From an uncultured Trueperaceae bacterium (GTDB lineage: Bacteria; Deinococcota; Deinococci; Deinococcales; Trueperaceae): a stretch of DNA of 64,000 nucleotides. The translations under genes were made by a program, and so were the position numbers. This document shows positions 1-64,000 of this stretch, one piece after another. The stretch covers positions 448,001 through 512,000 of the forward strand of contig CAWFFU010000011.1 of NCBI GenBank assembly GCA_963815215.1. Reading direction: 5' to 3'. Position 1 is the stretch's first letter, and each line of letters starts with the position of its first letter. The notes under the pieces were generated by a model. It was not told the origin of the DNA, ran no database searches, and was given only the letters and a program-made list of their open reading frames with translations.

Positions 1-416
1 ACCGAGACCGTGAAGGCCAACCCGAACATCAAGGTGGTCGGTGTCGTCGACGGCCAGAATGTACAGGAGGTGGCTCTCTCGGCGGCCGAGAACCTCGTGA
101 CGGCTAACCCCGACATGAACATCATCTACGCTACCGGCGAGCCGGCCCTGATCGGCGTGATCGCGGCGGTCCAGTCGCAGGGCGTTCAGGATCGGTCCGC
201 GTCATCGGATGGGACCTCACCAAGCAGGCCATCCAGGCCATCGACAGCGGCTACGTCACCGCAGTCGTGCAACAGAACCCCTACGAGGAGGGGTACCAGG
301 CGGTCCTCGCCGGCCTCAAACTCTCCAACGGCCAGGCCGTCCCTGAAGAAACCCTCATCCCCATCACGATCGTCACCAAGTACAACGTGGACCAGTTCAG
401 GAGTCTGTTCCAGTAG
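1..416 (+). CDS. Sugar ABC transporter substrate-binding protein (RbsB-like), 5'-truncated by window, apparent -1 frameshift at ~194
   Basis: NPNIKVVG..AENLVTANPDMNIIYATGE continues in another frame as VRVIGWDLT..AVVQQNPYEEGYQAV..IVTKYNV, stop TAG 414-416. Confidence 0.85.
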
Positions 417-425
417 GGAACGGAT

Positions 426-456
426 GCGCTGTGGGGGGTCGGACCCCCCACAGCGC
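426..456 (+). other. 14-bp hairpin after SBP gene (likely mRNA-stabilising stem-loop)
   Basis: GCGCTGTGGGGGGT-CGG-ACCCCCCACAGCGC perfect inverted repeat. Confidence 0.6.
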
Positions 457-463
457 CCCGACC

Positions 464-1204
464 ATGGCAGAGACCCCCATCCTCGAACTGCGCGACATCG
501 CCAAGAGCTTCGGGCCGATCACCGCTCTCAGAGGCGTCAGCCTCACCCTCCAGGCCGGGGAGGTCCTCGGCCTCGTGGGGGACAACGGCGCGGGCAAGTC
601 CACGCTCATGAAGGTGATCTCCGGCGCCTACATCCCAGACCGTGGCGAGTACCTGCTGGACGGGAAGCCGGTCCACTTCCGCTCGCCCAGGGACGCCCGC
701 AGAGAACGGGTCGAGATGGTCTACCAGGACCTGTCTCTGTGCGACACCATCGACGTCGCGAAGAACATCTTCCTGGGGCGCGAACCCGTCCGCTATCTCG
801 CCGGCCTCCCCTTCATCGACGACCGGAAGCTCCACCATGAGGCCCGGAAGATCCTCGATCGACTGCATATCAAGGTCGCGTCCACCCGCATCACCGTCAA
901 GAACCTCTCCGGCGGTCAACGCCAGGCCATCGCCATCGGCCGAGCCGTATCCTTCGCCCCGAAGGTCCTGATCCTCGACGAACCCACGGCAGCCCTTGCC
1001 GTCAAGGAAGTCGGAGAGGTCCTGGAGCTCATCGACCGGCTCCGCCAACAGGGCGTGGGCGTGATCCTCATCAGCCACCGGTTGCAGGACGTGATGCAGG
1101 TGAGCGACCGAATCATGTTCATGTACGAAGGCAAGAAGGTGGCGGAGCGCGCCACGCACGAGACCGATCTGGAAGAGGTCATCCGACTCATCGTGCAGGC
1201 CTGA
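464..1204 (+). CDS. Sugar ABC transporter ATP-binding protein
   Basis: Walker A GDNGAGKST, LSGGQRQ signature, ILDEPT. Confidence 0.95.
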   Translation: MAETPILELRDIAKSFGPITALRGVSLTLQAGEVLGLVGDNGAGKSTLMKVISGAYIPDRGEYLLDGKPVHFRSPRDARRERVEMVYQDLSLCDTIDVAKNIFLGREPVRYLAGLPFIDDRKLHHEARKILDRLHIKVASTRITVKNLSGGQRQAIAIGRAVSFAPKVLILDEPTAALAVKEVGEVLELIDRLRQQGVGVILISHRLQDVMQVSDRIMFMYEGKKVAERATHETDLEEVIRLIVQA

Positions 1205-1227
1205 CGCCGCGCCGAGAGCGAGCTCCC

Positions 1228-2217
1228 ATGAACGACACCCCCACCCGCGCTACGGCTCCACGGCGAACCGAGTTCAGCGACCCGAACATCATCTTCCAAC
1301 GCACGCTCGCCGTGATCTTCATCGCCGCGTTCGTGCTCCTGTCGGTCCTCGCCAACAACTTCTTCACCGTCAACAACCTTCTCAACATCGTGCGACAGGC
1401 AGCACCGACGCTGATCGTCGCCGTAGGCATGACGCTCGTCATCACGACCGGCGGCATCGACCTGTCCGTGGGGTCCGGGCTCGCGGTCATCGCCGTGCTA
1501 TCGGCGATCCTGCTCGCCGCTGGGTGGCCCGTGTGGCTGACCGTCATCACCATGCTCGCCATCGGCAGTCTCATCGGCCTTCTCAACGGGTACTTCACCT
1601 CCTACCAACGGATCCCTGCCTTCATCGTGACGTTGGCCACCCTGTCCATGTTGCGGGGTCTGGCTCAGCTCCTCACCAAGGGCTACTCGATCCCCGTTGA
1701 CCCATCGAGCGCATTCCTCGTCATCGGCCGCGGCCGCATCGGGATCGTACCGGTGCCCGCCATCATCGCCGTGGGCGTGGTCGTCATCGGCTTCATCGTG
1801 CTCAACAACACGCGCTTCGGGCTCTACGTTACGGGTATCGGCAGCAACGAGGAGGGGGTTCGCCGATCGGGCATCAACGTGCGCCTCATCAAGGCCTCGG
1901 TCTACATCTTGAGCGGTCTCGTCGTCGGCCTCGGCGGGATGGTGACGGCGGCCCGCCTCGCCTCCGGATCTTCGTACACCGGCGTCGCGTTCGAACTCCA
2001 GGTGATCGCCGCCGTCATCGTGGGCGGCACCAACCTCTTCGGCGGAGAGGGGCGAATGCTGGGTACCGTCATGGGGACGCTCCTGCTCGCCATGATCACC
2101 AATGGACTCATCCTCATGCACATCTCCCCCTTCTACGAGCAGATCATCGAAGGGGCCATCATCCTCACCGCAATCTGGTTCAACCTCACCATCGGGAGAC
2201 GCGGTCGCTCCGGCTAG
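1228..2217 (+). CDS. Sugar ABC transporter permease (RbsC-like)
   Basis: GGIDLSVG, PAFIVTL, ELQVIAAVIVGG motifs; multiple TM segments. Confidence 0.95.
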   Translation: MNDTPTRATAPRRTEFSDPNIIFQRTLAVIFIAAFVLLSVLANNFFTVNNLLNIVRQAAPTLIVAVGMTLVITTGGIDLSVGSGLAVIAVLSAILLAAGWPVWLTVITMLAIGSLIGLLNGYFTSYQRIPAFIVTLATLSMLRGLAQLLTKGYSIPVDPSSAFLVIGRGRIGIVPVPAIIAVGVVVIGFIVLNNTRFGLYVTGIGSNEEGVRRSGINVRLIKASVYILSGLVVGLGGMVTAARLASGSSYTGVAFELQVIAAVIVGGTNLFGGEGRMLGTVMGTLLLAMITNGLILMHISPFYEQIIEGAIILTAIWFNLTIGRRGRSG

Positions 2218-2230
2218 GAAGGCGACAGCC

Positions 2231-3309
2231 ATGTCAACGGCATCGATCCAGACCGTCCTCGGCCGGATACCGGTGGAGGCCATGGGCATCACCCTTGCAC
2301 ACGAGCACCTGCTGCTCGATGCCCGTCCCTCCTGGCATCGACCGCGCGAAGCATCGCGCCTGCACCTGGCGTCCGGGCCCGTCGAGCCGTCGATCCTCCA
2401 CGAGTTACGCAACGATCCCTTCGTCAACCTCGACAACTGCGGCCTGTTCCGCGAGGACCACGCCACCGAGGAGGCCGGCCAGTTCGCGGCGCTGGGCGGC
2501 GGCACCATCGTCGATGCCACCTGCCGGGGCATCGGCCGAGATCCGCGAGCGTTGCAGCGCATCGCCCGTGCGACCGGGCTCCACATCGTCATGGGAACCG
2601 GCTACTACCTCGAGCGCACCCACCCCCCGGAGGTTCGCGGGCTCGAGCTGGACGACCTAACCGACGTCCTCGTTCGCGACCTCGAGACCGGCGACCCCGC
2701 GACCGGCGTGCGTTCCGGGTTCATCGGCGAGATCGGCATCAGCGAGACGTTCACGGCTGCCGAGCGGAAGGTCCTGCGGGCGGCGGCCCGCGCCCAACGA
2801 GCCACCGGCGTTGCGCTCGCGTCCACCTGCCCGGTTGGCACCGCCTGGGGCACGCCGTCCTCGACGTCATCGAGGAGGAGGGCGCCGACCCCAGCCGCAC
2901 CATCCTCGACCACATGAACCCCAGCCATGCCGACAGCGACTACCAGCACGCCCTCGCGGACCGCGGGGCCTATCTCGAGTACGACATGATCGGCATGGAC
3001 TACTACTTCGCCGACCAGGAGGCGCAATCACCCTCCGATGCCGCGAACGCCGCCGCCATCGCTCGCCTCGTGACCGCGGGCTACGGCCCGCGCCTGCTCC
3101 TCTCCCACGACGTGTTCTTGAAGATGATGCTCACGCGCCACGGGGGCAACGGCTACGCGTACCTCTTGCGGCACTTCGTGCCGCGGCTGGAGCGCGAAGG
3201 GCTCTCGCACGAGGCCATTCGCGCCATGCTCGTCGACAACCCCGCCCACGCGTTCGGCACGCCGCAATCGAAAACGCCCGGATCGACCCTACCTTCGAGG
3301 AGACCATGA
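2231..3309 (+). CDS. Phosphotriesterase/PHP-family lactonase, apparent -1 frameshift at ~2820
   Basis: TLAHEHL, GGTIVDAT, GFIGEIG; continues in another frame as VHLPGW..DHMN..EYDMIG..LSHDVF. Confidence 0.85.
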
Positions 3310-4349
3310 TGTACGCCATGACCGTCCTGGGTCCGATGCCGGCGGATCGGCTCGGCACCACCCTCATCCATGAGCACGTGCTCTTCGACTTCAGCGACTA
3401 CTGGCAACCACCGACCACGGCCACCGACCTGGCACTCGCCGAGCGACCGCTCGCGATCGACGTCCTCGGGCGCGTCCGCTACGCCCCCTTCCTGCTTCGC
3501 GACAACCTCGTCCACGGTGACGAGGAGCTCGCGGTCGACGAGCTCCTCGCCGTCGCCGCCAGGGGTGGCTCCACCATCGTGGACCCGACGAACGCTTCGC
3601 TCGGCCGCGACCCGCAGGCGCTTCAACGCATCGCCCGACGGACCGGCCTCCACATCGTGATGGGAGCCGGGTACTACACCGACATCTCCCTGGACGAATC
3701 GTTCGCACGCCGCAGTGTCGAGGACATCGCCGCCGAGATCGAACGCGACGTCACGGTGGGCGTGGGTGATACCGGTGTACGTGCCGGAATCATCGGAGAG
3801 ATCGGTACCGGCGCACCCATCACCCCCGCCGAAGAACGTTCGCTTCGCGGCTCGGCACGCGCACAGGGGACCACGGGCGCGCCGCTGATGGTGCATCTGG
3901 ACGGCTGGGCCCGCGAGGGCCACCACGTCCTCGACCTCATCGCCGAGGAGGGCGGCCAGGTACAGCGCACCATCCTCTGCCACATGAACCCCTCCTGGAA
4001 CGATCCCACCTACCAAGCGGAGCTCGCGTCACGCGGCGCCTACATCGAGTACGACATGATGGGCATGACGTACTTCTATCGGCCCGCCAAGTACGCGCCC
4101 GACGATCCGAGCGCCCTCGCCGGCATCGGTTCGCTGATCGCCGCCGGCCACCGCGAGCGCGTGCTCATGAGCCACGACGTCTTCCTGAAGTCGATGCTGC
4201 GAACGTACGGCGGTCTGGGTTACACCCACATCTTCGACAACCTGGGGCCGCTGTTCGAGCACCACGGCATCGACGCTGCCGACCTCGACGGCATCCTCGT
4301 GCGGAATCCCGCCGGAGTTCTGGCGTACCTGCAGGGAGACGCACCGTGA
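3306..4349 (+). CDS. Phosphotriesterase/PHP-family lactonase (second paralog)
   Basis: TLIHEHV, GIIGEIG, MVHLDGW, CHMN, MSHDVF; ATGA overlap with upstream gene. Confidence 0.9.
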   Translation: MMYAMTVLGPMPADRLGTTLIHEHVLFDFSDYWQPPTTATDLALAERPLAIDVLGRVRYAPFLLRDNLVHGDEELAVDELLAVAARGGSTIVDPTNASLGRDPQALQRIARRTGLHIVMGAGYYTDISLDESFARRSVEDIAAEIERDVTVGVGDTGVRAGIIGEIGTGAPITPAEERSLRGSARAQGTTGAPLMVHLDGWAREGHHVLDLIAEEGGQVQRTILCHMNPSWNDPTYQAELASRGAYIEYDMMGMTYFYRPAKYAPDDPSALAGIGSLIAAGHRERVLMSHDVFLKSMLRTYGGLGYTHIFDNLGPLFEHHGIDAADLDGILVRNPAGVLAYLQGDAP

Positions 4350-5191
4350 ACGATCCATCCGTCTACAGGCCCAAGCGAAACGCCCTCGCGGAGATCTTCG
4401 GCCGAAGCAGGAACGTCGTGATCGGGGTACTCCATTGCCCACCGTTACCCGGCTCTCCGGGCTACGAGGGCGAGAACATCCAGGACCTCATCGAACGCAC
4501 GACCGAGGAAGCGACGCGCTACCAGCGCGGCGGCGTGCACGGCATCATCGTGGAGAACCACGGCGACATCCCCTTCGCCAAACCGGAAGACCTGGGCCAC
4601 GAAACGACCGCCTCGATGGCGGTGATCGCCGACCACATCCGCCGCCACACGACCATCCCGATCGGCGTCAATATCCTCGCGAACGGCGCCCGCCCGGCCA
4701 TCGCCGCCGCCAAGGCCGCGGGCGCCACCTTCGTTCGCGTCAACCAGTGGGCCAATGCCTACGTCGCCAACGAAGGCATCATCGAAGGCGAAGCTGCCCG
4801 CAGCACGCGTTACCGCGCCTGGCTCAGGGCGTCGGAGATCCGCGTCTTCGCCGACGTGCATGTGAAGCACGGCGCCCACGCCATCGTCGCCGACCGCAGC
4901 ATCGAGGAGATGGCACGTGATGCCGAGTTCTTCGACGCCGACGTCCTCATCGCCACCGGCCAACGCACCGGGAACGCCGCCTCGCTGGACGAAGCCCGCA
5001 CCATCCAAGCCGCCACACGACTCCCGACCCTCGTAGGCAGCGGCGTGACCGTCGACAACGTGGCCGACCTCCTCGGCATCGCCGACGGCGTCATCGTCGC
5101 CAGCTCACTCAAGGAGGAGGGCGTCTGGTGGACCCCGGTATCCGAAACAAGAGTGCGCGCCTTCATGGATACGGTCGGCGAACTGCCGTGA
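4346..5191 (+). CDS. BtpA/SgcQ family protein
   Basis: IGVLHCPPLPGSP, ENHGDIPF, GVNILAN, ADVHVKH, VGSGVT. Confidence 0.9.
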   Translation: MNDPSVYRPKRNALAEIFGRSRNVVIGVLHCPPLPGSPGYEGENIQDLIERTTEEATRYQRGGVHGIIVENHGDIPFAKPEDLGHETTASMAVIADHIRRHTTIPIGVNILANGARPAIAAAKAAGATFVRVNQWANAYVANEGIIEGEAARSTRYRAWLRASEIRVFADVHVKHGAHAIVADRSIEEMARDAEFFDADVLIATGQRTGNAASLDEARTIQAATRLPTLVGSGVTVDNVADLLGIADGVIVASSLKEEGVWWTPVSETRVRAFMDTVGELP

Positions 5192-5264
5192 GCAACGGCG
5201 GCACCGACACGGCGCGCCGACCACCTCCGAGTGGCTCCACCGTTGGCGCGACGGACACCTCACC

Positions 5265-6191
5265 GTGAACGCACCCGCCCCGGACCAGGGAATCGGTCCC
5301 GTGCACCTGCCTCTCCTCATGCTCGGGTACGTCAACGTCGACCTCGTCGCGCGCGTGCCGCGGCTTCCCGTGGACGGCGACCGCGTGACGGCCACTGCCG
5401 TCGACACCCACTTCGGAGGCATGGCCGCGAATGCCGCCTGCGCGGCCGCCCAGGCTGGAACCCGTCCCATCTTCTTCGGCTCGTTCGGCACGGACGCCTT
5501 CGGCCCACTGGCCGCGGCGGACCTGGCTTCCCATGGCGTGGACGTCACGCACGCATCCCATACCGCTCCGTCCACGACGAAAGCCTTGATCCTCGTCACC
5601 CCGGCGGGTGAACGCGCCATCGTCAGCGAACCCACCAGTTACGACCCCGAGCCCCTGCGCACCTTCCTGGATGGCTATCGGAGCCAGCCGGGCCTCGTCT
5701 ACACGGACGGCTATCACGTCGGCTGGGCCCACCGTGAGCTCCGGTTGGCGCGCCGCCGAGGCTTCCGGATCTACTGCGACCTCGACGGCGCCCCCGACAC
5801 CTACGACCCTGCAGACCTGTGGCAGGCGCTAGAGGTCGTCGACATCGCGCAGCTCAGCGCCTCCCTGGTGGAGCGGCTGGGACCTGCCGCAGGTGCTGCG
5901 GACGCCATCGACCGGTTGGGCGCGGTCGTGCCCGTCGTGATCCGAACGGCCGGCTCCCGTGCCGTCGCCCTCATCCGCGACGGCAACCGGACGTCGCTGC
6001 CGGTGCGCGCCGTGGACGCCGTCGACGCCACCGGAGCCGGCGACACCCTAGCGGGCACGACGCTGGCGTGGCTCGCGCGCGGTGCGCCGCTCGACGATGC
6101 CGTCCTGAACGGCATGGAGGCAGCGCGGCACGCCGTCAGGTACGTTGGTGCGCGTACTCCCGCTTCCGCCCGGCACGACGCTCGCGACTGA
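5265..6191 (+). CDS. PfkB family carbohydrate kinase
   Basis: GGMAANAA and VDATGAGDT PfkB signatures. Confidence 0.9.
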   Translation: MNAPAPDQGIGPVHLPLLMLGYVNVDLVARVPRLPVDGDRVTATAVDTHFGGMAANAACAAAQAGTRPIFFGSFGTDAFGPLAAADLASHGVDVTHASHTAPSTTKALILVTPAGERAIVSEPTSYDPEPLRTFLDGYRSQPGLVYTDGYHVGWAHRELRLARRRGFRIYCDLDGAPDTYDPADLWQALEVVDIAQLSASLVERLGPAAGAADAIDRLGAVVPVVIRTAGSRAVALIRDGNRTSLPVRAVDAVDATGAGDTLAGTTLAWLARGAPLDDAVLNGMEAARHAVRYVGARTPASARHDARD

Positions 6192-6227
6192 TCTCGGGAC
6201 GGATGCCGGCGAGCCCCACACCGTACG

Positions 6228-6254
6228 CAAACACGCGGCACACTCCGACCAAAC
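6228..6254. promoter_or_regulatory. Putative OmpR-type tandem direct repeats
   Basis: CAAAC-N6-CACAC-N6-CAAAC, 11-bp period, upstream of the response regulator. Confidence 0.45.
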
Positions 6255-6480
6255 ACCGCCACTCGATACTCCCCGTGGGAGGCGCCCCGGCAGCGGCGCC
6301 GCCATCGGAGTAGGAGCCTCGCATGCAGGGAACCGTCCAACCGATCGCAGCCGCGCCACGCGCATCCGCGGACCGGCACCGGTGCCGACGGTGGACCGGG
6401 GGGTCGCCGTGAGCCACGAGTCGTCACCGCCCGACCAAGACGGCCGGCGAGACGCCTGCCAGGCGCTATCGTTGACAGAG

Positions 6481-7191
6481 ATGGCGGCAGCGCCCGAGGT
6501 CCCCGCGGTTCAGCGCGTTCTCGTGGTCGAGGACGAGTTGACCCTCGCCCAGACGATCGAGATGTACCTGCGCCAGGAGGGCTACCGGACCGAGCGGGCG
6601 CGTGACGGCGTGCGCGCCTTGGAGCTGTTCCGTGCCGCCCGCCCCGACCTGGTGCTGCTCGACCTCGGCCTGCCAGTCCTCGACGGTACCGAGGTCCTGC
6701 GCGTCATCCGCCGCGAGTCGGACGTGCCCGTCGTCATCCTGACGGCACGTTCCGAGGAGGTGGACGAACTTCTGGGGCTCGGCCTGGGTGCCGACGACTA
6801 CCTCGTGAAACCGGTGAGCGCGCGCATGCTGATGGCCCATGTGAGGGCGGTCCTGCGACGATCCGGCAGCAGCGCCGGTACCGCGGAGCCCGAGGAGATC
6901 GCCGTGGGTCCGCTGACCGTCGACACCTACCGCATGCAGGTCCGCGTCGACGACCGGATCCTCGACCTCACTCCCACCGAGTTCCGCGTGCTCCACCATC
7001 TGGCGCGAACCCCCGCCCGCGCGACCTCGCGCACCGAACTCTACGAAGCAGCGCTGCCCGAAGGCGACGCGTTGGAGCGCGCCGTCGACATCCATATCAC
7101 CAACCTGCGACGCAAGCTCCGGCAGGCAGGGGCCGACGGCATGATCGAGACCGTGCGCGGCATCGGCTACGCCCTGGTCGAGCCAACGTGA
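6481..7191 (+). CDS. OmpR/PhoB family response regulator
   Basis: VLVVEDE, LLDLGLP, GADDYLVKP, IETVRGIGY. Confidence 0.95.
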   Translation: MAAAPEVPAVQRVLVVEDELTLAQTIEMYLRQEGYRTERARDGVRALELFRAARPDLVLLDLGLPVLDGTEVLRVIRRESDVPVVILTARSEEVDELLGLGLGADDYLVKPVSARMLMAHVRAVLRRSGSSAGTAEPEEIAVGPLTVDTYRMQVRVDDRILDLTPTEFRVLHHLARTPARATSRTELYEAALPEGDALERAVDIHITNLRRKLRQAGADGMIETVRGIGYALVEPT

Positions 7192-8429
7192 ACCGGCTCA
7201 GCATCCGGCTCGCGCTCGCCATGCTGTTGGTGGCGATCGTCTCCTTCGCGGCCGTCCCGGTCGCGGAGACGATCGCCTCGCGCACCACCTTCGCAAGCCT
7301 TCCCAGCGCCTTCCGGAAGCAGGTCATCGAGCGCACCACACCCCATCTGTTCTTCCGGACACCGTCGGGTCCCCACCAGGTCGGCGCCTCCGGGAGCCGG
7401 CTCCCGCGGCCCCCGACCGCCGCCGACGGTGAGGCCACCGACCAGGCGCTCGCCACCCAGAACGAACGACTCTTCGAGCTGCTCGGCTCGTTCCGTGCCG
7501 CGCAGCAACGAGCGGTCGTCATCGGCGTCGCCGCCGCCCTGCTGCTGGGCGTCCTACTCGCCCTGGCGCTCTCGCGCAACATCGCCGTCCCCTTCGAGGC
7601 GCTCACGCGAGCCGCTTCCAAGATCGCCGCCGGTGACTTCGGGACGCGCATGGGCCTCCGCGGTCGGCGCCTGCAGACCCGCGAGGCACGCCAGCTCACC
7701 GATGGCTTCAACGCCATGGCCGCGTCGCTGGAGACGTACGAGCATGAACGCAAGGCCATGGTGGCCGATATCGCCCATGAGCTCCGAACCCCCTTGGCGA
7801 CCATGCAGATGCGCCTGGATGCCATCCAGGACGGCCTCGTGCCCTGGGACGACAGCGAAGCGGAGCTCCTGAAGCTACACATGCGCCAGCTCGCGCGTCT
7901 GGTGGACGATCTGCGCGTCCTCTCGCTGGCCGACGCGGGCCGGCTCTCACTGCGACTCGAGGACGTGGAGCTGCGCGAGTGGCTCGACGGCGTGAGTGAG
8001 GCCCTGCGCGACGTGGCTCGGCGGGGCGGTTGCGACCTGGAGATCGACGCGACCTCCGCCGATCTGTGGGTGCGCGCCGATGCCGACCGGCTGTACCAGA
8101 TCCTGCGCAACCTGGTGGACAACGCCGCTGAGGCGATGGAGAGTGGCGGGGCGGTCCGCGTCAGCCTGCGTTTCGAAGGCTCCGAAGCGGTGTGGAGCGT
8201 CCGCGACCGAGGACCGGGCATCGACCCCTCCCAGATCGGCACCCTCTTCGAGCGCTTCTCCCACGGCCGTCGACGCGACACCCGAGGGGGAGCGGGCCGG
8301 GGCCTGGGCCTCGCCATCGTCCGTACCCTGGCTCTGCTACAGGGCGGCTCGGTGACGGCCGCCAACGTCGAGCCGGGAGCCGAGTTCACGGTCCGGCTGC
8401 CCGCCACCGAGGCCCCGGGCGCAAGCTAG
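7188..8429 (+). CDS. Sensor histidine kinase (HAMP-HisKA-HATPase, BaeS-like)
   Basis: two TM segments, IAHELRTPL, NLVDNA, DRGPGI, GLGLAI. Confidence 0.95.
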   Translation: MNRLSIRLALAMLLVAIVSFAAVPVAETIASRTTFASLPSAFRKQVIERTTPHLFFRTPSGPHQVGASGSRLPRPPTAADGEATDQALATQNERLFELLGSFRAAQQRAVVIGVAAALLLGVLLALALSRNIAVPFEALTRAASKIAAGDFGTRMGLRGRRLQTREARQLTDGFNAMAASLETYEHERKAMVADIAHELRTPLATMQMRLDAIQDGLVPWDDSEAELLKLHMRQLARLVDDLRVLSLADAGRLSLRLEDVELREWLDGVSEALRDVARRGGCDLEIDATSADLWVRADADRLYQILRNLVDNAAEAMESGGAVRVSLRFEGSEAVWSVRDRGPGIDPSQIGTLFERFSHGRRRDTRGGAGRGLGLAIVRTLALLQGGSVTAANVEPGAEFTVRLPATEAPGAS

Positions 8430-8505
8430 CGAACCCCCTTCGCCCGAGCGCCGCTGCGCCCGTGCGCGACACCGCGGGAACGGGCTCGCCACCGCGACCC
8501 TGCGG

Positions 8506-8548
8506 CATCCAAACGAACCGCAAACATCCTCTCAGTCACATCCAAACG
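8506..8548. promoter_or_regulatory. Putative OmpR-type direct repeats upstream of efflux operon
   Basis: CATCCAAACG at 8506 and 8539; CAAAC at 8510, 8521, 8543. Confidence 0.5.
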
Positions 8549-8648
8549 GCGCCCGGCCACGATGGCTCCATAGGGCACGGAGTACCCGCGCCGGAATGGA
8601 GCACGCCATGACGCCCTCATCCAGAACGATCCCCGCCTCCCAGGGAGG

Positions 8649-10079
8649 TTGACCGTGAGCAGCCCCGCAGCGATCCAACCGCGCCACCCTCGCCGCCGCG
8701 CCCGCCTCGTCGTCATCGCGGTCCTCGTGGCAGGAGCGCTCGTAGCGGGCCTGTTGGCCCTCGGCGTGATCCCCTGGCCGTTGCGCAGCGCACCCGCCGA
8801 GACCGCCAGCGTGCAGACGATGACCGTGACCACCACGAGTTACCGCGTCACCGTCGCGGGTCCCGGATCCCTCGAGGCCGCCCGCACGCTCGACGTCACC
8901 AACGAAACCGCCGGCACCATCGCCAAACTCGCCAGCGTGGGGCAGCGCGTGGCCAAGGGCGACGTCCTGGCCCAGCTCGACCCGACGCCGCACGAGCGCG
9001 CGCTACGCGACGCCAACCTGGCCCTCCAGAAGGCTCAAGTGCAGCAGGCGGCACTTCAGGCGAACCAGGACGATAACGCCGCCACCGTCGTCAAGCAGAT
9101 CGCGGAGGCCCAGGCCACCGTGACCGCCCAGGAGCGTTCGGTCTCCCGCGCCGGCGACACCGTCGCCCTGCAGGAGCGGCTGTTGGGGCTCGGCGCGGTC
9201 AGCGCGTCGGAGGCCCAGACCGCCCGCGACGACCTCGCCGACGCCACCCGCTCGCTCACCGACGCGCACCGCTCGCTCGCGAACCTCCAGGCGTCGCGAG
9301 AGCTCCAGGCGACCTCGGCGGCCCAGAACCTCAAGAACGCCCAGCTCGCCGTCGAACAACAGCGGATCGCCGTCGAGCAGGCACAGGAGGACCTCGATGC
9401 CATCACCACCACGGCGCCCTTCGACGGCGTCGTCGCCAGCGTCGCCACCGAGGTCGGCGCCTACGTGCCCGAGGACGGGACCGTCCTCACCCTGATCGAC
9501 GACACCAGCCTCGAGCTGCCCGCTCAGATCGACGAGACCGAGATCTCCAAAGTGAAGGTCGGCCAGAGCGCCTCGGTCACGCTCGACGCCATGCCCGATC
9601 GGACCTTCACGGGCACCGTCACGGCGATCGCCCCCACGGGCGAGTCCGTGTCGAACATCCCCATCTTCAAGGTGACGGTCTCGCTCGCGAACACGGACCT
9701 CGCGCTGCGCCCCGGCATGACGGCCGAAGCCGACATCGTCGTGCGGAACGTCGCCAACGCCGTCACGCTGCCACTGACCGCGCTGCAGGAGCTCCCTACC
9801 GGCACGCCGGCCGCCGCTTCGACCGCCCCCAGGGCCGACCTTCGCGCCGTGATGGTGCAGCAGCCGGATGCCAGCTTCGCCCCGGCCACCGTCGAGCTGG
9901 TCGACTCGGTGGGTTACAACGCCGTCGTCAGCGGCAAGCTGCGCCAGGGTGACGTAGTGCTGTTGACCTCCTCCGCGAGAACGACGCCTTCGAGCCCGAC
10001 CGGCACCGCCACCCAGCGCACGGGGAACCCCACGGGCATCCCAGGCATGGGCGCCGGCGGCGGGCGAGGCATGCCGTGA
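8649..10079 (+). CDS. Efflux periplasmic adaptor (MacA-like)
   Basis: N-terminal TM, GQRVAKGDVLAQLD, APFDGVV, LRPGMTA; start may be GTG 8655. Confidence 0.9.
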   Translation: MTVSSPAAIQPRHPRRRARLVVIAVLVAGALVAGLLALGVIPWPLRSAPAETASVQTMTVTTTSYRVTVAGPGSLEAARTLDVTNETAGTIAKLASVGQRVAKGDVLAQLDPTPHERALRDANLALQKAQVQQAALQANQDDNAATVVKQIAEAQATVTAQERSVSRAGDTVALQERLLGLGAVSASEAQTARDDLADATRSLTDAHRSLANLQASRELQATSAAQNLKNAQLAVEQQRIAVEQAQEDLDAITTTAPFDGVVASVATEVGAYVPEDGTVLTLIDDTSLELPAQIDETEISKVKVGQSASVTLDAMPDRTFTGTVTAIAPTGESVSNIPIFKVTVSLANTDLALRPGMTAEADIVVRNVANAVTLPLTALQELPTGTPAAASTAPRADLRAVMVQQPDASFAPATVELVDSVGYNAVVSGKLRQGDVVLLTSSARTTPSSPTGTATQRTGNPTGIPGMGAGGGRGMP

Positions 10080-10813
10080 AGCCGACCGTCCTCTCGCTCC
10101 AGGACATCACCAAGGCGTACCCTTCGGGCGGCAGCGAGTTCTGGGCCCTGAAAGGCGTGTCGTTCGAGGTGACGGCCGGCGAGATGGTCGCTCTGATGGG
10201 ACCGTCCGGCTCGGGCAAGTCGACGTTGATGAACATCCTCGGCATCCTCGACCGGCAGACGAGCGGGCGCTACCTGCTGAACGGCACCGACGTCACCGAT
10301 CTGAACGAGGACACGCGCGCCGAGGCCCGCAACCACGCCATCGGCTTCGTGTTCCAGGCCTTCCACCTGCTGCCCCGCGCCAGCCTGCTCGAGAACGTCG
10401 AAGTCCCGCTGACCTATGCCGGGGTACGGCCCCGTGCACGCCGCGAGCGCGCCATGGAGCTGCTCGAGCGCGTCGGCCTCGCCGACAAGAAGTCCAGCAC
10501 ACCGTCCGCCATCTCCGGTGGCCAGAAGCAACGCGTGGCGGTCGCCCGGGCCCTGGCCATGAGTCCCGCCCTGCTGCTCGCCGACGAGCCTACCGGCAAC
10601 CTCGACAGCACCACCGGCAACGAGATCATGGGACTCATCCACGACCTCAACGCCGAGGGGGCCACCATCCTGCTCGTCACGCACGAGCACGACATCGCCG
10701 ATCAGGCCGCCCGCACCATCGTGCTGCGCGACGGTCGGATCGAGAGCGATACGCGCCAGGCGCCGCGCCTGCCGGTGGCGATGGACCGGACCGTAGCGAC
10801 GAGGGCGCCGTGA
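10076..10813 (+). CDS. ABC ATP-binding protein (MacB/LolD-like)
   Basis: GPSGSGKST, SGGQKQRVA, ADEPTGNLD. Confidence 0.95.
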   Translation: MKPTVLSLQDITKAYPSGGSEFWALKGVSFEVTAGEMVALMGPSGSGKSTLMNILGILDRQTSGRYLLNGTDVTDLNEDTRAEARNHAIGFVFQAFHLLPRASLLENVEVPLTYAGVRPRARRERAMELLERVGLADKKSSTPSAISGGQKQRVAVARALAMSPALLLADEPTGNLDSTTGNEIMGLIHDLNAEGATILLVTHEHDIADQAARTIVLRDGRIESDTRQAPRLPVAMDRTVATRAP

Positions 10814-12111
10814 GCGACCTCCACCTGACCCGTCCGACCGAGGCGGCGTCCGTAACGCAACCGAAGCGCCCACGGGTGCGGGTCCAGCCCCGTGAGGTGC
10901 TGGCCATCGCCTGGCGCAGCATCCGCGCCAACGTCATGCGCAGCGTCCTCACGACCATCGGGGTCGTGATCGGGGTCGCCGCTGTAGTCGCCCTCACCTC
11001 CATCGGGGCCGGCGTCACGGCGAGGATCACGAGCAGCATCGCCAGCCTCGGCACCAATCTCCTAACGGTCCAGAGTGGCTCCGCCGGGTTCCACCCGGGG
11101 CTCGTACGTAGCGCGCCGACCCAGAGGGTCACCGTCGGCGACGCTGAGGCCATCGTGGCGCTGAACGATCCGCGCGCCGCGGGCATCGCCCCGGTGGCGC
11201 AGACCAGCACCCAGGTCAAGGCGGGCGCCAACAACCTCAACGCCACCGTGCTGGGAACGTGGGCCAGTTACGCCGATGTGCGCAACAGCCAACCCGAGAC
11301 CGGCACCTTCTTCAGCACGCTCGACGTCGATAACCGCAACCGCGTCGCCGTCATCGGCTCCGACATCGCCAGCGAGCTCTTCCCGGGTCGAGCGGCGGTC
11401 GGTTCCACGCTGCAGATCAAGGGCGTGTCCTACGAGGTGGTAGGGGTCCTGCCCGACAAGGGCAACAGCTTCGGAAGCACCAACGACAGCGTGCTCATCC
11501 CGCTCTCCACCTTCCTGCAACGTGTCCATCGCGATTCGCTGCTCGGCTCCACGACCCTGTCCGCCATCTACGTCGAGGCCACCAGTCCCGACACCATCGA
11601 CGGTCTCCAGAGCCAGCTGACCCAGCTCATCGCCGGCCGCCACGGGACGCTGAGCGCGAGCGAGTACGACTTCCGGATCCAGAACCAGACCGACAGCTTG
11701 GAATCGCTCAACAGCGTGACCCGGACGCTCACCCTCTTCCTCGGCGCGATCGCGGGCATCAGCCTGCTGGTCGGAGGCATCGGAATCATGAACATCATGC
11801 TGGTATCGGTCACCGAGCGCACGCGTGAGATCGGTGTCCGCAAGGCCCTCGGGGCGAAGCCGCGGCACATCCTGGCGCAGTTCCTGACCGAGTCCATCGT
11901 GCTGTCGGTCGGTGGCGGCGTGCTCGGCGTCGCGCTCGGGCTCGCCATCGCCCTGCTGATCGTCCCCCACTTCGGGATCACTGCGGTCCCGTCGATGGGA
12001 AGCGCGCTGATGGCGTTCGCGTTCGCGGTCACGGTCGGTGTGTTCTTCGGCTACTACCCGGCCCGCCGCGCCGCCGCACTCGATCCCGTGGCCTCCCTGA
12101 GGTACGAGTGA
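10810..12111 (+). CDS. ABC permease (MacB/FtsX-like)
   Basis: RSVLTTIGVVIGV, GIMNIMLVSVTERTREIG, PARRAA. Confidence 0.95.
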   Translation: MSDLHLTRPTEAASVTQPKRPRVRVQPREVLAIAWRSIRANVMRSVLTTIGVVIGVAAVVALTSIGAGVTARITSSIASLGTNLLTVQSGSAGFHPGLVRSAPTQRVTVGDAEAIVALNDPRAAGIAPVAQTSTQVKAGANNLNATVLGTWASYADVRNSQPETGTFFSTLDVDNRNRVAVIGSDIASELFPGRAAVGSTLQIKGVSYEVVGVLPDKGNSFGSTNDSVLIPLSTFLQRVHRDSLLGSTTLSAIYVEATSPDTIDGLQSQLTQLIAGRHGTLSASEYDFRIQNQTDSLESLNSVTRTLTLFLGAIAGISLLVGGIGIMNIMLVSVTERTREIGVRKALGAKPRHILAQFLTESIVLSVGGGVLGVALGLAIALLIVPHFGITAVPSMGSALMAFAFAVTVGVFFGYYPARRAAALDPVASLRYE

Positions 12112-13511
12112 TGCGTGTCCTCCCGGTCCTCCTCGCCACAGCCGCCCTCCTGACGGCCGCGCTTGCGGCCGCCCAGGGAACGGCAGGCGGAACCGACGCC
12201 ACCACCACGACGGCCGCACCGACGACCGCACCGACCGGTGAGGCGCGGTCCGCCACCGGCGCCAACCTGACCTTCGAGCAGGCCCTGCGATCGGCGATGA
12301 GCGCACCCGACGTGCAGAGCGCCGAGGCCGGCCTCACCATCGCCCGCAGCCGGCTGGCGGCGCGCACCGCCACCGTTCAGGGCAACGTCTCGGTCGACGC
12401 CGGTTCGAGCTGGGACCTCGCCAACGGCGGGAACACGCTCTCCGCCAGCGTCGGCGCCAACGCGACGTTCAACGTGCTGCCCTACGGCCCCTCCCAGGAC
12501 GCGCTCGACCGGGCGCAGGCCAGCGTGACCCGTGCGCAAGCCGCGCTGCGCTCGACGACCGGCGCCACCGTGGTCGCGGTGGCCACCGAGTACCTGACCG
12601 CGCTGCGGGCCGACCAGCAGGTCACCGTGCAGCAGGAGGCGCTGGCCCTGGCCCAGGCGAAGCTGCAGGCCGAGCAGGCCCGCAACCAGGCGGGCGCCGC
12701 CAGCGACGCCGACGTGCTGGCCGCCCAGCTCGATGTCGCCGGCGCCGCCGACGATCTCGCCAGTGCCCAGCGCAGCGCGCGTCGGGCCCTCTCAGCCCTC
12801 TCCCAGACGCTCGGCGTGCAGGTCGGCGCCGCGGACGGGGGAACCGGCGCCGCGATCGACGCCGCGGCACTGACCGCCGACGCCGACCTGTCCAAACGCA
12901 ACGACGTCATCGGCGCCACCCTCGACGTCGCGTCGGCCCGGCTCGACCTCCAGGGAGCCCGGCGCGACGCCGGGATCAGCCTCGACACCGCGCTCAGTTT
13001 CAGCGGCTCGACCGACACCACAGGCGTCAAGCTCTCGGCCGGATTCGACACCGCCAGCTTCCAGCCCACGGTCGGGGCCACGGTGAGCGTCACTACCGGT
13101 GGCAGCGCCTCCAGCTCGCTGAGCGCGGGCGTGGGGCTCAGCATCCCCATCGACGGCGGCAGCGGCGCCACCCTCGCCGCCTACCAGACGGCGCTCGAGC
13201 TCGCCAACGCGCAACTGGTGCGTACCCGCGACGCCGCCTCGGTCGACGTCGCCGACGCCCGGCGCAACCTCGAGGGCGAGGCCCAACAGCTGAGCCTGCA
13301 GGAGCAGCTCGCGGCTCAGGCCGAAACCATCCTCGAGCAGACACGACAGCGCTTCGAGCTGGGCCTCGTCTCCGTTCTCGACGTCCAGACCGCCAGCCTC
13401 TCGCTCCACCAGGCCCAGCTCGCCCGGGATCGTTCCGGCGACGCCGTGCTCATCGCCGGGGTCCAGCTCGCCCAGGCCATGGCCCTCGACCCCATGGAGG
13501 TCCTCAAGTGA
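12108..13511 (+). CDS. TolC family outer-membrane efflux protein
   Basis: signal peptide, helical repeats, RFELGLVSVLDV; operon context. Confidence 0.75.
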   Translation: MMRVLPVLLATAALLTAALAAAQGTAGGTDATTTTAAPTTAPTGEARSATGANLTFEQALRSAMSAPDVQSAEAGLTIARSRLAARTATVQGNVSVDAGSSWDLANGGNTLSASVGANATFNVLPYGPSQDALDRAQASVTRAQAALRSTTGATVVAVATEYLTALRADQQVTVQQEALALAQAKLQAEQARNQAGAASDADVLAAQLDVAGAADDLASAQRSARRALSALSQTLGVQVGAADGGTGAAIDAAALTADADLSKRNDVIGATLDVASARLDLQGARRDAGISLDTALSFSGSTDTTGVKLSAGFDTASFQPTVGATVSVTTGGSASSSLSAGVGLSIPIDGGSGATLAAYQTALELANAQLVRTRDAASVDVADARRNLEGEAQQLSLQEQLAAQAETILEQTRQRFELGLVSVLDVQTASLSLHQAQLARDRSGDAVLIAGVQLAQAMALDPMEVLK

Positions 13512-14575
13512 ACCGCTCCACCCCACCCCTGCTCGCCCTCGCGCTCGCCGCCATTCTCGGCATCGCGGGCACCGTCACGGCTCAGAGCGCCCCCGCCGCC
13601 CAGGGCGCGGCCACCACCTCGGACGCGCAGGCGATCTCACTGACCCAGACGCTCTCCGCCGCAGTCGAGCGCGCAGCGGACGTCATCACCGCCCGCAGCA
13701 CGCTGCAGGCGGCCCAACGCACGCTCGAGCGAACCCAGGCGGACCCGCTCGCCCTGAAGGTCGGTCTCCTCACCGCACAGAATGCCGCAGCCCAGGCCCA
13801 GCAGGTACTCGCCACGGCCGAGGCGACGGTACGCAAGAGCGCGGCCCAGGCGTACACCGCGCTGATCGAGGCCGACACGGCCCGCGCCGAGGCGCGCGAG
13901 GCCGAGGCCATCGCGAGCGCCAAGCTCGAAGCCACGCAGGCCAAGCAGGATGCAGGCGCCGCCACCTCGATCGACGTGGCCGAGGCCAAGGACACACTGG
14001 CATCGGCCCAGCGCGACAGCCGTGAAGCGGCGACCGACTACGATCTCGCTCTGAGCGAGCTGCAGACACAGACGGGCCTGGACGCCGGCGCCCTGATCGC
14101 CCTCAGCCCGTCGGATCTCCCGGCCGTTCCGAGCCTAGAGGACGCGCTCCGCGAAGCCCGCGGCTCCAGCGCCTCCCTCCAGGGAGCCACGCGCAAGCTC
14201 GCGCTGGCCCAGGCCCAGCTCGCCGCCGTCGACAACGCCTTCAGCGCCGCCTCGGACATCGAATCCGCCCGTGACGATGTTGCCGCCGCCAGAACCGCCC
14301 TCGACGCCGCCGCCTCCAACGTCGATGTGACGGTGGGCCAGGCGTTCGCCGGCGTCACCGCCGCCCAGCACCGCTACACGAGCGCGCAGGAGAGCCTCGC
14401 CACGTCCTCCGAGGACCTCGCCGCGCAGAAGGCCCGATCCGACGCCGGCACCCTCGCGCCGCTCGCCTATCAGGAGGTCCGCTTGAGCCACGCCAGGACG
14501 GTGGCTTCGGCCGCCACCACCCTCCACGACTGGATCCTGGCCGCCTTCGACCTGCAGCTCGCCATCCTGAAGTGA
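13508..14575 (+). CDS. Second TolC-like protein
   Basis: signal peptide, DAGAATSIDV and DAGTLAPL repeats, mostly helical. Confidence 0.7.
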   Translation: MNRSTPPLLALALAAILGIAGTVTAQSAPAAQGAATTSDAQAISLTQTLSAAVERAADVITARSTLQAAQRTLERTQADPLALKVGLLTAQNAAAQAQQVLATAEATVRKSAAQAYTALIEADTARAEAREAEAIASAKLEATQAKQDAGAATSIDVAEAKDTLASAQRDSREAATDYDLALSELQTQTGLDAGALIALSPSDLPAVPSLEDALREARGSSASLQGATRKLALAQAQLAAVDNAFSAASDIESARDDVAAARTALDAAASNVDVTVGQAFAGVTAAQHRYTSAQESLATSSEDLAAQKARSDAGTLAPLAYQEVRLSHARTVASAATTLHDWILAAFDLQLAILK

Positions 14576-14597
14576 GGCGGCGGGCGGCGATCGGAGC

Positions 14598-15194
14598 TCA
14601 CCCCGGTTCGGACGCCGCCCCCGCCAGCGCTGCATGATGCATCGCGATCAGCCGCTCGAAGCTGACGTCCAGATCGAGCGGGAGACCGAAGCCGCCGGCA
14701 CTCTCGAGCGCGACGAAACCGTGCAGCGAGCTGCGCAACGCCCGCGTGGCGTGGAGGGCTTCGTCGCCCTCGAGGGCATACCCCTGCAGCACACTCACCA
14801 CTACTTGCACCAGCCTCTCGGCGGCCGCCGCGGCGGCCTGCCGGTCCCGCGCGGACGTCGACGCATCGCCCGCGGCGCTCAGGGTCAGGGCGTAGAGACC
14901 CGGGTGTCGATGGGCGAACGCGCGGTACGCCTGCGCCAGCGCGACCAACGCGTCGCGCCCGGACCGGCCTACCGCGGCCCGCTGCAGGCCCTGCTCCAGG
15001 GCTTCCAGGCCCCTGAACCGGAGCGCACCGCGCAGATCGCCGAGTCCGTCGATGTGGTTGTACAGCGACGGCGTCCGCACGCCCAAAGCCTGCGCCAGCG
15101 CGGCCAGGGACAACGCCGACGGGCCCTCCCGGTCGAGGATCTCGGCGGCCCGCTCGACCAGCCGCTCCCGCGTGACGCCGGGTCTACGCGCCAC
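14598..15194 (-). CDS. TetR family regulator (WHG/TetR_C_33-like)
   Basis: LGVRTPSLYNH HTH; LHGFVALE. Confidence 0.9.
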   Translation of the reverse strand: MARRPGVTRERLVERAAEILDREGPSALSLAALAQALGVRTPSLYNHIDGLGDLRGALRFRGLEALEQGLQRAAVGRSGRDALVALAQAYRAFAHRHPGLYALTLSAAGDASTSARDRQAAAAAAERLVQVVVSVLQGYALEGDEALHATRALRSSLHGFVALESAGGFGLPLDLDVSFERLIAMHHAALAGAASEPG

Positions 15195-16116
15195 GCCGCG
15201 TCCGCTCGAGGAACGCGAGCACGGGCGTGGCAACAGCCTCTGGCATCTCGCTGTGCGGGTAGTGGCCGGCTCCCTCGATCATCAACGACTCGCCCCGGAG
15301 GCCGTCGGCCAGCCGGCGAGCCTCGTCGGCCGGATCGGTGAAGTCGGGGTCCTTGCTGCCCATCACCACTAGCGTGGGCGCCGCCACCTCAGCGAGGCGC
15401 TGTGCGATGTCGGGCTCGCTACTGAACATCATGGCCTTGACAGCCTCGAAGCGCCCTGGCTCTGCCAGGTTGGCGCGCAGCGCGGCCCGGTAGGCGCGGA
15501 AGTCCGCGGGCTTGCGGGTCGGGAAGAGGGTGCCGAAGTACGCGCTCCAGGCCGCCACCTTCCAGGGGCCCGCGAACAGCACCCGTGTCAGCGCCTGCAG
15601 CAGCGGCTTCGCCGGTTGCGGCAGCACGAACGGACCGATGAGCACCAAGGCGTCGACCGCGTCCGGCCGCTCGGCGGCCGCCCAAACGGCGGGCGCGGCA
15701 GAGAACGAGTTGCCGACGATGGTGGCGGGCCCCGCATCCAACGCCTCGATGAGCGCCAGAAGGTCGCCGCCCGCGGCCTTCCTGCCGTAGTCGTCCCACC
15801 CCACGCTCGAGCCTCCGTGGCCGCGCAGGTCGAGGCTCACCGTCCGGTAGCCGGCGGCCACCAGCTCGCGAGCGAGGAACCGGTACTCCTGCCGAAGGTC
15901 GCCCAGGCCCGGTACCAGGACCACCAGCGGACCGGTCCCCTCGTCGTCGTAGGCAAGCGTGCCGCCTTCGACCTGGAGACGCCGCTCGGACGCTCCCTTG
16001 GCGGGCCCGGTCGACGCGGTGTGGGTCGACGCGGTGCCGGTCGAGGCGGTGCCGAGGGTCGACGGAGGCGGCGTGACCCCTTCTCTGTTCGGATCTGTTC
16101 CGTTCGTGGAAAACAT
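15184..16116 (-). CDS. Alpha/beta fold hydrolase
   Basis: DLRGHGGS, GNSFS nucleophile, GAGHYPH. Confidence 0.9.
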   Translation of the reverse strand: MFSTNGTDPNREGVTPPPSTLGTASTGTASTHTASTGPAKGASERRLQVEGGTLAYDDEGTGPLVVLVPGLGDLRQEYRFLARELVAAGYRTVSLDLRGHGGSSVGWDDYGRKAAGGDLLALIEALDAGPATIVGNSFSAAPAVWAAAERPDAVDALVLIGPFVLPQPAKPLLQALTRVLFAGPWKVAAWSAYFGTLFPTRKPADFRAYRAALRANLAEPGRFEAVKAMMFSSEPDIAQRLAEVAAPTLVVMGSKDPDFTDPADEARRLADGLRGESLMIEGAGHYPHSEMPEAVATPVLAFLERTRRGA

Positions 16117-16129
16117 GATTAGGTTATAT

Positions 16130-16144
16130 ACTAATGTCCTTAGT
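16130..16144. promoter_or_regulatory. Putative TetR operator in AT-rich promoter
   Basis: ACTAA-TGTCC-TTAGT inverted repeat 14 bp upstream of hydrolase ATG. Confidence 0.55.
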
Positions 16145-16163
16145 TCGTCAACCCCTCCATGCC

Positions 16164-16520
16164 CCGCTCCTGGTCGGCATACCGACCCTGGCCGACCAAC
16201 GCCTGACGCAGGGGGCGCTGGCTTTCGGCCTGCTCATGCCCGCGTTCTCGGGCGGCAACCTGATCGGCTACCTGCTGGCCGGATCGCTGCCCCGCATCGC
16301 CGGCAGGGCCAGGCCGATCCTGATCGCCGCGCTCTTCGCGGCCTTCGGAACGGTCATCGGATCGCTCGGCTTCATCGCGTCCACCTGGGTCGACTTCGGT
16401 CCGCTGTTCGGGCTAGGGGTGGGCAACGGTTACGTCGCCATCCTGCTGTACACGTGGGTGCAGACGCGTACGCCCAGGGCCATGCCGGGGCGCATGATGA
16501 GCATCCTGATGCTCGCCGGC
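16164..16520 (+). pseudogene. MFS transporter fragment
   Basis: hydrophobic helices and TWVQTRTPRAMPGRMMSI loop; no N-half, degenerates at 12-bp duplication; limits approximate. Confidence 0.65.
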
Positions 16521-16767
16521 ACCGACCGCGGCACCGACCGCGGTCGGAACGAGCGAAGCGTGAACCTGTGGGGCTCACGCGCGTGCAGAGCGCTCCTGCA
16601 GCAGGGCAATCGTCCCTGCCGGGGCCGGTGGCAGGCGCCTACCATCGAGGGCACGGCATGGCCGAGAACCCGGGCTTCGCAGCTCCGCGGTCGCGATCAC
16701 GGAGGACCTCGAGCCCGCTCCCGGCCCCACACCGGCGCGCATGCGCACGGGCACGACGCGTCCGCGG

Positions 16768-16875
16768 ATCGGGCTTCAGCTCGCGCTGCTCGACCTGGCA
16801 TTCGGAGTGACCTTCGAGCGCGCCCGTAACCTCGTCGTTCCCTCCGTGGCCCACGTGCCGGTGAACGGCCTCGAT
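16768..16875 (+). pseudogene. CPBP/Abi intramembrane protease C-terminal remnant
   Basis: AFGVTFERARNLVVPSVAHVPVN resembles CPBP terminal motif (..P..AH...N); limits approximate. Confidence 0.45.
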
Positions 16876-16925
16876 TGTGTTCCGCGGCCGCAGGCCGCGC
16901 AACCGGGAGAAGGGGTACCGACTTC

Positions 16926-17483
16926 ATGGACGCTCACGCGCTGGGTCTGCTCGATATCGTGATCCGCACCGTCGCGGCGCACACCGTGACCTACACCGTG
17001 GTCGGCATCGCCGCCATGAACGTCTTCCGCTACACCCGGGCCCTCCGGGAAGACCCCGTGCGTCGGGCGACGCTGCGTGACACCTCCAACCCGTGGGTGA
17101 TGGCCGGTCCGCTCCTCCAACCGCTTCGCGGCGCGCTCTTCGGGCTCGTCTTCTACCTGCTCAGGGACACGCTCTTCGCCCCGAACGGCTGGCTCGTCCT
17201 GTGGGTCATGCTCGTCTCCGTCGGCATCCTCGGCACCTTCGCCCCGGCCCCCTCCTCCATCGAGGGCTGGATCTACCTCGAGCGCTCCGCGAGCGGCCCT
17301 CTCTGGGGCGGCCTCGTCGAGATCCTGACCCAGTCGTTGTTGCTGTCCGTGGTGAGCTTCCTGTGGATCACGAACCCGGCTGCCGCGTGGCTCGATTGGG
17401 TCCTGGGGGTCCTCTTCGTGCTGACGTTGGCGATGCCCGCCCTGGGCCTGGTGGCGGCGCGCGCCGCGCGCCGTTCAGCGTAG
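16926..17483 (+). CDS. Hypothetical integral membrane protein
   Basis: about 5 TM segments, GC3-rich codons, GPLLQPLRG and PAPSSIEG segments. Confidence 0.75.
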   Translation: MDAHALGLLDIVIRTVAAHTVTYTVVGIAAMNVFRYTRALREDPVRRATLRDTSNPWVMAGPLLQPLRGALFGLVFYLLRDTLFAPNGWLVLWVMLVSVGILGTFAPAPSSIEGWIYLERSASGPLWGGLVEILTQSLLLSVVSFLWITNPAAAWLDWVLGVLFVLTLAMPALGLVAARAARRSA

Positions 17484-17668
17484 AAGGGCCGGGAGCGTCC
17501 CGGGGCGCCCACGGCAGACCGCTCCGGCCGATCCCGACGCACCCGACCCGATCGCCAGGCTCCCATCGCCCGGCCAGGCGCCCCGGCCCTGAGGGCCAAA
17601 CGCCATCTCGCTTCCGGTGCGCCGAACCTCTACACTACGGGCGGAGCGGCCGTCGAGGGAGTCCCACC

Positions 17669-18850
17669 ATGGCGGACGTCGGAGCAACCCCCCTGCAGTA
17701 TCTCGACAGGGCCCTGGGAACGGTCCGCGAGCTCGGCCTGATGCCCGAGCACAGCGGCGACCAGGAAGCGCCCATCACGGCTCTGCTGAAGCGGATCAGC
17801 AGCCTCGACGAGGCGAAGGTGGTCGTGATCGCCCGCACGCTCGACCAGGCGTCGCTGTTCAACGACGTCGTGCGCGAGCAGGTGGGCGCCAGCGACATCG
17901 CCACCCGCTACGAGACCATCACCCACGCCTTCAACAGCATCCGCGACGACGCCAAACGCATGGTGGACCAGATCGAGGACGGCAAGATCACCACTTTCGA
18001 GCGCCTCGCCAACGTCTGGATGAAGGTGACCCGCGGCGACGTCGCCTCCCGCTTCGACACCATCAAGCGCAGCTTCCTCGAGGTCACGCGGTCCACGCTG
18101 GATCAGGTCGAGCGTGAGCGGCGCATCCTCGAGGCCTACCAGGACTTCCGAGGGGCGTTGAAGGAGGCCGAGATCCTGGCGCTGGAGGTGCTGAAGGCCG
18201 CCGACGCGGAGCTGGCCGGCGCCCGGCAGGCGGTCGCCGATGCCGCCGACCATGTGACGGCCGCCCCGGCGGACGACCTGACGGAGCGGGCGCGGCGCGA
18301 GCTGGCGCGCGACGAGCGCGTGCGGGCGCTCCAGACGTCGGAGGCGCGCTACCAGATCGCCAAGGACCTGTCCGACAACCTGACCGTCGCCTACCACACC
18401 TCCGAGGTCATCATGACCCGGCTGCTGCAGACCACCAACGCCAAAGAACGCGTGCACGCGCAGTCGGTCAGCTTCTTCTCCACCAACGAGACCGTCCTCA
18501 CGGCGCTCAGCGCCTCGTTCACCGGCATGTTCGGCCTGCACGAGAGCACCCGCACCATCGAAGCGATGAAGGAAGGGGTCGGCAAGTCGCTCGAGGACCT
18601 CGCAGAGGTCGGCGGTCAGGTGCAGGAAGCGGCCCTCCGGGCCGGCTACGGGCCGACGATCCGCGCCGAAGCCGTGAAGAAGCTGGTCGAGTCGGTGGTG
18701 GCCTACCAGACGCACGCACGCGAGATCATCGAGGAGATGCGCGCGAAGAGCACGGCGAACGCGCGTGAGATCCGGGAGGCGGTGGAGGACGGCAAGCGCC
18801 GCCTGGCGCGCCTGGCCGAGCAGGGCGAGGCGTCCGCGCCGACGGCATGA
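17669..18850 (+). CDS. Uncharacterised helical protein, TelA/toxic-anion-resistance-like
   Basis: all-helical 393 aa ORF; -10 TACACT at 17631 and SD GAGGGAG; family call from memory. Confidence 0.7.
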   Translation: MADVGATPLQYLDRALGTVRELGLMPEHSGDQEAPITALLKRISSLDEAKVVVIARTLDQASLFNDVVREQVGASDIATRYETITHAFNSIRDDAKRMVDQIEDGKITTFERLANVWMKVTRGDVASRFDTIKRSFLEVTRSTLDQVERERRILEAYQDFRGALKEAEILALEVLKAADAELAGARQAVADAADHVTAAPADDLTERARRELARDERVRALQTSEARYQIAKDLSDNLTVAYHTSEVIMTRLLQTTNAKERVHAQSVSFFSTNETVLTALSASFTGMFGLHESTRTIEAMKEGVGKSLEDLAEVGGQVQEAALRAGYGPTIRAEAVKKLVESVVAYQTHAREIIEEMRAKSTANAREIREAVEDGKRRLARLAEQGEASAPTA

Positions 18851-19752
18851 CGGAAGCGCCCGCCACCCGGGCCGGGGCCCCGCTCGACGACATCATGCTC
18901 GCCATGGACGTGGTGGACACGCTGCGCCAGCGACGCCAGCTGGTGGAGCAGGAACTCGACGAGCCGGCGCGCGCCCAGGACCTCATCGAGCGTCTGCGGA
19001 AGATCTACGCCGCACAGGGGATCGAGGTTCCCGACGACATCCTGGCGCAGGGCGTGGCCGCCCTGGCGCAGGAACGCTTCGTCCATCGACCGACACCGCC
19101 GTCGCTCGCGACCGCGCTCGCCAGGATCTACGTCACGCGGCGCCGGTGGGGCGCATGGCTGGTCGCCTGCCTGGCGCTGGCCGCCGTGACGTACGGCGCC
19201 TATCGGACCGAGGTCGTCGCCCCGCGCGCCGCGCTGTCTGGGGAGCTGACGGCCGCGCACGCCGCGGTCCTGCGGCTCGCGGCCGTACCGGAAGCCACCG
19301 ATCGCGCCGACACCCTCTACGACGCGGCGCGCACGGCCCTGGGACAGCGCAGCTATGCGGCGGCCCGGGCCGGTCTGGCCGACCTTCAGGCGCTCACGGC
19401 GACGCTCGAGCAGACCTACACCGTGCGCGTGGTCAACCGTCCCGGCCAGCCGTCGGGAGTCTGGCGAATCCCCGACGTGAACCCCACGGCACGGAACTAC
19501 TACCTCATCGTCGAGGCCCGGGGGCCCGACGGGACCTCCGTGACGGCCACCGTACGCAACGAGGAGACCGGCGACAGCGTGCCGGTCGAGCGATGGGGCG
19601 TTCGCGTCGACGAGGCCACCTTCCAGGCCGTGGCACGGGATAAGCAGGACGACGGCATCATCCAGGCCGACATCGTCGGCCTCAAGCGCCGCGGCGCACT
19701 GGACCCCAGCTACACCATCCCCACCACCGGAGCGGCCATCACGCACTGGTAG
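18847..19752 (+). CDS. DUF6384-like single-TM protein
   Basis: LDDIMLAMDVVDTLR N-terminus, one TM, NYYLIVEA and WGVRV; ATGA overlap. Confidence 0.7.
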   Translation: MTEAPATRAGAPLDDIMLAMDVVDTLRQRRQLVEQELDEPARAQDLIERLRKIYAAQGIEVPDDILAQGVAALAQERFVHRPTPPSLATALARIYVTRRRWGAWLVACLALAAVTYGAYRTEVVAPRAALSGELTAAHAAVLRLAAVPEATDRADTLYDAARTALGQRSYAAARAGLADLQALTATLEQTYTVRVVNRPGQPSGVWRIPDVNPTARNYYLIVEARGPDGTSVTATVRNEETGDSVPVERWGVRVDEATFQAVARDKQDDGIIQADIVGLKRRGALDPSYTIPTTGAAITHW

Positions 19753-19771
19753 CGCTCGGAACGGACACGGC

Positions 19772-21187
19772 ATGATCTCGGGACGACAACCCCTGGCCTC
19801 CATCGAAACGGAGGTCGAAAGCGAGCGCAAGGCCAATGAGGAACTGGACCGTCGCGTGGCCGAGGGCAGTGCACGCCTCATGGAGGTCGGCAAGGCGCAG
19901 ACGGCTGCCTACCGCGAGCTGGCCCGGCTGCGCGTCGGCTCGCTGGCAGCCGGGACCGTCACCGAGACGCTCGACGCCGCCGAACAGCGGGTGAGCGCAC
20001 TGTTGCGCAGCCGCGAGGCCGCCACCGAGGCGCTGGCCGACGAACTACGCACCGCCGACGAGGACCGCTCCGCGCTGGAGGCCCAGCGCGCAACGCAGGC
20101 TAGGACCCTGGAACAGGCCGCCGCCGCTGTCGACGCCGCCGAGGCGCGCACGCAGGAGCGCCTCACAGCGCAGCCGGCCTACCGCTCGCAGCTCGATCGC
20201 GCCGAGAAGCTCGACCGCATCGCGAAGCACGCCGAGGAGAAAGCCACGCGGAGCGAGCAGGAGCTGGACGAGAAGGGGCGGGCGTACCGAGAGGACCCCC
20301 TGTTCATGTACCTGTGGAAGCGGCGCTTCGGGACGTCGGACTACCGGGCCGCCCCGCTGTTCCGCTGGCTCGACGGGAAGGTAGCGCTCCTGGTGGGCTA
20401 TGCGGAGCCCCGGGCCGACTACGCCCGCCTCCTGGAGATCCCCGTGCGCCTCCGGGAGCACGCCACCGCGTCCCGCCGACGCGCCGACGTCGAACTCGAC
20501 GAGCTCGCCGAGCTCGACCGGAGAGCGCGCGCTGCCGACGGCATCCCTGCCCTCGAGTCGATCGCAGCGGAGGAGGCGCGGCGGCTCGAGACCCTGGACC
20601 GGGGGCTCGAGCAACGGGCCGCGGCGGTCCAGACGCTGCTCGATCGCAGACAGCGGTTCGCGGCCGGTGAAGACGACGCCTACCGCGAGGCGATCGACGT
20701 CCTCGCCGCCGGTCTGCGCACCGAGCAGCTCCAGGCCCTGCGCCAGGAGGCGCTGGCGACCCCCTTCCCCGAGGATGACGTGGCCATCGGACGTCTGATC
20801 GACCTGCAACAGGAACAGCATCGTCTCGAGACCGCTGCACAGGAGCTCACCGCGGCGTTGCAGCAGCATCGCGACCGCCTCCGTCAGCTCGAGTCGCTCG
20901 GCTCGGAGTTCAGGCGGCGTCAGTACGACCTGCCCGGGCACGGCTTCCAGGACGGCGCCCTGGTCGCGACTGTGCTGGCCAACGTCATCGGCGGGATGCT
21001 CTCCCGCGATGCGCTGTGGCGCGTGCTGGAGCAACAGCGCCGCTACGCCCCGCCGCGGTCCAACCCGACGTTCGGTTCCGGCGGCTTCGGCCGGGGCTCA
21101 CCCTGGGCCGGTGGGCACGGCCCACGCGGGGGCGGCGGCCATGGCGGCGGTCATGGCGGCGGGTTCCGTACCGGCGGCAAGTTCTGA
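19772..21187 (+). CDS. Uncharacterised coiled-coil protein with Gly-rich tail
   Basis: long heptads, YREDPLFMYLW core, C-terminal GGGFRTGGKF. Confidence 0.75.
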   Translation: MISGRQPLASIETEVESERKANEELDRRVAEGSARLMEVGKAQTAAYRELARLRVGSLAAGTVTETLDAAEQRVSALLRSREAATEALADELRTADEDRSALEAQRATQARTLEQAAAAVDAAEARTQERLTAQPAYRSQLDRAEKLDRIAKHAEEKATRSEQELDEKGRAYREDPLFMYLWKRRFGTSDYRAAPLFRWLDGKVALLVGYAEPRADYARLLEIPVRLREHATASRRRADVELDELAELDRRARAADGIPALESIAAEEARRLETLDRGLEQRAAAVQTLLDRRQRFAAGEDDAYREAIDVLAAGLRTEQLQALRQEALATPFPEDDVAIGRLIDLQQEQHRLETAAQELTAALQQHRDRLRQLESLGSEFRRRQYDLPGHGFQDGALVATVLANVIGGMLSRDALWRVLEQQRRYAPPRSNPTFGSGGFGRGSPWAGGHGPRGGGGHGGGHGGGFRTGGKF

Positions 21188-21453
21188 ACGCGCACCTGCT
21201 CCTGCGACCTTGACGTAGCGCGATCGAGCGCGACTGAGGGCGACCGAGCGCGACCGGCGCGCACAGGACGACCGGCCGCGGCCCTCATCGTCCTCCCACC
21301 CATCCTGCACGGTCCTTGCACCTGGCCTCCACCGCTTCCTCGAATCCGACGCCTACCCTCGGAGGCATCGGGAGGCGCCCGGAGCAACCGCCGGGTGAAC
21401 CCCGCACGGCCCCCGCCCCAGCGACCCGCGGTGCGGCCAGGAAGGGAAGGACC

Positions 21454-22131
21454 ATGACCACGATCACCCCCCATCTGAAGCGAGCCACTGTCCGGTTCGG
21501 TACGACGCTTGCCGTGGCTCTCGCGCTCGGCCTAGGACTGGCGTTCGCACAGCCCAGCATCGCCATCGGCAACCTGACGATGCAGAGCGGAACCATGGCG
21601 TCCTACCTCACGAACAGCGCCACCGGCGGCACCACCGGCCTATGCTTCCATAACAGCACCGGCAGCGGCAGCACCAGCTACGCCTGCTTCGAACGTGCTC
21701 TGAGGGTCAGCGGACTCGGCGCCATGGTGAACGGTTCGAAGCCGGTCACCGTCTTCGCGCCCACCGACGCGGCCTTCGCCCACCTCGAGGACACCGTCGG
21801 CGTCGGCGCATTCCAACGCTTCATGGCCAGCCCGACGGCTATGGCCGCCTTCGTCAGGAGCTCGATCGTGAACGGTACCATCACCGTCAACGACCTCGCC
21901 TACCACGCTCCCATCGCGACGGCCGCGACCTCCGTCACCACGGTGGCCGGGACGCCGCTCGCCGTCTCCTTCGGCTCGGTCGGCTACGGCACCTCGAGCA
22001 CTACGGTCGACGTCGGCCCTTCGGGCGCGGTCGACGGCCAGAGCTTCGTCATCGGGACCACCGTCATGTTCGCCGACGGTAGCGCACTGATCCCGCTCGG
22101 CCGCATCACCCTCACCTCCTTGGGCGCCTAG
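21454..22131 (+). CDS. Secreted fasciclin (FAS1) domain protein
   Basis: signal peptide, TVFAPTDAAF motif. Confidence 0.8.
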   Translation: MTTITPHLKRATVRFGTTLAVALALGLGLAFAQPSIAIGNLTMQSGTMASYLTNSATGGTTGLCFHNSTGSGSTSYACFERALRVSGLGAMVNGSKPVTVFAPTDAAFAHLEDTVGVGAFQRFMASPTAMAAFVRSSIVNGTITVNDLAYHAPIATAATSVTTVAGTPLAVSFGSVGYGTSSTTVDVGPSGAVDGQSFVIGTTVMFADGSALIPLGRITLTSLGA

Positions 22132-22275
22132 CGACCCCGAGAAGGACCTCGCCCCGAGGGCACGCGGAGCGAGGTTGGGCGCCGGGACCGGTGGTCCCGG
22201 CGCCCACGTCTTGCGGGCGCCCGCCGGCACGTCGCCACCGGCGACCGGCCGGCCACAACCACCGGCCGACGACCG

Positions 22276-23196
22276 TCACTCCGCCTCACCCGGGCCGAGC
22301 CGCTCCTCCCACGCCTCCAGCGACCGCGGCCAGTCCTTGCCGAGCAGCCTTGACAGCGAGCGGTCGGCGAGCACCGTGCCGCCGGTCTGACAGGTGGCGC
22401 AGTAGTTCGTCTCCCGATCGACGTAGCGGATGCGCTGCACGGGATCGCCACAGCGGGGGCAGGGCTCGCGGTAGCGACCATGTACCGCCATCCCCTCCTG
22501 GAAGGCGGTGAGCTTCGGCCAGCGGCCCCCATCGACGCCCTCCGACAGGCGCGCGATCCAGGTCGCGAGCACCTCCCGAGTGGCGTGGTGGAGGCGATCG
22601 ATCGCCTCCTCGTCGAGCGAGCTGGTGAGCGCGACCGGGGAAAGACGGGCGGCATGCAGGATCTCGTCGGCGTAAGCGCCGCCGATGCCGGCGAACAGGC
22701 TCGGCGTGGTGAGGGCGCGTTTGAGCGTGTGCCGTTCGCTCCGCAGGACCGCGGCGAAGCTCCGCCGGTCGGCCTCGAGCGGCTCCAGCCCGCCGGCGTC
22801 GTGCGGGACCAACCCCGCCTCGCCCACCACCGCGTGCAGCGATGCCATGCGCCGCGTGCCGGCCTCGGTCAGCAGCAGTGTGCCGTGCCCGAAGTCGAAC
22901 GCGGCCAGCCCGCGCTTGCCGGGCAGCCCCGCTCCGGGCTTGCCCCACGACAGGCGCCCGGCCAGCATCAGATGCAGCACCAGGAACAGCGGCGGTGCCG
23001 GCTCCTCGAACGCCAGCACCAGCCGTTTACCGATCCGGCGCGTGCCGGTGACGAGGCGCGCCCTGAAGGCGTCCAGCCCGGGCTCCACCGAGCGCAACAG
23101 GAACACGCTGCGCAGGCGCACCCCGATGAGCTCATGGCCGACGACGCGCTCCGACAGCGCCGCGCGGTAGGCCTCGATGTCGGGCAACTCGGGCAT
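22276..23196 (-). CDS. Fpg/Nei family DNA glycosylase/AP lyase
   Basis: MPELP start, HLMLAG, GIGGAYADEIL H2TH, CPRC..CATC zinc finger. Confidence 0.9.
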   Translation of the reverse strand: MPELPDIEAYRAALSERVVGHELIGVRLRSVFLLRSVEPGLDAFRARLVTGTRRIGKRLVLAFEEPAPPLFLVLHLMLAGRLSWGKPGAGLPGKRGLAAFDFGHGTLLLTEAGTRRMASLHAVVGEAGLVPHDAGGLEPLEADRRSFAAVLRSERHTLKRALTTPSLFAGIGGAYADEILHAARLSPVALTSSLDEEAIDRLHHATREVLATWIARLSEGVDGGRWPKLTAFQEGMAVHGRYREPCPRCGDPVQRIRYVDRETNYCATCQTGGTVLADRSLSRLLGKDWPRSLEAWEERLGPGEAE

Positions 23197-23524
23197 GATG
23201 CGCTCCCCTCCCGGCCCGGTCGCGGGGCGCGCCCGGGCGATCTGTGCGACTCCTCCCCCGATGATAGGGGCGCCCATCGCCCGGCGCGCGCCGGGCCCCG
23301 CCGGGGAGATAGATGAAGCGCATTACACTCCCGCCGGTGGCGCGGGCATAGTCTGAATCCGGTCCACACCTGAGGGGACCATTGAAGGGACGCTCGAGGA
23401 GGCCGCGCGCACGCCGTGGCGTTGCGACTCCCCGCCCACGCTCGGCTGCGCCGCCGCATCGGCCGCGCCCACGTACCCGCCTGCTCGCAGGCGCGGCGCG
23501 GGCGACGCCCGGGGAGGACCCTTC

Positions 23525-23872
23525 ATGAGCGACTTCTTCCACGACCCCACGACCGACGATTCAGGCGATACCTTCGTCATCCACACCGCGGACGGGCTGA
23601 CGATCGAGCTCTGTCCTAGCTGCCTGACCGTGCGGCCCCGTGGCGCGGCGGATACGTTGGCGCTGGCGCGCGTGCCCCTCAACCTCGATCGCATCGAAGG
23701 CGTGGCGGCGGGGAGCCAGGTCACCGCCCACGCCACGCACGCCCACCTGCTCACCGTCCGCCGCGAGCCCGGAGGACTCGACGTGTGCGTCAGCACGCCG
23801 CACCTCGAGGTCTTGCGCCGCCACCTGCCGATCCCGCCCCAGGTTCGACCCGCGGCCACCGGCCGGCCCTAG
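23525..23872 (+). CDS. Hypothetical protein
   Basis: SD GGGGAGG, ATG start, plausible codon use. Confidence 0.55.
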   Translation: MSDFFHDPTTDDSGDTFVIHTADGLTIELCPSCLTVRPRGAADTLALARVPLNLDRIEGVAAGSQVTAHATHAHLLTVRREPGGLDVCVSTPHLEVLRRHLPIPPQVRPAATGRP

Positions 23873-23893
23873 ACCCACGGGCGGCCCCGGGCC

Positions 23894-24700
23894 TCAGCGG
23901 TGCCGCTCGAGGCCCGCCCGCTGCAGCACCAGCGCCGCGAGCTCCTCCACCGACAGCGCGCTGGCATCCTGGAACGGGATGCCGTGGCGCCGGAACAGGC
24001 GTTCGGCCTGGCCCACCTCGAACGCGCAACGACGCTGCGCCGCGTAGGCGCTCCCGGGCCGGCGCTGCTCCCGCAGCTCGTGCAGGCGCTGCGGCGCGAT
24101 CGTCAACCCGAAGAGTCGGCCGCGGTACGGCGCCACCGGTTCCGGTAACCCGTCTCGCTCGAAGTCGTCCTCGGCCAGCGGGTAGTTCGCCGCCCGCACT
24201 CCGTACTGAAGCGCCAGGTAGAGGCAGGTCGGGCTCTTCCCGACCCGCGACACCCCGATCATCACCACTTCGGCATGCCCGTAGCGCCCCACGTTGGTCC
24301 CGTCGTCGGTGGCCAGCGAGTACTCGACCGCATCGATGCGCGCCTGGTAGCTCGCCAGATCCCGGATGCCATGGTAGGCGCCCACGCGCGCCTGCGGCGG
24401 GCTCCCGAACAGTTCCGCCAGCGGTCCCAGGAAGGGCTCGAACAGGTCGAAGTGGGCGCACGGAGCTGAAGCGATGCGCGCCCGGATCGCCGTGTCCGTG
24501 ATCGTCGAGAACACCACCGCGGTCTCGGGCAGGGCCGCGAGCTCCGAGGCCAGCGCGTCGGCACGCTGCGGCGTGTTCACGAACGGTCGCGTGGAGGTGC
24601 GGATGACCAGGCCGGCGAAGCGGGCCAGCAGGCTGTGCCCCAGCACCTCGGCGGTGACGCCGGTATGGTCCGAGACGAAGTACACCGGCCGAGCGGTCAC
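23894..24700 (-). CDS. ppsR: PEP synthase regulatory protein (kinase/pyrophosphorylase)
   Basis: VSDHTGVTAE, DDG, GVSRVGKSPTCLYLA; divergent from ppsA. Confidence 0.9.
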   Translation of the reverse strand: MTARPVYFVSDHTGVTAEVLGHSLLARFAGLVIRTSTRPFVNTPQRADALASELAALPETAVVFSTITDTAIRARIASAPCAHFDLFEPFLGPLAELFGSPPQARVGAYHGIRDLASYQARIDAVEYSLATDDGTNVGRYGHAEVVMIGVSRVGKSPTCLYLALQYGVRAANYPLAEDDFERDGLPEPVAPYRGRLFGLTIAPQRLHELREQRRPGSAYAAQRRCAFEVGQAERLFRRHGIPFQDASALSVEELAALVLQRAGLERHR

Positions 24701-24924
24701 GGGCCCTCCCAACAGCCTGGCGGCGGCCGCACCGCCCGGACTCCGCCCCCGCGGTGCAGGCGTCGTGTGGGCCGTGTACCTCGGCCGGAACACGCGGACC
24801 GCTGGGTGCGGTAGCTTGGGTCCGGACCGAGCAGGTAAAGGCCAGGGGAGCAGCGCCGCTTCGAACTATCGTCGCTTCGGACCATCGTCGCTCCAGAGCA
24901 TAGGCCGCGCCGGGAGGAGACGTC

Positions 24925-27303
24925 GTGGAGTACATCGTCCCGTTCGAGGAAGTCGGGCTCGCCGACATCGCGAGGGTGGGGGGCAAGAACGCGTCGATAG
25001 GTGAGATGATCGGCCACCTGCGCGACGCCAACGTGCGGGTGCCGGAGGGCTTCGCTACCACCGCGGCGGCGTTCGAGGCCCACCTGCACGACACCGGCCT
25101 GAAGGAGCGCATCGCTGCGTTGCTCGAGGACGTCGACGAGCAGGACGTCGGCCGCCTGAGTGAGCGGGGCCGGGAGGTGCGCGCGCTGGTGCTCGCCACG
25201 CCGCTCCCCGCCGAGCTGGCGGACGCCGTGCGTCGGGCCTACCGCGCCATGGGCGGGGTTGCCGAGGCCACCGTGGCCGTCCGCTCGTCGGCGACGGCCG
25301 AGGACCTGGCCGAGGCGTCGTTCGCCGGTCAGCAGGAGACCTTCCTCAACGTGCGGGGCGAGGCGTCGGTGCTCGAGCACGTACGCAAGGTGTACGCCTC
25401 GCTCTTCACCGACCGCGCCATCGCCTACCGGCTCCACCACGGCTTCGAGCACACCGAGGTCGCCATCTCCGTCGGCATCCAGCGCATGGTCCGCAGCGAT
25501 CTCGGCGCCAGCGGCGTGGCCTTCACGCTCGACACCGAGTCGGGGTTCGACGGGGTGGTCTTCGTCACGGCTGCCTACGGGCTCGGGGAGCTGCTGGTGC
25601 AGGGCGCGGTCAACCCCGACGAGTACTACCTGTACAAGCAGGGCCTGCGCGCCGGCAGGCCGGCCGTGCTGCGGCGGCGCCTGGGCTCCAAGGCCGAGAG
25701 GATGGTGTACGGCACGGGCGACGCCCTGGTGGAGACGGTGCCCGTCCCCGAGGACGAGCGGCGCCGCTTCGCCCTCGCCGACCCGGACCTCGCCGACCTG
25801 GGGCGCCAGGCCCTGGCGATCGAGGAGCACTACGGCCGTCCCATGGACATCGAGTGGGCCCGCGACGGCGAGGACGGCCTCATCTACGTGCTGCAGGCGC
25901 GGCCGGAGACCGTCCGGAGCCGCAGCGGCCGGGTGCTGGAGCGCTTCCGCCTGCTCGAGCAGGGCGACATGCTGGTGACCGGCCGCGCCGTCGGCTCGCG
26001 CATCGCCGCCGGCACGGTGCGGGTGATCGCGTCAGCCGACGAGATGGACCGCGTCGAGAAGGGGGACGTGCTGGTCACGGACATGACCGATCCCAACTGG
26101 GAGCCGGTGATGAAACGCGCGGCCGCCATCGTCACCGACCGCGGGGGCCGCACCTGCCACGCCGCCATCATCGCGCGCGAGCTCGACATCCCCGCCGTGG
26201 TCGGTACCGGCGACGGCAGCGAGCGGCTGGCGACCGGCGACGAGGTGACCGTGAGCTGCGCCGAGGGCGACGAGGGACGCGTCTACCGCGGGCGCCCGCG
26301 CTACGACGTGGAGCGCATCGAACTCGACCGCATGCCTCCGCTGGCCGTCGATCTGATGATGAACGTGGCCTCGCCCGATCGCGCCTTCGCCTTCGCGCAG
26401 CTCCCCAACCGGGGGGTGGGCCTGGCCCGGCTGGAGTTCATCATCAACAACGACATCGGCGTTCATCCGCGTGCTTTGCTCGCCTACCCGGACGTGCCGC
26501 CCAAGGTACGTGAGGGCATCGAGCGGCGCAGCGCGGGTTACGGCTCCCCCGCGCGCTTCTTCGAGGAGAAGATCAAGGAGGGCGTCGCCACCATCGCCGC
26601 CGCCTTCGCGCCGGCTCCCGTCATCGTGCGCATGAGCGACTTCAAGTCCAACGAGTACGCCCACCTGCTGGGGGGCGAGGCCTTCGAGCCGCACGAGGAG
26701 AACCCGATGATCGGGTTCCGCGGCGCCTCGCGCTACCGGGCGGCGAGCTTCGCCGACGCCTTCGCCGCCGAGTGCCGCGCGCTGGTGCGGGCGCGCACCG
26801 AGATGGGCCTCGCCAACATCAAGGTGATGATCCCGTTCGTACGCACCGAAGGGGAACTCCTCGACGTGTTGGAACGCATGGCGGAGCACGGCCTGCGTCG
26901 CGGCGAGGACGGTCTGCAGATCATCATGATGTGCGAGGTGCCGTCGAATGCCATCCGGCCCGACGCCTTCCTCCAACACGTCGACGGCTTCTCGATCGGT
27001 TCCAACGACCTCACGCAGTTCACGCTGGCGCTCGACCGCGACTCGGGTCTGGTAGCCGATCTCTTCAACGAACGCGACCCGGCCGTCAAGGAGCTGATGG
27101 CCAACGCCATCGGCGCCTGCCGGAAGGCGGGCAAGTACATCGGCATCTGCGGCCAGGGCCCGTCGGACCACCCGGACCTGGCTCAGTGGCTGCTGGAGCA
27201 GGGGATCGACAGCATCTCGCTCAACCCGGACACGGTGTTGAAGACCTGGCTCTACCTGGCCGGCGAGCGCGACGCCTCGGGCGCCGATCGGGTGGAAGGC
27301 TGA
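24925..27303 (+). CDS. ppsA: Phosphoenolpyruvate synthase
   Basis: [28 protein letters not shown] phospho-His, SIGSNDLTQ. Confidence 0.97.
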
Positions 27304-27381
27304 GATCCCGGCGCCGCCCGCACGCGCTCTGCGGCGGGCCGGCCGACGCACTCACGCCGGCCGGCCCGCTACAGTGGACGC

Positions 27382-27966
27382 ATGAGCGAACCGAGCGCAC
27401 GCTCCGCTGACGTTCCCGCCCTCGCTACCGCCACCCTGGCGGGCGGTTGCTTCTGGTGTCTCGAGGCCGTGTACATCGAGCTGGACGGCGTTCGGAAGGT
27501 TGAGTCTGGGTACACCGGCGGTCACGTTGCGGCCCCCAGCTACCAACAGGTCTGCAGCGGCGCCACCGGCCACGCCGAGGCGGTGCGCATCCACTTCGAT
27601 CCCGGCGTCATCGGGTACCGCGATCTGTTGCGGGTGTTCTTCTCGATCCACGACCCCACCACCGCGGACCGCCAGGGCAACGACGTGGGCACGCAGTACC
27701 GCTCGGCGATCTTCTACCACGACGACGCGCAGCGTGCCGACGCCGAGGCGGTCATGCGCGAAGTCGAGGAAGCGGCCCTCTACGACGCTCCGCTGGTGAC
27801 CGAGCTCGAGCCTGCAGGCAGCTACTACCCGGCGGAGCCGTACCACCGCAACTTCTTCGCGCAGAACCCCGACCAGGCCTACTGCCGCGTCGTCATCGCC
27901 CCCAAGGTGGCGAAGTTCCGCAAGCAACACGTGGGCCGCTTGAAGCGACCCGTCCGCAGCGACTGA
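27382..27966 (+). CDS. msrA: Peptide methionine sulfoxide reductase A
   Basis: GGCFWC, GHAE, GTQYRS; leaderless TACAGT-N6-ATG. Confidence 0.97.
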   Translation: MSEPSARSADVPALATATLAGGCFWCLEAVYIELDGVRKVESGYTGGHVAAPSYQQVCSGATGHAEAVRIHFDPGVIGYRDLLRVFFSIHDPTTADRQGNDVGTQYRSAIFYHDDAQRADAEAVMREVEEAALYDAPLVTELEPAGSYYPAEPYHRNFFAQNPDQAYCRVVIAPKVAKFRKQHVGRLKRPVRSD

Positions 27967-27991
27967 GCGCGCCGGTCCGAGCCGGGAGACG

Positions 27992-28023
27992 GGTGCGGGG
28001 CCTGCCGTGGCAGGCCCCGCACC
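27992..28023. terminator. Hairpin between convergent msrA and cytochrome b
   Basis: GGTGCGGGGCCTGCC-GT-GGCAGGCCCCGCACC. Confidence 0.65.
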
Positions 28024-28045
28024 TTCGTCGTGGATGCAGCGGCGG

Positions 28046-29308
28046 TCAATCGCCCGGGGTGGCGTCCGATCCCGGCCCGGAGGACTCGCGCGCGGAGGCC
28101 GGGTAGATGGCGCGCAGCACGCCGTAGGCGATGGCGCCGACCACGAGCGGCCCGCCGAGCACCAACAGCCACAGCAGCCCGGTGGTCAGCCCCAGGTCCT
28201 CCTTGTACGCACCTATGGTGGCGGCGATGAAGAACGTCAGCACGCCGAACACCGTCGCCGTACGCACGGGGTGCTCGCTCGGCAGCTCGATGTAGCGCAG
28301 CTTCTTCTCCGACGGCTGCAGCAGCGGGAACGCGAAGCCGAACAGGATGAGCACCGTCGGGATGAGCACGCCGATGAACTCGGGGCCCACGAACACGCCG
28401 AACACCTTGAAGTGCCACGCCGCCGGGATCATCTTCAGGAAGCCGTAGAGCCACAGGAAGTACCAGTCCGGCTTGACGTTGGGGGTGGCCGGCCCCGGAG
28501 GCCCGAAGTGCTCGATCGGGTTGGCGTTGAACAGGCCTCCGACGAGCGCCAGCACCGCCACCATGACGGCGAAGAGCACCCCCATGATGAGCGCCTGCTG
28601 CGGCCAGAACGGCACGCCGAGGATCTTGTTGGGCGCGATCTTCTCGGCGTACTTGGGCTGGGTGTGCTTCTGGAGGAACATGATCAGCACGTGCGCGCCG
28701 ATCAGCGCACCGATGACGAGCGGCAGCCACACCATGTGGATGGCGGTCAGGCGCGGGATCGAGTGCTCGGTCGGGAAGGTCCCGCCGAAGAAGAGCTGGG
28801 CGATCCAGCTCCCGATGATCGGGATCGACGAGGCGATCTCGTAGCCGACCTTGGTGGCGGTCGCGGAGAAGGCGTCGAAGGGCAGCGAGTAGCCTGTGAA
28901 GGCGGCCACCACTGCGAAGCTCAGCAGCGCCAGGCCGATCAGCCAGTTGATCTCGCGCGGCTTCTTGTACGCGCCCGTCAACAGGATCCGTATCATGTGC
29001 AGGAAGGCAGCCGCGATGAACACGCTGGCGGCCCAGTGGTGCATGCTGCGGATCACCAGCCCGAAGGGCAACGAGTCGATGAATTGCACCGAGGCGTAGG
29101 CGGCGGGGAGCTGCTTCGCACCTACCTGCACCATGCGGATGGATGGCTCGAAGTTGATCGACAGGAAGATACCGGTGAGCACCAGGATCACGAACGAGAA
29201 CATCGTGATCTCGCCGAGGAAGAACGAGTGGTGCACCGGGAACATCTTGCGGAAGAACTTCTTGTACATCCTGGACAGAGCCAGGCGCTCATCGAGCCAC
29301 TTACCCAT
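28046..29308 (-). CDS. fbcB: Cytochrome b of bc complex
   Basis: RSMHHWAA, FLHMIR, YKKPREINW, KPDWYFLW (PDWY variant of PEWY). Confidence 0.95.
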   Translation of the reverse strand: MGKWLDERLALSRMYKKFFRKMFPVHHSFFLGEITMFSFVILVLTGIFLSINFEPSIRMVQVGAKQLPAAYASVQFIDSLPFGLVIRSMHHWAASVFIAAAFLHMIRILLTGAYKKPREINWLIGLALLSFAVVAAFTGYSLPFDAFSATATKVGYEIASSIPIIGSWIAQLFFGGTFPTEHSIPRLTAIHMVWLPLVIGALIGAHVLIMFLQKHTQPKYAEKIAPNKILGVPFWPQQALIMGVLFAVMVAVLALVGGLFNANPIEHFGPPGPATPNVKPDWYFLWLYGFLKMIPAAWHFKVFGVFVGPEFIGVLIPTVLILFGFAFPLLQPSEKKLRYIELPSEHPVRTATVFGVLTFFIAATIGAYKEDLGLTTGLLWLLVLGGPLVVGAIAYGVLRAIYPASARESSGPGSDATPGD

Positions 29309-29320
29309 GATCCACCCCCG

Positions 29321-29998
29321 TCAGCTGCATCCGACGCTCGTCATGAATCCGCCGGCCACGGCCAGCTGACCGCCGGCGATCTTGAGCGGGATGAGCGGGA
29401 GCGGTCGGGGCGCCGGACCGCCCATGACCTTGCCGTCGGCGCGCGGGTCGAACTGGGAGTGGTGGCAGGGACACAGCATCCAGCCGTTCTTGGCGTCCCA
29501 GTCGCTCACCGTGCAGCACAGATGGGTGCACACGGCCGAGTATCCGACCACGCCCTGGGCGGCGTGCGGCGCCGTATCGGGGCCGAGCTGGGTCGGGTCG
29601 AAGCGGGCCAGCATGATCAGGTTGTTGTCGGTGCCGCTCTTCACCACGCCCGACTTGGGATCCTTCGGGTAGCACAGCGTCTGCTTGGCGTTCGTCTGGA
29701 CGTCGCTCGCCTGGACCAGCCTCTTCTGGTCGTCGGCGTACACCAGCACGTCGCCGTCGGCAGGCGGCTCCTGCTGGGGAGTGGTCTTGGCGATCGGCCG
29801 GAGGCTGCCGGTGACCGTCAGCGCCGACAGGCCGGTCACCGTCAGGGCGACGGTCACGCCGACGCTCGCCTGCAGGAAGCGGCGCCGCTGGATCAGGTTC
29901 TCGCGCTCATCGGCCTCGGGCGGCTCGACGATCACCGCGTCGCCGTTGCGCTCCGGGTCCCCCTGCGGGGCAGCCGTGCGCTCGTCATCGTTCGGCAT
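29321..29998 (-). CDS. fbcF: Rieske iron-sulfur protein
   Basis: Tat RRRFL, CTHLCC and CPCHHSQF boxes, GPAPRPL. Confidence 0.95.
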   Translation of the reverse strand: MPNDDERTAAPQGDPERNGDAVIVEPPEADERENLIQRRRFLQASVGVTVALTVTGLSALTVTGSLRPIAKTTPQQEPPADGDVLVYADDQKRLVQASDVQTNAKQTLCYPKDPKSGVVKSGTDNNLIMLARFDPTQLGPDTAPHAAQGVVGYSAVCTHLCCTVSDWDAKNGWMLCPCHHSQFDPRADGKVMGGPAPRPLPLIPLKIAGGQLAVAGGFMTSVGCS

Positions 29999-30477
29999 TA
30001 CCAAGGCACCTCCGAATCCTCGGACTCGATGTGGACCTCATCGTCCTGGTAGTAGTTCTTGTACAGCATCAGCAGCCCCGCCACGCACAGGCTGATGGCG
30101 GCGAAGATGATGCCCTCCGCCGCCGGGTGGGTCTCCTGCGTCCTGAGGCTATGCACGATGGCCTGGACGAACAGCCCGGAGAGCGCGACGGCCAGCACCG
30201 AGAGCGCCATGCCCACCCACTGAGCGCGTCCGGGACGCGCCTTGTGCACGCCGGGCCGCAGCTCGGAGCCCTCGAGCCACACCGAGATGAAGCCGATCAC
30301 ACCGTAGACGAGGAAGACCATCCCCAGGCTGATGAGGCCGATCTGCCCCACCGACAGCGGTTGCGGCTTACCGCCCGACAGCGCGGTGATGTAGCGGCCG
30401 TCCATGTACGACATGAAGAACAGGGCCGCCGCGATGACGAGGGTGAAGAACGGGATCACGCGGTCGTTGCGATACAT
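29998..30477 (-). CDS. fbcX: FbcX-like 4-TM bc complex subunit
   Basis: MYRND start, 4 TM, lies between cytochrome c and Rieske as in Thermus fbcCXFB. Confidence 0.7.
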   Translation of the reverse strand: MYRNDRVIPFFTLVIAAALFFMSYMDGRYITALSGGKPQPLSVGQIGLISLGMVFLVYGVIGFISVWLEGSELRPGVHKARPGRAQWVGMALSVLAVALSGLFVQAIVHSLRTQETHPAAEGIIFAAISLCVAGLLMLYKNYYQDDEVHIESEDSEVPW

Positions 30478-30546
30478 ATCACCACCCCTTCCCACGGCCG
30501 ACGACGCCCGAGCGCGAGTGTCGCCGGCGCCGCGGGCCCATGGCGA

Positions 30547-31851
30547 TCACTGCGCCGCCTTGGGCGCGGCCTGCGCCGCTTGGTCGACGCTGACGGGGCC
30601 GAAGCTGTTGCCCCAGCTGTTGCGGATGTAGGTGGCCACGTTCGCCAGGTCCTTGGCGGTGTAGCCCGGGTGCGACGGCATCGTTCCCTTGCCGTCGAAG
30701 ATCCGCTGCACCACGGCTGTGGCGTCGCTCAGGAAGTTGTTGCTGGCCAGCGCCGGGAAGGTCGGCGGCATACCCGCGCCGTTGGGCTGGTGGCAGCCCT
30801 GGCAGTCGGCGCTGTAGAGCTTCCCGCCGGCCTGCATCGCCTCCGATGCGGCGGCGGACGCCGTCGCAGGAGCGGCGCTCGCGGACGACCCGCTCGCGGA
30901 CGACCCGGTCGTGGACGTGGCGGTAGACGGGGCGGTGGACGACGGGGCGGTGGACGACGGGGCGGTGGACGACGCAGCGGACGCGGTCGTGGACGTGGCC
31001 TTGGCCGGCGCAGCCCCTCCGGAACTCGCCGCAGGCGCGGCAGCGGAAGCGTCGGCGACGCTCACGCCGCCGTAGGTGTTGCCCCAGGTGTTGCGGACGT
31101 AGGTGGCCACGGCCGCCAGTTGCGTGGCCGAGTACGAGTGGTGCGAAGGCATCGCTCCCGAACCGTCATAGATCCTCTTGACGACGGCCGAAGCATCGCT
31201 CAAGAAGCTGTTGCCGGCCAGCGCCGGGAAGGTAGGGGGCATGCCTTCACCGCTCGGCTTGTGGCAGCTCGCGCAATCCGAGGTGTAGAGCTGCTCCCCG
31301 GACTTCAGGAGGGCCTGATCGACCGGCGGTCCGGCGACCTGGGCGCCGGCCGACGCCGCACTCGGCGCCGGCACCAGGCTGCTGTAGATGGGCACGATCA
31401 TGAAGAACACCCAGATGCCGCCGAGGATGAGCACGGTGGCGAGCACGTAGAGCCAGGTCGCGGGACCCCGTACCGGGGCCGCGCCAGACGCGGGCGCGGA
31501 CGCCGCAGCAGACGCCGCAGCAGACGCCACTGCGGACGCCACTGCGGACGCCGCGGCGGGCGCCACCACATCGATGTCGACGCGGCCCGTCACGGTGGCG
31601 CCGGGCTCGAGCCCCCGCACCTCCAAGCCGGGTCCGCGCTCGACGGTGAAGGGGATGGTTCGCTCACGCCTGCGCCCGCCGGCGTCGACGCGCACCAGGC
31701 GCAGCGTGTGGTCCCCTTCCTCCAGCGCCGCCGTGTCGAGCTTGAAGCGGAAGGGCGGCGCGACCAGGACCTGCACCGCTTCCGCCCGACCGTCGAGGTA
31801 CACCTCGACGCGGACGGCCGCGTCGGACGAACTGGAGCCTTGTCCACTCAC
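30547..31851 (-). CDS. fbcC: Membrane-anchored diheme cytochrome c with extra N-terminal beta domain
   Basis: CASCH and CQGCH each followed by MPSH; TM helix; SD GGGAGG before GTG. Confidence 0.85.
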   Translation of the reverse strand: MSGQGSSSSDAAVRVEVYLDGRAEAVQVLVAPPFRFKLDTAALEEGDHTLRLVRVDAGGRRRERTIPFTVERGPGLEVRGLEPGATVTGRVDIDVVAPAAASAVASAVASAAASAAASAPASGAAPVRGPATWLYVLATVLILGGIWVFFMIVPIYSSLVPAPSAASAGAQVAGPPVDQALLKSGEQLYTSDCASCHKPSGEGMPPTFPALAGNSFLSDASAVVKRIYDGSGAMPSHHSYSATQLAAVATYVRNTWGNTYGGVSVADASAAAPAASSGGAAPAKATSTTASAASSTAPSSTAPSSTAPSTATSTTGSSASGSSASAAPATASAAASEAMQAGGKLYSADCQGCHQPNGAGMPPTFPALASNNFLSDATAVVQRIFDGKGTMPSHPGYTAKDLANVATYIRNSWGNSFGPVSVDQAAQAAPKAAQ

Positions 31852-32419
31852 GACAGATTTCCTCCCAACGCTGAAAGCTTGCGCGTCAGCAAGTTCTCGT
31901 TTCCCGGGCACCCCGGCACGGCCGGACCGGCGACCCCACGTGGGCCCCGCGGCAGCTGCCACGGCCGCCGGGGCACGGCCCGCACCGTAACGCGGCGCCG
32001 CTCCGTGGCCCGGCGTCGCCGCTCAACCATGGCCGTAGTCTATAGGCAGCAGAACCGTGTGGTGCATCCCATCGAACTCCTTCGGTCTCTTCGTTGCCGC
32101 GCCAGACTCTCTCGGTCGGCCCCGATCGTCAGTCCGGGAGGGTTGTCCACCCGCGCCGGAGCGCCACATCGAACGGGATCGCGTCCCTCCGGCGGCGCGC
32201 CCGGCAGGAGCCTACCTCGCAGGACGAACGTCCCGGCGGGGCAAATGTCCCTCGGCACAAGGCCCTCACAAGCGGCCCCGAGAGACCCGAGCCGGACCCC
32301 GAGCGCGCACCGGGGTCTCGATCCCCGGCGGCGGCGGCATTCTACGCTATGAACGCACCAGACGTCAGCGAAGGGCGCCATCCTGGGCCTCCCGGGGCCC
32401 GAACGAGGCACACTAGGGT

Positions 32420-32836
32420 ATGACCCCCACGTCGGCCGCCGTCCCCCTCGATTTCGAGACCATCAGCCGACGCCTCCACGACCTGTCGATCCCGGAGGTC
32501 GACGTGGTGGTGGGGATCGCGTCCGGCGGCACCGTCCCGGCTTCGCTCCTGGCTCACCAGCTGCGCAAGCCGCTGGCGTTGGTGACGATCAACTTCCGCG
32601 CCCCGGACAACACCCCGCAGCGACCCGCGCCGGAGCTCCTGAGCGAGCTGCCTCACCTGCCAGCCGGCAGCCACCTGCTGCTGGTGGACGAGGCGAGCGT
32701 GACCGGCGCCACCCTCGCTGCGGCGAGGGCATTGTTCGCGGACCACCCCGTCACCACGCTCGTGCTCAAGGGCAAGGGGGACCTGGTGGCCTTCCCCGAG
32801 TTCCGCACCTGCGTGGCGTGGCCCTGGAAGCGCTGA
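32420..32836 (+). CDS. Phosphoribosyltransferase family protein
   Basis: VVGIASGG, LLVDEASVTGATL PRPP loop, AWPW end. Confidence 0.85.
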   Translation: MTPTSAAVPLDFETISRRLHDLSIPEVDVVVGIASGGTVPASLLAHQLRKPLALVTINFRAPDNTPQRPAPELLSELPHLPAGSHLLLVDEASVTGATLAAARALFADHPVTTLVLKGKGDLVAFPEFRTCVAWPWKR

Positions 32837-33067
32837 CGAGCGGAACGTAGTCCAGCACGATAACCAAGGGATGACGTCGGGTGCGCTACGTTGCCTGCGT
32901 CACGGGTCCGACGTTCCAGTCCGGGACAATTGCACGTTACAGGGCGCCGGGTCGTGGCACGCATGCCCTGTCCACCCGGCCGCACCGACCCAGACGCGCC
33001 ACCGACCCAGACGGGACCGGGTCGAGCCATACCGCGTCCCGCGACATCGACCTGGAAGGAGCCCCTC

Positions 33068-33571
33068 ATGGCGTCCACCACGACGAGCCCGACAGGATCC
33101 AACCTCAACCAGGAGCTCGTGCGTCCGGCCCTGCTGGGCCTCATGGACGGCACCGTCTCCACGCTGGCACCGATCTTCGCCGCCGCCCAGCTCACGAGCA
33201 GCATCCACGTGTTCTGGGTGGGGCTGGCGGCGGCGACGGGAGCCGGCCTGAGCATGGGGCTGGCCGAGGCCCTCTCGCACGGCCCGGACGAGAAGATGGA
33301 CGTAGCACCGGGGTGGAAGGGGGTCACCACCGGCCTCGGCACCACCCTCGGCGGGATCTTCCACAGCTTGCCCTTCCTCATCTCCAACCTGACGCTGGCG
33401 CTGATCATCGCCTACATCGTGGTGGCCGCCGAGTTGCTGGTGATCTCGGCCATCCGCTGGCGCTACCTCAAGTTCCCCCTCTGGAGGACGCTCGTCCTCG
33501 TCGTCGGCGGAGGGGCCCTGGTGTTCTTCCTCGGCATCTTCCTGGGCAGCATCGGCAGCGGCGCCATCTGA
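33068..33571 (+). CDS. VIT1/CCC1 family (MbfA-type membrane domain) metal transporter
   Basis: PALLGLMDGTVSTLAPIFAA, SMGLAEALS. Confidence 0.8.
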   Translation: MASTTTSPTGSNLNQELVRPALLGLMDGTVSTLAPIFAAAQLTSSIHVFWVGLAAATGAGLSMGLAEALSHGPDEKMDVAPGWKGVTTGLGTTLGGIFHSLPFLISNLTLALIIAYIVVAAELLVISAIRWRYLKFPLWRTLVLVVGGGALVFFLGIFLGSIGSGAI

Positions 33572-33817
33572 AGCCAACCGGACGATGGACGGTCCGCGCC
33601 GGCGCGCCCGGCCGCCGCGCCGTTGAGGAAGGTGCGCCCCGGCGCCGCGCCCGACAGGCCGTCGCCGGGGTCCCACGCGATTGCGCCGCCGGCGTCCCCC
33701 GGCCTACCCTGCGGGTGAAGGTGACGGCATGGGGCGGCAGCCAGGGACCGCAGAACGCCGTGACGGCCGGGGGCACCGGGAGGGCATCCTCACCAGTGCC
33801 AGCCTGGAGGAGGCAGC

Positions 33818-34831
33818 ATGAACACCGTCCGCTGGGGCATCATCGGCTGTGGCGACGTCACGGAGGTCAAGAGCGGACCCGCCTTCCAGAAGGCGAGAGG
33901 CTCGAGCCTGGTAGCCGTGATGCGCAGGGACGGCGCCCTTGCCGAGGATTACGCGCGACGCCACGGCGTGCCGCGCTTCTACGACGCCGCCGAAGCACTC
34001 ATCCTGGACCCAGACGTGGACGCGGTCTACGTTGCAACGCCGCCCTCCAGCCATCGCCTCTACACCGAGATGGCCGCAGCGCGAGGCAAGCCCGTCTACG
34101 TCGAGAAGCCCATGGCGACGACCGGCGACGACTGCGAGGCCATGCGCTCGGCCTGCGCCGAGGCAGGCGTACCGCTGTTCGTGGCCTACTACCGGCGCGC
34201 CCTGCCGCGCTTCCTCCAGGTCCGGGCGCTCCTCGCAGACGGCGCCATCGGCGACCCGGTGGCGGTGGTCGTCACGCACCTCAGCCCGCCGGCCGGCAGC
34301 GAGAGCGCGTCGCTCCCTGGCTGGCGCGTATCCCCCGAGATCGCAGGAGGCGGGTACTTCGTCGACCTGGGAAGCCACACCCTCGACCTGCTCGACTTCC
34401 TGCTGGGCCCGGTGCAGCGGGCGGATGGGAGCGCGTCCAACCGAGCGGGCCTGTACCCGGCCGAGGACCTGGTCACCGCCCGGCTCACCTTCGCGTCCGG
34501 CGTCCAGGGCGTGGGCGTGTGGTCGTTCAGCGTCGCACAACCCCGCGAGCAGGTCGAGATCTTCGGCACGCGCGGCACACTGCGCTTCTCCGTGTTCGCC
34601 GATGAACCCGTCGCGGTCAGCCGCGAGGGGATCGAGCAGGTCCTGCCCCTCGTCCCCCACCCGCCACACGTGCAGCAACCGCTGATCCAGACGGTGGTGG
34701 ACGCACTCATGGGGCGCGGCACCTGCCCCAGCACCGGCGCGAGCGCCGCACGCACCAGCCATGTCATCGACCGCTTGCTGGCCGACCACCGCACCGCGCT
34801 GCGCACCGACGGCTCGCCGGCACCATCCTGA
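33818..34831 (+). CDS. Gfo/Idh/MocA oxidoreductase
   Basis: WGIIGCG, VYVATPPSSH, VEKPMA, DLGSH. Confidence 0.92.
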   Translation: MNTVRWGIIGCGDVTEVKSGPAFQKARGSSLVAVMRRDGALAEDYARRHGVPRFYDAAEALILDPDVDAVYVATPPSSHRLYTEMAAARGKPVYVEKPMATTGDDCEAMRSACAEAGVPLFVAYYRRALPRFLQVRALLADGAIGDPVAVVVTHLSPPAGSESASLPGWRVSPEIAGGGYFVDLGSHTLDLLDFLLGPVQRADGSASNRAGLYPAEDLVTARLTFASGVQGVGVWSFSVAQPREQVEIFGTRGTLRFSVFADEPVAVSREGIEQVLPLVPHPPHVQQPLIQTVVDALMGRGTCPSTGASAARTSHVIDRLLADHRTALRTDGSPAPS

Positions 34832-34864
34832 CGAGCACCGTCCTGACGAGCACCGTCCTGACGA
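34820..34864. repeat. 15-bp tandem repeat x3 spanning stop codon
   Basis: GCACC(A/G)TCCTGACGA x3. Confidence 0.85.
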
Positions 34865-35030
34865 ACGGCATCCAGGTCACGTCCTCCTCACGGATCGGCG
34901 CTACGCTCGTCTGCGGGCCGGCTGCGGTTTCGCAGGCCCCGGCCTGTCCGAGGGGTCCGGGTCACGACGGACCCGCCCTCACGGCTCCATGCCCTCGTTC
35001 GGCGCCCGCAGGGCGCAAAGAGGAGCGCTC

Positions 35031-35813
35031 ATGCAGATCCGACTGGACGGCAAACGAGCCCTCGTGACCGGTGCCAACAGCGGCATCGGCGCGGCCATCG
35101 CCGAGGCCCTCGGCGAGGCCGGCGCACGCGTGGCCATCAACTTCCTCGAGGGCCAGGACGCCGCCGACGGTGTGGCCGAGCGCGTTCGCAAGGCGGGCGG
35201 CGAGGCCCTCACGGTCCAGGCCGACGTGGCATCGACCGACGGGGTGGACGCCATGTTCGAACGCCTCGACCAGGCCTGGGGCGGCATCGACATCCTGGTG
35301 AACAACGCCGGCATCGACGGCGCTCGCGCCGAGGCGTGGCAGAGCGAGCCGGACGCATGGCGCAAGGTGATCGACGTCAACCTCTTCGGCGCCTACGCCT
35401 GCTCGCGTCAGGCCTTGAAGCGCATGATCCCCGCCGGCCACGGCGTGGTCCTCAGCATCACCTCGGTGCATGAGGTCATCCCCTGGAGCGGCTACAGCGC
35501 CTACACGGCCGCCAAGGCGGGGGCCGGGATGATGACCCGTACCCTCGCCCAGGAGGCCGCGCCGCACGGCGTACGCGTGCTGGCGCTGGCGCCTGGCGCC
35601 GTCAAGACGGCCATCAACAAGTCGGTCTGGAGCGATCCCGATGCGCTGGCGGACCTGCTGGACAAGATCCCGCTGAACCGCCTGGGCGAGCCAGAGGACA
35701 TCGCAAGGATGGCGACCGTGCTGGTCTCCGACGTGGCCGGCTACGTCACCGGCACCACCCTCTTCGTGGACGGCGCGATGACCGACTACCCGGACTTCGC
35801 GCACGGTGGCTGA
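35031..35813 (+). CDS. SDR oxidoreductase (glucose 1-dehydrogenase-like)
   Basis: TGANSGIG, NNAG, SVHEVIPW, YTAAK. Confidence 0.9.
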   Translation: MQIRLDGKRALVTGANSGIGAAIAEALGEAGARVAINFLEGQDAADGVAERVRKAGGEALTVQADVASTDGVDAMFERLDQAWGGIDILVNNAGIDGARAEAWQSEPDAWRKVIDVNLFGAYACSRQALKRMIPAGHGVVLSITSVHEVIPWSGYSAYTAAKAGAGMMTRTLAQEAAPHGVRVLALAPGAVKTAINKSVWSDPDALADLLDKIPLNRLGEPEDIARMATVLVSDVAGYVTGTTLFVDGAMTDYPDFAHGG

Positions 35814-38160
35814 TCCCGTGGCTGATCCCGTGGACGCGCCCGGCGCACCCGGCATCGCCCCGACCTGGACCTCGAGCGCCAAAGACCTCGTCACCACGGC
35901 GCTCGGCCCCTCCAGGCTATGGGCCACACTCGGCCACGGAGTCGTCAACGAGGTCTACTACCCCACCACGGGTCAGCCACAGGTGCGCGACCTGGGCTTC
36001 ATCGTGGCCGGGGAGGGCGGATGGTGGGAGGTCAAGCGCGTGGCGCGCTACCGGATCACGACGCCGGCGCCCACGGTTCCGCTGGCGACCATCGAGCACC
36101 GGGGGGAGGGCTACCGGCTCGAACTGGAGATGCTCCCCGACCCCGAGCGCGAGGTCTTGCTGGTGCGCTACCGGCTCGAAGGCCGAGGGCTCCGGCTCTA
36201 CCCGCTGCTCGCCCCGCATCTCGGCGCCAACGGTGCGGACAACGACGCCTGGCTGCAGGGGCCCGGCGCGCTGTGCGCCCGGGGCGGCGCCGAGGCGCTG
36301 GCGCTGTTGGCGGAAGGCGGCTTCCGGCGACGCAGCGTGGGATACGTGGGTGCCTCCGACGGCTGGCAGGACTTCGCGCGCAACGGCGCCATGACCTGGA
36401 ACTACGAGGCCGCTCGCCACGGAAACGTGGCGCTCATGGGCGAGCTGACGCAGACCGAAGGCGTGCTGGCGCTGGGCTTCGCCGAGACCGTCGAGGGCGC
36501 CCTGACCCGGGCGCGCTCGAGCCTGGCCGTGGGGTTCGACCACGGGCGCCGCGTCTTCGTCGACGCCTGGACCGCCTGGGGCGATACCCTGACGGCGCCC
36601 TCGCTGCCCGACGATCTCGCACGCGAGGCGCTGCTCTCGGCCACCGTCCTCAAGGTCCACGAGGACAAGGCCTACCCGGGTGCGGTTGTCGCCAGCCTCA
36701 GCATCCCCTGGGGCAACGCGCGCGACGACCTCGGCGGTTACCACCTGGTGTGGCCGCGCGACGCCGTCGAGACCGGGCTCGGCCTGCTCGCGGCCGGCCA
36801 ACAGGGTGACGCCCGCCGCATGCTGGCGTACCTGATCGCGACCCAGCGTGCCGACGGTCACTGGACCCAGAACATGTTCCCCGACTCCCGCCCCTTCTGG
36901 ACCGGCGTGCAACTCGACGAGGTGGGCTTCCCGCTGCTGTTGGCCGCCAAGCTGCGTGAGCGGGACGCGCTGGACGGACTCCGCGGGGTCGAGCCGATGG
37001 CGCGCGCGGCCGCCGGCTACCTGGCGCGCCACGGCCCGCTCACACCGCAGGACCGCTGGGAGGAGAACGGCGGCGCCAACCCCTTCACCTTGGCTGTCGA
37101 GGTCGCGGCGCTCGTCGCCGCCGGGCCCTTCCTCGACGACGACGAACGAACCTACGCGCTCTCCCTGGCCGACGGCTGGAACGAGCGTATCGAGGACTGG
37201 ACCTACGTCGTCGACGGCCCCCTGGCCCAACAGCACGCCGTCGACGGCTACTACCTGCGCATCGCGCCCCCGACCGGCGGGCTGCGCGGTCGGGTCGAGG
37301 TGCGCAACCGGGTCGGTGACGACCTCGACGCCGCCCGCCTGGTGAGCCTGGACTACCTGGCCCTGGTCCGGCTAGGACTGCGTGAAGCCGACGATCCCCG
37401 CATCCTGGCGACCACGGCCCTGGTCGACCGCTTGCTGGCGGTCCATCTCCCCACCGGTACCGCCTACCACCGCTACAACGACGACGGCTACGGAGAGCAT
37501 GCCGACGGCAGTCCCTTCGACGGGACCGGTATCGGTCGCGCCTGGCCGCTGCTGGCCGGCGAGCGCGCCCACCTGAGCCTGCAGCAGGGGGAGGATCCGC
37601 TGCCGGCCCTGCGCGCCATGGCCGCCATGGCCGGGCCTGCCGGGCTCATCCCAGAGCAGGTGTGGGACACCGACGCCATCCCCGAGCGCTTCCTCGAGCC
37701 CGGCAAGCCGTCGGGAAGCGCGATGCCGCTGGTCTGGGCGCACGCCGAGTTCATCAAGCTCGCCTTCGCACGCGATGCCGGCCGCCCGCTCGAGCTGCTC
37801 GACGCCGTCACCGATCGCTACCACGGCGTTCGCCCGGAAGCCGCCTGCTGGCACTGGCGCGAGACCGTGCCCTTCGACGAGCTCCCGAAGGGTCGCGCCA
37901 TGCTGGTGGAGCGCCCGGCGCCCTTCACGTTGCACCTCGGCTTCGACGGTTGGCGCGAACCCCGGGACCTCCCGGCCGCCGCCCTGCCGTTCGGGATGTT
38001 CGGGGTCCGGCTCGAGCCCGGCGAGTTGGAGGGACGGTCCACGGTCGAGTTCACGCTGCGTGACAACGCATCGGGCAGCTGGTCGGCCGACCGACAGGTG
38101 CGGCTCGACGCGTCTGGACCGCGAGGGACGCTGTCGGCTCCATCGGAGGACGGCACCTAG
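35806..38160 (+). CDS. Glucoamylase/glucodextranase, GH15
   Basis: ASLSIPWG, YHLVWPRD, QDRWEE, PEQVW, PLVWAHAE; start may be 35818 (12-bp duplication). Confidence 0.92.
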   Translation: MADPVADPVDAPGAPGIAPTWTSSAKDLVTTALGPSRLWATLGHGVVNEVYYPTTGQPQVRDLGFIVAGEGGWWEVKRVARYRITTPAPTVPLATIEHRGEGYRLELEMLPDPEREVLLVRYRLEGRGLRLYPLLAPHLGANGADNDAWLQGPGALCARGGAEALALLAEGGFRRRSVGYVGASDGWQDFARNGAMTWNYEAARHGNVALMGELTQTEGVLALGFAETVEGALTRARSSLAVGFDHGRRVFVDAWTAWGDTLTAPSLPDDLAREALLSATVLKVHEDKAYPGAVVASLSIPWGNARDDLGGYHLVWPRDAVETGLGLLAAGQQGDARRMLAYLIATQRADGHWTQNMFPDSRPFWTGVQLDEVGFPLLLAAKLRERDALDGLRGVEPMARAAAGYLARHGPLTPQDRWEENGGANPFTLAVEVAALVAAGPFLDDDERTYALSLADGWNERIEDWTYVVDGPLAQQHAVDGYYLRIAPPTGGLRGRVEVRNRVGDDLDAARLVSLDYLALVRLGLREADDPRILATTALVDRLLAVHLPTGTAYHRYNDDGYGEHADGSPFDGTGIGRAWPLLAGERAHLSLQQGEDPLPALRAMAAMAGPAGLIPEQVWDTDAIPERFLEPGKPSGSAMPLVWAHAEFIKLAFARDAGRPLELLDAVTDRYHGVRPEAACWHWRETVPFDELPKGRAMLVERPAPFTLHLGFDGWREPRDLPAAALPFGMFGVRLEPGELEGRSTVEFTLRDNASGSWSADRQVRLDASGPRGTLSAPSEDGT

Positions 38161-38296
38161 GCCCATTCTGCACGCGTTCTGCACCGCCCGCGGCCACGGC
38201 GTGCACGCTCGGCTGGCACGGTGGGCTCAGGCGCCCCTACGGGCGCTGCGCGTTCGCGGAGCGGTCCCTACCGCCCGCCATCGAAAGGAGCTAGGC

Positions 38297-39322
38297 ATGG
38301 TCCGATCCTTACGACTCGGCGCCCTGGCGATGCTGGCCGCTTCCGTCCTGCTGGTGCCGACGCTGGCCGCCGCCCAGTCCAGCAACAGCACGACCGGCAC
38401 GAGCCCGAGCGGCACGACCCCGTCTTCCGCCGCCAACGCCTCCACGTCGTCCCAGACGCTGGCGCAACTCCAACGGAAGGCGCTCCGGCTCACCCTGATC
38501 GCCCGGCTCCCGGCCGCCGATCGGCAGCAGGCCGGGCAGCTTCTCGATCGCGCCGACGCGCTGCGCCAGCGCGCCCTGACGCTTAGGCGGCAGGAGTTGC
38601 AGGCGTACGTGGCTGCGCTCGAAGCGGGCGCCACGCCCGCCGACGCCCGGGCCCAGGCGCGACAGAAGGTCGCCGACGAACGCACCGGCCTCACCAAGGA
38701 CGCCGCGACCCTCCGCACCGATGTCCGGAGCTTCGTGCAACAGGTGCCGCAGGCGCGCGCGCTACTGCGTTCCCTCGGCGCCGGTCCGGGCGAGCGCGCT
38801 CAGGCGCTCGGCCGCGGTGCCGGCCGCGGTGCCGGCCGCGGTGCCGGTAACGCGCCGGGCATGGGCCCGTGGTCCGGCAGGGGCCAAGGCATGAGTCCAG
38901 GGACGCGCCCGGGCATGGGTCGTCAGCGCATGGGCGGCCGGGGCATGGGCATGGGCGACAACGAGCGCGGAATGCGTTCGGATCGCGACGGTGCCCCATA
39001 CGGGCAGGGCGACGCCCCGTGGGGCACCGCCATGCGCCAGGGGCTCGGCCGCGGCCGGATGGGTCCGAACGGCGTGGGCCGGGGCTGGGACTGGATGGAC
39101 CGGAGCTGGATGGGACGCGACTGGATGGGACGCGACTGGTTGGGGCCGAACGGCTCCATGCCCGGGCAGGGCCCCCGCATGAGCCCCCGTAACGGAGCGC
39201 CCCAGAACAGCGCGCCCCCGAGTAGCACGCCGCCCAGTAGCACGCCGCCGAGTAGCACGCCGCCGAGCACCACGCCCCCGAGCACCACGCCCCCATCTGG
39301 GAGCGGATCCGGCGGCGCCTGA
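38297..39322 (+). CDS. Secreted hypothetical protein with Gly/Met/Arg-rich and STPPS repeats
   Basis: SD AAGGAG, signal peptide, helical core, GRGA x3, DWMGR-like x3, STPPS x5. Confidence 0.75.
   Translation: MVRSLRLGALAMLAASVLLVPTLAAAQSSNSTTGTSPSGTTPSSAANASTSSQTLAQLQRKALRLTLIARLPAADRQQAGQLLDRADALRQRALTLRRQELQAYVAALEAGATPADARAQARQKVADERTGLTKDAATLRTDVRSFVQQVPQARALLRSLGAGPGERAQALGRGAGRGAGRGAGNAPGMGPWSGRGQGMSPGTRPGMGRQRMGGRGMGMGDNERGMRSDRDGAPYGQGDAPWGTAMRQGLGRGRMGPNGVGRGWDWMDRSWMGRDWMGRDWLGPNGSMPGQGPRMSPRNGAPQNSAPPSSTPPSSTPPSSTPPSTTPPSTTPPSGSGSGGA
39221..39295 (+). repeat. 15-bp coding tandem repeat x5
   Basis: AG(T/C)A(G/C)CACGCC(G/C)CCN. Confidence 0.85.
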
Positions 39323-39514
39323 GGGCCGACGCCCCAGTCGTTTCCATCTCAGGCACCGCGCCGGAGCCGATCGGCGCACGTGAGCGCAGGAACGCACGGG
39401 ATGCACACGCAAGGACGATGCCGGCGGCTCGAGCCGCCGGCATCGTCCTCTCTACCCACGTCGCCAGGGCCGCGTAAGACCCTCGACGCCGGCGCGGAAC
39501 GGGCGACCCACCCA

Positions 39515-39667
39515 AGTGGAGGGCCCCCGCTTTCGCGGGGGCCCGGGACGGAATCGTCCGCCATCCACACCTTAGGAGGGGTATGAAGAGAGGTTGCCAC
39601 GCTCGTTGGCAGCCACGAGAAGAAGGATAGTCCCCTACCTTGAAAGAAGGTTGAATGGTTCGTGAGA
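39515..39667 (-). ncRNA. Candidate C/U-rich sRNA
   Basis: -10 TACGGT (39674-39679), low-GC body with hairpins, terminal GNRA hairpin. Confidence 0.4.
39521..39544 (-). terminator. GC hairpin with GAAA loop
   Basis: GGGCCCCCGC-GAAA-GCGGGGGCCC on the minus strand. Confidence 0.65.
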
Positions 39668-39735
39668 ATCGTGACCGTATCGCATGAAGCGGAATTCAGA
39701 CGGGGGACTGGCGCGCTTCGAGCCTCGCACACGCC

Positions 39736-40380
39736 TCAGTCGAGGAGGTTATGCTCCAGCGCCCAGCGCACCAGCTCGGCGCGGGTCTTGACGCCCAGCT
39801 TCTCCGACGCCCGTTCCCGATAGGTGGCGACGGTCTTCTCGCTGATCCCGAGCGCCTCCGCGATCTCCTTGTAGGTGCTGCCGTGCGCGATGTGTCGCAC
39901 CACCTCGTGCTCGCGCTGGGTCAGCCGGGCGTTGCGGTAGGGATCGCCGGTGGCCATCTCGCGCGCCAGCTCGGCCAGCAGTCGCGCCGGCGCGTAGTAC
40001 TCGCCCCGCGAAACCGCCAGGATGGCATCGACGAGTTGCATCTCGAGTGAGCTCTTGGGAACGTACCCCGAGCCTCCGGCCTCCAGGAAGCCCCGCACGT
40101 ACTCCGGGTCCTCATGCATGGAGAGCGCGATGAAGCGGGTCTCGGGGAGACGACGACGCAGCACGCGCACCGCCTCGATGCCGTTCATGCCCGGCAGCGA
40201 CAGATCGAGCAGGACCACGTCGACGTCGATCTGGGAGAGCGCCTCCAGCGCCTCCTCAGCGCTCTCGGCTTCCCCCACCACGTCGAGCGAGTCCTGGGCG
40301 TTGAGCAGCATGCGCACGCCCGCGCGCACGATGGCGTGATCGTCGACGATGAACAGGCGGATGGGCTGGCGCGTCGTCAC
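39736..40380 (-). CDS. NarL/LuxR family response regulator (NreC-like)
   Basis: IVDDHAIVRAG, LDLSLP, LTQRE..SEKTVATYR. Confidence 0.95.
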   Translation of the reverse strand: MTTRQPIRLFIVDDHAIVRAGVRMLLNAQDSLDVVGEAESAEEALEALSQIDVDVVLLDLSLPGMNGIEAVRVLRRRLPETRFIALSMHEDPEYVRGFLEAGGSGYVPKSSLEMQLVDAILAVSRGEYYAPARLLAELAREMATGDPYRNARLTQREHEVVRHIAHGSTYKEIAEALGISEKTVATYRERASEKLGVKTRAELVRWALEHNLLD

Positions 40381-40387
40381 GTGAGCT

Positions 40388-41500
40388 TCAGCGTACCGGA
40401 AGCCGGGCATAGAGTGCCGTACCTTGCCCCGGCACACTCTCGATGCGCAGGCTGCCACCGAGCACTTCGAGGCGCTCGCGCATACCCATCAGACCCACCT
40501 GCTCGCCCGGCAACAACGCGTCCTCGTCGAAGCCGATCCCGTCGTCCTCGACCACGCACTGCACGTAGCTGTTGTAGGACGTCACCACCACCGAGCCACG
40601 CCCCGCCGAGGCGTGACGCACCATGTTCGTGAGCCCCTCCTGGACCACCCGGTAGAGCACGATCTCCTCCTGGTGATCGAGCCTCGAGGGCAGGTTGACG
40701 AGCACGCTCACGTCCAGGTCGTAGCGCTCGTGGATGTCGCGGGCGTAGCGTCGCAGCCCTGCCTCCAGACCGAGCTCGTCCAGGACCGAGGGCCGCAGGT
40801 CGAGGGCGATGCGCCGCACGTCGGAGAGCGTCACCGAGGTGAGCTCTTTGAGCCGCTGCAGGCTCCTGGAATCAGGGTGATCGATGTTCTGGTCGAGACC
40901 TAGCAGCAGTGCCGTGAGCGCCTGACCGATCTGATCGTGCAGGTCGCGCGAGATGCGACCGCGTTCCTCCTCCTGCGCGGTCAGGAACGCCTGGAGCAGG
41001 CGCGAGCGCTGCTGCTCCTTCTCGGCGAGACGCTGGTGCAGATGGGTGTGCTTCAGCGACGCCCGCATCACGTCGACCACCGCGCCGAGGAAACCCTGCG
41101 AGACGTCCTCGCCGCCCGACAGCGCGAGCAGTGCCACGTCGTCGATAGGCACCAGCAACCAATCGCCGGTACGGGACGCGTCGCCGGCGGTCATCACAGG
41201 CTCCCCCTCGACGATCAGGTCGGGACGCTTGGGGCACGCACGCAACGGGTCGAACGGGCACAACCCCACCGTCACGGTCGCCAGTGGGCGACCGGGACCC
41301 TGGCGCAGCAACGCCTCCCCGCAGTTGAACCAACCCATCTCCAAGAGAGCGGTCAACGAGCGCTCGAGCACCTCCGACGCCTGGCTGGTATCTGCGACGG
41401 CCTCGGCCAGAATGTGGAGGGTCTCCAATTCGCGGGTGCGGCGTCCCGCCTCGTCGAGCGTGTCGATCATCCTGACCATCGGGAGCACCCGCTTGAGCAT
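40388..41500 (-). CDS. Soluble HisKA_3 sensor kinase with GAF-like N-terminus
   Basis: EEERGRISRDLHD, QEGLTN, DDGIGF, GLMGMRER; no TM; TATGAT-N6-ATG. Confidence 0.92.
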   Translation of the reverse strand: MLKRVLPMVRMIDTLDEAGRRTRELETLHILAEAVADTSQASEVLERSLTALLEMGWFNCGEALLRQGPGRPLATVTVGLCPFDPLRACPKRPDLIVEGEPVMTAGDASRTGDWLLVPIDDVALLALSGGEDVSQGFLGAVVDVMRASLKHTHLHQRLAEKEQQRSRLLQAFLTAQEEERGRISRDLHDQIGQALTALLLGLDQNIDHPDSRSLQRLKELTSVTLSDVRRIALDLRPSVLDELGLEAGLRRYARDIHERYDLDVSVLVNLPSRLDHQEEIVLYRVVQEGLTNMVRHASAGRGSVVVTSYNSYVQCVVEDDGIGFDEDALLPGEQVGLMGMRERLEVLGGSLRIESVPGQGTALYARLPVR

Positions 41501-41518
41501 GCCACCATCATAGGCGGC

Positions 41519-42064
41519 CTACCCGACCGAGGGCGCTTCGACGGGGACCGTCTCGCCGACCACCGTGGGCTGCGGCCGGACCATCATCACCGGGATGTGC
41601 AGGCGGCGCAGGACGGCCTCGGCGACGCTCCCGAGGACCAGCCGTTCGAGCCCGCTGCGGCCGTGCGTCGCCATCACGACCAAGGCCATCGCCTCGCTCT
41701 CGGCCACGTCGATGATCTCCCCGGCCGCCTCACCGAACCGGACGACGGTCGTCACGTGGAACCCCGCCTGCGTGAGCAGCTGGACCTCCGGCTCGAGATT
41801 CGCCCGCAACTCCGCCTTGAGGCCGTCCCATACCTGGCTCTGGAAGACGGGGTGGGCCTGATCGGTGTCGCCTCGTCCCATCAGCCAGCCGTCGAGCGCC
41901 AGCGGACGCGGTGGCGGACTGGACACGCCCTCGGGTGTCGACGCCACCCGCAGGAGCGTCACCGCATACGCGCTCGGGTCGAGAAGCGACCGAACGTACG
42001 GCAGCACCTGCCGGCTGAACTCCGAACCGTCCAACGGCACGAGAACCTTGCGGTCGGCCATCAC
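41519..42064 (-). CDS. Universal stress protein
   Basis: VLVPLDGS, VMATHGRSG, GSVAEAVLR. Confidence 0.92.
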   Translation of the reverse strand: MMADRKVLVPLDGSEFSRQVLPYVRSLLDPSAYAVTLLRVASTPEGVSSPPPRPLALDGWLMGRGDTDQAHPVFQSQVWDGLKAELRANLEPEVQLLTQAGFHVTTVVRFGEAAGEIIDVAESEAMALVVMATHGRSGLERLVLGSVAEAVLRRLHIPVMMVRPQPTVVGETVPVEAPSVG

Positions 42065-42116
42065 GCCACCTCCTCCGGATCCCCCGAAGGTCGGGATGCC
42101 GCGCCGGGCACCCCGC

Positions 42117-42566
42117 TCACTCCTCCTGGTCGTGCGTACGGATCAACAGGAACGGCTTGCTCGATCGTCTCAGCGCGCCCTCAGCCACCGACCCGAACAT
42201 CCACCGGTTGAAGCCCCGACGGCCATGGGTCCCCATGATGACCGCATCGCACTCGCCCTCGGCATCGTGGATGGCCTGGACCGGATCGCGGTTCTCGACG
42301 AGGCGCGTCTCCACCTTCACGCCGGCCTCGCCGGCCTTGGCCGCCGCGTCGTCGAGCACGCCCTGCGCGGCGGTCTTGAGGTCCTCGTAGAGTTGCGCCG
42401 AGTACGGAAGCGTCTCGGGGGTGGCGTACCCGGTGGTCAACGGGTTCTCCAGCACGTGCAAGAACAGCACCTGAGAGCCGAGGCGCCGGGCGAGATCGAG
42501 TCCGTGCTCGATCGCGTGATTGGCGCAAGCGCTCCCGTCGGTCGGCATCAGGATCTTCTGGTACAT
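42117..42566 (-). CDS. Universal stress protein
   Basis: ILMPTDGS, MGTHGRRG, GSVAE. Confidence 0.92.
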   Translation of the reverse strand: MYQKILMPTDGSACANHAIEHGLDLARRLGSQVLFLHVLENPLTTGYATPETLPYSAQLYEDLKTAAQGVLDDAAAKAGEAGVKVETRLVENRDPVQAIHDAEGECDAVIMGTHGRRGFNRWMFGSVAEGALRRSSKPFLLIRTHDQEE

Positions 42567-43001
42567 GGCTCCGGCCTCCCTGCGAACCGCTCGCAGCGCG
42601 GTCTTGGCGACCGCCCTCGAGTTCAGCGTAGGGAGGCGTCCCCACGGGGCCATCCTGGATTGCGCCGACGCCCATGTCGGAGTTTTGCCGACGCGACCGC
42701 TTCGGGGTCCATGCTCGACTGAGAGCGGATCGAGGAGCGCGGCCGCGCCGCACCCGACAGCCCGACGCCCCAGCGCTCCTCCCCATGGTCACCGTGACCT
42801 ACCCCCGGCAACCCGCGGTCACGGTGGCCACCCTTCGCAGGTGTCCGGCGTGCCGTACCCGGCCGCCGGATGCCGCGCAGGGCGTCCCTTCCGGGGACGG
42901 GGCATCGCCGTTGGCACCTGGTTGGTGTCGGTGGCGCTCCCCAGAGCGTTCCCGCGGTCCTCGGCGTCCGGATGCATCGGGCGCACCCCCTGGGAGGCCG
43001 T

Positions 43002-43205
43002 ATGATCGCCGTCGCCTGCCCTATCTGCGAAGCCGTCATCGAGCTCGAGGATCCGATCCTGGACGCCACCCTGGTCTGCCCCGAATGCGGTGAGGAGTGG
43101 CGCCTGGTCGCCGTCGACCCGCCCGAGCTGGTCTACGCCCGGGACATGGAGGAGGAGGTCGCTATCGACCCCGACGAGGACCATCCTCGCGAGAGTCCCG
43201 CCTGA
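43002..43205 (+). CDS. LysW-like zinc-ribbon protein lacking EDWGE terminus
   Basis: SD GGGAGG; CPIC-x16-CPEC, VAVDPPEL, acidic tail. Confidence 0.7.
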   Translation: MIAVACPICEAVIELEDPILDATLVCPECGEEWRLVAVDPPELVYARDMEEEVAIDPDEDHPRESPA

Positions 43206-43232
43206 CGCTACCCCCTCCCTACAACGTCGAGT

Positions 43233-43257
43233 GGGGGCGGCCTATCGGGCCGCCCCC
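43233..43257. terminator. Hairpin between convergent genes
   Basis: GGGGGCGGCC-TATCG-GGCCGCCCCC. Confidence 0.6.
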
Positions 43258-43289
43258 GCGTCGTGTTCGCCGCCGCCCCGGACCGCGAC

Positions 43290-43841
43290 TCAGTCGTCGG
43301 CCACCGGCCGCCCCAACTCCGGGTCGGACCCCACCGCCGCCGCTTCGAGACGATCGGCGATGCGCGTCGCCCACAGCTCCACGCGCGCGAAATTGCGGAA
43401 GTCGCCACTCACGGCCCGCATCGAGCGATTGATCAACCAGTCCTGGAGGTTGAGCACGTCGGGATCGATCTTGCCGGCGAAGAGGGCGATGTCGAGTGGT
43501 CGCACCGACATCACCAGCCCGCGCAGCTCGTCCGGGTAGACCCAGCCGGCCAGCGCCTCGACCGGATCGCCGGGCGTGGTGGGCCCGCTGGAGAAGAGCC
43601 ACACCGGGAGCGCGCTCAGCTCCTCCTGATAGCTCTCCAACAGCTCACGGGCGTCCTCCAGCCAACCGCCGGAGTACAGCGCGCTACCCAGCACCACGGC
43701 CCGGTATCCCTCCAGCCGCGCGACCTCGCCGGCCGGCCGGACGTCTACGGCGCTGCCACGCTCCCGTAGCACCCTGCCGATCGCCTCGGCGATCTCCCGG
43801 GTGGCTCCATACCGGCTGGCGTAGGCGATGAGGATCGGCAC
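43290..43841 (-). CDS. Flavodoxin-domain protein (HemG-like)
   Basis: IAYASRYGATREIA, LGSALY, WLFSSGP, GDFRN. Confidence 0.85.
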   Translation of the reverse strand: MPILIAYASRYGATREIAEAIGRVLRERGSAVDVRPAGEVARLEGYRAVVLGSALYSGGWLEDARELLESYQEELSALPVWLFSSGPTTPGDPVEALAGWVYPDELRGLVMSVRPLDIALFAGKIDPDVLNLQDWLINRSMRAVSGDFRNFARVELWATRIADRLEAAAVGSDPELGRPVADD

Positions 43842-43974
43842 CAGGCACCTCCGCGCTCCATCGATGGTCGCGCTGTCACACCGACGGTAGTGCCGATGGC
43901 TGGGCCACCCCAGGGCGAATCGTCCGACACCCCCTGTAGGATTTTGCCGGACGCTCGACGCGATCCCGCCGGCC

Positions 43975-44289
43975 TCAGCTCTGCTCGTCCAGCACGTCCT
44001 CGAGCCAGGTCATGGCACGCATCATGGAGGGGAACCCGAGGGTCGTCGTCGCCTGCAGGACCGCGTGGCGAAGCTCCGAAGCGCCGATGCCGGCCTTCAG
44101 TGCGCGCCGGGCATGACTGTGGAGCGCCCCTTCGTGCGCCGATCCCACGGCCAGCGCGAACTTCACCAGACGCTGCTCGCGTTCGCTCAACGGGCCGGCG
44201 TCGGTGGCGGCCCGGCCGAGGCTCTCGTAGGCCCCGACGACGTCGGGATAGCGTTCCTTCAGGCGTTCGTACGGTTTGGGGCGGCTCAT
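43975..44289 (-). CDS. Carboxymuconolactone decarboxylase (CMD/AhpD-like) family
   Basis: GPLSEREQRLVK, GALHSHARRA, GFP. Confidence 0.85.
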   Translation of the reverse strand: MSRPKPYERLKERYPDVVGAYESLGRAATDAGPLSEREQRLVKFALAVGSAHEGALHSHARRALKAGIGASELRHAVLQATTTLGFPSMMRAMTWLEDVLDEQS

Positions 44290-44495
44290 GGGTACGCTCC
44301 TCTCGGGGGTTCTCGTGCGTAGGTCCGTCGTGTATAGGTCCGTCGCGCGCCGGCCGGGGGCCGGTCCAGACGGTCGGGATGGCGTGCCGACCGCGCGCGC
44401 CCGTATCGCCCCCCATGCTACCTGCGGGCGCGACACGACAGCGGGCGGAGCCCGTACGCGCCGGGCCCCGCCCAGGGATGTCGCTGGCCGGCGCC

Positions 44496-44945
44496 CTAGT
44501 GGGCGACCGGGAGACCGGCGCTCGTCCAGGCGCCGAGGCCGCCGGCGATGTTCTTGACGTTCGAGTAGCCGAGCATCTTCAGGTACAGCGTGCCGTAGAA
44601 GCCGCGCGTGCCGGCCGCGCAGTACACCAGGATCGGCTCGTCGAGGTTCGAGGGGAGCTTGTCCAGACTGTTCGCGAGGTCCGTGATCGGCACCAGAACC
44701 GCGCCCTGGATATGGCCGTTCTGATCCCACTCACTCTGGTTGCGCACGTCGAGGAGGAAGGGCTGGATGGCGTCGATCTGCTGCAGCGCCGCCGCCGGGT
44801 TGACCTGCAACCAGCCGGCCTGGCTGGCTTCGGCGATGACCTTGGCGAACGCCTCGGAGCCGGGCGTCGGGGCGGGACCCTGCGCGAAGGCAGGGATCGT
44901 CGCGAGGAGGAAGAAGGCTGCGAGCGTGGCGAGGATACGTCTCAT
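44496..44945 (-). CDS. Exported rhodanese (Sud-like sulfurtransferase)
   Basis: signal peptide ending AFA, LDVR, GHIQGA, YCAAGTR, GGLGAW. Confidence 0.88.
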   Translation of the reverse strand: MRRILATLAAFFLLATIPAFAQGPAPTPGSEAFAKVIAEASQAGWLQVNPAAALQQIDAIQPFLLDVRNQSEWDQNGHIQGAVLVPITDLANSLDKLPSNLDEPILVYCAAGTRGFYGTLYLKMLGYSNVKNIAGGLGAWTSAGLPVAH

Positions 44946-45003
44946 GACAGGTGTTCTCCTTTCTCTAGGGGTTCGGACCCCCTTGGAGACGATGGTTCGG
45001 GGT

Positions 45004-45047
45004 GGGCCCGCGCTGGGCCCCGGACGTCGCGGGCCCAGCGCGGGCCC
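45004..45047. repeat. Perfect 17-bp inverted repeat between psrC and rhodanese
   Basis: GGGCCCGCGCTGGGCCC-N10-GGGCCCAGCGCGGGCCC. Confidence 0.85.
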
Positions 45048-45054
45048 GTGGACG

Positions 45055-45861
45055 TCACGACAGAGGCGGCATGAAGGCTCCGATCTCGACCAACAGCGTG
45101 CGGGCGAGCACCGCACCTGCCACCACCAGCACACCGGCCACCGCCGGATAGCGGCGAAGCAGGGCCGGGCCCAGCAGCATGGCGGCGAGCGCCGCCACGA
45201 ACAGCGTGCCGCCCTCGTGCCACAGGTGACTCAACCCTTCGCGTGCGGCCAGCCCGCCGACGGCGAGACCGACCAGGTAGAGACCGCCCAGTAGCCCGCC
45301 TCCGAGCCCCAGCACAGCCACGGCCGGGCGCAGGTCGTTCTGCCGGAACAGCAGGGCCAGACCCCAGGCCAGCAGCAACCCGGTCACCGGCATGAACGCC
45401 AGCAGCAGCGGCGTCCACAGCGGCCTCGCGCTGTTGGCGGCGAGCGCCAGTCCCGGATACAGCAGCGCCATCGTCGAGGTCACCGCCAGCAGGGCTCCCC
45501 ACAGCCGCCTGGGTCCCCATCCGAAGGCGAGCAGGAGCCCGAGAACGGCCGAGCCGGCCAGGCCCCACGCCCCCCACCAGATGGCCGAAGCCGGACGGAC
45601 GCTGAGGAACAGGTAGACGTGCGTCAGACGCCAGCGCGCCAGCGACTCGGCCCACAGCACCACCATGTCCAACGCGATGAGGCCGACCGAGAGGGCGGGG
45701 AGGCGCCAGCCGAGACGGTCCCGCCCGAGCGCACGGTAAGCAAGCAACATCGCGACGCCGCCCGCTAAGGCCACGAGGCAGAAGTGGACGAGGGTGGGCC
45801 AGTGCCAGAAGGCACCGTCGTTGACTGCGCCGTAGAAGGTCGTCACGGGATCTCCCGTCAC
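45055..45861 (-). CDS. psrC: Polysulfide reductase membrane subunit (NrfD family)
   Basis: FYG..FWHW..HF..LAGG as in Thermus PsrC; SAIWWGAW, YPG. Confidence 0.88.
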   Translation of the reverse strand: MTGDPVTTFYGAVNDGAFWHWPTLVHFCLVALAGGVAMLLAYRALGRDRLGWRLPALSVGLIALDMVVLWAESLARWRLTHVYLFLSVRPASAIWWGAWGLAGSAVLGLLLAFGWGPRRLWGALLAVTSTMALLYPGLALAANSARPLWTPLLLAFMPVTGLLLAWGLALLFRQNDLRPAVAVLGLGGGLLGGLYLVGLAVGGLAAREGLSHLWHEGGTLFVAALAAMLLGPALLRRYPAVAGVLVVAGAVLARTLLVEIGAFMPPLS

Positions 45862-46442
45862 CGGAGCACCCCCTCTCGCGTGAGCCCGAAGCGGGCGGGA
45901 GCGTTGAGGTACACGAGCTTCGGGTGGGTCCCCTGCTCGGGCTTGAGGACCTCGACCCGCTGCGCGGCCCGGATGGCGCGACTCACGTCACTGTTCGGAT
46001 CGTCGAGGTCGCCGAAGGAGCGACACAGGGTGGGGCAGGTCTCCACGCACGCCGGTACGCGGCCCTCGGCGAGCCGGTGCTCGCAGAAGGTGCACTTGCC
46101 GACGAAGCCGCGCTCGTCGAAGTAGCGCGCCCCGTACGGGCACGCGGCGATGCAAGCGCCGCAGGCGATGCAGGTCTCGGCGTCCACCAGCACGATGCCG
46201 TCGTCGGTGACGTGACTGGCCCCGGTCGGACAGACCCCGACGCAGGGCGGGTCCGCGCACTGCATGCACTGCTCCGGTCGGTACTGCATGGCGAGATCGG
46301 GGAAGGTGCCCGACTCCTCGAGCCGGATCCACAACCGGCTCACGCCGGCCGGGACCTCGTTCTCGAGCTTGCAGGCGACGGCGCATGCGGCGCACCCGAC
46401 GCAGGACGACAGGTCGATCGCCATGGCGTAGCGGGCCATCAC
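45858..46442 (-). CDS. psrB: Polysulfide reductase 4x[4Fe-4S] subunit
   Basis: CVGCAAC, CMQCADPPC..CP, CIACGAC..CPY, KCTFC..CVETCP. Confidence 0.92.
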   Translation of the reverse strand: MMARYAMAIDLSSCVGCAACAVACKLENEVPAGVSRLWIRLEESGTFPDLAMQYRPEQCMQCADPPCVGVCPTGASHVTDDGIVLVDAETCIACGACIAACPYGARYFDERGFVGKCTFCEHRLAEGRVPACVETCPTLCRSFGDLDDPNSDVSRAIRAAQRVEVLKPEQGTHPKLVYLNAPARFGLTREGVLR

Positions 46443-48745
46443 ACGCTCCTCTCGGCCAGCTTGGTGAGGCGCGGCAGCCGCGGCCGCGGCGCACCTGGCA
46501 CGAGCTTGACGAAGTTCACGCGCAGGCCGGCTCCGCCCGAGATGGGGTCGAGTCGGTAGCGGCTCATCAGAGCGGTGTCGGACGCTCCGCGGGCGTTCGC
46601 GATCTTCATGTCGGCGGCACGGTGCCCGAAGCCGTGCACCATGTAGACGCAGTCGCGACGCAAGCGCTCGGTGGCGAACACGGCGATCGGGCCGTCACGC
46701 ACGCCGTCCTGGTTCTCGAGCCAGACGTAGTCGCCACTCTTCAGTCCGAGCGAGGCCGCCTCGGCGGTGTGGATCCACACGGCGTTGTCGCCGTGCATCT
46801 CCATCAGCACCCAGTTGTTCTGGGTCTTGGCGAAGGTGTGCACCGGGCTGCGCCCGTAGAGCAGGCGGTAGCTCCCGGCGGGACCCTCCTCGGGCGCCTC
46901 ATACACCGGCATCGGTTCGAAGCCGGCGTCGGCGAACGACTGCGAGTACAGCTCGATCTTCCCCGACGGCGTGCCGAAGGGATCGAGGTTGCGCTGCTCC
47001 CAGTCGCTGAGGTAGGGGCGGCCGCGCTGCACCAGCGTGCCCACCTGCTTGGCCTTGGCCAGGCTCGAGCCGATGGTGCTCAGCCGCTTGTCGAGGTAGG
47101 TCTCGATGTCGGGCCAGTCGAAGTACTTCTCCAGGCCCAGCCTGAGACCCAGCTCGCGCGCGATCCACCACCCCGGCTTGGTGTCCCACAGGGGTTCGAC
47201 CGCGGGTTGCCGCAACTCGATGAAGGGAGTCTTGTGGGCGATCTCCACCAGATCGTCGTAGCGCTCGAGGTAGGTGGCCTCCGGCAGGATGACGTCGGCC
47301 CACATGACGTGGTCCATGGGGAGCACGTCGATGGCCACGTAGAGGTCGAGCTTCTTGAGCGCCTCCTGGGTACGCGCCACGTTGGGGATGGAGTGGAACA
47401 GGTTCACGCCGTAGGCGATCAGTCCGGCGATGCGGTAGGGCTCGCCGGAGATCATGGCGGGGATGAGCTCCTGCACCGCCGTGGTCTTGGCGAAGAACTT
47501 GCCGTGATCGACCGAGGCGCGGTAGCCGGTGTCGATGGTCTCGCCGCCCGAGGCGCCGGAGCAGCCGCCGGAGGCGGGCTCGAGCGGGAAGGCGGCGTGC
47601 GGGTACTTCTCGATGTAGGGCGGTTGTGCGAAGTAGAAGCCGCCCTCCACGCCGTAGTTGCCCAGCAGCGTGTTGACCAGGTAGAGCGCCCGCATGCGTT
47701 GGGTGTCGTTCCCGTACCAGACGGTGTGCCTTCCCGGCGGCACCACCGCGCGCGGAGCGTGCGCGGCGAGCTCGCGGGCCACGGCACGGATGGCGTCCGC
47801 GTCCAGGTCGGTGATGGGCGCCGCCCACTCGGGCGTGAACGGTTGCACGTGCGCCGTGAGCTCCTCGATGCCGACGGTGTAGCGCTCGACGTAGGCCTTG
47901 TCGTACAGCCCCTCGGTGACCAGCACGTTCAGCCAGGCAAGCAACAATGCGGTGTCGGTGCCCGGCTTGATCGGCAACCAGCGGTCGGCCTTCGAGGCCG
48001 CCACCGAGAAGCGCGGATCGACGACCACCAGCTTCGCCCCGCGCTTGAGCGCGAGGCTGAAGTCCTGGAGCTGGGTGTTGTGGGTGTCCTCGCCGATGTG
48101 GTGTCCGACGAGCACGATGTAGTCGGTGTTCTCCCAGTCGATGGGCTCGTGCCCGCCGATGCCGCGCCCGAACGTCCATTGCGCCGCGGTCTCGCGCGGG
48201 CCGGTGCACAGCGACACCGACGGCTTGCCGACGTTGGGAGTGGCCCACGCCGCCGGCAGGTAGTCACCGAACCAGCTGTCACCGCTGCCGTGCGCGAAGA
48301 AGGCCATCGACTCGCTGCCGTAGCGCTCCTTGATGGCGAGCATGCCCGACGCGATCACGGACAGCGCCTCGTCCCAGGTCGCCTCGCGGTACTTGCCCTC
48401 GCCGCGTTCGCTGCCCTCCATGCGGATGAGGGGCCGCTTCAGGCGATCGGGATCGTAGGTCTGCGCCACCGCGCCCTGGCCCCGCGGACACAAGCGGCCG
48501 CGGGACTTCGGGTTCTTCGTGTAGCCGTCGACCTTCCACACCCGGCCGTCGGCCACCGACGCGCGGACCCCACACTTCCAGAAGCAGTTCTCGCAGTAGG
48601 TGAGGACGGTGCTGACCTCACCGTCGTACCAGGCCTTCGGCGCTCGTGCCAGCGGGTTGGGCAGCTTCAGGGCCTGCGTCTCCGAGGCCACCATCAATGC
48701 GCCCACCGAGGCGGCAGACAACTTGAGGAACTCTCGCCGTTTCAT
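46439..48745 (-). CDS. psrA: Polysulfide/thiosulfate reductase molybdopterin subunit
   Basis: Tat KRREFLK, CENCFWKC..CPRG, Mo-Cys in SLCTGPRE, ADVILP..YLER. Confidence 0.92.
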   Translation of the reverse strand: MKRREFLKLSAASVGALMVASETQALKLPNPLARAPKAWYDGEVSTVLTYCENCFWKCGVRASVADGRVWKVDGYTKNPKSRGRLCPRGQGAVAQTYDPDRLKRPLIRMEGSERGEGKYREATWDEALSVIASGMLAIKERYGSESMAFFAHGSGDSWFGDYLPAAWATPNVGKPSVSLCTGPRETAAQWTFGRGIGGHEPIDWENTDYIVLVGHHIGEDTHNTQLQDFSLALKRGAKLVVVDPRFSVAASKADRWLPIKPGTDTALLLAWLNVLVTEGLYDKAYVERYTVGIEELTAHVQPFTPEWAAPITDLDADAIRAVARELAAHAPRAVVPPGRHTVWYGNDTQRMRALYLVNTLLGNYGVEGGFYFAQPPYIEKYPHAAFPLEPASGGCSGASGGETIDTGYRASVDHGKFFAKTTAVQELIPAMISGEPYRIAGLIAYGVNLFHSIPNVARTQEALKKLDLYVAIDVLPMDHVMWADVILPEATYLERYDDLVEIAHKTPFIELRQPAVEPLWDTKPGWWIARELGLRLGLEKYFDWPDIETYLDKRLSTIGSSLAKAKQVGTLVQRGRPYLSDWEQRNLDPFGTPSGKIELYSQSFADAGFEPMPVYEAPEEGPAGSYRLLYGRSPVHTFAKTQNNWVLMEMHGDNAVWIHTAEAASLGLKSGDYVWLENQDGVRDGPIAVFATERLRRDCVYMVHGFGHRAADMKIANARGASDTALMSRYRLDPISGGAGLRVNFVKLVPGAPRPRLPRLTKLAERSV

Positions 48746-49356
48746 GCTCTGGGGGCAACCTCCTTCAGGACGGACCGCAGGAAGCGGCTCATCTCACCGT
48801 AGAAACCGCTGTCGTCGGCCGCCGCCACGGCGTCGGCGAAGCGAACGAACCAGGCGCACAGGTAGGTCGAGGTCAGCGCCATGGCGGCCCCCACGCGGTT
48901 GCGCTCGAGCAGGAGCTCGACCGCCTCCGCCACGGCGGCAAGGTGATCGGGCAACTCTCGCCAATGCGGATTCGGGCGTAACCCGAGCGCCTCCAGGTCG
49001 GAACGCAGGCGGCGTACGGTGGGGCCCATGAGCTCCACGTCGTGCGCCAGTCCCACATAGGGGGGAGCCGGGACGCCGCCGACGCGGCTCACGAAGAGCG
49101 AGACGTAGCTGGAACGGAGCGTGTCGAAGTCGGGAGGCGCATGCGGGCCGCGCGGCGCGTCGAGCCCGGTGTAGTGTGCCAGAGCGTCGCTGACCTTCCC
49201 CAGTCGGCCGCTCGCCAGATCTTCCCTCAGGCCTTCGGCCGGCGAGCGATAGAGAGCGGCTACGATCTGACAGGCCGCGCCCAGGGCGTCCGCCGTTCGT
49301 TCGCCGTAGATTGGCCCATGCGGGCCCTTCGGATCGAGTGGGTCCAACCCCTCCAT
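48742..49356 (-). CDS. TorD/DmsD family maturation chaperone
   Basis: YVSLF..PPY, ELPDHL; directly upstream of psrA; SD GGGGAGG. Confidence 0.85.
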   Translation of the reverse strand: MEGLDPLDPKGPHGPIYGERTADALGAACQIVAALYRSPAEGLREDLASGRLGKVSDALAHYTGLDAPRGPHAPPDFDTLRSSYVSLFVSRVGGVPAPPYVGLAHDVELMGPTVRRLRSDLEALGLRPNPHWRELPDHLAAVAEAVELLLERNRVGAAMALTSTYLCAWFVRFADAVAAADDSGFYGEMSRFLRSVLKEVAPRA

Positions 49357-49686
49357 CGACACAACCTCCCCAACCGCCTCAACGCTAGGGAGCGGGGTGG
49401 GGGCAGGCCAAGGGCTAAACGTCCCCCACGACATCGCTGCGCTCTGGCGGGGCGGCAAGGAGGCCGTGGCGGAGGCGGTCGGGCGGGGTCGCCCGGGACC
49501 CGGCGGACGCCGAGGCGCAACTCGGTTCCCACCAGTCCCGCTAGGACATTCTTACCTGTACCCGGCTCGCGGCCGCACCTAGCATGAGCCGAGGGTGTCC
49601 TGCGTGAGAGCTTCCTAGCACGACCGAGGCGCGGGTTGCGCCCGCCGGGTCGGCCCGTTTCGGCCGCCCCGGGGGAGAGGCTCGAG

Positions 49687-50352
49687 ATGACGAAGAATCC
49701 GGTCAAAGGTCGGCGCAAGGAGCCCAGGAGGGGCACCTCCAAGGCGTCCGCGACGCGCAAGCGTGGGCCCGCCGACGAGGACGGGGCCGCGCAGGACCCT
49801 CGACCGGTGCTGCTGCTGGGGGTGGGCAACATCCTGTACGGCGACGAGGGCCTGGGCGTCTACATCGTGCACAGGCTGCGCCGCGCGTACAAGATCCCCT
49901 CCGCGCTGAGGATCATCGACGGAGGCGCCGCCGGCTGGCACCTCGAGCCCTACATCGCCGAGGCCCGGCGCGTCGTCATCGTCGACGCGGTCGCCGGCCA
50001 GGCCGGGTCGATCTACCGCTTCAGCCATCGCGATATCCCGGCGTGCATCCAGAAGAACACCCTGATGTCCCACGAGTTGGAGGTCGGCGAGCTGCTGAAG
50101 GCCATGGAGGCCCAGGGCGCTCTTCCGCCCACGCGCATCATCGCCATGGGCGTGACGCCGGCCAGCGCTCCGCTGGATCACCTGTCGATGGGGCTGTCCC
50201 CCGAGGTCGAGAGCCGCCTTCCCGCCCTGGAGCTGGTGCTGCTGGCGGAGCTCGCCGACGCCGGCATGCTGTTGGAACCGCGTAGCCGTCCGCTCGCCGA
50301 TGGGCACGGACCGTCGAACGATCGACGGCCGCGCCGTGGGCAGCATGCATGA
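49687..50352 (+). CDS. Hydrogenase maturation endopeptidase (HybD/HyaD family)
   Basis: GVGNILYGDEGLG, IDGG, IVDAV, SHE. Confidence 0.9.
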   Translation: MTKNPVKGRRKEPRRGTSKASATRKRGPADEDGAAQDPRPVLLLGVGNILYGDEGLGVYIVHRLRRAYKIPSALRIIDGGAAGWHLEPYIAEARRVVIVDAVAGQAGSIYRFSHRDIPACIQKNTLMSHELEVGELLKAMEAQGALPPTRIIAMGVTPASAPLDHLSMGLSPEVESRLPALELVLLAELADAGMLLEPRSRPLADGHGPSNDRRPRRGQHA

Positions 50353-50692
50353 ACTCTCCATCGCGCGCTCCGTCGTAGATCTCGCCGTCCAAGCCGCAGA
50401 CGACGACCGCGCCGAGCGCATCCTGCGCGTCGGCGTGCGGGTGGGCGCCTTCGCCGGCGTCGACGCCGGGGCGCTCGACGCCGCCTTCTCGGTGGCGCGC
50501 CTCGGCACGCCCGCCGCGGCGGCCGAGCTGGAGATCGAGGCCGTCCCCCTGGTGTGCCACTGCGAGAGCTGCGCCGTCGACTTCGAGGTCGACGATCGGC
50601 ACGGCATCGCGCGCTGTCCACGGTGCGGGGTGACGAGCGGTGACATCCGGAGCGGCATGGAGCTAGAAGTGAGCTTCGTTGAGGTGGTGTGA
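50345..50692 (+). CDS. hypA: Ni metallochaperone HypA
   Basis: MHELS, CESC..CPRC. Confidence 0.95.
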   Translation: MHELSIARSVVDLAVQAADDDRAERILRVGVRVGAFAGVDAGALDAAFSVARLGTPAAAAELEIEAVPLVCHCESCAVDFEVDDRHGIARCPRCGVTSGDIRSGMELEVSFVEVV

Positions 50693-50693
50693 C

Positions 50694-51416
50694 ATGACCG
50701 ACCGACGTACCATCGGCATCAGCCTGCTGTCCGATCGCGACGACGACCGCGGACGCCTGCTCGAGGTGGAGAAGGGCGTGCTGGCCCGCAATCAGGAGAT
50801 CGCCACGATGAACCGCGCGCGCTTCGCCGCGCTGGGCCTCACGGTCCTGAACGTGGTCTCGTCGCCGGGATCGGGCAAGACCGCCTTCCTGGCGCGCCTG
50901 CTGCGCGACCGGCGCGACCTTCGTGCCGCGGTCATCGTCGGCGACCTCGCTACGGACAACGACGCCGAGCGACTCAGGGAGGGCGGCGCCGACGTGGTCC
51001 AGATCACCACCGGCGGCGTGTGCCACCTCGAGGCCGCCATGGTCTCGGGCGCCGCGGATCGCCTCGAGCTCACGGGCAAGCGGCTGCTGATCATCGAGAA
51101 CGTCGGCAACCTGGTCTGCCCTGCCGCGTACGACCTCGGCGAGGGGCTTCGCGTGGTGCTGGTCTCGGTCACCGAGGGCGAGGACAAGCCGCTGAAGTAC
51201 CCGCGCATGTTCAAGACCGCCGACCTCGTGGTGATCAACAAGATCGACATCGCCGAGGCCGTGGGCTTCGACGCGGAGGCGCTGCACGCCAACCTCGCGG
51301 CGGTGTGCCCGCAGGCGACGGTGTTCGAGGTGTCGGCGCGCACCGGTGCGGGGATGCCGGCCTTCTACACGCATCTCGAACGTCATCTCGCGCAGGAGGC
51401 CGTTCCCCTTGGCTGA
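50694..51416 (+). CDS. hypB: Ni incorporation GTPase HypB
   Basis: SSPGSGKT, CHLEA, ENVGNLVCPA, KPLKYP. Confidence 0.95.
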   Translation: MTDRRTIGISLLSDRDDDRGRLLEVEKGVLARNQEIATMNRARFAALGLTVLNVVSSPGSGKTAFLARLLRDRRDLRAAVIVGDLATDNDAERLREGGADVVQITTGGVCHLEAAMVSGAADRLELTGKRLLIIENVGNLVCPAAYDLGEGLRVVLVSVTEGEDKPLKYPRMFKTADLVVINKIDIAEAVGFDAEALHANLAAVCPQATVFEVSARTGAGMPAFYTHLERHLAQEAVPLG

Positions 51417-53745
51417 AGCCGTGCTCGACGGCCAGCGCGCTCGGATCCGCGTCCACGGCGTAGTTCAAGGCGTGGGATTCCGTCCCTTCGTGTACCGCCT
51501 CGCGCGCCGTCTCGAACTCGGCGGCTGGGTGTTGAACGACGCGCAGGGCGTGCTGATCGAAGCCGTCGGAAGCCCTGCGGCGCTGGCGACCTTCACGGCC
51601 CGCCTGCGCAGCGAGGCCCCGCGCGCGGCGCGGGTGGACGAGGTGAGGACCCTGGAGGAAGGGCCGGCCGCCAGGTCCGCGCCTCCCTTCCACATCCGCG
51701 AGAGCACCTCCGGGGGCAACATCACCACCCTCATCTCCCCGGACCTGGCGATCTGCGACGACTGCCTGCGCGAGCTGTTCGACCCGCACGACCTCCGCCA
51801 CGGCTACCCCTACATCAACTGCACCCACTGCGGCCCGCGCTACTCGATCATCGAGTCCCTGCCCTACGATCGTCCGCACACCACCATGGCCCCCTGGCCG
51901 TTGTGCGAGCGGTGCGCCGAGGAGTACGGCGATCCGGCGAACCGGCGCTTCCACGCGCAGCCGGTGGCCTGTGCGCGCTGCGGTCCCGGTTACCACCTGT
52001 TGGACGCGGACGGCGCGCCGTTGGAGGCGCGCGACGCCATCGTCGAGGCGGCGCGACGGCTGTCGGACGGCGCCATCGTGGCGGTCAAGGGCGTCGGCGG
52101 CTACCACCTGGCGTGCGACGCCCGCAACGCCGCCAGCGTCGCCGCGCTGCGCCTGCGCAAGGTGCGCAAGGAGAAGCCGTTCGCGCTGATGGCGGCCGAT
52201 CTCGACAGTGCCCGGAAGGCGCTGGCGGTGACGCCGGCCGAGGCCGAGACGCTACTGTCGCCGGCCCGCCCCATCGTGCTGCTCGCCAAGGGCCTCAGCG
52301 AGCTGCCCGAGGCGCTGGCGCCCGGCAACGCCGACCTCGGGCTCATGCTCCCCTACGCTCCGCTCCACCACCTGCTGTTCGCGTCGGGAGCGCCGGATCT
52401 GCTGGTGATGACCAGCGCCAACCGCGCTTCCGAACCGATCGCCTACCGCGACGAGGAAGCCGTGCGGGTCCTGTCCGGCCTGGCCGACGTCTTCCTGGTC
52501 GGGGAGCGCCCCATCGCGCGACGCGTCGACGACTCGGTGGCTGCGCTCCTGGACGGCCGCCTCACGCTGCTGCGACGGGCCCGCGGGTTCGCGCCCGAGA
52601 GCGTCGTCGACGATCCGCGTTTCGATGCCGGGCCCCCGATCCTGGCGCTCGGGGCCGGCATGAAGAACGCCATAACGCTGGCGGTGGCGGGGCGCGCCTT
52701 CGTCAGCCAGCACCTGGGCGACCTCGACCGGGTGGAGGCGCGCCTCGCCTTCGAGGAGACGGTACGCGATCTGTGCGCCATGTACGGGGTCGATCCCGGC
52801 CGTGCGCGGGTGGTGGCCGACCTCCACCCGGACTACGGTTCCAGCCGTTTCGCCCGTTCCCTGGGCGGGCCGGTCCTGCAAGTCCAGCACCACCGCGCCC
52901 ACGTCGCCTCGGTGCTCGCCGAGCGGCGAGCCTGGGAATCGGTCGTGGTCGGGATCGCCTTCGACGGCGCGGGCCTGGGCGAGGACGGCACCGTGTGGGG
53001 CGGTGAGGCGTTCGCCGGGAGCCTCGCGGCCGGGCTCGAGCGGGTGGCGCACCTGCGCCCCGCACCGCTCCCCGGAGGCGACGCGGCGGCCCGGCGACCG
53101 GAGCAGGCGGCGGTCGGCTTCCTGTCGGAGCAGCCCGTCGACGTGCCCTGGCACGACCTGTTGACGCCCGACACGGTGAGGCGCGCGAGTCGCCTGGTGG
53201 AGACCGGCGTTCGCACGGTCCAGACCACCAGCGTCGGCCGGCTGTTCGACACCGCCGCCGCCCTCCTGGGCTTCCACCGGACGATGACCTTCGAAGGGCA
53301 GGCCGCCATGTTCCTGGAGGCGCTGGCACGCGATGACGGTGCGGCGACGGCGTGCGAAGAGGGCTACCTCCTGCCGTTCGCGCAGGGCGTCTGGGACCAC
53401 CGACCGCTGCTGGCGGAGCTGGTGGCGGACGTGCGGCGCGGCGTCGGGACGGGGACCTGCGCCCGGCGCTTCCACGCCGGCATCGCGAACGGCGTGGTGC
53501 GCGGAGCGGCGCGTCTCGCCGAGGACCATCACGCCCAGGCCGTGGTGCTGTCGGGCGGCGTGTGGCAGAACCGCTGGCTGCACGCCGCGACCGTGGCCGG
53601 GCTGCGCTCGCTCGGTCTCGAGGCATGGTGGAACCACAAGGTTCCGCCGGGCGACGGCGGAGTCTCGCTGGGACAGGCTGCGCTCGCCGCCGCTTCCCGG
53701 AACGAACTTGAGGTGACGGACCATGTGTCTTGGCATCCCCTATGA
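51409..53745 (+). CDS. hypF: Carbamoyltransferase HypF
   Basis: VQGVGFRPF, CTHCGPR, RRFHAQP, QHHRAH, PGDGG; TTG start with SD. Confidence 0.95.
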   Translation: MAEAVLDGQRARIRVHGVVQGVGFRPFVYRLARRLELGGWVLNDAQGVLIEAVGSPAALATFTARLRSEAPRAARVDEVRTLEEGPAARSAPPFHIRESTSGGNITTLISPDLAICDDCLRELFDPHDLRHGYPYINCTHCGPRYSIIESLPYDRPHTTMAPWPLCERCAEEYGDPANRRFHAQPVACARCGPGYHLLDADGAPLEARDAIVEAARRLSDGAIVAVKGVGGYHLACDARNAASVAALRLRKVRKEKPFALMAADLDSARKALAVTPAEAETLLSPARPIVLLAKGLSELPEALAPGNADLGLMLPYAPLHHLLFASGAPDLLVMTSANRASEPIAYRDEEAVRVLSGLADVFLVGERPIARRVDDSVAALLDGRLTLLRRARGFAPESVVDDPRFDAGPPILALGAGMKNAITLAVAGRAFVSQHLGDLDRVEARLAFEETVRDLCAMYGVDPGRARVVADLHPDYGSSRFARSLGGPVLQVQHHRAHVASVLAERRAWESVVVGIAFDGAGLGEDGTVWGGEAFAGSLAAGLERVAHLRPAPLPGGDAAARRPEQAAVGFLSEQPVDVPWHDLLTPDTVRRASRLVETGVRTVQTTSVGRLFDTAAALLGFHRTMTFEGQAAMFLEALARDDGAATACEEGYLLPFAQGVWDHRPLLAELVADVRRGVGTGTCARRFHAGIANGVVRGAARLAEDHHAQAVVLSGGVWQNRWLHAATVAGLRSLGLEAWWNHKVPPGDGGVSLGQAALAAASRNELEVTDHVSWHPL

Positions 53746-53998
53746 GGTCCTCGACGTGGTCGATCGCGACACCTGTCACGTGCGGGTGGGAACGGGCGCG
53801 CAAGCGTGCTTCACCGGCCTCGTCGATCCGGTGGCGCCGGGCGATTGGCTACTGATGCACGCCGGCTTCGCGCTGCGCAGGATCGAGCCCGAGGACGCTA
53901 GAGAGAACCTGGATCTGATCCGGCGCGCGCTCGCCACGCCGCCCCGGGCGACGCGGGCGGACCGACAGGCCGACGCGCCGTCCGAGGACGAGCCGTGA
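53723..53998 (+). CDS. hypC: HypC
   Basis: MCLGIP, GDWLLMHAGFA. Confidence 0.95.
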   Translation: MCLGIPYEVLDVVDRDTCHVRVGTGAQACFTGLVDPVAPGDWLLMHAGFALRRIEPEDARENLDLIRRALATPPRATRADRQADAPSEDEP

Positions 53999-55224
53999 GC
54001 TGGCGGTCCGAGCCGACCCCCGCCCCCGCGGACAGCGAGGACGGCTTCCGGCCCGCGGACTACCGCGACCCGCACTGGGTGCGGGCGCTGGCGCAGCGCA
54101 TCGAGCGCGTCGCCGCGACTCTCGCCCGACCGGTCAAGCTGATGCACATCTGCGGCACGCACGAGCACGAGATCGGGCGCTTCGGCCTGCGCGATCTGCT
54201 GCCGGACACGGTCGAGGTGCTGGCCGGGCCGGGATGCCCGGTGTGCGTATGCGACAGCGCCTGGATCGACCTCGCCATCGACCTGGCGGCGGTCGACGAC
54301 GTCATCGTCACCTCCTTCGGGGACATGCTGGCGGTGCCCGGCGGCATCCCGCTGGGCGGCGAGGCCAGGGGTGACGTGCGCATGAGCCTGCTCGATGCGC
54401 GCGCCCGCGGCGGCGACGTCCGGGCGGTCACCAGCGTCTTCGACGCAGCCCGCCTGGCCGCCGAGCGCCCGGAACGTCAGGTGGTGTTCTTCTCCGTCGG
54501 CTTCGAGACCACCGTCGTCGCCACGGCCGCCCTGCTTCGACGCGGCGCGCCCCCCAACTTCAGCATCGTCGAGGCCAACTACTACACGCCGCCCGCCACC
54601 CATCTGCTGCCGACCCTGCCGGGGTTCGACGTGGACGGCTTCCTGCTGCCGGGGCACGCCAGCGCCATCACCGGCACCGGCGTCTACCGCCATCTGCCCG
54701 AGCTCGGGCTCGCCTGTGCGGTCGCCGGCTTCGAGCCGGTCGACATCCTGGCGGCCGTGCTGGAGGTCCTCGAGCAGCTGGTGCGGGAGCGGCCGCAGCT
54801 CGCCAACAGCTACGCTCGGGTGGTGGCTCCCGAGGGCAACCTCCGGGCCCTGGCCGAACTCGACGAGGTCTTCGAGCCGACGACGATGCGTTGGCGCGGC
54901 GTCGCCGACATCCCGGAGTCCGGCTACCGCTTGCGTCCGGCCTACCGGCACGCCAGTGCGAGGCTCCGGTTCCCCGGCGCCGGCGAGGCCCGCGATCGCG
55001 GGCCGGAGCACCCGGCCGGCTGCCGTTGCGCCGACGTCACCCTCGGACTGGCCCGCCCCGACGCCTGCCCGCTGTTCGCGCGCCGCTGCACGCCCGACAA
55101 CCCCTACGGGCCGTGCATGGTCAGTCACGAGGGCACCTGCCGCGCCTGGCACCTCTACGGCACGGCCCGCGGCCGCCTGCGGGTGGAGACCGCCGGAGGG
55201 AGCGCACCCCTTGGCTCGCTATGA
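53995..55224 (+). CDS. hypD: HypD
   Basis: CGTH, GPGCPVC, GFETT, PGH, CMVSHEGTC. Confidence 0.95.
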   Translation: MSWRSEPTPAPADSEDGFRPADYRDPHWVRALAQRIERVAATLARPVKLMHICGTHEHEIGRFGLRDLLPDTVEVLAGPGCPVCVCDSAWIDLAIDLAAVDDVIVTSFGDMLAVPGGIPLGGEARGDVRMSLLDARARGGDVRAVTSVFDAARLAAERPERQVVFFSVGFETTVVATAALLRRGAPPNFSIVEANYYTPPATHLLPTLPGFDVDGFLLPGHASAITGTGVYRHLPELGLACAVAGFEPVDILAAVLEVLEQLVRERPQLANSYARVVAPEGNLRALAELDEVFEPTTMRWRGVADIPESGYRLRPAYRHASARLRFPGAGEARDRGPEHPAGCRCADVTLGLARPDACPLFARRCTPDNPYGPCMVSHEGTCRAWHLYGTARGRLRVETAGGSAPLGSL

Positions 55225-56224
55225 GTCGATCCGCCTGGCGCACGGCAGCGGTGGCCGCCTCACAGCCGAGCTGATCCACGACGTCTTCGCGACCATCTTC
55301 GACAACGCCCCGCTCGCCGCCCTCACCGACGCCGCCGTGCTCGACAACCCGGGCGGCCGGCTGGCGTTCGCCACCGACTCCCACGCCGTCAAGCCCTGGC
55401 GCTTCCCGGGCGGGGACATCGGCCGCCTGGCCGTCGCCGGCACCGTCAACGACCTGGTCGTGATGGGGGCCGTGCCGCGCTACCTGTCGGCCGCCTTCAT
55501 CCTCGAGGAGGGCTTCCGGCTGGAGGACCTGGAGGCGGTGGTGCGCTCCATGAAGCGGACGGCCGACGAGGCCGGGGTGGAGGTGGTCACGGGCGACACC
55601 AAGGTGGTCGAGCGGGGCAAGGGAGACGGGATCTTCATCAACACCGCCGGGGTGGGCTTCGTGCCGCCGGGACGCGATGTGGGTCCGCACCGTCTGACCG
55701 CCGGTGACGTGCTGCTCGTGAACGGCACCCTCGGCGACCACGGCCTGGCGGTCATGGCGGCGCGCGAGGGCATCGAGCTGGGGATGGCCCTGAAGAGCGA
55801 CGTCGCTCCGCTCGGGAGCCTGGTCGAGGCGTTGCTGGCAGCGGCACCAGACGTGCACTTCATGCGCGACCCAACGCGCGGCGGCCTGGCCGCGGTCGCC
55901 AACGAGATGGCCGCTTCTCGACCGTTCGGCGTGCGGGTGTGGGACGCTCGCGTGCCCCTGAATCTCGACGTGGCCGAGCTCAGCGAGATGCTGGGCATCG
56001 ACCCGCTGCTGGCGGCCAACGAGGGGAAACTGGTGGTCGCGCTACCGGCGGATCAGGCGGAGGCGGCGCTCGCGGCACTGCGCGGCCATGAGCTCGGACG
56101 CGAGGCGGCCGTCATCGGCGACCTGGTGACGCAGCCCGCGGGCATGGCGCTGGTGGAGACCCCCTACGGCAGCCGGCGTGTGCTGGAGATGCCGGTCGAG
56201 GAGCAGCTCCCCCGCATCTGTTGA
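55211..56224 (+). CDS. hypE: HypE
   Basis: HGSGG, GTVNDL, TGDTKVV, RDPTRGG, terminal PRIC. Confidence 0.95.
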   Translation: MARYESIRLAHGSGGRLTAELIHDVFATIFDNAPLAALTDAAVLDNPGGRLAFATDSHAVKPWRFPGGDIGRLAVAGTVNDLVVMGAVPRYLSAAFILEEGFRLEDLEAVVRSMKRTADEAGVEVVTGDTKVVERGKGDGIFINTAGVGFVPPGRDVGPHRLTAGDVLLVNGTLGDHGLAVMAAREGIELGMALKSDVAPLGSLVEALLAAAPDVHFMRDPTRGGLAAVANEMAASRPFGVRVWDARVPLNLDVAELSEMLGIDPLLAANEGKLVVALPADQAEAALAALRGHELGREAAVIGDLVTQPAGMALVETPYGSRRVLEMPVEEQLPRIC

Positions 56225-56350
56225 CGCGTCCTCGCCCGCCCGGATCCGGGCTGCGCGCCGTGCAGGTGGGTACTCCCTGCTAGACTGGAGGCAGTCGTAG
56301 CGAGCCGGTCGCGCTTGGCGGCCCGGCTCTCGGTGAACCGGAGGTAGCCC

Positions 56351-57193
56351 ATGCGGATCCTGCACCCCACCGACTTCTCGGCCACGGCCGAGAAGGCCCT
56401 GGCCCTCGCTCGTGACATTCGGCAGCGCGTCAACGGTGAGCTGCATCTGGTGCACGTGCAACAGCGGTTCGAATCGGGCCACTCGCACCCCTATCTGCAG
56501 CCGCAGTTGGATCACCTCAACCCCGAGTTGACGCGACGTGTCGAGCAGGAACGCAAGGAAGAGGTCGACCGGCTCCGGAACTCGCTGGAGCATCTCGCCT
56601 CGCCCGACGCCACGTCGGAGCTGCGCTGGGGCGAGCCCGTGCGCGAGCTGCTCGACGCCGCCGGCGACGTCGATCTGGTGGTCATGGGAGCGCACGGGCT
56701 CAACCGCTTGGACAACTACTTCCTGGGCGGCATCGCCGGCCGCCTGGTCCGGCGCTCGCCTGCTCCCGTGATCACGGTTCGAGACGAGGTCCCGTCGCTC
56801 CAGGTCCGCCGCATCCTGGTGGCGACCGACTTCGGCGACGCCTCGCGCCATGCCTGGGAGTTCTGTCGTGGCCTGAGCCGGAGCGGTATCAAGCTCGTCA
56901 TCGCGCACGTGCTCGACGACACCCGCGTGCGTGAGAACCCCGACTACATGAGCACCGTGACCGAGGCCCTGGATGCGCTTACCGGCGACACCGCCGAACG
57001 TCACCTCGTGCTGGACGGCAACCCGGCGCAGAAGCTGCCGGAAGCGGCCCACGAGGTCGGTGCCGACCTGATCGCCATCGGCGTGCGGCGCCACTCGAGC
57101 GCCATCGGCCTACTGCTGGGCAGCCGCGCCGACATGCTCATCCGCAGTAGCGCCGTCCCCGTGTTGAGCGTGCCCCACGTGCGCGCTGTGTGA
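56351..57193 (+). CDS. Tandem-domain universal stress protein
   Basis: ILHPTDFS..MGAHG; ILVATDF..LLGS. Confidence 0.9.
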   Translation: MRILHPTDFSATAEKALALARDIRQRVNGELHLVHVQQRFESGHSHPYLQPQLDHLNPELTRRVEQERKEEVDRLRNSLEHLASPDATSELRWGEPVRELLDAAGDVDLVVMGAHGLNRLDNYFLGGIAGRLVRRSPAPVITVRDEVPSLQVRRILVATDFGDASRHAWEFCRGLSRSGIKLVIAHVLDDTRVRENPDYMSTVTEALDALTGDTAERHLVLDGNPAQKLPEAAHEVGADLIAIGVRRHSSAIGLLLGSRADMLIRSSAVPVLSVPHVRAV

Positions 57194-57211
57194 GTTGCCG
57201 GGCCCGGCAAC

Positions 57212-57499
57212 TCAGACTTCGAGGATACCGAAGCTGGAAGCCTCCTCAACGCGCACCGCGTCGTCATCGACGCGCACGTAGCGCAGCCGTTCCAGCTCCT
57301 GCAGCGCCGCTCCGACGGCTGCCGGCACGTCACGACAGTGACGCGCGATGTCCTGCACGCGGCACCCGTTCCCCAGCAACGTGACCGTCACGAACACCCC
57401 CTTGGCGGCCAGGCTCAGCCGTTCGTCGTCGATCACGATGTCACTGGACCGCATCCTGGGCCGCACGTCGGCCTCACCCTCGGGGGTGGTCCTCGTCAT
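57212..57499 (-). CDS. Small winged-helix hypothetical protein
   Basis: DERLSLAAKG..ALQELERLRYV; TAGCGT-N6-ATG. Confidence 0.6.
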   Translation of the reverse strand: MTRTTPEGEADVRPRMRSSDIVIDDERLSLAAKGVFVTVTLLGNGCRVQDIARHCRDVPAAVGAALQELERLRYVRVDDDAVRVEEASSFGILEV

Positions 57500-57585
57500 G
57501 AGGCCACGCTACCGGGCCGCGACCGTCACGACAATGAACAAATCGTCACGAGACGCGGCACGGACGGTCGCGAAGCACTCCCCGG

Positions 57586-59232
57586 TCAGACTCCGGCGGC
57601 GTCGAAGGCGACCTGCACCAGCTCGCGTGCCTCCTCCTGGATCCGGGCCAGGTGCTCGGCGCCACGGAAGCTCTCGGCGTAGATCTTGTACACGTCCTCC
57701 GTGCCCGAGGGCCGGGCCGCGAACCAGCCGCCGGCGGTGACGACCTTGAGCCCGCCGATCGACGCGCCGTTGGCGGGAGCCTCGGTCAATCGCTGGATGA
57801 TGGCGTCGCCGGCCAGTGTCGTGGTGCTCACCGCGTCGGGCGACAGCCCGGCCAGCACCCGTTTCTGCGCCGGGTTGGCAGGGGCGTCGCTGCGGGCATA
57901 CAGCGGGTCGCCGAAGCGCTCCGTCAGCTCGGCGTAGCGCTCGCCGGGATCCTTCCCGGTGACGGCCGAGATCTCCGCGGCCAGGAGCCCCAGCAGCAGT
58001 CCATCCTTGTCGGTCGTCCAGGTGCCCCCGTCGCGCCGCAGGAAGGATGCGCCGGCGCTCTCCTCGCCCCCGAAGCCGTAGCGCCCATGGAGCAAGCCGT
58101 CGACGAAATACTTGAAGCCGACCGGCACCTCGGCCAGGGGACGGCCGAGATCGGCCGCGACGCGATCGATCATCGAGCTCGACACCAGGGTCTTGCCCAC
58201 CGCCGCGTCGGCCGGCCAGTCCGGGCGGTGACGGAACAGGTAATCGACGGCCACGCTGAGGTAGTGGTTCGGATTCAACAGGCCGGCGGACGGCGTGACG
58301 ATGCCGTGACGGTCCGCGTCCGGATCGTTCCCGAAGGCGACGTCGAAGTCGTCCTTGAGCCCGATGAGCCCGGCCATGGCCTGCGGCGACGAGCAGTCCA
58401 TCCGGATCTTGCCGTCGTGATCGACCCGCATGAACGCGAAGGTAGGGTCCACGACGGTGTTGACGACGGTCAGGTCGAGCCCCCAACGCTCCGCGATCGG
58501 CTCCCAGTAGTGGAGCGACGAGCCCCCCAGCGGATCGACCCCGATGCGAACGCCCGCCGCCTTCACGGCCTCCAGGTCCACGGCGTTGCCGACGTCCTCG
58601 ACGTACGGCGTCACCAGGTCGCGCACGTGCGCCTCGGCCGCGGCCCGCTCGAAGCGTATCCGCCGGACCCCGGCCAGACCGCCTTCCAGCAGGGCGTTGG
58701 CGCGCTGTTGGATCCAACCGGTCGCTTCGGTGCCGGCGGGACCGCCGTGGGGCGGGTTGTACTTGAATCCCCCGTCCCGCGGAGGGTTGTGAGAGGGCGT
58801 GATCACGACGCCGTCGGCACGCGGCGTCCCCGGCCGGCCGTTGTGCGCGAGCACCGCGTGGGACACCACCGGGGTCGGCACGGCCGCGAAGTCCTGCGCC
58901 ACCACGACCTCCACACCGTTGGCGACCAGTACCTCGAGCGCGGTCCGCAACGCCGGTTCCGACAGGGCATGCGTGTCGGCGCCCAGCACCAGCGGTCCGT
59001 CCACCCCCTGCCGTGCGCGGTACTCGGCCAGTGCCTGCGCCACGGCCAGGATGTGGTCCTCGTTGAAGCCCGCGTCGAGACTGCTGCCTCGGTGACCGGA
59101 GGTCCCGAAGGCGACCCGTTGTCCCGCCACCGCCGGGTCGGGGTGGAGCGTGTAGTAGCTCGCGACCAGGCGCGGCACATCGACGAGCATCTCCCTGGGG
59201 GCCGGCTCGCCGGCGAGGGGGTGCGGGCTCAT
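57586..59232 (-). CDS. pgm: Phosphoglucomutase
   Basis: [36 protein letters not shown]. Confidence 0.97.
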
Positions 59233-59432
59233 GAGGACCTCCTTCCAACTGCCACGCCCACCTTACACCCCGACCCCCACGCGCCTCCGGGGGGCGGAAG
59301 TATGGCCCTGGGCGAGCGGCAGCGGTCGTGGTACACTTCCGTTTGCGTTTCGAACCCAAGGGGAACTCGTGCCACGCCGCATCCGAACGTGGCCCGATCC
59401 CTACGGGACCACGAGTTGACCCTGGAGGCAAG

Positions 59433-61538
<2,106 letters not shown>

Positions 61539-61560
61539 GCCGACGCGCGAGTCGGAGCTT

Positions 61561-61591
61561 CACCGGGGCGGCGCTTGGCGCCGCCCCGGTG
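61561..61591. terminator. 14-bp hairpin after hppA
   Basis: CACCGGGGCGGCGC-TTG-GCGCCGCCCCGGTG. Confidence 0.75.
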
Positions 61592-61758
61592 TCCGTGAGG
61601 TCACCGCGCGAACGACCGGCAACGGCCGCGCGCCGTCGCGCGGATCACCGGCACGACGCGGCGAACGGTAGGATCCCGGTCGACCTGGTTGCAGGCAAGG
61701 TTGGTGGGGTGGAGGTGAGACTCGAGGGGTGGGTCACCGTAACCTCGAGCGGCGCAAC
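61561..61758 (-). ncRNA. Candidate anti-SD sRNA
   Basis: perfect TATAAT at 61765-61770 (minus), CTCGAGG hairpin, TCACCTCC tract, ends at hppA hairpin. Confidence 0.4.
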
Positions 61759-61840
61759 TTTCCAATTATAGCGCAACCCCGCCCGCCACACCAGGACACC
61801 GCACCCCAAACGCGGAAGGCGCTAGGACTATCATCGAGTC

Positions 61841-62025
61841 GGAAGGAGGTCTAAACCATAGAGGCAAAAGACCACTTCTCGAAGAGCAACCCTCGGCCCA
61901 CTAGAGGCTCGACCGAGTAACTCCTCAGACGGAGGAGCACCGACAGAGCAGAACAAGGCGATCGAGGGTTGCTCTCATCTCAGAACAGGGAAGCTGCGGC
62001 CCCACCCGGACGGGTGCGGGCCTTT
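61841..62025 (+). ncRNA. Candidate ~185-nt structured RNA (6S/Ms1-like)
   Basis: -10 TATCAT 61829; 13-bp inverted repeat 61883-61895/61963-61975; terminator 61998-62024. Confidence 0.55.
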
Positions 62026-62364
62026 CGGTTGCTCCCGGCGCGCCCCTGGCATACCCCGAAGCGCGCGCTCCCGTGCGGCGCCGAGGTGTACCGGACCCGA
62101 GAGCGCCCCACGAACAGAATCCCCTGGGCAGACGCCGGCCTCTCGGCCGAGGCCCGGCAGGTCCGCCATGGACATTCGTCCTTGCCGGGCCGTGCGGCCC
62201 CCTGTTACAACTCCGATGTGAGGGTCCGACATCGCCCGTCGCACACCCTCCGAACTGCTACGCTGGAGTCAGGCGCACCGTCAGGCGCACCGTCTGGCAC
62301 TCAGCGTCTGGCACACCGCGCGAAAGGCCGCATGCGCTTCGGTGCGGCCCGGAGAGGAAGCTCG

Positions 62365-62601
62365 ATGGCATACGTGATCGCTGAGCCCTGTATTGGCGTC
62401 AAGGACGCGTCCTGCGTGGACGTCTGCCCTGTTGAGTGCATCTACGAAGCCGAGGACCAGTTCTACATCCATCCCGAGGAATGCATCGACTGCGGCGCCT
62501 GCGTCCCGGCCTGCCCGGTCGACGCCATCTTCCCCGAGATCGACGTGCCGGACGAGTGGTCGTCCTTCACGGAGAAGAACGTCAAGCTCTCCGGCCTCTG
62601 A
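62365..62601 (+). CDS. fdxA: 7Fe ([3Fe-4S][4Fe-4S]) ferredoxin
   Basis: YVIAEPCIGVKDASCVDVCPVECI, CIDCGACVPACP. Confidence 0.93.
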   Translation: MAYVIAEPCIGVKDASCVDVCPVECIYEAEDQFYIHPEECIDCGACVPACPVDAIFPEIDVPDEWSSFTEKNVKLSGL

Positions 62602-62855
62602 GCACCTCCCCGAGGCCGAGCAGGCCCTGAGCGCCGCCCACGCCTTGCGTGGGCGGCGCGTTCCGTTGCACTGGGTGGGGTTCGCCGCGCCGAGCGTCCT
62701 TCCCGCCGCCCTACCCGGCACCTCGCACAGCACGCACCGGAGCGCCAGCACGAGCGTCTCCGACAGGACATTCGCACCTTCCCCAGGTCGGACCGGGCGG
62801 CGATACTGGACTCGCCGTCGGGTGTAGCGCCGTCGGCGACCGCGAGGAGGCGGCG

Positions 62856-63320
62856 ATGGAGTTCAGGCGCATCCTGGTACCGGTCGATGGGAGTCCCTGC
62901 AGCGACCGCGCGGTGCAAGAGGCGATCGCGCTCGGGCGCGTGTTCGGCAGCAACCTCACGTTCCTCTCCGTCGTCGATAACCCTTTGCGGGGCCTCTACG
63001 GCTACTCGGAGGGGATCGGCTACTACGGGGATGTGTTCGAAGCCCTAGAGCGCACTTCCGCCGCCGCGCTGGAGCGGGGCGCAACCGCCGCCCATGCCGC
63101 GGGCCTCGAGGCCCAGACGCGACTGGTGCGGGAACGACCCCCCGTCGACGCGATCCTCGAGGCCGAGCCGGACTGCGATCTCACGGTGCTCGGAACCCAC
63201 GGGCGCCATGGGGTCGACCGCGTATTCCTCGGCTCCGTGACCGAAGGTGTGCTGCGCCGTTCGCGGAAGCCCCATCTCGTCGTGCGCTGCGGTGGAGAGC
63301 GAGAACGAGCCCAGGACTGA
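62856..63320 (+). CDS. Universal stress protein
   Basis: ILVPVDGS, GTHGRHG, GSVTE. Confidence 0.92.
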   Translation: MEFRRILVPVDGSPCSDRAVQEAIALGRVFGSNLTFLSVVDNPLRGLYGYSEGIGYYGDVFEALERTSAAALERGATAAHAAGLEAQTRLVRERPPVDAILEAEPDCDLTVLGTHGRHGVDRVFLGSVTEGVLRRSRKPHLVVRCGGERERAQD

Positions 63321-63344
63321 ACCGTTGCCAAGGAGGTCGATGGC

Positions 63345-64000
63345 ATGATCGGCACGGATAGGATTCGCGCGCTCCAAACGGAAGTCGCCACTCACTCGGC
63401 CCCCATCCTCTCGCTCTACCTGGACGTCAACCCTGCGCGGCCGGAGAACGCTCGCAAAGCCTACGCTCTGAGGGCGCGCGCCGCCATGGATCGGCTCGGC
63501 CTCGACAAACGCTACACCCGGGAGATCGTCGCCAGGCTGCGCCAGGACCACGGCATGCCCGATGCCCGCACGCTGGTGGTGTTCGCCGGCGACGAGCCAG
63601 GGGAGTTCTTCGAGAGCTACGCCATCCGACCCGAGATCGCGCTCGTCGAGGCGAACGAAGGGGTGGTGGCGCGCTGGGGCGAGCCCTACGTGGCCCCACT
63701 GCTGCTGACCGTGCAGGAGAAACGTCGCTACCTGACGCTGCTGTTGGCGACCGACCGCGTACGCCTGTTCGAGCTCTACCTCGACGAGGTCGTCGAGCTC
63801 GACGCCTTGGTGCAGCCGCTCGACGACAGCGACTGGCGACCGCTGCGCGAGCATTCCACCGGCGCGCCCGGCGTGCCGGCTCGCGGGGGATCTGGCAAGG
63901 ACCTCTACGACAAACGGGTCGCCGACTGGCGTAGGCGCTTCCATCTCGAGGCAGCACGCCACCTCGAGCGTACGGTCGAGGCGCTCGGCGGCGGCACCCG
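63345..64000 (+). CDS. Bacterial aeRF1-like (baeRF/Balon-like) protein, 3'-truncated by window; absent from ORF track
   Basis: SD AAGGAGG; manual translation MIGTDRIRAL..PILSLYLDVNPARPEN..WGEPYVAPL..DRVRLFE, open to the window end. Confidence 0.75.
   Translation, partial: MIGTDRIRALQTEVATHSAPILSLYLDVNPARPENARKAYALRARAAMDRLGLDKRYTREIVARLRQDHGMPDARTLVVFAGDEPGEFFESYAIRPEIALVEANEGVVARWGEPYVAPLLLTVQEKRRYLTLLLATDRVRLFELYLDEVVELDALVQPLDDSDWRPLREHSTGAPGVPARGGSGKDLYDKRVADWRRRFHLEAARHLERTVEALGGGT

Follow-up and report, generated by a model that had tools for sequence, protein, structure and literature searches.

What do three neighbouring genes do that recur together from chromosomes to giant phages and match no enzyme family? 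They form a cassette at positions 17669-21187 of the window (the whole 64,000-nucleotide stretch of DNA analysed here), all on the + strand, and encode proteins of 393 aa (g1), 301 aa (g2) and 471 aa (g3). Our main reading, to which we give a probability of about 40%, is that the cassette specifies a self-contained, membrane-anchored, non-enzymatic assembly that would work like the Psp and TelA-XpaC membrane-integrity modules while being a member of neither. Its features are:

17631..17636, + strand: TACACT, a putative -10 hexamer for a promoter of the cassette itself (sequence; same spacing in relatives)
17655..17661, + strand: Shine-Dalgarno sequence GAGGGAG, 7 nt 5' of the g1 ATG, within a leader conserved in Deinococcota-clade relatives
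17669..18850, + strand: g1, a 393-aa soluble all-helical protein (homologues, alignment, AF2 model)
18461..18646, + strand: g1 aa 265-326, a hydrophobic stretch (VSFFSTNETVLTALSASFTGMFGL) and the segment after it, both conserved (conservation, AF2 pLDDT)
18847..19752, + strand: g2, a 301-aa DUF6384 protein and the only integral membrane component (Pfam PF19911; alignment)
18847..19140, + strand: g2 aa 1-98, a highly conserved helical N-domain, putatively cytoplasmic (PLDDVMLAMDVVDTLR ... YAAQGIEVPD ... RFVY; alignment)
19147..19209, + strand: g2 aa 101-121, a single predicted transmembrane helix (hydropathy, alignment)
19399..19749, + strand: g2 aa 185-301, a conserved beta-rich C-terminal domain ending I-T-x-W (alignments; phage homologues)
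19772..21187, + strand: g3, a 471-aa coiled-coil protein without a family, putatively cytoplasmic (family searches; AF2 model)
20279..20461, + strand: g3 aa 170-230, an invariant aromatic core (YR.DPLFMYLW.R.YG...Y....R.LD..VA ... RL.EIP.RL.EHA; invariant columns)
21056..21184, + strand: g3 aa 429-471, a disordered Gly-rich tether with the end peptide GGF-R/S-T/S-G-G-x-F (pLDDT, alignment)

A tightly coupled cassette with constant gene order

Re-reading of the sequence confirmed the coordinates, gene lengths, ATGA overlap and 19-bp gap given in an earlier note on this DNA. The g1 stop codon (18848-18850) overlaps the g2 ATG (18847-18849), and 19 nt (19753-19771) lie between the g2 stop and the g3 start. 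In the ORF listing, the g1 frame is open back to a GTG at 17093 (585 aa); since the homologues are 390-394 aa long (query coverage, 97-100%) and M1 is invariant in an alignment of 13 sequences, we place the g1 start at 17669. The -10 hexamer that the note had proposed at 17631 is indeed present, and TACACT, TATGAT or TACAAT occurs at an equal distance from the ATG in seven Deinococcota-clade loci, which also share a near-identical leader downstream of it; this conservation supports a real -10 element. A consensus scan of positions 17300-21500 returned no two-hexamer sigma-70 promoter and no terminator. With a GC content of 70-73%, the region abounds in long shadow ORFs (antisense 361, 396, and 329 aa). 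Homologues exist only for the three + strand ORFs and not for the antisense ones, so the cassette genes are more than chance ORFs. At E ≤ 1e-3, all 8000 of the 8000 scored candidates matched g1 (at least 8000 homologues), and 782 of 8000 matched g3.

The three genes are strictly co-inherited. Their order was constant in all 80 genome loci fetched, as far as the contig reached, which bears out the operon-like unit proposed earlier; g2 was present at 78 loci and g3 at 74, and each miss had no more than ∼420 nt of contig remaining. Only these three formed conserved gene clusters across the loci (77, 74, and 65 loci, with the next true neighbour cluster at 12). Of 73 loci, 54 had the 4-nt overlap of g1 stop and g2 start; between g2 and g3, the median gap was 10 nt. 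The 11 plasmid records that matched range from 323 kb to 1.39 Mb; every one has both g1 and the DUF6384 C-domain, and the window's g2 itself matched 10 of them. In each of four annotated contexts, a gene for a similar-sized protein lies directly 3' of g1-g2, and the third-gene protein of Pseudomonas aeruginosa matched g3 with an hhalign probability of 99.7%.

Horizontal spread and phage carriage

The trio does recur in Proteobacteria, as the note had stated, and it extends further. The cassette is horizontally mobile and patchily distributed; it occurs in many bacterial phyla as well as on megaplasmids and in giant phages, and its carriers include large Pseudomonas megaplasmids (some from clinical P. 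aeruginosa), rhizobial megaplasmids, and two jumbo phages. The nonchromosomal carriers found are very large replicons (the plasmids above and the two phages, with genomes of 209 and 262 kb). In the g1 tree, the Deinococcota copies are nested in a group mostly of Gammaproteobacteria, which indicates horizontal transfer and points to spread of the cassette by this route. An acquisition of this kind had been suggested before; the tree and the patchiness fit it, but a recent event does not agree with an operon GC (0.69-0.73) equal to that of the flanks or with a site common to the window genome and a congener. The cassette is dispensable, as it has been lost from two congeners, one with ∼1.6 kb between the flanks and the other with 100-bp and 50-bp remnants. 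The description of gene remnants beside the locus was only partly right: the first ∼117 aa of the upstream ORF (16134-16829) align with the 347-position MFS_1 model over positions 222-339 only, and their score of 29.4 bits is below the cut-off of 33.4.

In some lineages, the neighbouring genes are of a stress type: 10 gammaproteobacterial loci have a BON+LysM gene immediately upstream of the cassette, and a Bradyrhizobium plasmid has a YsnF/AvaK gene on the upstream side. Such neighbours occur in a minority of the related loci, and most flanks hold housekeeping genes. Strict sigma-54, sigma-E, and sigma-32 patterns were found in none of 75 upstream regions. A weak sign of expression comes from a salt-marsh metatranscriptome, in which short contigs fall on all three genes at 94-99.5% identity (one run of one study, at low depth).

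Jumbo phage phiR1-37 carries the full trio as g190-g192, which are classed as constitutive and whose functional group is given as "uncharacterized" or left blank, not as "virion structural protein" (PMC4848604 Table S2). Mean total gene reads in early, middle, and late infection are 32,683, 39,000, and 41,993 for g190; 13,922, 14,582, and 16,006 for g191; and 16,261, 20,881, and 24,416 for g192 (PMC4848604 Table S2). Transcription of g190 is top tier from 2-5 min on in a latent period of 50 min, and the host psp operon is induced during the infection. This high transcription by a phage from early infection speaks against the defence role that had been considered, as do the lack of a defence-island context and the search of PADLOC-DB 2.0, which returned no coherent matches (best E, 0.0011 for g1, to Cas6e at 17.6 bits; 0.062 for g3; none for g2).

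g2, a DUF6384 protein and predicted membrane anchor

The middle protein had been called DUF6384-like, and by profile match it is a full-length member of this family: PF19911 matched at an E value of 3.5e-113 (378.2 bits; cut-off, 25), with g2 aa 8-301 covering profile positions 3-308 of 308, and the match was confirmed on the genome. DUF6384 is itself only a sequence definition. The family is absent from 14 well-known control genomes, and no mention of DUF6384 or PF19911 was found in the literature searched. Nor did that literature yield a published study of the cassette, and the family's absence from the control genomes may be the reason for the neglect.

Within the N-domain, 26 columns between aa 13 and 82 are invariant in 20 sequences. 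The transmembrane helix gives a hydropathy peak of 1.43 at aa 101-119; a hydrophobic segment of 20-23 residues occupies its position in all aligned homologues, and g2 is the only one of the three proteins with a transmembrane helix in all homologues examined. As read from the sequences, the flank N-terminal to this helix is rich in R/K, and the flanking charges suggest an N-in/C-out topology; the C-terminal beta-rich domain is probably periplasmic. Both end domains are conserved despite a stalk whose length varies by lineage, with ∼60 aa here against ∼230 aa in phages and on the Pseudomonas plasmid. The C-terminal domain is also kept in the phages phiR1-37 and Dfl-JY45.

Phage Dfl-JY45 shows that the cassette is modular, since the g2-g3 pair also occurs without g1. 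This phage encodes the DUF6384 C-part of g2 (E = 1.5e-47) and g3 (hhalign, 99.1%), and no g1 was found in its whole genome. Its g2 has an unrelated N-terminus in place of the canonical N-domain, and the joint lack of that domain and of g1 fits a docking of g1 on the g2 N-domain.

g3, a coiled-coil protein with a conserved tail

As with g1, no Pfam, NCBIfam, PADLOC, or PHROG family matched g3. Its AF2 model (pLDDT, 85.1) is all helical up to aa 424. The two motifs singled out earlier are both present in g3: YREDPLFMYLW is aa 172-182 of the aromatic core, which aligns to the Pseudomonas plasmid and Dfl-JY45 homologues, and the tail ends in GGGFRTGGKF. A "late hydrophobic helix" noted between them in the same reading is short and polar in homologues. 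The tether (pLDDT, about 40) has an insert of lineage-specific length, and four of its residues (F465, G468, G469, and F471) do not vary among 31 sequences; the homologues in phiR1-37 and Dfl-JY45 end in GGFSSSDSF and VTGGGF, respectively. Structure matches are of the coiled-coil type only (SMC, MukB, and Rad50 arms; rmsd, 15-40 Å). An SMC/MukB-type ATPase is not supported: only arm segments align structurally, and SMC_prok_B scored 11.4 bits against a cut-off of 567.

Arms of this type, together with the ruler-like constancy of both g2 end domains at either end of a variable stalk, also suit an envelope-spanning tether or scaffold that is no stress system. In such a structure, the stalk and end domain of g2 would connect the inner membrane with peptidoglycan or an outer layer, and g1 and g3 would form a cytoplasmic coiled-coil lattice positioning, for example, a large replicon, the division site, or a pole. 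The constitutive, noninduced transcription in phiR1-37 agrees with it, and so does the large size of all carriers outside chromosomes, although large replicons simply carry more genes and this bias may mean nothing. We consider the scaffold unlikely, given the failed SMC match, the lack of any DNA-binding or NTPase family match, and the loss of the cassette without replacement in congeners.

g1, a highly conserved helical protein

g1 is the most conserved of the three proteins: the versions encoded at the Gammaproteobacteria loci are 67-74% identical to that of this Deinococcota genome. Clustering of its family at 90% identity leaves at least 8000 clusters, and at 50% identity there are 582 representatives. 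For a gene that is dispensable and moves horizontally, conservation of this degree implies that many structural constraints act at once, as would be expected of a self-assembling scaffold. The AF2 model (pLDDT, 76.6) has a long hairpin formed by helices 125-198 and 204-294, and the conserved aa 289-326 are left unplaced (pLDDT under 50). With a Kyte-Doolittle mean of 0.79, the hydrophobic stretch is not a transmembrane helix. Neither g1 nor g3 has an N-terminal hydrophobic segment or a hydropathy window reaching 1.6.

"Cell surface protein" is the name of g1-family members in some NCBI records, and the family has no Pfam model. Export or surface display of g1 with the help of g2 and g3 would follow from such names, which include "merozoite surface protein 3b" on Pseudomonas plasmids; no experiment behind them was found in the literature searched, and they are typical carry-over among low-complexity and coiled-coil proteins. 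Taken with the absence of an N-terminal hydrophobic segment in g1 and of a secretion-system family match in the three proteins or the conserved context, this makes display very improbable.

g1 had also been called TelA-like. TelA/YaaN/KlaA proteins (PF05816; with XpaC in Firmicutes) are, like g1, all-helical cytoplasmic proteins of ∼400 aa whose gene adjoins a membrane-protein gene, and the literature links them to envelope-active compounds. g1 might belong to the TelA superfamily as a very remote member, in which case the cassette would be the proteobacterial-type equivalent of TelA with its membrane partner. In the ESM Atlas, g1 is placed beside clusters auto-named "cell surface protein," one of which (rank 5; score, 0.97; 312 members) has Pfam TelA in 52%. 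Every sequence test of this kinship failed, however. The Pfam TelA model (cut-off, 30 bits) found no match in g1 itself at E ≤ 0.1, none in a six-frame search of this genome at E ≤ 10, none in 72 g1-family members at E ≤ 0.01, and none in 14 further members at E ≤ 1; hhalign gave a probability of 0.5% (E = 0.12) with a narrow TelA alignment of 6 sequences from this phylum (Neff, ∼2), and the g1 profile missed the TelA genes of 5 TelA-bearing genomes. The membrane partner here is DUF6384 rather than XpaC, and a coiled-coil protein is encoded as a third component. Within this phylum, all 30 genomes of one genus (g17), which belongs to a different family of the order, have TelA, and a search of 3 genomes from the family to which the window belongs found none; a profile search found no TelA chain in the PDB. 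Membership of g1 in the TelA superfamily seems improbable to us.

Fold searches yielded only generic long helical bundles (ClyA family, PspA), within the noise for helical proteins. Foldseek with g1, a check proposed in the earlier note, found no match at E ≤ 0.001, and its best rows include the AhlB pre-pore (E = 0.021), ClyA (0.031), MakA (0.033), and SmhB (0.036). These rows raise the prospect of a membrane-permeabilising effector, in which g1 would be a ClyA-like alpha-helical pore former restrained by g2 and g3; its release would depolarise the cell and serve abortive infection or defence, competition, or the timing of phage lysis. The hydrophobic stretch and the AF2-unplaced segment sit where ClyA-type proteins have their membrane-inserting head, and the cassette is mobile and patchy, like defence genes. 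The stretch is weak, however, and neither PADLOC nor the gene context indicates defence. The tripartite toxins of the family (AhlABC, SmhABC, Mak) have paralogous, soluble components, whereas g1 and g3 are not paralogues (hhalign probability, 0.8%) and g2 is a bitopic DUF6384 protein, which speaks against a toxin of this tripartite kind. Lethality is also hard to square with the top-tier transcription of g190 so early in the latent period, and we hold a pore former to be quite unlikely.

A proposed membrane-anchored assembly

Searches of Pfam, NCBIfam, and PADLOC gave no enzyme-family match for the cassette, in agreement with the earlier reading that none of the proteins has an enzymatic motif. 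Its topology, binding partners, oligomerisation, and role in stress or membrane integrity we infer as follows. In the membrane-integrity assembly that is our main reading, g2 would be the anchor: its conserved cytoplasmic head of three helices would be followed by a single transmembrane helix and, across the membrane, by a helical stalk that differs in length between lineages and by the beta-rich end domain. Made in step with g2, g3 would be its cytoplasmic coiled-coil partner, whose flexible Gly- or Ser-rich tether would end in a short conserved docking peptide. The elongated helical-bundle protein g1, the likely effector, would be brought to the inner membrane face via the g2 head, the g3 tail, or both, and would self-associate there to stabilise or reshape the membrane under envelope stress.

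This working principle would resemble that of PspA-PspBC, LiaH-LiaI, or TelA-XpaC, although g1, g2, and g3 are not members of these families. The earlier note had suggested a Psp-like or membrane-remodelling role, and we still see in this the best analogy. No PspA_IM30 match was found for g1 or 72 family members, and PspA is about half the size of g1; PspB and PspC lack the large conserved extracytoplasmic domain of g2, the Psp and LiaH-LiaI modules have no g3 counterpart, and none of the 75 upstream regions showed a strict sigma-54 pattern. In favour of the assembly we count the linkage, the g2 anchor, the absence of an enzyme match, the conservation of g1 with its hairpin and hydrophobic patch, and the modularity, as well as the phiR1-37 transcription, the stress-type neighbours in some lineages, and the weak metatranscriptome signal. 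Against it count the absence of detected homology to PspA, TelA, LiaH, or any characterised membrane-stress protein, together with the missing stress-sigma pattern, the dispensability, and the mostly housekeeping flanks.

A bolder version, which we regard as possible if somewhat doubtful, is that the cassette encodes an envelope-linked membrane machine of a class not recognised before, which would share no ancestry with Psp/ESCRT-III, TelA, or ClyA. Here g2 would be a bitopic "ruler" reading the state of the outer envelope, g3 a tethered coiled-coil adaptor, and g1 an ultra-conserved helical effector coating or repairing the inner membrane, captured by giant phages and megaplasmids so that the host membrane stays energised through long infections or when carriage is costly. 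The range of carriers and the early top-tier phage transcription suggest a portable, generally useful membrane function. Working out the cassette could add a new bacterial membrane-maintenance system to a short list, and would account for a strongly expressed gene block in the "dark matter" of jumbo phages.

Gene structure and surroundings of the cassette

The cassette consists of three genes, here called g1, g2 and g3, in an assembly of 3.3 Mb that is 97% complete; its close protein relatives carry the labels Deinococcales or Trueperaceae. The features of the region are as follows.

16875-17483, +, 202-aa hydrophobic protein without a Pfam family, directly upstream of the cassette
17631-17636, +, putative −10 element TACACT preceding the g1 start, with same-offset hexamers in Deinococcota-clade loci
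17655-17661, +, Shine-Dalgarno sequence GAGGGAG preceding the g1 start
17669-18850, +, g1, 393 aa
18847-19752, +, g2, 301 aa
19772-21187, +, g3, 471 aa
21316-22131, +, fasciclin-domain protein, downstream neighbour
22276-23277, −, Fpg/Nei DNA glycosylase, downstream neighbour
23894-24793, −, PEP synthase regulatory kinase/pyrophosphorylase, downstream neighbour
24925-27303, +, long ORF following the kinase/pyrophosphorylase gene, which we take for PEP synthase from its translation alone

As the earlier note had described, g1 and g2 overlap in an ATGA, and the ORF coordinates leave 19 nt between g2 and g3. The call of the ORF finder for g1 begins further 5′, at GTG 17093; we placed the start at 17669 because homologues are 390 to 394 aa long with query coverage of 97 to 100%, and M1 is invariant in an alignment of 13 sequences. 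Since genome GC is 70 to 73%, long antisense shadow ORFs overlie all three genes; homology identifies the + strand ORFs as the real ones.

A generic scan of 17300-21500 returned neither a two-hexamer sigma-70 promoter nor an intrinsic terminator. The −10 element of its own that the earlier note had assigned to the cassette (TACACT at 17631) nevertheless gained support, as TACACT, TATGAT or TACAAT is found at the same offset in seven Deinococcota-clade loci, followed by a near-identical leader. Because both the offset and the leader are conserved, the cassette likely has its own promoter. Strict sigma-54, sigma-E and sigma-32 patterns, which divergent sites would escape, matched 0 of 75 upstream regions. 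A block, GGGCCAAACGCCATC..., lies about 90 nt upstream of g1 in the Deinococcota-clade loci L009-L013, L081 and L083 (window 17560-17668), and the 5′ leader GGTGGAGCGGCCGTCGAGGGAG is near-identical across them. This conservation exceeds what the ∼20% protein divergence would lead one to expect, and may point to a site for a regulator or to structure in the leader.

The 202-aa protein is kept at 80% DNA identity beside the same flanks in two cassette-free congeners (genomes G003 and G004), and is therefore not part of the cassette. Further upstream, an ORF at 16134-16829 (+) abuts the start of a divergent alpha/beta-hydrolase gene at 15184-16116 (−). Its first ∼117 aa align with no more than the C-terminal third of MFS transporters (positions 222 to 339 of the 347 in MFS_1), and the remainder is Arg-rich text. 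It looks like the remnant of a truncated MFS transporter, which partly agrees with the placement of the cassette beside gene remnants in the earlier note, but the match (29.4 bits) is below the cut-off. The downstream neighbours are ordinary.

The three proteins

g2, previously described as DUF6384-like, is a full-length member of that family (PF19911, E 3.5e-113). An alignment of 20 homologues resolved an N-terminal segment with 26 invariant columns (aa 13-82), a hydrophobic segment of 20 to 23 residues (aa 101-121 in the window; Kyte-Doolittle peak 1.43), a helical, poorly conserved region and a conserved beta-rich C-terminal domain ending I-T-x-W, in keeping with the single transmembrane segment and the beta-rich outer domain ascribed to it. 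From R/K residues on the N-side of the hydrophobic segment, we infer an N-in/C-out topology. The middle of the protein is ∼170 aa longer on the Pseudomonas plasmid and in phage versions, with both ends kept. A search of the ESM Atlas with the C-domain (aa 185-301), skipping DUF6384 clusters, gave no usable match.

g1 matched no Pfam, NCBIfam, PADLOC or PHROG family, and neither did 72 aligned relatives (26 to 80% identity) or 14 more distant ones. The AlphaFold2 model from the 72-sequence alignment (pLDDT 76.6, pTM 0.69) is all-helical, with a long hairpin formed by helices 125-198 and 204-294. Residues 289-326, directly after the conserved hydrophobic stretch VSFFSTNETVLTALSASFTGMFGL, have pLDDT <50 despite their conservation. 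An uncontrolled complex prediction of g1 with g2 aa 1-98, built on their family alignments, reached ipSAE values of 0.03 and 0.00, where the mark is 0.32, and speaks neither for nor against a contact. Three apparent g1-g2 fusions in the representative library (P0304, P0349 and P0391) were read at residue level as in-frame g1 and g2 pieces alternating with Arg/Pro-rich out-of-frame text. The underlying gene calls, made on high-GC metagenome contigs, are frameshifted, and the proteins are not Rosetta-stone fusions; inference of fusions from length is therefore unsafe in this family.

g3 belongs to no Pfam, NCBIfam or PADLOC family and is not a paralogue of g1 (hhalign 0.8%). Its AlphaFold2 model (pLDDT 85.1) is helical up to aa 424 and then has a disordered tail. 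The aromatic core and Gly tail pointed out in the earlier note proved to be conserved: across 31 homologues, the YR.DPLFMYLW region is invariant, as are F465, G468, G469 and F471, while the Gly-rich stretch ahead of the end varies in length by as much as ∼100 columns. What the earlier note called a late hydrophobic helix (aa 392-410, peak 1.38) did not fare as well; it is short and contains N or D in homologues, and we do not take it to span the membrane.

Sequence and profile searches of the PDB returned nothing significant, the best rows being ExoU for the g1 profile (E 0.09), a K+ channel for g2 (E 0.028) and prefoldin for g3 (E 0.37), and PHROGs held no family for the three window proteins or their three counterparts in the jumbo phage phiR1-37. 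No enzyme family was matched by any of the three proteins, as the absence of enzymatic motifs had indicated. The genes form a self-contained cassette in which one product is a bitopic membrane protein and its two partners are soluble and helical. An export function is a reading to which we give very little weight.

Linkage and distribution

Every one of the 8000 candidates scored for g1 passed, so that its family has at least 8000 clusters at 90% identity; an exhaustive HMMER search (E ≤ 1e-3) gave 582 representatives at 50% identity, and for g3, 782 matches were obtained. Among one-genome-per-species contigs, relatives of g1 are encoded in at least 278 of 597 pattern matches. For the best 80 of these, tblastn detected g2 in 78 loci and g3 in 74, invariably downstream of g1 and without any change of order, and every miss had at most about 420 nt of contig remaining. 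The three genes thus co-occur well beyond the window. In 54 of 73 loci, the stop of g1 and the start of g2 share 4 nt; g2 and g3 are separated by a median of 10 nt. When 3188 ORFs were clustered all against all, only the cassette genes and their shadow ORFs recurred widely (77, 74 and 65 loci), and the largest cluster of true neighbours spanned 12 loci.

Neighbours are lineage-specific and include MobA/MobB/MoeA and an ABC ATPase. Ten related gammaproteobacterial loci (e.g., L035:6344-6904) from Thiocystis, Thiorhodococcus, Thiocapsa and two other lineages have a BON+LysM gene of the osmotic-stress type as the gene next to g1 on its upstream side, and a YsnF/AvaK gene lies upstream on a Bradyrhizobium plasmid (L101:4782-5417). 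Among the matches listed, the titles of the records include Chromatiaceae, Thiodiazotropha, Sedimenticolaceae, Cellvibrionales, Arenicellales and Defluviimonas, so the trio occurs in Proteobacteria as stated in the earlier note, and also Deinococcales, Nitrospiraceae, Chthoniobacteraceae, Hydrogenedentes and a Bdellovibrio MAG; MAG labels may reflect binning errors.

Loss and horizontal transfer

Full-length g2 is present in 7 of 9 congeners of the window genome and in 5 of 15 other genera of its family; none of the 16 genomes that represent the order's other families has it. One related genome (G008) is collinear with the window at 94% identity. In G004 (81% complete), the same flanks enclose only ∼1.6 kb, compared with 5.5 kb in the window. 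At the syntenic site of G003 (C4:885630-885844), 100 bp of g2 (81% identical) and 50 bp of g3 (85%) survive as remnants of a decayed cassette copy, set apart from the upstream flank by ∼14 kb of other DNA. Because the flanks stand without the cassette in G004 and with remnants in G003, the cassette is ancestral at this site, with two later losses, and is dispensable.

One Deinococcales MAG (contigs L010 and L011; also G005) apparently carries two divergent whole cassettes, with 90% and 80% identity to the window in g1 and 82% and 69% in g2. This could reflect duplication, a second acquisition or mixed binning.

In a quick IQ-TREE analysis of 95 g1 rows, midpoint rooted and with long branches on distant rows, the Deinococcota rows formed a single clade (8 rows, SH-aLRT 100) nested several supported forks inside a 77-row, mostly gammaproteobacterial group (SH-aLRT 96). 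Dispersed through this larger group are also rows from Nitrospirota, Hydrogenedentota, Bdellovibrionota, Verrucomicrobiota and Alphaproteobacteria, and g1 identity across phyla is 67 to 74%. This nesting and the cross-phylum identity indicate horizontal transfer. The earlier suggestion of horizontal acquisition is upheld to this extent, but GC content gave no sign of recent arrival.

Carriage by plasmids and jumbo phages

By tblastn, g1 was found on 11 of 72,556 plasmid records, all of 323 kb to 1.39 Mb (Pseudomonas, 7; Microvirga, Bradyrhizobium, Methylorubrum and Rhizobium, 1 each), and the DUF6384 C-domain on the same 11. Non-pathogenic carriers of the cassette include Methylorubrum extorquens AM1, whose copy is on a megaplasmid, and Thiocapsa roseopersicina. 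Consecutive genes for g1, DUF6384 and a hypothetical protein are annotated on the Bradyrhizobium plasmid, on a 398-kb IncP plasmid of P. aeruginosa and on pMPPla107. In the P. aeruginosa plasmid, g1 is annotated "merozoite surface protein 3b" and the third gene is a whole-length g3 homologue, tail included (hhalign 99.7%, E 1e-26). The pMPPla107 trio lies at about 566 to 570 kb of CP031226.1. For skaA of that plasmid, a preprint places the causal SNP at 57,137 bp and a deletion at 131 to 499 kb (bioRxiv 10.1101/538629); provided that the coordinates correspond, both lie outside the trio, and we rejected a link. Both pMPPla107 and phiR1-37 (g187) encode a metallophosphoesterase close to the trio, but the two show no detectable relation (BLASTP E 0.028 over 23 aa), and a common neighbour was likewise dismissed.

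phiR1-37 (262 kb) encodes g190, 38% identical to g1, then the DUF6384 protein g191 (E 4.7e-26) and g192. The last has no significant similarity to g3 (hhalign 5%; BLASTP nil against the Pseudomonas homologue); it opens with a coiled coil, has in its middle an aromatic motif that aligns with YREDPLFMYLW and finishes in a Ser-rich tail whose last residues are GGFSSSDSF, and on position, size and architecture only we call it g3-like. The Dolichospermum phage Dfl-JY45 (209 kb) encodes a DUF6384 protein (C-part E 1.5e-47) and, 3 nt after it, a clear g3 homologue (hhalign 99.1%) whose tail ends VTGGGF. The N-terminus of its DUF6384 protein is unrelated to the canonical g2 N-domain (aa 1-98), and the g1-family profile found no g1 in the whole genome at E ≤ 1. 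From this one example, therefore, g2-g3 is the core pair and g1 accompanies the canonical N-domain. A DUF6283 protein (L109:2592-2975, E 3e-15) immediately precedes the pair, with overlapping stop and start, and might be an alternative first component in place of g1. Pattern-limited scans of IMG/VR viral contigs with g1 and g2 alignments found no relative, and a scan with g190 found phiR1-37 itself only.

Expression

Transcript data for the phage genes are available in Table S2 of Leskinen et al. 2016 (PMC4848604). Mean total gene reads in the early, middle and late phases were 32,683, 39,000 and 41,993 for g190; 13,922, 14,582 and 16,006 for g191; and 16,261, 20,881 and 24,416 for g192. All three are in class "NO" (<40% change between phases), and are therefore constitutive from 2 to 5 min. 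The 2.3- to 2.7-fold step in reads from g190 to g191 fits a terminator annotated between them in the phage record. Among rows g001-g128 and g187-g194 of that table, comparable reads were seen only for g059, g063, g118 and late g101, and reads of the neighbours g187, g189 and g193 were 5 to 600 times lower. The functional-group entry there is "uncharacterized" for g190 and g191 and blank for g192, and not "virion structural protein." Among the host genes, pspA-D are given as induced in that study.

For the window cassette, short contigs (151 to 222 nt, 94 to 99.5% identical) from one salt-marsh metatranscriptome run, a single study at depth 2 to 4 without a DNA-contamination control stretch, map to g1, g2 and g3. 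They cover 13 of 30 bins, the uncovered parts being uninformative, and are a weak sign of transcription.

Comparison with known systems and proposed role

We found no paper on the families of this cassette, which are without a characterised member. Expression of the genes is coupled, and they are inherited and transferred as a unit. Every sequence comparison of g1 with TelA was negative, which speaks against the "TelA-like" label, although the TelA alignment was narrow (6 sequences from TelA-bearing genomes of this phylum) and a profile search found no TelA structure in the PDB. In the ESM Atlas, g1 sits with clusters named "cell surface protein," and in one of them 52% of the members carry Pfam TelA; this neighbour is a lead rather than a test, and a very remote relation is possible. 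TelA itself is present in 30 of 30 genomes of a genus from another family of the order (g17) and in 0 of 3 from the window's own family. That the cassette is a remote module of the TelA superfamily, which would overlap with the membrane-integrity reading below, is on this evidence unlikely.

Foldseek against the PDB gave nothing at E ≤ 0.001 for g1 or g3. Weak rows for g1 include chemoreceptor hairpins and ClyA-family toxins. With no PADLOC match and no defence-island context, the proposed defence role was not borne out, and a latent pore former or defence system seems quite improbable. g3 returned coiled-coil arms only. A structural tether or scaffold is a rival reading that seems as unlikely as the TelA-superfamily module.

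Our preference, at a probability of about 0.4, is for an assembly in membrane integrity or remodelling that would work like Psp or TelA-XpaC. This reading draws on the architecture, on the extreme conservation of g1, on capture by elements that put the membrane under prolonged stress, on the high, early and non-structural expression recorded for phiR1-37 in Table S2 and on the occasional stress-type neighbours. In such an assembly, g2 would be the anchor and outward-facing sensor, g3 a tethered adaptor and g1 a self-associating effector.

Follow-up and report, generated by a model that had tools for sequence, protein, structure and literature searches.

A structured small RNA common in Trueperaceae whose 5′ end resembles the infC start site

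We describe a new family within the structured bacterial small RNAs (sRNAs), found in the window, i.e., the whole 64,000-nucleotide stretch of Trueperaceae DNA that was analyzed. The RNA is encoded by an independent, stand-alone gene rather than being a leader. It folds into a 5′ hairpin and a long rod with an invariant core, and its 5′ end has the layout of the start site of infC, which is unusual for an RNA of this kind. The reading that we favor, tentatively and a little short of calling it probable, is that this is a ribosome-engaging, IF3-discriminated riboregulator; ribosome binding and dependence on IF3 are what we infer from the 5′ end. To our knowledge, few regulatory RNAs have been characterized in the Deinococcota. 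A search of the full-text literature, main texts only, returned no report of this Trueperaceae RNA, and there is no Rfam 15 model for it. It adds a well-supported, Trueperaceae-wide structured RNA to a phylum without a recognized 6S RNA in 61 Deinococcales genomes. Its 5′ domain copies the sole start-site design known in bacteria for IF3 sensing, and if the favored reading is true, this would be the first small RNA gated by start-codon fidelity. Even if the IF3 reading is false, the invariant internal-loop core is a candidate for a new protein- or ligand-binding RNA motif.

A first-pass annotation of the sequence had proposed a discrete promoter-to-terminator structured RNA of the noncoding type at this locus. 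It had named a −10 box, hairpins, a stem, helices, a Shine-Dalgarno (SD) sequence AAGGAGGT, and an open reading frame (ORF) beginning with ATA, all of which lie exactly where it had placed them (Table 1). The existence of a discrete structured RNA in the Deinococcota is borne out by a conserved −10 box, a covarying fold, and a 3′ tail. Over 185 nt, the minimum free energy (MFE) is −81.2 kcal/mol, versus −58.7 ± 4.3 kcal/mol in 200 shuffled sequences (z = −5.2), with none of the shuffles as good. The rod alone reaches −45.9 kcal/mol (z = −6.4) and the 5′ hairpin P1 alone reaches −12 kcal/mol (z = −2.6). The reverse strand of the same 185 nt folds nearly as well (z = −4.9); we assign the RNA to the plus strand from the G-U pairs in the long stem and from the −10 box, which is conserved.

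Table 1. Features of the sRNA locus in the window, and the infC start region of the same genome
Feature	Position	Strand	Remarks
hppA, H_PPase pyrophosphatase gene	59328-61538		736 aa; Pfam H_PPase, E = 1e-271; upstream of RNA
GC-rich perfect hairpin CACCGGGGCGGCGC..GCGCCGCCCCGGTG	61561-61591		directly past hppA stop; without T run
Divergent −10-like box TATAAT	61765-61770	−	TTG(C/G)G and then a hairpin lie past it (block 61753-61770)
Conserved block between the two −10 boxes	61791-61808	.	seen by eye in alignments
−10 box TATCAT	61829-61834	+	predicted sRNA promoter
Structured RNA gene	61841-61983	+	up to 62025 including second terminator
P1, 5′ hairpin	61841-61879	+	GGAAG/CUUCU and GGUCU/AGACC helices; AUAGA in loop
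Inferred RNA 5′ end GGAAGGAGGU, SD-like	61841-61850	+	can pair with 16S rRNA 3′ tail
AUA, start-like codon, noncanonical	61858-61860	+	8 nt past GGAGG
Mini-ORF, 20 codons plus UAA	61858-61920	+	crosses rod 5′ arm, ends in invariant core
Rod	61883-61975	+	P2 closes internal loops, P3, P4, and distal hairpin P5
P2, 13-bp stem AGAGCAACCCTCG/CGAGGGTTGCTCT	61883-61895 with 61963-61975	+	
Core 5′ strand CCCACUAGAGGCUCGACCGAGUAAC	61897-61921	+	contains UAG (61902-61904) and UAA (61918-61920)
P5, distal hairpin	61921-61937	+	length and sequence variable
Core 3′ strand CACCGACAGAGC and A-rich loop AGAACAAGGCGAU	61938-61962	+	
Tail past rod CAUCUCAG	61976-61983	+	likely 3′ end if the rod is a terminator
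Second GC hairpin plus UUU	61996-62025	+	−21.1 kcal/mol
4Fe-4S ferredoxin gene, small	start 62365		downstream of RNA
infC start region	L110 1468-1485, contig C3 of the window's genome		loci L111-L187 in relatives

In an alignment of 68 distinct sequences, pairs form in 94.4% of cells, versus 80.4% in shuffles, and 26 of the 32 pairs carry changes on both sides, with slid controls at 53% or less; the alignment behind these figures was fitted to the model and so favors the structure. RNAalifold, run on a model-free MAFFT alignment, still gave compensatory changes in 14 of 32 pairs and the same succession of elements: P1, a long P2, internal loops with P3 and P4, and a variable P5. All seven model pairs of P1 vary, six of them with changes on both sides, and 89 to 93% of its cells are paired. 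This hairpin holds GGTCT/AGACC at 61848-61852 and 61869-61873 and pairs the SD with an anti-SD-like strand, ACCACUUCU. In P2, changes on both sides are found in 10 of 10 pairs, with 97% of cells paired, and in P5 in five of the five pairs scored. P5 is 17 nt long in the window and ~65 nt long in locus L014. Covariation supports the fold, whose invariant bases are located in the loops and in P3 and P4 and read CCACUAGAGGCUCGACCG.GUA along the 5′ strand and ACCGAC.GAGC along the 3′ strand. Hardly any change is seen in P3 (GCUC/GAGC) across the 68 sequences, and P4 is a second short, nearly invariant helix; in the window, the inner rod helices read GCTC/GAGC and CTCCTC/GAGGAG. Within the core, the 5′ strand contains an invariant GAGGCUCGA, its other bases being nearly invariant (32 sequences), and on the 3′ strand ACCGA..GAGC is nearly invariant.

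Where does this RNA start and end? A TANNNT hexamer with free middle bases begins 12 to 13 nt ahead of the start of the RNA model in 54 of the 68 distinct sequences. Our promoter call rests on this conservation, as a strict-consensus scan gave no sigma-70-type promoter and no terminator (0 sites). That scan requires both a −35 box and a run of 5 or more T, features that are often missing in this phylum. For D. radiodurans, PMC12340547 includes a report that TANNNT by itself acts as a promoter. The transcription start at 61841 is an estimate from the distance to the −10 box. At the other end, 28 of the 68 sequences have at least 5 T in the 10 nt past the stem, up to UAUUUUUUU; the tail is U- or U/G-rich in many relatives and poorer in the window's genus. 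Such a tail after the rod suggests that the rod is probably the RNA's own intrinsic terminator, which would set the 3′ end. The second hairpin aligns in most members of the window's genus (L001-L007, L010, L011) and is not seen in L008 or in other genera; it is a backup terminator specific to that genus. The predicted RNA is ~140 nt long, or 185 nt where the second terminator is used in the window's genus. Contigs from one metatranscriptome run (X16) fall on 61867-62032 and on the start of the ferredoxin gene, and these are weak evidence that the RNA exists in nature; the lack of cover on 61500-61866 carries no weight either way.

Homologs are common within the Trueperaceae. By blastn, 9 of 9 genomes from the window's genus carry the element, for a total of 19 among 61 relatives. 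An exact pattern of the core matched 25 stretches among GTDB species genomes, all of those whose titles name a taxon being Trueperaceae, Deinococcales, or Deinococci metagenome-assembled genomes. A covariance model built from 32 distinct sequences (R1) finds the RNA in 109 of 128 Trueperaceae genomes (a tally that takes in one unpublished genome, G130, with no match), including 65 of the 79 high-quality genomes and 29 of 36 genera, mostly in one copy. In a phylum-wide sample, R1 matched 11 of 12 Trueperaceae and none of the 138 genomes from three other Deinococcota families (0/82, 0/48, and 0/8). A wider model built from 80 matches (R2) recovered 7 of 8 Trueperaceae genomes and 0 of 32 genomes from other Deinococcota families, and at E ≤ 1 it found no copy in five Trueperaceae genomes that are 91 to 99% complete (G032, G148, G034, G135, and G011). 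Altogether, these counts show that the RNA is family-specific and common without being universal.

A few genomes have two copies. These stand in tandem, 190 nt apart, in G146 (L093, 2501-2662 and 2851-3011); they are near-identical, promoter region included, in G029, where one only adjoins hppA; and they are divergent in G031 (loci L015/L020 and L016/L086 for the latter two genomes). We also considered a phage origin, which we rejected: the single loose pattern match in a provirus record is a chance match, the model is negative on the surrounding 16 kb, and the record has no hppA.

The 5′ end is the part of this RNA that points to the ribosome. The first 10 nt (GGAAGGAGGU) can form 10 pairs, one of them G-U, with the 3′ tail of the 16S rRNA of the window's genome, and GGAGG lies inside the first 16 nt of the RNA in 65 of 68 sequences. 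The genome has 11 occurrences of this 10-mer, several of them 4 to 8 nt ahead of the ATG of real genes. Across the family, the SD is followed after 3 to 8 nt by AUA or AUC. A script that picked the nearest AT[ACT] returned ATA in 40, ATC in 25, and ATT in 3 of the 68 sequences; the picks for L091, L092, and L095 are doubtful, being distant from the SD or without one. A canonical start stands 3 to 13 nt past GGAGG in 3 of 68 sequences only, as GTG at +3, which is too close. The sRNA therefore combines an SD with AUU, AUC, or AUA at start spacing and has no usable canonical start.

This is the arrangement found at infC. In the window's genome, infC reads GGAGGUGAAGUCC-AUA-GCG, next to GGAGGUCUAAACC-AUA-G in the sRNA, and translation from the infC ATA yields IF3_N plus IF3_C. 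In 75 of 78 Trueperaceae genomes, infC has an in-frame ATA (55), ATT (13), or ATC (7) at this place; the AUH codon (AUA, AUU, or AUC) lies exactly 8 nt past GGAGG in 67 genomes, and in five genomes there is no canonical codon between the upstream stop and AUH. From these alignments, Trueperaceae infC appears to start at AUA, AUU, or AUC, with AUA the commonest. The AUU/AUC start of infC is described in PMC5499595 as a known target of IF3 autoregulation. The first-pass annotation had offered the SD and ATA-start ORF as an alternative to a structured RNA, and this is borne out in part: the layout is conserved and matches the infC start of the family; the peptide is not conserved. That the sRNA 5′ end has the infC layout (GGAGG, a spacer of ~8 nt, AUA or AUC) is an observation, and control by IF3 at the sRNA site would follow by analogy with infC. 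The two sites also differ: that of the sRNA opens a small structured RNA, whose short ORF is unconserved, rather than the IF3 gene, and their start codons do not track one another, the genus g12 having AUA in its sRNA and AUU in infC. The five Trueperaceae genomes without a detectable sRNA keep the AUA start of infC, so the RNA is not needed for infC control.

How might such an RNA work? In the scheme that we tentatively favor, a −10-only promoter would start the RNA at GGAAGGAGGU, giving it a 5′ domain that would amount to a complete infC-type initiation region, with a very strong SD, a spacer of 3 to 8 nt, and AUA or AUC replacing AUG. The SD would be partly masked by the anti-SD-like strand in P1. 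A 30S subunit would dock on this domain, and because the start codon belongs to the class rejected by IF3, initiation would be rare and would depend on IF3 activity. Docking or translation would melt P1 and the base of the rod and could thereby switch the invariant core, presumably a site for a protein or another ligand, between folded and unfolded states; docking would in addition keep RNase J off the 5′ end. The mini-ORF would usually stop in the invariant core, with the rod and the U/G-rich tail doubling as intrinsic terminator. The partial pairing of the SD within P1 counts against an initiation function, and the AUA/AUC, instead of being a codon, may represent an RNA motif (AUMGA).

The most serious alternative, which we regard as somewhat unlikely, keeps the structure and discards the start site. 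Here the RNA would be a structured sRNA whose core binds a protein or ligand, with the SD acting as a stabilizer only and the AUA/AUC and ORF being meaningless; the 5′ SD hairpin would protect the RNA either through 30S docking of the STAB-SD type or as a 5′ stem against RNase J. The position of the invariant bases, in internal loops between covarying stems, speaks for this alternative, being like that in the aptamers of riboswitches and in RNAs that bind proteins, and there is a precedent: an SD at the 5′ end is described in PMC4113751 as blocking RNase J1 via 30S binding (STAB-SD). The sRNA has a 5′-proximal complement of the 16S 3′ end, in a host with RNase J (an RNase_J_C match in a 592-aa frame of the window's genome). 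It is similar to the STAB-SD of cry3A mRNA in Bacillus thuringiensis in that the SD stands at the extreme 5′ end, is complementary to 16S rRNA, and has no canonical start behind it; it differs in heading an sRNA instead of a long mRNA, in being partly paired, and in having a near-cognate start at the proper spacing. The lack of a conserved peptide, and of a significant link between reading frame and stop codons (see below), also suits an RNA that is only stabilized at its SD. A mere stabilizer would have no use for an AUH at start spacing in nearly all of the 68 sequences with canonical starts excluded, or for a site so closely resembling the start of infC.

It is tempting to go further than the favored scheme and to see the RNA as a decoy or sensor of the translation-initiation checkpoint, a counterpart on the ribosome side of what 6S RNA is for RNA polymerase, although we consider this extension doubtful. 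The super-strong SD together with an IF3-rejected AUA or AUC would hold 30S-IF3 complexes, or would admit them only at times of lowered IF3 fidelity. The ribosome would next enter the invariant core and stop there, where a release-factor-like protein (baeRF_family10) might act, and the fold of the RNA with its core partner would report the state of initiation.

Could the RNA instead act by base pairing in trans, with the anti-SD-like ACCACUUCU or the conserved loop CCACUAGAGG as the seed for ribosome-binding sites in mRNAs? It is a stand-alone sRNA with a terminator, and CACUUCU, as read from the sequences, can pair with SDs of the GGAGGUG type. However, this candidate seed is already paired inside P1. 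For CCACUAGAGG, the matches listed include no exact 11-nt complement in the genome besides its own antisense strand, and the other exact 11-nt complements among the matches listed are scattered GC-rich strings. Hfq was not found in the window's genome (97% complete), which speaks against pairing of this sort and led us to reject an Hfq-dependent reading in general. We therefore hold base pairing in trans to be very unlikely.

The mini-ORF raises the question of whether the RNA is in fact a micropeptide mRNA, with 12 to 21 residues translated from AUA or AUC and the structure serving only as a stabilizing 3′ part. In favor of a peptide, the SD is strong and correctly spaced, the start codon class is shared with infC, and the ORF, which runs from AUH through the 3′ strand of P1 and into the 5′ arm of P2, has 11 to 21 codons and reaches a stop before the RNA ends in 66 of 68 sequences. 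A frame of at least 12 codons is expected by chance in over half of random sequences, by our own estimate. An N-terminal I-(E/D)-x-x-(D/T/N)-H-(F/S) also recurs; these codons are, however, the P1 strand that pairs with the SD, and the residues that the peptides share are limited to what the RNA constrains. Among the 68 sequences there is no conserved peptide or frame: the C-terminal halves differ, 1-nt linker indels put them in different frames among close relatives, and the lengths are 12, 15 to 16, or 20 codons. Furthermore, conservation is as high along the 3′ strand of the rod, which lies outside the ORF, as along the 5′ strand. These patterns make a functional peptide unlikely, and the reading of the whole RNA as a micropeptide mRNA highly improbable; translation as an act, without a function of the peptide, is possible. 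The RNA resembles SgrS/SgrT, RNAIII/hld, and SR1/SR1P, which are structured sRNAs that carry a ribosome-binding site and a short ORF. Those dual-function sRNAs have canonical starts and conserved peptides, unlike the AUA/AUC start and unconserved peptide found here.

In 51 of 68 sequences, the stop of the ORF falls within the core, at the invariant UAG in 32 and at a UAA/UAG column 14 nt further on in 19; the ORF ends earlier in 9, a few codons later in 6 (several by a new UGA in the core), and nowhere in 2. Relative to the core, the frames split 43/22/3, and the third frame, which is free of stops in the core, is used by 3 of 68 only. Counted naively, a stop occupies the UAA column in 22 of 22 in-frame sequences versus 17 of 43 out-of-frame ones, and the UAG column in 35 of 43 in-frame versus 14 of 22 out-of-frame, as if stops persisted in frame and decayed out of frame. 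An independent-pairs sign test of frame against stop retention had only three to five pairs and gave p = 0.5 to 1. The link is unsupported once relatedness is allowed for, and we do not use it as evidence.

The first-pass annotation had identified the RNA as a candidate for binding RNA polymerase, like 6S or Ms1 RNA, in which case it would sequester the polymerase, with its rod and loop mimicking open promoter DNA. Our results do not sustain this identification. The likeness to 6S RNA (RF00013) is a general one: the RNA is stand-alone, mostly single-copy, and of the abundant type, and it is structured, at roughly the size of 6S RNA (140 to 190 nt), as a rod with an internal loop. Rfam 15 gave no family at its gathering score in the whole window, and at E ≤ 10 there were six weak matches to unrelated families in 61500-62400, neither 6S nor Ms1 among them; the weak "Rubella_3" matches come from the hairpin past hppA. 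RF00013 likewise has 0 matches at E ≤ 10 in the genome of the window and 0 in 61 Deinococcales genomes. This leaves the 6S niche formally open, but with RF00013 absent from 61 of 61 Deinococcales, its absence says nothing for our RNA being the missing 6S. Structurally, the 5′ and 3′ ends are unpaired with each other, as the 5′ end forms its own hairpin and the rod is internal, and the rod, ~90 nt with a loop of ~9 by 10 nt and short distal helices, is about half the 6S span. In further contrast to 6S RNA, the loop sequence is invariant, and the RNA has its own intrinsic terminator and a 5′ initiation region; it is also missing in the other Deinococcota families sampled and in some Trueperaceae. 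Ms1 of actinobacteria, at ~300 nt, binds core polymerase. Our RNA shares with it being a structured sRNA of a high-GC bacterium, and it differs in that no Rfam 15 family matched. The resemblance to Ms1 in the order of sequence blocks, which the first-pass annotation proposed, was not reproduced by any tool. In all, we consider a polymerase-sequestering role most improbable. Two other known classes were rejected from the gene content of the window's genome (97% complete): a Y RNA, with 0 matches to TROVE/Rsr (PF05731) and a positive control in D. radiodurans, and a sponge of the CsrB/RsmZ type, with 0 matches to CsrA (PF02599).

The neighborhood of the gene shows that it stands alone. In 27 of 54 loci, hppA lies 158 to 654 nt upstream on the same strand, and it is not seen in another 21 loci, each of which has 1,400 nt or more of sequence upstream. 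The latter have unrelated neighbors, i.e., amidase, MFS, ClpB, a two-component system, urease, and others, and their downstream gene is often convergent; no conserved same-strand downstream gene emerged in these 21 loci, for which 150 of 161 candidate ORFs were scanned. Such diverse and often convergent neighbors exclude that the RNA is the leader or riboswitch of one constant downstream gene. Action in cis, as a leader or attenuator, is barely credible, as the downstream genes differ between genera and the next gene in the window begins ~340 nt beyond the second terminator, even though the mini-ORF enters the terminator stem as in leader-peptide attenuators and an amidase gene lies 76 to 150 nt downstream in two genomes of one genus. 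As in the trp/his-type attenuators, translation of the short ORF would melt the 5′ arm of the terminator stem; the RNA differs from them in having no conserved downstream gene, no run of regulatory codons, and an invariant core in the stem.

Several features around the gene may be recorded here. The GC-rich hairpin directly past the hppA stop is probably the hppA terminator. Beyond the ferredoxin gene lie a Usp gene and then a baeRF_family10 (release-factor-like) gene, which occupies 63345-63998 and continues past the end of the window. In 23 genomes, which belong to five genera, a baeRF_family10 gene shares the strand of the sRNA and lies 0.8 to 6 kb downstream; the gene is present in 64 of 128 genomes and, outside the 23, is located elsewhere or was not found. 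Its nearness to the sRNA may be plain synteny or a functional link.

Upstream, the minus strand has a −10-like box of its own. A minus-strand TANNNT is found in 62 of 68 sequences within a 35-nt search window, and ~50 sequences share one position for it, 70 to 72 nt ahead of the RNA start. TTGGGGC-like bases follow 6 to 8 nt past it, and then a GC-rich hairpin, with no conserved ORF after the box. This box accompanies the sRNA even in loci without hppA, and in two loci it faces a response-regulator/histidine-kinase operon. The conserved block between the two −10 boxes is CCAGGAC...ACCCCA in the window and CTAGG-N9-CCTAG in many relatives; its flanking arms look complementary and seem to covary in some loci, and it is possibly a regulator site or a hairpin. 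Lastly, loci of the genus g12 (L022, L026-L028, and L041) have a promoter-like TTGTCA-N18-TAAAAC ~25 to 60 nt after the sRNA, within ACTTAAGTCCTTGT...CTGCTAAAAC, which presumably serves the next gene.
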